Source of the DNA: Octopus bimaculoides
Taxonomy: Eukaryota
DNA: 64,000 nucleotides
Assembly: GCF_001194135.2 (NCBI RefSeq)
Contig: NC_068985.1
Span: 86,852,508 to 86,916,507 of the forward strand
Direction: 5' to 3'
A program made the position numbers and the translations under genes. Of this stretch, positions 1 through 64,000 are shown piece by piece (position 1 is the first letter of the stretch; each line of letters begins with the position of its first letter). The notes beneath the pieces are model-generated. The model was not told the DNA's origin. It searched no databases and saw nothing but the letters and a program-made list of their open reading frames with translations.

Positions 1-24694: not shown

Positions 24695-25146
24695 GCCATC
24701 ATTATCATCACCATCATCATTATCATCATCATCATTACTTCATCAAATCCCTCCATTCTACCTTGAAGGCATTTACAAGGGACTCGCTGCCTTGCAAAAC
24801 TGTTGTTTCACAAGACTATCCTCCCTGGAACATACTCAGTTGAATTCTCTGCATATGTGTGTATGCATATATATATATACATATATATGTATATATGTAT
24901 GTGGACGTGTGTTTGTGTGTATGTTTGTGTGTGTGTGTGTTTGTGTAATTGTGTGTGCACGCATATCATATTTTGAAGTAAATATGTATACATGTATGTG
25001 TGTAAAGTTGTATTATACGCACACACACACACATATATAAATATATAATATACATACACATGCATATAATATATATGATATATATATATATATATGTATG
25101 TTTTATACATATATAAAACATGATATATATATATATGTATGTTTTA

Positions 25147-25820
25147 NNNNNNNNNNNNNNNNNNNNNNNNNNNNNNNNNNNNNNNNNNNNNNNNNNNNNN
25201 NNNNNNNNNNNNNNNNNNNNNNNNNNNNNNNNNNNNNNNNNNNNNNNNNNNNNNNNNNNNNNNNNNNNNNNNNNNNNNNNNNNNNNNNNNNNNNNNNNNN
25301 NNNNNNNNNNNNNNNNNNNNNNNNNNNNNNNNNNNNNNNNNNNNNNNNNNNNNNNNNNNNNNNNNNNNNNNNNNNNNNNNNNNNNNNNNNNNNNNNNNNN
25401 NNNNNNNNNNNNNNNNNNNNNNNNNNNNNNNNNNNNNNNNNNNNNNNNNNNNNNNNNNNNNNNNNNNNNNNNNNNNNNNNNNNNNNNNNNNNNNNNNNNN
25501 NNNNNNNNNNNNNNNNNNNNNNNNNNNNNNNNNNNNNNNNNNNNNNNNNNNNNNNNNNNNNNNNNNNNNNNNNNNNNNNNNNNNNNNNNNNNNNNNNNNN
25601 NNNNNNNNNNNNNNNNNNNNNNNNNNNNNNNNNNNNNNNNNNNNNNNNNNNNNNNNNNNNNNNNNNNNNNNNNNNNNNNNNNNNNNNNNNNNNNNNNNNN
25701 NNNNNNNNNNNNNNNNNNNNNNNNNNNNNNNNNNNNNNNNNNNNNNNNNNNNNNNNNNNNNNNNNNNNNNNNNNNNNNNNNNNNNNNNNNNNNNNNNNNN
25801 NNNNNNNNNNNNNNNNNNNN
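25147..25820. other. Assembly gap (N)
   Basis: N run. Confidence 1.
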
Positions 25821-26466
25821 TATATATATATAAATATAAACATATGCATGTATTTGTATATATTATCTGTATAAATGTTGTTGGGTTCTTTTTCTTGTCA
25901 ATGTAGATTTTCATTTTGTATTTTTGTATCCCTGCCTCTGACTCTGAGAGAAAGATGAATTCTCATGGCCTAAGGCTTCAATGTCATTTCAACAGCATCA
26001 CAGTGCATTTCCACATTACAGGCTTCTTGACTTTTCTATCAGGTGTTTTTAATATTATTTAGCAAGTCCTTCCCAATCTACATTCTCAGCGAGCCCATAG
26101 TATATTGTGGAAACTTAACAGGAATGTCCGAATGTATATTCTGATCATGGACGAAGTATATTGTAATCTGAATGCCATTCATCTATGAAGGATGGTAAAT
26201 TGTCTTTTGTTTGTGTGCTTAACATCGTTTCCTCAAAAGGTAGCAAGGATTAAACTGGAAGGGATTTAAGGCATGATTTTGACAGCCATCTTGTTTTCAT
26301 GTTTCCAGCCTTCAAGTGATTTTACATAAAGAAAACTTTTCTTTCCAGAGGAACTTGAAACTGCAGAAGTAGTGGATGACCTGTGGAATGAAAACGTCAA
26401 AAACGTCACCCCTTGCAACACATTTATAAACGGTGGCATCGCTACCTACAACATGCCTCACACACA

Positions 26467-26509
<43 letters not shown>

Positions 26510-26630
26510 TTGATATAAGAGTTATTTGAGGATGCTTGATTATCAATATAATACACTCCGTAAACATATTTAAATGGTTTTATTTCTCTCACATCCTCTG
26601 AGGTATATAAAGTGTTAATGCTAGAAATGC

Positions 26631-27030
26631 AGAGCTGTTGTAGCCATATGTGCAAAACAAATCGATTTAGTAATTGCCAATTTGCTAAACATTACAAGAT
26701 ATTTTGTACACAAAATTTGGATGAAATTGGAAGCCACTGGCAGGAATATTTCAACCGAATCAAAGAGAAAAAAACATTCTAAATTTTCAGGCATGATTAG
26801 GATACTAGAATTTATCCAATGGCTTCAGAACATTATCCGTGATGATCCCAGATAATCAATGAGGACCACTGCCAAAAGACATCAAGTGTCGGAGTGGACT
26901 CTCAGAACTGTGGTGGACAAAGACATTCCAGACATGTTGCATGAATTAAGGCAAGTTCATGTCTACAAAGATACATAAACCATTTGATTTATTCCAAGCA
27001 GTTATTTGACAAGGTTAAAACTCCCAGGAA
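26631..27030 (+). mobile_element. Tc1/mariner transposase N-terminal (HTH) remnant
   Basis: RAVVAICAKQIDLVIANLLNITRYFVHKIWMKLEATG..RKKHS..IRILEFIQWLQNIIRDDPR*SMRTTAKRHQVSEWTLRTVV: paired HTH architecture of mariner-like transposases. Confidence 0.75.
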
Positions 27031-27278
27031 TACAGCATGCTTTAGTTATTCTCTGATAGGAAAACCTTTGACCAAGTCTAAAAGCCTAACACTGAAAAGT
27101 GACAGATATCTCTTGATATCCCTTGAGTGACAATCACTAAGTTTCAAACGACTGTGATGTTATAAGGAGAGGGGTGTGAGGGGCAGGTGACTGTGCGAAC
27201 CCTTCCTTTGTCTTGATATCATATGGTCACAGTTAATGAGCAGTTGCTGGAAAAGATAAAAAGACCTACCAGAAAAGT

Positions 27279-27501
27279 GTAACCCTTTAGTATTCAGATA
27301 GTCACATGTAATGTCTATTTATTCACATTGTTTTGAATTAATCCTGCTTCATCCTGTACTTTCCAGATTTCGATGATGTGGTTGTTTAGTTTTAGAATAA
27401 TATTCTAAAGAAGGTGTGAGAGGCTGGATGTGGTATGTTTGAACATAAAACAGGTAGAACATCCAGGTCTAATATGGCCAGTTTAAATGCTAAAGGGTTA
27501 A
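27279..27501. mobile_element. TTAA-type MITE family 1, near-complete
   Basis: TIRs taaccctttagtatt ... aatgctaaagggttaa. Confidence 0.85.
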
Positions 27502-28079
27502 ACATAGAAATAGTATGATCTGAGGAAAAGTTAGCTGCTATTTCTGAATGGTTTGACTCTTCTGAACAGGCTATATTTTTCAAACAGCGTTTGCAGTTCT
27601 ATGGTATTGATTATTTTCTGAGAGGAAAAAAAAAAAAAAAGATATTTTTACCATTTTTGGTGTTTGTAAAGATATTTGTAATGATATTTGAATTAATTTC
27701 ACAGCAGACAAATATTCATCTATCAAATACAGTGGAATTAGAGTAACCATATGGCAGACATTGCAATGTTATATTTTGCTTTGAAGGATGAGTTAGAGAA
27801 TTTACAAGGTGACAGAAGGACAATATGATAAAATTCAGCTTTAACATATGTTTGGAATCTGCATTTAGAGAGATTAAACTGCTGGCAAAAAGAACAATCT
27901 AAAATAATAAATACAAGATTAATTATAAGATATATTGAGGAGATTATAATGGAAAAAAGGTCAGAATCTTTTTTTGTGTTTTAGTATTTATGTTTCTTTC
28001 AGGAACGCTCTAATGGTGGACTTTCTTAAATTTATTCCAATGATTTGTGTGGGTTTCAGCTTTGCAAAACTAAAACAAT

Positions 28080-28315
28080 AATGATGATGATGATGATGAT
28101 GATACTCTTTTCTACTGTAGGCAAAAGGCCAAAAATTTTGGGGGAGAGCTAGTTAATCACGTTGACCCCCAGTATGCAACTGGTACTTTTCATTGACCCT
28201 CAAAAAGATGAAAGGCAAAGTTGATGTTGGTGGAGTTTGAACTCAGAACGTATGAATGAATGAAATACTGCTTAGCAGTTTTCCCAGTGTGCTAACGATT
28301 CTGCCAACTCACTGT
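28080..28315 (-). mobile_element. tRNA-SINE family C
   Basis: gaaaggcaaagttga...ggagtttgaactcagaacgt is the reverse complement of the family C head. Confidence 0.7.
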
Positions 28316-28346
28316 CTTAATAATAATAATAATAAGAATAATAATA

Positions 28347-28377
<31 letters not shown>

Positions 28378-28579
28378 TAGAATCTGAAGCCCAACTACCA
28401 CCCTGGCCACTACCCCCACCCCTACTACTGTTGCTGTTGCTGCAACCACTGCTGCTACTACACATTAAAACAATAATATCAGTGATATCAGTGATGATAA
28501 TAATAATAATAACGAAAAACGGTTGGAGCCTCATGGGCTGATTAATAATGATACATCTAGTGATGGTGTCACAATAAAA

Positions 28580-29210
28580 ACACTGTTAATTGCACAACCT
28601 GATAATTGCTACCTCATATGAGTGACAATGAAAAAACAAAATATTGTGAATAATGATGGGAATGAAACTGAAGCCAATGATGGTGACAGTGGTACACCAG
28701 GTAGGCTTAGAGATTCTGGTCTGGCTCCAGCCTGGTGATATTCAGAAAGGGACCACCACACATGGCATAGATGGAGCAAGCAAATTAATATTGTGGTCAT
28801 GGAGTGTTACTACCTGAGCAGGCCGGCAGATGAAAATGGTGCTCAAATAAGGGGTTACCGATGACGTATGTATGATCATTGGAGAGAAAAGGGATTGTTC
28901 CAACTCATAGAACAGAGACTTATGTGATCAAGCTAGAGCAATAAGAAAAAATTGTTGGTTCACAGAAGTAGAGGTCAAAGCTATCAAAAGACGGGCCATT
29001 GACAATAGCAGCATAAATAAGAATGAAAATACAGTTCTTACTAATAAGAGTAATCTCATAGCAGAGGAAAGGAGCAGTGGTAGCTTACTTGAGGAGAGAC
29101 ATATAGATGATCTAAAAGAAGATGATAAAACTAATGGCGACATGACGGATGAACGAAAGGCAATCCACAACAGAATAAAAGTAAGACTACAGGAGAACGA
29201 TAGCAACATT
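28580..29210 (+). mobile_element. R4/Dong-like retrotransposon, ORF N-terminal region (decayed)
   Basis: HRWSKQINIVVMECYYLSRP..GAQIRGYR*RMYDHWREKGLFQLIEQRL/CDQARAIRKNCWFTEVE, characteristic of R4-like ORF N-termini. Confidence 0.7.
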
Positions 29211-30219
29211 ATCATGACCACCACCACCAACACCACCACTACGAAAACCACCATACCATCTTCCACATCGTCCACCAACTCATCTTCCTCCTCTCCCTCC
29301 TTCCCACCATTATCCCCCCCACCACCAACGTCACTGCAATCACCATCCCATCGCATCCTCTACTTCCTCTTCTCCCTCCCCATGATCATCATCAACATTG
29401 TCAGCACCACCACTAACACCACTGCCACTGCTGAATCAACATAACCATCACGATCATCATCACCATCATCATCCATCCATTTTGGGGTTAGTTTGGTCCT
29501 CTTTGGTTCCCTAATCTAAGCAAATGATACACAAGTCCTTTGACTTTCCCTCCTTTTGGTTCAGCATTTTCAAATCAGCTTTCACCTCTTTTTCTCCCAT
29601 TTCTTTCTTCTCCTTCATCTTCCAATTCTGTGAATTTTAATTGAGAATGTCAAAGACCTTTTAATTTTATTCTCTTTCAAGGCAACTGGTTTCCTAAATA
29701 TTTGGTGCCAAAACAATTGGTTAGAACTTGGAAAAGAAATATTTGCTCTCACTCGCTTGTTTGTATGTGTGTGACAAACTGTGACAGATATATGAACTTT
29801 CCACCAAGAAAATGTGGCAAGCCTATAGAAAAGTTTCCAAGTTAAGAGAATTTCAAAGTTTTACATATTTCCCTTCATTTGCCTACAGAAACAACATGAA
29901 GAATTATCTTCCTATCTTTAGAAAGAAAGAAACAAAATACTTGTTTTCTGACTATTTTGCACAGTTTTATTTCACAAATTCTTCCTTCTTATAATATATA
30001 CATTTATCTTGTTTTGTTTTACGAAGTTATTTTATTAATTTTGCTTGTCCTGCAGGTGACTGAGTTCAGATTAGATAAGCTGGATGATAATCCGTTTCTT
30101 CTGATTCCTCCTTTACAAGGAATAGTTCTATATTTAAAGCAGCACAAACAGTCATAGTCTAGTTTCTCAAAACTAAGACTGTTCAATATCAATTAACAAA
30201 TACCCCTCTCCCTCTCTCT

Positions 30220-30265
<46 letters not shown>

Positions 30266-30344
30266 ACAAGCACATGCGCGTACATGTATTACTGTTGACG
30301 ATATTAAGCACAAGAAGCAGCTTAAAACACAAAAAAAAAAAACA

Positions 30345-30430
30345 TCGAGAGCATTATTTCATCTTTGAACTAACAACAGCAAATAAAATAAAGATGAAGA
30401 GCGCTCATGCAAACAATTTAAAAGAGAGTT

Positions 30431-30466
<36 letters not shown>

Positions 30467-30471
30467 GGAGA

Positions 30472-30512
<41 letters not shown>

Positions 30513-30589
30513 GGCTGATGATGATGATGATGGTGGTGATGATCATGATGATGGTGATGTTCGTGGTGATCATGATGATGATGGTGATC

Positions 30590-30623
<34 letters not shown>

Positions 30624-30700
30624 CGACAATGAAGATGATGATAATGATGATGACGATGACAACAATGAAGATGGTGATGATGATGATGATGGCTATTGAA
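30345..30700. repeat. (GA)n followed by (GAT)n tract
   Basis: Directly visible. Confidence 0.9.
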
Positions 30701-31229
30701 CAGAAAGCTTTGTTTGCTGGTCATGAGTTAAGCTCCTTGACAAGACCTACTCCGTCAAATATCCTTGACATCTCTGTCTTTTCAGTGTTTCAAGCATCAC
30801 AGCATTAACTGCTTCTCCATTCCCAGATGCTCAGGCTGGAACTGAAATTAAATTATTTCCTATTGTTTGTTTGCTTGTTTCTTTGTCTGCTCTTAATGAA
30901 CCTCTAATCTACGACAACGACAAATTATGCTCTGATAAATATTACCTCCATTTATTAGATATTTTTCTGTTCTTCTTGCAGAGTCACATTGCATCTACTC
31001 CACCACCACCACTACAGATACACACACATGTATATACATATACATACATATGTGTGAATATGCACAAATGTATGTGTGTGTGCGCAGATATAAGACATAA
31101 AACACATATATATGCTAATATAAAACAGTGAGAATGAGTGCTCAACGCTGCAGTGGTGAATAAATATTCCTCATTTGTGAGTTAAGAAGGATACCATTGG
31201 TTTCATGTAATCAGAAATTACTTACAATT

Positions 31230-32200
31230 ATCATGCCTGCCACATGGAATGTTGGTACCCGTCTATATCTAGACATGTACCAATGTGTGTGTGTGTGCAG
31301 TTTCAGTAGTTCAATATGGACATGGAAACCTGAAATGGACAGAGGAAGACCTAAAAGAGATGGACAGAAAGTCAAGAAAGCTCTTAACGATGCATGGAGC
31401 CCATCATCCACAGAGACACTGAAGAGATGAAGAGAGCAAATGGAGGAAGGGGACTGACAAGTGTGGAAGAATGCATGCATATCGAATTTGAGAGCTTAAT
31501 AAGATACCTAGCCCAAACTAAGGAATGAGAGAGAATTGAGAGCAGAGAAAAAATGGAAAAGAAAGGAAGAAGTACAAAAAGGATCTGAAGAAGAATTATG
31601 TAAGAAGGGACTACACAAACAATTCCATGTAGATACAAAAGAAGTTGCTGGAAAAAATAGGTGGGATTGGCTGATGAAAGGAACACTGGAAAAAGAGACC
31701 AAGAGCACTATACTGGTGGTGCAGGACCAAACTCTGGCCACGAACTGGAGGGTCAACCTTAGGAATGAACAAGTGTCTCTGCTGTGCTGCATTTGTAACA
31801 GAATGGATGAAACCATTGCCCATATCACAAACGAATGCCCTAGACTTGCCCCAAACCACTACAAGTTGTGACAACACGACCAGGTAGCGAAAGTGTTACA
31901 TTGGAAACTGTTTGAAAAGTGGGGGCTACAGAGAAGCAAGACATGGTATGAGCACCAACTGCAGGGAGTGGCAGAGTTGGAGACTAACAAAATCCTCTGG
32001 GATTTCCCAATTCTAACATATCAGGTGCTAGAGCATAACTGGCTGGACCTAGTGGTAGTCGACAAGATGTACCACGTGCTATATTGTTGATGTTGTATGC
32101 CCCTTTGACCCACAAATAGTCAAGAAAGAAGGCGAAAGGTAGATAGATACAACCCTCTTAAGTACAAAATAGCCCGGCTATGGAAAATTAAGAATGATGC
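31230..32200 (+). mobile_element. R4/Dong-like retrotransposon C-terminus (CCHC knuckle and restriction-like endonuclease)
   Basis: WDWLMKGTLEKETKSTILVVQDQ; CCICNRMDETIAHITNEC; HDQVAKVLHWKL; KILWDFPI..EHNWLDLVVVDK; several stops. Confidence 0.9.
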
Positions 32201-32728
32201 AAACCTCCAGACATAGGAGAGCCCTCACCTAAGTGAATCAAGGGATCTCACAGCTCTTATTTGTTTGTTTTCCTAAATCAACCAGTGCATACTTAGAGTA
32301 GATCCATTCATATTAACAGTTAGTGCTAAAATCCCTCACCTTTTGACAAATTCAGTGTGGGGGAGCATTTTCCTCTCCTTTCTAAGCACATTGGCAGTAA
32401 ATTGGAGGAGAAAGAAGAGGGAGATAGATATCATCACCCCTGGTATATCACAGGTACTCTTTTTATTAACTTTCAGAGAGATGAAAGACAAAATTGATAT
32501 GGACGGGATTTGAACTTAGAATGGGAAGATCTAGAAGAAATACTGCAAGGCATCTATTCTGGTGCCTAATGATTCCGCCAGCTCACCAATATTGTTTCTT
32601 TTTATTTGCCACAAGGACAACAGATGAAGGAAACAATAACAGGGTCTTACATAATATGTGTGGATTTACAAAGAAAATCAACATGAAACTGAGAATAAGA
32701 AAATAAAAATAAGCTACTCAGCATTATA

Positions 32729-32792
<64 letters not shown>

Positions 32793-32970
32793 TAGATAGA
32801 TAGATAGATATACATACACATATATGTATATATGCACACATATATATATACATGTACATACATATACATAAACACACACTTATATAAACATGCATGTATA
32901 TATACACACACATATCTATATATCTACATGTATATTTATATATCTATATATATATGTGAATATGTGTGTT

Positions 32971-33020
<50 letters not shown>

Positions 33021-33059
33021 TACATTTATCTATCTATCTATCTATCTATCTATATATAC

Positions 33060-33107
<48 letters not shown>

Positions 33108-34179
33108 ATATATATATATGCATATATATGTACTTATATATCTGTGTGTGTATATATGCATGTATTTGTATGTTTGTGTGTGTATGTGGTGTGTGTATGT
33201 GTGTAAGACAATTGAAGCAAACATTGCAAATATAAATGGTTTTCTAAATTTGGCAAAAGAAGTCTTCATGTAGAAATAAAAACCTAACAATAAAAAAAAC
33301 ATTGAACTTTTGATACCTTAAGTAAATCTTTCCTTTTAAGACAACGTTTTCATGGTGATCTGATATTTTTAGTTGCATTTGACACATCAGGTTAGGTACA
33401 TTTAGCAGAAAAGATATATGGAAGAAATTCTAGTAAAAATACTCGAAGTTATTTTGGAAAAAACAAAAGAAAAAAAAAAGCCGAAAAGAAGAATTAAAAA
33501 AAAAAACTCTAAAGAGAAAGCAATATTTACTTTGTAACATAGTTAAAGGCCGGTTGAGGTGATAAATAACTAGTCTTGCTGGATTTTCTCTTGTTTTTGC
33601 CATTTTTTTTTTTTTTTCTTGCTGGGGAGAAATCTTGTAGGGTCAGGTTCTTCTGAAATTTTATTTTATTTTGCAAGAATTGAAAAAAAGTAGAAATTTA
33701 GTTTTGTTGATGTTATTGTTGTTGTCATCATAGTTGTCGTTGTTATTTAGCCCCAGGTCAGCCCTAGATGGACAGTTGTCGTCATAAAGAGACTTGTGGT
33801 TATTGTTTAGAACCAAATCAATCTTGACCAGACAGACCGATGATCGAAGATGTTTCCAGTCATGACCATCATGACCCGATGCAGGCATGGCTGAGTGGTA
33901 AGAAGTTTGCTTCCCAACAGTTATTAGGGAGCAAGACTGAATGCATTGTGGTATTTGTTCTTATGCTCTCAGTGCTGAGTTCAAACCTTGCCTAAGTCAA
34001 CTCTGTCTTTTGTTATTTTAGACTCAATAAAAATGCCTGAGTGGTCGACAGTGGGGACAGAGAAAGTCTACCATGCTTGCATTCCTGTTGCAAAGCATTT
34101 AAAGCCATTCAGAGATTACCTCCCTCCCTGCCTCTGACTTGTCTCAGAAGTTTTGTAGAAAGTCATACCATCTAAGAGA

Positions 34180-34407
34180 TTAAACTTTTAGCATTTAAAC
34201 TGACCATATCTTGTCCTGTATATTCTAACCATTCCATGTTAAAACTGGCCACATCTGGCCTCTCACACCTATCCTGACAATGTTATTCAAAGCAAACAAT
34301 CATATCGTCAAAATCTCACAATTACGATACAATGAATAATTAATTGAAAATGGTGTGAATGAATAAGCATCACATTTGGCAGAATAATCTGAAGACTAAA
34401 GAGTTAA
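34180..34407. mobile_element. TTAA-type MITE family 1
   Basis: ttaaacttttagcatt ... gactaaagagttaa, with TTAA at both ends. Confidence 0.8.
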
Positions 34408-34507
34408 AAGGAAAATACATCGGTAGTGAAGAGTGTGTATGTGTGTATTTGCATGTGTCTGTGTGTTTGTGTGTATATGGCAGGTGTTGTGGGTGTGTTG
34501 CCTGCTG

Positions 34508-34646
34508 TCATCCAGGTAGACTCTTGTGAGGTGATTGATGAGCAGTGTCTAAACAAGCTGTACTATGACTGTAGTTGAAGCTGAGCTCATCAAATATAGA
34601 GGGTGTCTGGGCTAAATTTGACAGCATAGAAAGAACAATATCACGT
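34508..34646 (-). CDS. Candidate terminal exon, unknown gene (RDIVLSMLSNLAQTPSIFDELSFNYSHSTACLDTAHQSPHKSLPG*)
   Basis: ttttttttgag| acceptor; open to TGA in non-repetitive sequence. No homolog recognised. Confidence 0.2.
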
Positions 34647-35479
34647 CTCAAAAAAAATTCCTTTTTTTTTAAATCAAAAAATATCAACAAAATTCTGGTT
34701 TGGAGATAAAAGTTTAATCAAAGTAGTCAGCATCAGCTTGCATCTTAAGACGGCTCTGGAACCTTGTGCAGTGAAGCTGAACCTCAAGCTAAATGTATGC
34801 ATGATTATATGTGTGTGTGTGTATTTATTTATTTATTTATGTATATATGTATGTATTTATGTATATACACATGTATGCACACACACACACACACACACAC
34901 ACGCATATATATATGTATGTATGTATGTATGAATATAGGTAGGTAGGAATATATATGTGTGTGTGTATGTATATATAAGTATATATATATATATATATAT
35001 CTTATGAGGAGAATATCTTAATCTCATTGATTCTGCCTTTTAGGGAAACAAACTCGTGGTACTGATTGAAACTGAATGTGAGATATTCTGGCAAATCTTA
35101 CAAACTTGTTGGTTGATAATTCTTACAGTTAATATGTTAATGTACAGATTATTTTGAAGAGCAGAATAATTAGTACAAATTTGTTGAAGCTTTTGAAAGC
35201 TTAAATCATAAACAATGGCTCAGTTTCCTATTAAGAAAGACAGATTATATCTTTTCAACTTGATCCTCTTCAAATCAGGCAGATATCTGTGCCACTTGAT
35301 GTCAAGTATCATTGACCATTAAGTACATAGCAGTGAATAATTGTCTTTCAATGGATATTAAAGACAGGCTCTAGGTTCATTGAAAAATGTACCAAGTGAA
35401 TCAGATGTCTTTATCACCATCCTGCTATCTGTAATTCTATGTGATAAAGTAATACAGTGATCATCACTGTTTAATGTCT

Positions 35480-35650
35480 GTGTTCCTTGTTGGCATGGGT
35501 TGAGTAGTTTGATAGAATCTTTTGGACCCAAGAACTGCAATGTGCTCCAATTTCTGCTTTGGAATGGTTTCTGCAGCCACGTTGCTCTTCCTGGCACCAA
35601 CCACTTTACAGTGTATATGAGGTGAATTTTTTGTGCCACCAGCACTTGTA
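35480..35650 (-). mobile_element. Family A repeat, degraded
   Basis: tttaatgtc...tggcatgggttg...ccaaccact. Confidence 0.65.
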
Positions 35651-35839
35651 AGATTACCATGACGTTTGCAAGTTTACAAACCCTGAGAGGAGCAGTTTTG
35701 TGCTAGCGGACAAGGGCTGGAGTATGAGAGAAGGGCTCAGAGTAGAAGAGATTTCTTGCTCTTTTTTGAGTTATGTAACATATTTTAGGAAAGAGAGGGT
35801 GGGAATGATGAGGGGGATGTGGAAAGAAATAAAAACAGA

Positions 35840-36155
35840 GAGTGTGTTCATGTCCCCATAACTTAGCATTTCAGTAAAAAGAGACTGATAGAATGAGTAC
35901 TAGGCTTACAAGACAATAAGTCCTGGAGTTGATTTCTTCAACTAAAGGTGGTGCTCCAGCATGGCTGCAGTCAATGTATATATGTATATACACAACAGGA
36001 TTCTCTCAGATTTGGTCTACCAAATCTTCTCACAAAACTTTGGTCAACGGAAGGATATAGCAGAAGACACTTTCTCAAGGGGTCACACAATGGGACTGAA
36101 CTTAGAACCATTTGGTTAGGAAGCAAACGTTTTACCACACAGCTATGCCTGCACC
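35840..36155. mobile_element. Family B SINE tail (+) abutting a family B head (-)
   Basis: ccccataacttagc...ccagcatggctgcagtcaa, then ttggtctaccaaatc...accacacagctatgcctgc. Confidence 0.7.
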
Positions 36156-36739
36156 TGTGTCTGAAAGAAAAAAGAAAAATATGGGATGGCCATGACTAGA
36201 ATGCCCTTTGATTGTTGGTCTACTCTGATCATGGCTGAACTGAAGTTAAACAACAACAGCAGTAACAATAACAAGAATATTATTGCAATTGTTTTCATTG
36301 CAGATATTTTCATCATCATCCTCATCATCATAATTATTTCTGTTATGTTTTGATCATTTCCAATGTGTTTTTATATTCTTCACCTCCCACCTTACCTTCC
36401 TCTAAAGTTAACATGAGCGCAGCCGCAGTGTGATATCGGAATATTTCAATATTTCCATTAGACTAGTCAACACAAACAGACCATTCCTTTAACATTGCGA
36501 TTATCTGTCTCCAACTAAGCAAATTCAATAATATAACTTTACAAGATCGCTTACTTCTAATATCTAATAACTTATTTTCATGTCTTTCTTACTGATTCTT
36601 GTTCCTCACTCTCCTCCTTTATAAATGTGTGTATGTAAACACATTCACACTCATGTATGTGTGTGTCTGTTTATAAATATATGTGTGCAGTTGTGTATTT
36701 CTCTGTAAAGGTACACTCACTCATGTATATAGAGATAAA

Positions 36740-36827
36740 TAAATGGATAGATAGACAGTTAGACAGACAGACAGACAGATAATAGACATAGATAGATAGT
36801 TAGATAGATAGATAGACAGATAGACAG

Positions 36828-36878
<51 letters not shown>

Positions 36879-36890
36879 CAGACAGACTGA
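36740..36890. repeat. (GATA)/(GACA)n tetranucleotide microsatellite
   Basis: Directly visible. Confidence 0.95.
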
Positions 36891-37209
36891 CCGTGTCTTT
36901 CTATTATGTTCTTCTTCCCATCCTATTTCATCCAATGATTAAATGCTTTATTTGATCTCTGATTACAAGATTTGAAAAAGTTGTTGATGAACGACCTTGA
37001 TCTAACTTCCCAGCTTTTCTTCCTAAAGACATGGCTATTAAATTTCTTTGTAAAGACCGTTGATATTAATCTTTTAAGACAATAACAGTGACTTCGAAGT
37101 TTCATTAAATATGACTTTTTCAAACTTTGGTAAAACTTTGAAGTCACTGTCAGCTTTTTGAAATAAATATTTAGCCCTGTTCCCTCTATTGAATCCTTTA
37201 TTTAGTTAA

Positions 37210-37575
37210 CAGTTGCTGTGTTTGATGTGCCACCACGTCACTGAAGTACCTGACAATGCAGACTGAGTGTTGTGAGAGTTTATTGAGCAAAATCACCTAA
37301 AAGTTCCACAAGGTTCTGGCAGGGTGCGGTAGTGAACCTTGCTGTACTCTTTCACCACAACTTTCTCTCACTCTTTCTTCCTGCTTCTGTTGTACCTGTA
37401 ATTCAAAGGGCCAACCTTGTCACACTGTGTCACACTGAATCTCCCTGAGAACTACATTAAGGTTGCACATGTCTGTGGAGTGCTCAGCCACTTGCACGTT
37501 AATTTCATGAGCAGGCTGTTCCGTGGAGCGGATCAACTGGAACCCTTATTGTCATAAAAAAAACAGAGTGTCACC
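37210..37575 (+). mobile_element. SINE-like interspersed repeat (family E)
   Basis: ggagtgctcagccacttgcacgttaatttcatgagcaggctgttcc; a reverse-complement relative lies at 47745-47900. Confidence 0.6.
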
Positions 37576-38325
37576 TGATAATGCATAGCAGGGGATGGCT
37601 GTTCCAATGGCTCTGTCTCACAATCACATTCTCAACACTTTTCAATGAGGAGCACCAATTTCCCTTGACATGATGTATAATCGAAAGACTGAGCATACCA
37701 CTGAAATGATTATTTATTTACTGGTTTCCATTTTCTTCTTCATCTTCTTTCTGTTTACTTTTGAAAATTCATGTTGTTTTGCCCTGAATTATTACCTCCC
37801 TTGATTTTAGCTCTTGCTGATCGAAACATTGTTGTGAGAAAAATATGTATGACCTCATCTTCGAATTTCCTTTTGCCTGACGGCTAAAAGAGACTTTAAC
37901 AAAAATTATATTAAGAGAGATAGATTTTATATCATAAATCATATATCATGTTTCACCCCCATTCTCTTTCTAAACGTATATTCTCGTCGAAGATAGCATA
38001 GAGTTGTATCATGTTGAGAAATCAATTGTGTTTATCATTTCACTAGGTTTTCTGTCTGAAAATAGGAGAAAGCTTCTCTTCCATTCTGTGCTGTGCATGG
38101 CCAACTGGTTAGAGCTGTTAGGATAATGTTGATGAGCACATGAGTTCAACTCCTGGACTCACTGAAGCATTGTCTCTTTGAACAAGGTACTTTATTTCAC
38201 AATGCTCAAGTTTGCTCAGCTGAAAATGAGAACCAGCAAAACCCTGTGGCATCGCATTCTCCCTCAGGATTACACTGAATCAAAGATAAAACTGCTGAGA
38301 GGGTGACTATATCTGCTCATGCCAC

Positions 38326-38940
38326 TTAACCTTCTCAGACCTGGGCCCCTGTGTCTAACTTTACTCTTTGCCTGGACTTCTGCACAAAAATATAAATAGT
38401 TACGTATACAATCCAAGATTAATAATGATAACAGGCAAAATAATGAACAGAATCGCAAAAAACATTCAGGAGAATAACAGTGATAGGCCTATCACTCAAC
38501 TACTGTATTTGTTTAACTAAATTGCTTCTTTACTCATCTTCTTCACCTGTCTGATTGTCAGAATCTCTTTCATTGCCTGAGTAAAGGTAAACTCTTTGTT
38601 TAGAGAATAAATATCCCTAAAATCTTCTTCAAGATTCTAGGTGTTGCTCATTTACCTGATGAAGTGCTGGATTCATTACATGCTTTGTTTAATTACAAAA
38701 ACGTCTGGGTTTTATGTCTTTTTTTTTATTAAAACCAAAAGTAAACATCTAGTGGGGACACCATGTGACAATGAGTCATCAACACATGTGACTACAAGGC
38801 TGCAATATGACTGGCTGTCTATTTTGGGCATTTTATCTTCTTTTCTTTTATGTTTTGTTCATTACAGCTTTAATGGGAACCTGGTAGAGATTAAGTTTAG
38901 GCTATTTCCACAATATCAGGGGACAATGTGATAGAATTAA
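38326..38940. mobile_element. TTAA-bounded ~607-bp module, copy 1 (piggyBac-like non-autonomous element?)
   Basis: Homologous to 56917-57532; similarity starts at TTAA|CCTTCTCAGACCTGG and ends at a second TTAA in both copies; right end only weakly TIR-like. Confidence 0.55.
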
Positions 38941-39054
38941 TGAAATGATAAAAAAAAAAAATGCTGCATTCTCCCTTGTTGGTATTGGCTATGTATTGTG
39001 GCTTTTATTTCAACACATAGCATAAAACATCTCATCACAGATTTTCAAAGTTCC

Positions 39055-39460
39055 TTCATCATCATCATCATCATCATCATTATCATCATCGTTTAACGTC
39101 TGTTTTCCATGCTGGCATGGTTTGAACAGTTTGACTGAAGTCTAGAGAGCCAGTGACTGCACCAGGCTCCAATCTGTTCTGGCAACGTTTCTACAGCTGG
39201 ACGCCCTTCCTAATGGCAACCACTCCAAGAGTGTAGTGGGTGCTTTTTACGTACCATCAGCACAGGAGCCAGTTAGGTGGGGCTGGCATCGATCACGTTT
39301 AGATAGTGCTTTTTACATGCTACCGGCATGAGAGCAAGTCAGAGGGTACTGTCATCGGCCACATTCAGATGGTGCTTTTTATACACCACTGGCACAGGAG
39401 CCAGTCAGGTGGACCTGGCATCGACCACATTCAGATGGTGCCTTTTATGTGCCACTTTCT
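39055..39460 (-). mobile_element. Family A repeat with about 3.3 internal 66-bp tandem units
   Basis: gtgctttttac/a recurs at 39240, 39306 and 39372. Confidence 0.85.
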
Positions 39461-39884
39461 TACTTGATATTCGCCATCGATCACACTTCCACCTTGGTTC
39501 CTAATTCATTGCATTCACTTCTACACCCATGTCTCACCTCTCACATCTTCATAAAATCAACCCCTGGTCCTGTACCCATATTCTCTCTCTTATGCTCACC
39601 TTTTTTGTACCTTGAAAGTTGGCTCTAGCACCACACCACCACCACCATCTCTTTGCTCTTCCCACTACTCACACCCACCCTTATAGAATGCAAGGTGGCC
39701 GTCTATCATTACTATACCAACACACCCGTGCTTGTCTCTCTCTAACCTGCTTTAATCTCTCAACATCTGACATAAAGTCACCTCCCCTTCTTTCAAATAT
39801 TACTCTACCACTCAGTCAAGGGTGGGTGGATGGGTGGGAGAATCTTTTGCTTCTCTTGCAAATTGTTTGGTGACCTCACTAGTG

Positions 39885-40140
39885 CCAGAAAAGGAAAAAA
39901 AGCACTCGGTGCATACAGTAAATTGGTTGGTGTTATGAAGGGCATCCAGCCATAGAAAACCAAAGGAGGTAAGAAAGTGGAGCTCGATGCAGTTCTCAGG
40001 CTCATTAGATCCTGTCGAATCAGCCAACCCATGCCAGCATGTAAAATAGACATTAAATGATGATGATGATGACGACAACGATGATGATGATGATGATGAT
40101 GTATTTGTTGTTGATGACGACGACGACCACGATGATGATT
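39885..40140 (+). mobile_element. Family A repeat
   Basis: gaagggcatccagcc...aacccatgccagcatg...acattaaatgatgatg. Confidence 0.8.
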
Positions 40141-40329
40141 TTTCAAGCTTTCTGTGTAGTTAATTAGATTTAGCATTCAACTAGAAGAAAGGAGAAATTT
40201 TTAAATATTTTTTTTTATTAACACTTATGTTTCTTTTTTATTTGCTGACTTTAAGGAGACAGATTATATCTACCACTAGTCTAGATATAAATAATTTTCA
40301 AAGTGTTTGTTAGCTGTGTCAATGTATTG

Positions 40330-40364
<35 letters not shown>

Positions 40365-40713
40365 NNNNNNNNNNNNNNNNNNNNNNNNNNNNNNNNNNNN
40401 NNNNNNNNNNNNNNNNNNNNNNNNNNNNNNNNNNNNNNNNNNNNNNNNNNNNNNNNNNNNNNNNNNNNNNNNNNNNNNNNNNNNNNNNNNNNNNNNNNNN
40501 NNNNNNNNNNNNNNNNNNNNNNNNNNNNNNNNNNNNNNNNNNNNNNNNNNNNNNNNNNNNNNNNNNNNNNNNNNNNNNNNNNNNNNNNNNNNNNNNNNNN
40601 NNNNNNNNNNNNNNNNNNNNNNNNNNNNNNNNNNNNNNNNNNNNNNNNNNNNNNNNNNNNNNNNNNNNNNNNNNNNNNNNNNNNNNNNNNNNNNNNNNNN
40701 NNNNNNNNNNNNN
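40365..40713. other. Assembly gap (N)
   Basis: N run. Confidence 1.
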
Positions 40714-40770
40714 CATATATATGTATATGTATATAGATATAGATATATACATACACATACACACACACAA

Positions 40771-40828
<58 letters not shown>

Positions 40829-40959
40829 TATTTTATCTTGTATTTTATATTATATCATATTATATTATAATGTAATAAATTGTTAGATTGTCAATTGTAT
40901 TTCTCAATCTAATTTATTATTTGCAATTTGCATTTATACCCCTATTTCTGTGATATTCA

Positions 40960-41110
40960 ACTGCTGTACCAGTGAATTGAATGTTCTACACCCCTTTGAA
41001 GGAATCGTTCTTTTCCTTCATCTGTTTATTTTCTCTTATTCCTTTCCGGTGAAGAGCATAGTCTCAAAACGTAAAAGACTTTCATTTTCCTAAACATCAA
41101 ACTAACACAC
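40960..41110 (+). mobile_element. Penelope-like terminal segment with hammerhead-like motif
   Basis: cctttccggtgaagagcatagtctcaaaacgtaaaagactttc; homologous to 6890-7085. Confidence 0.45.
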
Positions 41111-41233
41111 TTATACACTTATATGGTGCAACCTACTGGCTTGCCACTCCTCAGTTAAACCTTCCAAACCATGTCAACATGGAAAGCAGACGTTAAACAA
41201 TGATGATGATGATGATGATGATGATGATATATA

Positions 41234-41762
41234 CAGGATGCGGAGAATAAACTGTCATCTAAATTATTCAAATATGAAAATAACACTGACATCTCATTTT
41301 AAGAGATATATTTACCAAAATTACATAAAAATATTTTGAAATACTAAAGAATAAATTTATTCAATAAAATTGTGCTATTTCCTCCAGGTACTTGATGCAG
41401 GCCTCCATGTTGAATCTGAAGCCATGTGGGAAGATGAATGGAGGCATTACGTCGCCATCACTAGTGATCACTCCAAACACCATGATGTTGACTGGATGAT
41501 TGATTTTTATCTCTCTCAGTACATGTCATCAGATTGACACCCAAACACTTTGAAATGTTCGTAATGGAGCTTCTGGTGCAAATGCAAAGCAGTAAGACAT
41601 GTCGTTTCCAAATTTCTGACAGAGTGAATTGTGTCATGGTGCTGTTTTTCTCACAGACGGTGCCTAGCTGACCCTACTATACTGTGTAGTCAGCAAAATC
41701 AAAAACAAACAATGTGCATGCATGAAATAAAATGTATAAAATAACAATTTACCCATTGCACA

Positions 41763-41765
<3 letters not shown>
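41234..41765 (-). mobile_element. Internally deleted Tc1/mariner element
   Basis: TA-flanked degenerate TIRs (CAGGATGCGGAGAATAAACTGTCAT vs CAGTGTGCAATGGGTAAATTGTTAT); minus frame KINHPVNIMVFGVITSDGDVMPPFIFPHGFRFNMEACIKYLEE from the catalytic domain. Confidence 0.8.
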
Positions 41766-41800
<35 letters not shown>

Positions 41801-42639
41801 AGAGAGCGTGAGATATTAAAGGGGACCTCACTATTGAACTGTTGGTATTTCTGTTTTGAATATTCAAATGCTTTTAGACTTGCTAATCTGAGAGCATGTT
41901 GATTATTGACCTGCTTATGGTTTAGCCTGAAGATTTGAGAGTCTAAATATAATGTATTGTATAATAATATAGATGTTACACATTGTATTTAACTACATGT
42001 ATAATGTTATGTTACAATGACATTTCTGAATGAAACATTTTAGTGATACCATCCATTCATCTATTTTCAACAGAACTTGGTGTAGCTTGCAGGCTCTTGT
42101 CAAACTATCCAATCCATGCCAGTATAGAAGTAGGTGTTAAGCGATGATAATGATGATGACAGTGATGATGTTGATTATATGTATATATATATATATATCT
42201 TAGAATGTCTCGTGTTTGCTGGTTTTCCTTGCAGCTAGGCATTACACCAAATACTTTCTCTCCAGACTTTTGAAATCAAATGCAATTTTTTATCTTTTCT
42301 CATATTTTCTTTTCCAGTAGACATCAACCAGCAGATATTCAAACTCGTGATCAAACTCAAAATTCTTCAATTCAAATTGAATAAGAAGAATTTCAATTCT
42401 GTTCTGAGTAACAGACTTAATGTTATCACTTTTTATTGTTTGAGATGCTTTGATTTGTCCTTTGGAAATTTCTAGCCAATGATGCGACTGTTCTTCAATG
42501 GTGAGAAAGTAAATAAAGATGGAACCCACTGAATGCCATTAAATAAAAGGGGCCAAGGAGGTAGTTAAAACCAGGAGTGCTTTAAGGCTACCAACCTTAA
42601 AGAAAGAGGGATTAATAGGGGCTATGGCATGTTTATCAT

Positions 42640-43100
<461 letters not shown>

Positions 43101-44349
43101 AAGACCAAAGTCTGAGACAACTTTTGGCTGTAAAATCTATGTCTCTCTTGAGTGGATTTTTAATAAGATAGAAGAGAAAATGTTTTTGAAAAGAGAATGA
43201 GAACATTCATTAGAGAAATTGTGAAGAGAAAGAAAAAATAAGAGAGAGGGAAAGGGAGAAAGATTAAGGGTGGAATGGTACAAGAGAAGCAACTGGATTT
43301 GGGATGGAGTGTTTTGCTGGTAAAATTGATAAATACAAGAGAATCATTATAAATTTTTCTCTTTTACTCTTTTGGTGGTTCCAGCCATTTGAATCATGAT
43401 CAAATCTGGTTGTATAGTTGCCATGTAGCTTGAGGCTTGATCTCATACTTCATGGCATCTTAGACAAGTAGCTTCTAATGTAGCCATGGAGTGACCAGAA
43501 CCTTGTGTAAACCCCCGACTGTCTTAATATATTTCTCTTCTGTCACTAAAAGCCTTCATCATTTTACAATTTTTCCTAAAAATTTCTGAAACACATTGAG
43601 ACACAAAAATATTAAAAAAAAAAGTAAATAAAAACACACACACAAAAAAAAAAAGTGGAAACACGAAAATTTCTTTCAATGCTTATATTTTATTTCATTC
43701 ACCTGAGTTTCCTCTTGCCATTTCATCAAAGTAAAAAAGAAAAAAATAGCCTGAACCTAGATTACATTTACTGATTTAATTCTCCATTTTTTATTTAGCT
43801 TTATATTCATTTGTCCAAGTCTCTCACTTATCAAATATTGTAGCAGCAAATATCAGAAGATTCAATAGGTTTACTATCAAGGTAAAGTAAACACGTGCAC
43901 TAACACATACACACATCTAAGTGGATGTGTGGTGGGGTTCAACATATATATGTATGTTTATGTGTGTGTATGTGTTTGTCTGTATCGGTGAGCAGACGTT
44001 TTATATGTGCATGTATGAGTATGTGTAGGTGTATGTTATTTACAATTCGTGACAAACAGCCAAATGTTTCCCCCTCAACAGAGCTTTTCAAACATTTGAT
44101 AAATTCATCTGGGAGAAAAGTTTGGCAGCTTACCAAAAATGTTTGGCGTTAATAAATGGTATAAATTCTTACCATCTAACATCATCTTTAATCCTTTATT
44201 CGAGAGTAGTCTCGTGGTTTGTTGTTCATATTAGCTCTTCAACTATATATGTATAATAGATGCATTGAATATATGTATTGTATAATATATGTATGTGTAT
44301 AATAGATGTATTGAATAAGCCACTAAGGATGAAACCTGAGGAATACATT

Positions 44350-44392
<43 letters not shown>

Positions 44393-44393
44393 G

Positions 44394-44424
<31 letters not shown>

Positions 44425-45373
44425 ACACACAGAGGATGGAAAGCCATAAACAACATGTCTGATCACAAATCTAAGCAAACATCAAAACTAAAAGCAAGTT
44501 ATTTGCAAGATCAATTGGCTGGGAATCCCACTTTGAAAAGCTGCTCAACGACAACACATCTCCCATGAACAATTGCTGTTAAAATGCTCAAGCCTGGAAA
44601 TTGTGTGGTTTGTAGATTGTTTTCCTCCAAAACCTCTTCAGAATCCTGAGTTTGTTCTTTCCCATCTTCCTATTCTAAATTCTACTTACATCACCTCAAC
44701 CTCCATCAAAATTCAAGATGAACTGCATCATTCCCATTTTGGAATGATGCAGTTCTACCAAAAAATGGTTTGTGTTGTGGCATCAGCCTGATGCCATGCT
44801 CAGTCAAGCACTTCAACTTCATGGTGCTCAATCACATCTCAAGCCCTGGAACAAGTCAACTTAGACCAAACTAAAATGGTTTTAACAAAGGCTGCATCGC
44901 TCTTGATTGTATTTGTAGTAAGTATATATTTGTATGGGAGTCTTTTGTAAGTAGTTTTACATTTGCATTTCCAGAAAATCTTGTCATATAAGCACTGATC
45001 TTCTGGTCATTTCTCCTGTAAACAAATCATCTGATTTTTTGTAACTTTGAAACTGTGTGACTTTAATGATTGCTAAAAGGTAAAAAAAAAAGTAAGGGTC
45101 AGCAACAGGAAAGGCATCAGGTTGCAAAATAATGCTTCAAAAACATTTACTCTATATCTAATTCATTCTAGTATGGAAAAATGGACATAAACACACACAC
45201 ACACACACACAGACACACACATGCAACACTAAATTCAAGGACACCTACATCTAAACTTCAATTGCAATTTCTTCAAATTTTTCTTCGTTGTATCACTCTA
45301 ATGCGATATACCTTAACAAGGTATTGAAAATTATAATCTCTCCAACTGATATTGAGTAAAATAAAGTAATAGC

Positions 45374-45419
<46 letters not shown>

Positions 45420-47047
45420 GTAATAATAATGAAAATAATAATAACGATAATATGAAATATCAGAAAAGAATTATGTTTACTCTCTTCATTTATCTTGTTC
45501 GTTTAAGTAAAGATATAAGCTGAAGGAATCATCTTTGATAGAAAAGGTTTCAGGCATTTTGTTTCATGATTTTTCTAAGGTTTCGTATTAGTGATTTTCT
45601 TTTTTTTTTTTTATATTTATTTTTTTGTGAATGTTGCCAGCTTTTTATTTTGTTTTTGTGTTCTTTTTTCTTTTAAATGTCTCAAGTCATTTGCCTACTT
45701 TTATAGACATCGATTGAGTTTCCCCATTTGACATCAGAGGAGGGGGTGGGTAGGAGGGAACGAGTGGATGGCTGCAGCATGGAATTTTCTCAAATCTCTT
45801 TCCCTTGAATTGAGTAAAGTCTAACCTTTTGGAAAACTTTGAAGGAGTTAAGAGCTATTGGCAGAAAGCAAGAGAATAAGATAGAGATAGAGGGAGGGGG
45901 AGGGGGATGGAGAGAGGGACTGAGAGACAGAGATGGGGTGGAGATAGAGATACACACACACACAAACACATATACATATACGCATGTGTCTCTCAATTAC
46001 AAGTTATTAACTGATGTAGATATATTGTTTAATGTTTATACATCAATTCTCTCTCTTGCTCTCTCTCTCTCTCTCTCTCTCTACATACATAAATACATAC
46101 AAATATACATACATACATACATATATACAAATATACATACATACATGTATGTATTGTTCTTAACAGTTGAAATCTAAATACATGAAGCTATAAATAATAG
46201 GTTAGTGTTAGTGGAGCTTGAATTTTAGGATATATAGTATTAAAAGCCATACCGAATAATCTAGCTGAAACTTGATGACAGCAGTGTAACAAACAAGTTA
46301 AGTGGAGCATTAAAGAGAGATCTATCCCATACACTAGCTGGTCAACAAATAATCAGGCTCTGTATAGCTGAAAAAAAAAAAAGAAGGAAAATCATCCTCA
46401 TTAGATCATAGAATTGAATCAGCCTTCACAACTTGAGATGAGAAAAAACTAAGTTGTATGTATCTAGAAAAGTTTCTGTTATTGGACTGGAAAGCACTGC
46501 TATCACCAGATAAGATATGCAGCCTTGCCAGCGTTTGTCAAACCGTCCAACCCATGCCAGCATGGAAGACACATGTTAAATGATGATGATGATTTGCCTT
46601 ATTTTCATGACGTGCTCTTCCCTGTGCTCTGGTTTGTTTTAGTGTTGTTATTCTCATTGTATTCAAAGTGCTTCATGTTGGATGCGTGCTGTGTCAAACA
46701 GTGCTATTTCCTGTAAAATGGTTTCTTTCTCAGGTTGATGCTTATAACCTGGTCACTCCTTTGTGTCAATAACAGGCCACAGCCAGTAACCCTAGACATC
46801 AAGCAACCTCCTCTTAGCCTTTTCTGTTCCTTTTAATCAATCTAATCATCAAATGCTCTTTCTAATATCTTCACTGCTCCAAATAAGCAAACTCTTTGCA
46901 ATAGTTCGATCACACAATCTACTTTGATCTTTTCTATTAATTTTGAAATGTCGTCCTTCACTCGCTCTAATGTTCCCTTCGATAGTTACTACCTTCTTCA
47001 TTTTCCACATCCGAATGCTTTTATACTTTCATTGATTTGTTATTGTT

Positions 47048-47099
<52 letters not shown>

Positions 47100-47984
47100 C
47101 CATCACCACTATCATCATCATTATTTATATTGTCTTGTTGTCATCATCATCGTTGTCATCATTGTCGTCATCATACTTTTTCATCATCATCATTATTATT
47201 ATTGTTATTATTATTTTGTCATCTTTATTTTCATTTGAAAATAAATTATTCTTTCATAATCTTGCTGTCAGAGGTGAATTTGTAACAATCGATCCAGCAG
47301 ATCAACTTCTGAGAACCTGATGGCTTTTAACTCGTTGTCAAGAGCAAAAATCATTCAAATAAAAATTCAACTCCTGTGGAGATCATACGGTCGAACAAGA
47401 TTTTATCAAATGTAATTATTAAAATTATTGGCTGATTTGACGATTGATTGTGATCCTTAATGTCTTTTGTATCTTGCTAGACCCTAACATTAATGCATTA
47501 CAAATTCAAACTGTAATTAAAGGCCTTAAATTCAGAGAAAGGGTTATTGTTGATTATGTCAACCTTAGCACTTGGCTGGTGCTTTATTTTATGGAACTGG
47601 GAATGTTGAAAAGCAAAGTTGACCTTGGTGGGATTTGAACTCGTAACAATGTTGCTTACCTCTGTAGATGGGTGATTTACATGAAATATATAATTGTATT
47701 AGTTTCACTTCACTGGTTACAATGATAACTGTTACAGTTGACTCGACGAATGGAGTAGCCTGCTCATGGTATTAATGTGCAAGTGGCTGGGCCATCCACA
47801 AACATGCAAACCCTTAATGTAGATCACAGAGGGGTCCAACATGGCACAAGATGTAGAGAGGATGACCCTTTCAAATACAGGTACTACTTATTTTTGCCAG
47901 CTAAAATAAAGTGTCTTGCTCACCTAATTACTATGAGATGAGTGCCCTAACCACTAAGCCACACACATTCACATATTCTTTATT

Positions 47985-48197
47985 CTTTTATTTGTTTCCG
48001 TCATTTGACTGTAACCATGCTGGAGCAGCGCCTTTAGTCAAACAAATCGACCCCAGGACCTTATTCTTTGTAAGCTAAGTACTTATTCTATCAGTCTTTT
48101 GCCAAACTGCTATGTTACGGAGACATAAACACACCAACCTCGGTTGTCAAGCAATGGTAGGGGACAAACACAGACATAAAAATACATACATGCATAC

Positions 48198-48252
<55 letters not shown>

Positions 48253-48418
48253 GATTCTTTCAGTTTCCATCTACCAAATACCAAATCTACTCACAAGGCA
48301 TTGGTCGGCCTAAGGCTATAGGAGAATACACTTGCCCAAGATGCATCACAGCGGGACTGAACTTGGAACCATGTGGTTGGGAAGCTAGCTTTTTACCACA
48401 TAGCCACTCCTGCACCTA
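47985..48418 (-). mobile_element. Full-length family B SINE, minus
   Basis: Reverse complement of 42640-43100, including the internal microsatellite. Confidence 0.9.
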
Positions 48419-48974
48419 TAAGTAATTAATAAAGTAATTATTAGTAATTAATAAATGTTTTTATTAATTACATATAAATAATTAATAAAACATTAAACTT
48501 CTCTTTGCCTTCTAAATAGTTTTGTTATTTCACAAAGCTACCACTAAACTACCACATTGTTGGAGAAAAACCTTTCTAGAAGTCATTTTCTTCAAAGTTT
48601 CCACAAAGTCATTCACCTTTAGTTCAGTTGACGTCAGCTAGCTGGTTCTTCTTCTACTGTCGACTGTAAAATATCATTAATATAACAGATTCTATGTCTA
48701 TCCTATGTTCCATAGTAAATTTATTTAATTTGTGAATAGATTAACAACTAAAATCTTTAGGTGTTTATCATTGTCAAGTTTTTTTTTTTTATGTAAAATA
48801 AACACTGCTGCTGTGTCAATAATTAGCACAACAAAACTAACAACCAACAAAATGTTAAATATAGAAAGTAACTTATTTCATCTTGTTCTAAGTGCATCAA
48901 AAGTATACAAACAAAGGGTCATAATGATAGTAAAACAGGGGGGAAATAATGAAAGAAGAAGAATACATAGATCA

Positions 48975-49270
48975 TTATCATCATCATCATTGTTTAACGT
49001 CCGTTTTCCATGCTGGCATGGGTTGGACATTTTGACCGAGGACTAGCAAGCCAGGAGGCTGCACTAGGCTCCAGTCTGATTTAGCAAGGTTTCTACAGCT
49101 AGATGCCCTTCCTAATGCCAACCACTCTGAGATTATAGTGGGTGCTTTTTGCATGCTATTAGCATGGGAGCCAGTCAGGCCAAGCTGACATTGGCCAATG
49201 CTCGAATGGTGCTTTTTATGTACCACCAGCATGGGTGCCAGTCAAGTGGCACTGGCATTGGTCATGTTCA
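48975..49270 (-). mobile_element. Family A repeat
   Basis: catcattgtttaacgtccgttttccatgctggcatgggttggac... Confidence 0.9.
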
Positions 49271-50650
49271 AATATATAAAAGTAAATGGCAGTGCAAATA
49301 GGTTCTTGTTTTACTGTCTACAGTCACATGACTGACATTTGGGCCAATCGTTTTATCTTTTATCTTTTACATGTTTTGGTCATTAGGCTGTGACCATGTT
49401 GGGGCATCACCCTGAAGAATTTTAGGATAATGAATGAACCTATTTTTTAAAGCCTGGTACTTATTCTACTGGTCTCTTTTGTCAAACCGCTAAGTTATGG
49501 GGACCTAGGTATACCAACACCAGTTGACTCTCAGTAAAGAACAGTATGAGGTTACCTGTCTGCAGGCTGAGTGAAGTATTTTGCTGAAGAACACAACACA
49601 TCACTGCTCTGGGAATTAAAGCCCTAATATTGTGATCATAAATGCAACACCTTAAGTGCCAGGTCACACACCACTTTTCTCTCTCTCTCTCTCTCTCTGT
49701 CATACACACACACACACACACGCTTACACATATCTTCAAAAAAGACAAAACTTTACTTGTGATTGACAAAGAAATTATGAAGAACTTGATTATGTTGTTT
49801 GAAAGAATTGATTGCTGCATACAGAGCATGGCCTCCGTCTGGGTACAGTCTGCCACATACAACTTCTAATGGGCTAAAAGTATTGGATATTGAAATGATG
49901 AATTAATTGTCTTTCTGTGGATACACTCTGCCTGGAATTTGAGAAATATTTTAACAATGCTGGGATTGAGTTAATCTGAGCATAGTTGAAGAATTAGAAG
50001 AATAGTTTGAAGTGTTTTAAAAGACAGAATTACTTCTACCAATGACATACTTTAGAAAAGTCAGCAGTTTGGAGTGGAACCCCCTCAAGAAATTGATCTG
50101 AGATCAGTTTATGATTCTAGTATGTCATATAGGTATATCCTAAGGGATTAGACCAATCACTCTCAAAAGATATGGCTGAAGGCACCAATGTATCAAAGAA
50201 AGTCATGAATCCTATTGATAAAAAAAAACTTGCAGTGAAAAATCAATGCCATATTCAGTCAGGCTGAGAAAAACGGTATCCATTTCAGCGCTAGAAAAAT
50301 ATTTCATTTATTGTGATCTCAGATTCCTAAAACATTGGAAGCTGAATACCCCTGGGAAAGGAAAGATTGCATGCCAAAGTGAGAATCTGTGCAACATCAC
50401 GGAAAATAATGATTAGTTACACATATAATTCCATGTGTGTCGTACTAAGATAATGACCTTGAGCAGGTGAGTGGTACGATAGATTCTAAGGGCATTTGCA
50501 TGGAGAGAATAAACAGTCATGGTGTTCCAGAGGTAAGATACTTTTTCCTTACTTTTCAGAATAATTGCTGCCAGCTGTGGTTGTTACCATTTTATGTTGA
50601 GTTGATTGTTAAACTGAAAACAAAGCCAAATCCTCCATAATTTGTTTCAA

Positions 50651-50724
<74 letters not shown>

Positions 50725-50809
50725 TGAGTGAGATTCCACATGATTTATTGATGTGTTAGAAATAGCAATGAATTCTTCCTCAAATCACACCAATTTGCTT
50801 AAAATAAAA

Positions 50810-51215
50810 AGCAAAAAAGTAAAAGCACCCATGCTGTAAAGTGATTGGTATTAGGAAGGGCATCCAGCTGTTGAAACCAGGCCAAAACAGATGACTGGGA
50901 CTTGGTGCAGCCCTCCAGCTTGCTAGCCCCTGTAAAACTGTTCAACCCATGCCAGCATGGAAAAGGACATTGTAGGATGATGATGACAGTGATGACGATG
51001 ATGACAACGATGACGACGACGATGACGACGGTGATGATTATGATATTAACGATAGAAGCTGCACCAGGCCCCACTTGCGTATTTTTGGCAGGGTTTCTAC
51101 AGCTGGATGCCCTTCCTAAGACCAACCACTTTATATAGAGTGCTGGGTGCTTTTTACGTGCAACCAGCACAGGTGCCTTTTATATGGCACTAGCACAGGT
51201 GCCTTTTATGAGGCA
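50810..51215. mobile_element. Two family A copies, tail-to-tail (+ then -)
   Basis: Plus copy at 50810-51045 with (GAT/GAC)n tail; minus copy at 51055-51215. Confidence 0.8.

Positions 51216-64000: not shown

What the first reader, a model, noticed from the sequence alone, without database searches (positions are those of the whole stretch)
38326..38940. Duplicated ~608-bp TTAA-bounded module with strikingly uneven conservation (copy 2 at 56917-57532)
Seen: two same-orientation copies 18.6 kb apart. Each is bounded by TTAA at homologous positions (607 and 608 bp between the TTAAs) with unrelated flanks. Blocks of identity (75 bp at 38457-38531/57046-57120; 36 bp at 38644-38679/57242-57277; a near-identical first ~70 bp) alternate with heavily diverged stretches, and the right half is much more diverged. 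Established: TTAA duplication is the piggyBac signature. Inference: an old piggyBac-type non-autonomous element. Neutral decay should be fairly uniform, so the perfect blocks suggest selection (exapted regulatory, RNA or exon element), transposase-binding constraint between subfamilies, or patchy gene conversion.
Basis: partly seen in the sequence, partly recalled or inferred. Interest (0 to 1): 0.7.

Follow-up and report, generated by a model that had tools for sequence, protein, structure and literature searches.

The report
TTAA-flanked transposon relic, two copies
Two roughly 610-bp non-coding copies of one mobile-element relic sit 18.6 kb apart in an octopus-like genome, each flanked by TTAA and with a piggyBac-style left end. 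Their patchy conservation is real, but it is more likely a by-product of the repeat family's own history than a sign of host function.

Summary
Copy 1 (38326-38940) and copy 2 (56917-57532) lie in the same orientation. They align from a shared TTAA to a shared TTAA, with 607 and 608 bp between. Their flanks are unrelated and non-colinear. Perfect runs of 75 bp and 36 bp sit inside a 73%-identical alignment, whereas 5000 shuffles never gave a run above 38.

It is a dispersed, non-coding repeat, not a segmental duplication. The left end (TTAA|CCTT) and the 5'-YY..RR-3' polarity fit piggyBac and exclude Kolobok. A convincing terminal inverted repeat is missing, the right terminus is degenerate, no transposase lies nearby, and the window holds only these two copies.

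I found no support for an exon, a structured RNA, a snoRNA or miRNA, a tRNA-SINE head or a retroelement tail.

The cause of the unevenness cannot be settled from two copies. The extreme left terminus is among the identical parts while the right terminus has decayed. Perfect 75- and 36-nt identity also looks more like recent copying than like selection. I therefore favour family-internal history: mosaic gene conversion or template switching, or cis-acting left-end modules. Host exaptation stays possible at about 10%. No cephalopod genome could be searched. My verdict is an ordinary new member of a known kind, of modest interest.

The parts
38326..38940 (+). Copy 1 of the repeat, including both flanking TTAAs
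   Evidence: homologous to copy 2 from TTAA to TTAA, with unrelated flanks.
56917..57532 (+). Copy 2 of the repeat, including both flanking TTAAs
38326..38329 (.). Left TTAA of copy 1 (putative target-site duplication). Its counterparts are 38937-38940, 56917-56920 and 57529-57532.
   Evidence: Homology starts and stops at these tetranucleotides. TTAA frequency is 0.0064 per nt.
38330..38395 (+). Left terminal block (copy 2: 56921-56986). It begins CCTTCTCAGACCTGG, is about 90% identical, and is the most G+C-rich part (0.46-0.49).
   Evidence: The terminal 19-mer occurs only at these two places and never inverted.
38396..38428 (+). Hyper-diverged patch between two conserved blocks (copy 2: 56987-57016). 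It is about 54% identical with a 3-nt indel.
38429..38531 (+). Core block (copy 2: 57017-57120). It is 96% identical and contains the 75-bp perfect run 38457-38531.
38479..38496 (.). Perfect 18-nt palindrome AGTGATAGGCCTATCACT inside the core (copy 2: 57068-57085)
   Evidence: only these two matches in the window at up to 3 mismatches, against 0.01 expected..
38532..38643 (+). Moderately diverged middle (copy 2: 57121-57241). It is about 65-75% identical with 1- and 8-nt indels. Its 14-nt run is not exceptional.
38644..38679 (+). 36-bp perfect block (copy 2: 57242-57277) containing the dyad TGATGAA-N8-TTCATTA
38680..38936 (+). Diverged right arm (copy 2: 57278-57528). It is about 62% identical, and its divergence is consistent with homogeneous decay. 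It ends ...AGAA|TTAA in copy 1 and ...AAAG|TTAA in copy 2.
   Evidence: Transitions to transversions are 54:36.
38441..38447 (-). TTCATTA heptamer, site 1. The other sites are 38657 (variant TTCATCA, minus strand), 38672 (+) and 38858 (+). The homologous sites in copy 2 are 57029, 57255, 57270 and 57449.
   Evidence: three exact occurrences per copy against 0.3 expected per 615 bp. The orientation pattern - - + + is symmetric about the centre. Suggestive only, because the motif was chosen post hoc.

Best explanation
These are two independent insertions, at TTAA sites, of one non-autonomous, non-coding DNA-transposon family of piggyBac type. Both are now most likely immobile relics, because the right terminus has decayed.

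The uneven conservation comes from the repeat family's own history, not from a host function. The identical blocks are the left terminus, a 105-bp core carrying an 18-bp palindrome, and a 36-bp dyad block. These segments share a much more recent common ancestor than the rest.

I think the most likely route is copying between family members. That means ectopic gene conversion or template switching during gap repair, quite possibly between these two linked, co-oriented copies. The blocks may also have been cis-acting, transposase-binding modules while the lineage was active. The right arm simply shows the old, roughly uniform neutral decay.

Shown: the boundaries, the end motif and polarity, the lack of coding or RNA-structure signal, and the statistical reality of the blocks. 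Inferred: the superfamily, the immobility and the mechanism behind the blocks.
For: 1. TTAA lies at all four junctions, and homology starts and stops there. The flanks are unrelated, non-colinear and unique in the window.
2. The left end TTAA|CCTTCT matches the piggyBac CC[C/T]T hallmark (PMC2872659). It matches 5 of 6 positions of the PBLE terminal motif (PMC5381638). The 5'-YY..RR-3' polarity fits piggyBac rather than Kolobok.
3. piggyBac families are present and recently active in Octopus: 36 families and 15.6 Mb in O. vulgaris. The window is octopus-like.
4. The element is non-coding, with stops shared by both copies in every frame and no frame favoured in tblastx.
5. The perfectly conserved parts include the extreme terminus, which matters only for transposition, while the other terminus has decayed. 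That is hard to reconcile with host selection acting on internal blocks.
6. Zero differences in 75 and 36 consecutive positions, next to segments with about 0.5 substitutions per site, looks like recent copying rather than selection, which normally leaves degenerate positions.
7. Three tiers of identity (100%, about 90% and about 62-75%) fit segments of different age.
8. The copies are 18.6 kb apart in the same orientation, which favours ectopic exchange.
9. There is a precedent in the coral CMITEs: TTAA-flanked, piggyBac-linked, with an internal 75-base region better conserved than the TIRs.
Against: - No convincing TIR. Copy 1 gives 14/20 after a 2-nt offset (empirical P about 0.02) and copy 2 is at chance.
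- The right end is AGAA or AAAG rather than ARGG.
- No autonomous partner was seen.
- With only two copies, family size and subfamily structure are unknown.
- Conversion tracts as short as 36 bp, flanked by roughly 55-65% identity and by indels, would be unusual, because heteroduplex rejection should hinder them.
- The blocks show no G+C enrichment, which biased gene conversion might leave.
- Palindromic and dyad motifs and the repeated TTCATTA heptamer inside the blocks are what protein-binding constraint would predict. Constraint, at the element or the host level, is therefore not excluded.
Confidence: 0.55

Rival explanations
1. Two active subfamilies under element-level selection. Both copies are young insertions from two deeply diverged master lineages mobilised by the same transposase. 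The blocks are cis-required binding sites kept by selection for transposition.
For: The left terminus is perfectly kept. The blocks contain an 18-bp palindrome, a 7-N8-7 dyad, and a heptamer repeated in a - - + + arrangement. All four TTAAs are intact. CMITE is a precedent. piggyBac ends are known to carry sub-terminal and palindromic repeats.
Against: If the copies were young and mobile, the right terminus should be as well kept as the left. It is about 60% identical between copies, carries indels, and lacks the ARGG/TIR match. Seventy-five invariant positions is more than any known binding site needs.
Confidence: 0.17
2. Host-level purifying selection (exaptation). The blocks are regulatory DNA, for example binding sites for a dimeric factor, kept in both old copies.
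For: There is a very strong rate contrast, about 4% against about 38% divergence. Dyad-symmetric motifs are present. An AP-1-like ATGAGTCAT is kept in the right arm.
Against: The conserved part starts at the very transposon terminus. The short runs in the right arm are not statistically exceptional. Both of the only two copies would have to be exapted. There is ascertainment bias, because the pair was noticed for its identical strings. No expression or chromatin data are available.
Confidence: 0.1
3. A different element class. One option is the 3' part of a retroelement or SINE lying on the minus strand, with a sharp 3' end at 38330 and a fading 5' end. The other is a member of another TTAA-duplicating superfamily such as Kolobok or Sola.
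For: Conservation is one-sided, and no clear TIR was found. Sola1 and Kolobok families exist in Octopus.
Against: Homology runs right up to a TTAA at the far end in both copies, and the lengths are equal at 607 and 608 bp. That is not the variable 5' truncation with variable TSDs expected of a retroelement. There is no poly(A) or microsatellite tail. There is no tRNA or other pol III head. There is no conserved ORF. The Kolobok termini RR..YY are not met. Sola ends were not tested.
Confidence: 0.1
4. The conserved blocks are a functional RNA or an exon, such as a snoRNA, a miRNA precursor or a coding micro-exon, carried by the repeat.
For: There are weak C/D-box snoRNA-like Rfam hits at homologous positions, at 27 and 18 bits. 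Splice-site-like strings flank some blocks (read directly from the sequence).
Against: The Rfam scores are far below the gathering threshold of 80 bits. No block or whole copy folds better than shuffles, with z between -1.6 and +1.1. Stops are shared in the reading frames, and there is no synonymous-type variation.
Confidence: 0.04
5. A plain segmental or tandem duplication, or an assembly artefact.
For: There are only two copies, close together and in the same orientation. The window is a draft with many N gaps.
Against: Similarity stops at the TTAAs on both sides. The neighbourhoods share only other interspersed repeats, in non-colinear order. The modules contain no Ns. About 0.5 substitutions per site in the right arm is not an assembly artefact.
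Confidence: 0.03

Closest known systems
piggyBac-derived MITEs with a conserved internal region (coral CMITE families; Wang et al. 2010, PMC2872659)
   Same: Both have TTAA flanks, a CC[C/T]T terminal motif and no coding capacity. In both, an internal block (75 bases in CMITE) is better conserved than the ends or arms, with cause unknown. Some CMITE families also have TIRs reduced to the outermost few bases.
   Different: CMITEs are about 100 bp, occur in about 1600 copies, and still have recognisable matching termini at both ends. This element is about 610 bp, has three separate blocks, a well-kept left end and a degenerate right end. Its copy number is unknown.
Canonical piggyBac-like elements (PBLE; Bouallegue et al. 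2017, PMC5381638)
   Same: Both have a TTAA target duplication, a C-rich 5' terminus and sub-terminal or palindromic repeats in the ends.
   Different: PBLEs have 12-19 bp TIRs (minimum about 5 bp), a transposase ORF and a length of 1.7-8.5 kb. None of these is present here.
Kolobok / T2-type MITEs (Kolobok as described in PMC9587614; T2-type MITEs from my own knowledge)
   Same: Both make a TTAA-specific 4-bp target duplication, and Kolobok is present in molluscs.
   Different: Kolobok termini are 5'-RR..YY-3'. This element is 5'-CC..AA/AG-3', so that defining feature is not met.
Ancient repeat families under host selection, e.g. human MER121 or LF-SINE-type exaptations (from my own knowledge, not tested here)
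   Same: Parts of a dispersed repeat are far better conserved than neutral decay allows.
   Different: Those cases rest on cross-species orthologous conservation of many copies. Here there are only two paralogous copies in one genome and no orthologues.

Membership tests
piggyBac superfamily (non-autonomous derivative) | TTAA target-site duplication at both ends | tested here: met
   All four junctions are TTAA. Homology begins and ends there. Background TTAA frequency is 0.0064 per nt.
piggyBac superfamily (non-autonomous derivative) | 5' terminus CC[C/T]T, or C[C/A/T][C/A/T][T/G/A][T/A/G][T/G/A] | tested here: met
   The left end is CCTTCT in both copies. CCYT is met, and 5 of 6 positions of the looser motif are met.
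piggyBac superfamily (non-autonomous derivative) | Complementary 3' terminus (A[A/G]GG) and a TIR of 12-19 bp (minimum about 5) | tested here: inconclusive
   The right ends are AGAA in copy 1 and AAAG in copy 2. Copy 1 matches 14/20 after a 2-nt offset, and 40 of 1990 random TTAA pairs match as well. Copy 2 is at chance. The unconstrained local test is at chance. No inverted terminal 19-mer and no ARGGTTAA lies downstream. This is compatible with decay but not demonstrated.
piggyBac superfamily (non-autonomous derivative) | An autonomous partner with the same ends that encodes a piggyBac (DDE_Tnp_1_7) transposase | not testable with these tools
   There is no transposase-like ORF in the neighbourhoods or among the window's ORFs. 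No cephalopod genome could be searched.
piggyBac superfamily (non-autonomous derivative) | Precise excision, or an empty site with a single TTAA | not testable with these tools
   The flanks are unique in the window. No second haplotype or related species was available.
MITE (generic) | Short (under about 800 bp), non-coding, homogeneous in size | tested here: met
   607 and 608 bp between the TTAAs. No conserved ORF.
MITE (generic) | High copy number | not testable with these tools
   The window holds two copies. Scans of metagenome, viral and prokaryote collections, a protein word search and a literature string search all found nothing.
Kolobok superfamily | TTAA TSD together with termini 5'-RR..YY-3' | tested here: not met
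   The TSD is met, but the termini are CC..AA/AG, i.e. YY..RR.
SINE or LINE 3' fragment (minus strand) | A pol III head or RT ORF upstream, a 3' tail (poly-A or short repeats), and variable-length TSDs with variable 5' truncation | tested here: not met
   No tRNA, 5S or 7SL signal. No ORF signal. No tail. Both copies end at an aligned TTAA and have equal length.
Segmental duplication | Similarity continuing colinearly into the flanks | tested here: not met
Structured non-coding RNA (snoRNA, miRNA precursor) | A fold more stable than shuffles, or a match to a curated family at its threshold | tested here: not met
   z-scores lie between -1.6 and +1.1. The best Rfam hit scores 27 bits against a gathering score of 80.

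The most novel reading that the evidence does not exclude
The three blocks are sequence-specific protein-binding modules kept by purifying selection in the host. They are the left transposon end, the core with the AGTGATAGGCCTATCACT palindrome, and the TGATGAA-N8-TTCATTA dyad. One possibility is that they serve as landing sites for a domesticated piggyBac-derived protein or as a dispersed cis-regulatory module in octopus. Parts of this repeat family would then behave like a conserved non-coding element family.
Probability: 0.1. Interest if true: 0.6.

Novelty: new member of a known kind. Interest (0 to 1): 0.25.

Why it matters
As it stands, this is a routine annotation item. It is an unclassified, TTAA-flanked, piggyBac-polarity non-autonomous element in a cephalopod genome that is already known to be rich in transposons, including piggyBac.

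Its one uncommon trait is perfect 75- and 36-bp islands, plus an intact left terminus, inside an otherwise roughly 62-75% identical pair. This gives a clean small test case. A genome-wide profile would show whether such islands come from ectopic conversion between linked copies, from cis-acting transposon modules, or from host exaptation.

Only the last outcome would be of wider interest, as a TE-derived regulatory or protein-binding module in octopus.

Tried and rejected
- Segmental duplication: rejected. The flanks are non-colinear.
- Further or diverged copies in the window: none by blastn with word size 7 or by nhmmer --max.
- Paralogous empty sites for the flanks: none.
- Coding exon or decayed transposase C-terminus on the minus strand. 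I first read apparent ORF remnants and splice-like sites there. Six-frame comparison and tblastx show stops shared by both copies in every frame and no favoured frame. Rejected.
- Transposase or other domains next to the copies or elsewhere in the window. Only LINE-type fragments were found.
- Structured RNA: whole copies and each block, on both strands, fold no better than shuffles.
- Rfam at gathering threshold: nothing. At E-value threshold: only sub-threshold C/D snoRNA-like hits.
- tRNA-derived SINE head: ARAGORN found none, and reading for A and B boxes by eye was unconvincing.
- Helitron ends (5'-TC, 3'-CTRR, insertion between A and T): they do not fit the junctions, read directly from the sequence.
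- TIR: the unconstrained local test is at chance. The end-anchored test is weak for copy 1 only.
- G+C enrichment of the blocks, as a possible trace of biased conversion: absent.
- Outside copies. Exact-pattern scans with block or terminus probes found nothing in JGI metagenomes, IMG/VR or prokaryote genomes.
- Protein word search with an ORF spanning the conserved parts: nothing.
- Fetching octopus DNA through a homologous protein failed, because that protein is not on record. The RT search returned only 4 hits. The protein collection therefore holds almost no octopus genomic ORFs, and I did not spend the third search.
- Literature string search for the terminus and the palindrome: no paper. 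The supplement of the O. vulgaris repeat paper holds no sequences.

Full report
**1. The observation**

The two stretches are as described. Copy 1 (38326-38940) and copy 2 (56917-57532) lie in the same orientation, 18.6 kb apart.

In a MAFFT alignment that includes about 75 nt of flank on each side, identity is at background (6-8 matches per 20 columns) up to the shared CTTAACC. It jumps to 19/20 exactly there.

The perfect runs are:
- 75 bp at 38457-38531/57046-57120;
- 36 bp at 38644-38679/57242-57277;
- 20 bp at the left end;
- smaller runs of 17, 14 and 12 bp.

From TTAA to TTAA the identity is 457/627 (73%). In 5000 shuffles of the match/mismatch string, the longest run had median 17 and maximum 38. 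The expected number of runs of 75 or more is 8e-9. The unevenness is therefore real.

By compartment:

| Compartment | Identity |
|---|---|
| Left 70 columns | 90% |
| 35-column patch | 54% |
| 105-column core | 96% |
| Middle | about 65% |
| 40 columns around the 36-bp run | 93% |
| Right 263 columns | 62% |

Inside the right arm and the middle, the short identical runs of 11-14 nt are what homogeneous divergence would give. There are thus three exceptional blocks, not a continuum.

**2. Boundaries**

The right edge looked fuzzy in the ungapped alignment. With small indels allowed, the last 30 nt before the right TTAA are homologous (31 of 5000 shuffles score as well). The 32 nt beyond it are at chance, like the left flank.

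TTAA occurs at 0.0064 per base in this window. An aligned TTAA at the exact point where homology stops, in both copies, is unlikely to be accidental. Between the TTAAs lie 607 and 608 bp.

The two neighbourhoods share only other interspersed repeats, in non-colinear positions, at both the DNA and the translated level. The immediate flanks are unique in the window. This is a dispersed repeat, not a segmental duplication. The window holds only these two copies.

**3. What kind of element**

It does not code. Both copies share stops in all six frames, and tblastx gives equally good matches in every frame. No domain-bearing ORF lies nearby.

The left junction reads TTAA|CCTTCTCAGACCTGG. CC[C/T]T directly after a TTAA is described as the hallmark of piggyBac ends (PMC2872659). 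CCTTCT also fits 5 of 6 positions of the looser PBLE motif (PMC5381638).

The other well-known TTAA-duplicating superfamily, Kolobok, has termini 5'-RR..YY-3' (PMC9587614). Here the ends are CC..AA and CC..AG, which is the piggyBac polarity.

piggyBac families are present and recently active in Octopus. The window is octopus-like, because an RT-like ORF at 21870-22397 best matches an O. bimaculoides protein.

Against full membership:
- A local comparison of the left 60 nt with the reverse complement of the right end is at chance.
- No inverted copy of the terminal 19-mer exists anywhere in the window.
- No ARGGTTAA right end lies downstream of either copy.
- An end-anchored test gives 14/20 for copy 1, but only after a 2-nt offset, and 2% of random TTAA pairs in the window match as well. 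It gives nothing for copy 2.

I therefore file it as a TTAA-flanked element of piggyBac polarity whose TIR is not demonstrated. It works like a piggyBac MITE, but membership is unproven.

**4. Alternatives for the element type**

I considered a retroelement or SINE 3' end on the minus strand, because conservation is one-sided. The evidence is against it:
- both copies end at an aligned TTAA and have equal length;
- there is no tail;
- there is no tRNA or other pol III head;
- there is no ORF trace.

Helitron junction rules do not fit either.

**5. What the blocks contain**

- The core holds a perfect 18-nt palindrome, AGTGATAGGCCTATCACT. It is found nowhere else in the window, even at 3 mismatches.
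- The 36-bp block holds the dyad TGATGAA-N8-TTCATTA.
- The heptamer TTCATTA occurs three times per copy, plus one variant, at homologous sites. About 0.3 are expected per 615 bp. The orientation pattern is - - + +, symmetric about the centre.

This layout resembles multi-site protein binding, as in transposon ends. piggyBac-like elements do carry sub-terminal and even palindromic repeats. However, I picked the motif after seeing it, so it is a lead and not a test.

None of the blocks, nor the whole copies on either strand, folds better than shuffles. Rfam gives only sub-threshold C/D-box-like hits. The blocks are not G+C-enriched.

**6. Why the conservation is uneven**

Three readings remain.

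(a) Recent copying. This means ectopic gene conversion, or template switching during gap repair, between family members and possibly between these two linked, co-oriented copies. It explains perfect identity over 75 and 36 nt, the tiers of identity (100%, about 90%, 62-75%), and why the extreme left terminus is identical while the right terminus has decayed. Its weak points are the shortness of the 36-bp tract amid strong heterology and the absence of a G+C trace.

(b) Element-level constraint in two subfamilies mobilised by one transposase. It fits the motif content and the CMITE precedent. It predicts an equally well-kept right terminus, which is not seen.

(c) Host-level selection. It fits the rate contrast. 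It does not explain why conservation begins at the transposon tip. It would need both of the only two copies to be exapted. The pair was also noticed precisely because of its identical strings.

I put about 0.55 on a piggyBac-type relic whose pattern reflects family-internal history with copying as the main cause. I put 0.17 on (b) as the sole cause and 0.10 on (c). The remainder goes to another element class, a carried RNA or exon, or an artefact.

**7. Limits**

The decisive data are genome-wide copies, subfamilies, an autonomous partner and orthologous loci. None could be obtained. Exact-pattern scans of JGI metagenomes, IMG/VR and prokaryote genomes found nothing. A protein word search with an ORF across the conserved parts also found nothing. 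The protein collection evidently holds almost no octopus genomic ORFs. No paper contains the terminus or palindrome strings.

**8. Verdict**

This is an ordinary new member of a known kind, with one uncommon and still unexplained feature. Interest is modest unless cross-species data show that the blocks are under selection.

Noticed in passing
window 39056-39450, with relatives at 48971-49273, 50840-51195, 41126-41219, 10754-11068 and 21334-21620: An abundant dispersed repeat family. It has a (TCA)n/(ATG)n microsatellite next to a ...CCATGCTGGCATGG... body. At 39239-39447 there are 3.2 tandem copies of a 66-bp unit. It is probably one of the high-copy octopus SINE-like elements. One copy starts about 115 bp to the right of copy 1.
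   Followed up: partly
window 21870-22397 (-) and 31536-31868 (+): These are LINE-type relics. A 175-aa RT-C-terminal-like ORF has its named best hit in an uncharacterised Octopus bimaculoides protein (74% identity over a third of the query). A zf-RVT match scores just under the Pfam cut-off. This is the only evidence I obtained on the organism.
   Followed up: partly
window about 17.2-17.7, 19.2-19.9, 20.5-21.3, 25.1-25.8, 40.3-40.8, 53.2-53.7 and 61.2-61.9 kb: There are 3,856 N in several assembly gaps, nearly all embedded in (TA)n/(CA)n/(TATG)n microsatellites. The N runs produce the spurious 'inverted repeats' I1-I4 and the long X-filled ORFs.
   Followed up: no
window 38771-38779 and 57362-57370: A palindromic AP-1/GCN4-type site, ATGAGTCAT, lies inside the 12-nt identical run ACAATGAGTCAT in the otherwise diverged right arm. 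A run of that length is not statistically exceptional there.
   Followed up: partly
window 38416-38493 (+) and 57007-57082 (+): Sub-threshold Rfam hits to a C/D-box snoRNA model (TtnuCD20, 27 and 18 bits against a gathering score of 80) fall at homologous positions of both copies. The C-box-like string is AUGAUAA/AUGAUAG, with no terminal stem. It is probably compositional.
   Followed up: partly
window 38100-38170: The left flank of copy 1 contains a tRNA-like stretch (GGTTAGAGC...GAGTTCAACTCCTGG, B-box-like). Copy 1 may therefore sit just downstream of, or inside, a tRNA-derived SINE. ARAGORN and Rfam report nothing there.
   Followed up: no
window 38396-38428 and 56987-57016: A patch of about 33 nt between the two best-conserved blocks is close to random similarity (54%, with a 3-nt indel). 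It looks more like a replaced segment than like point divergence, which would fit a mosaic origin.
   Followed up: no
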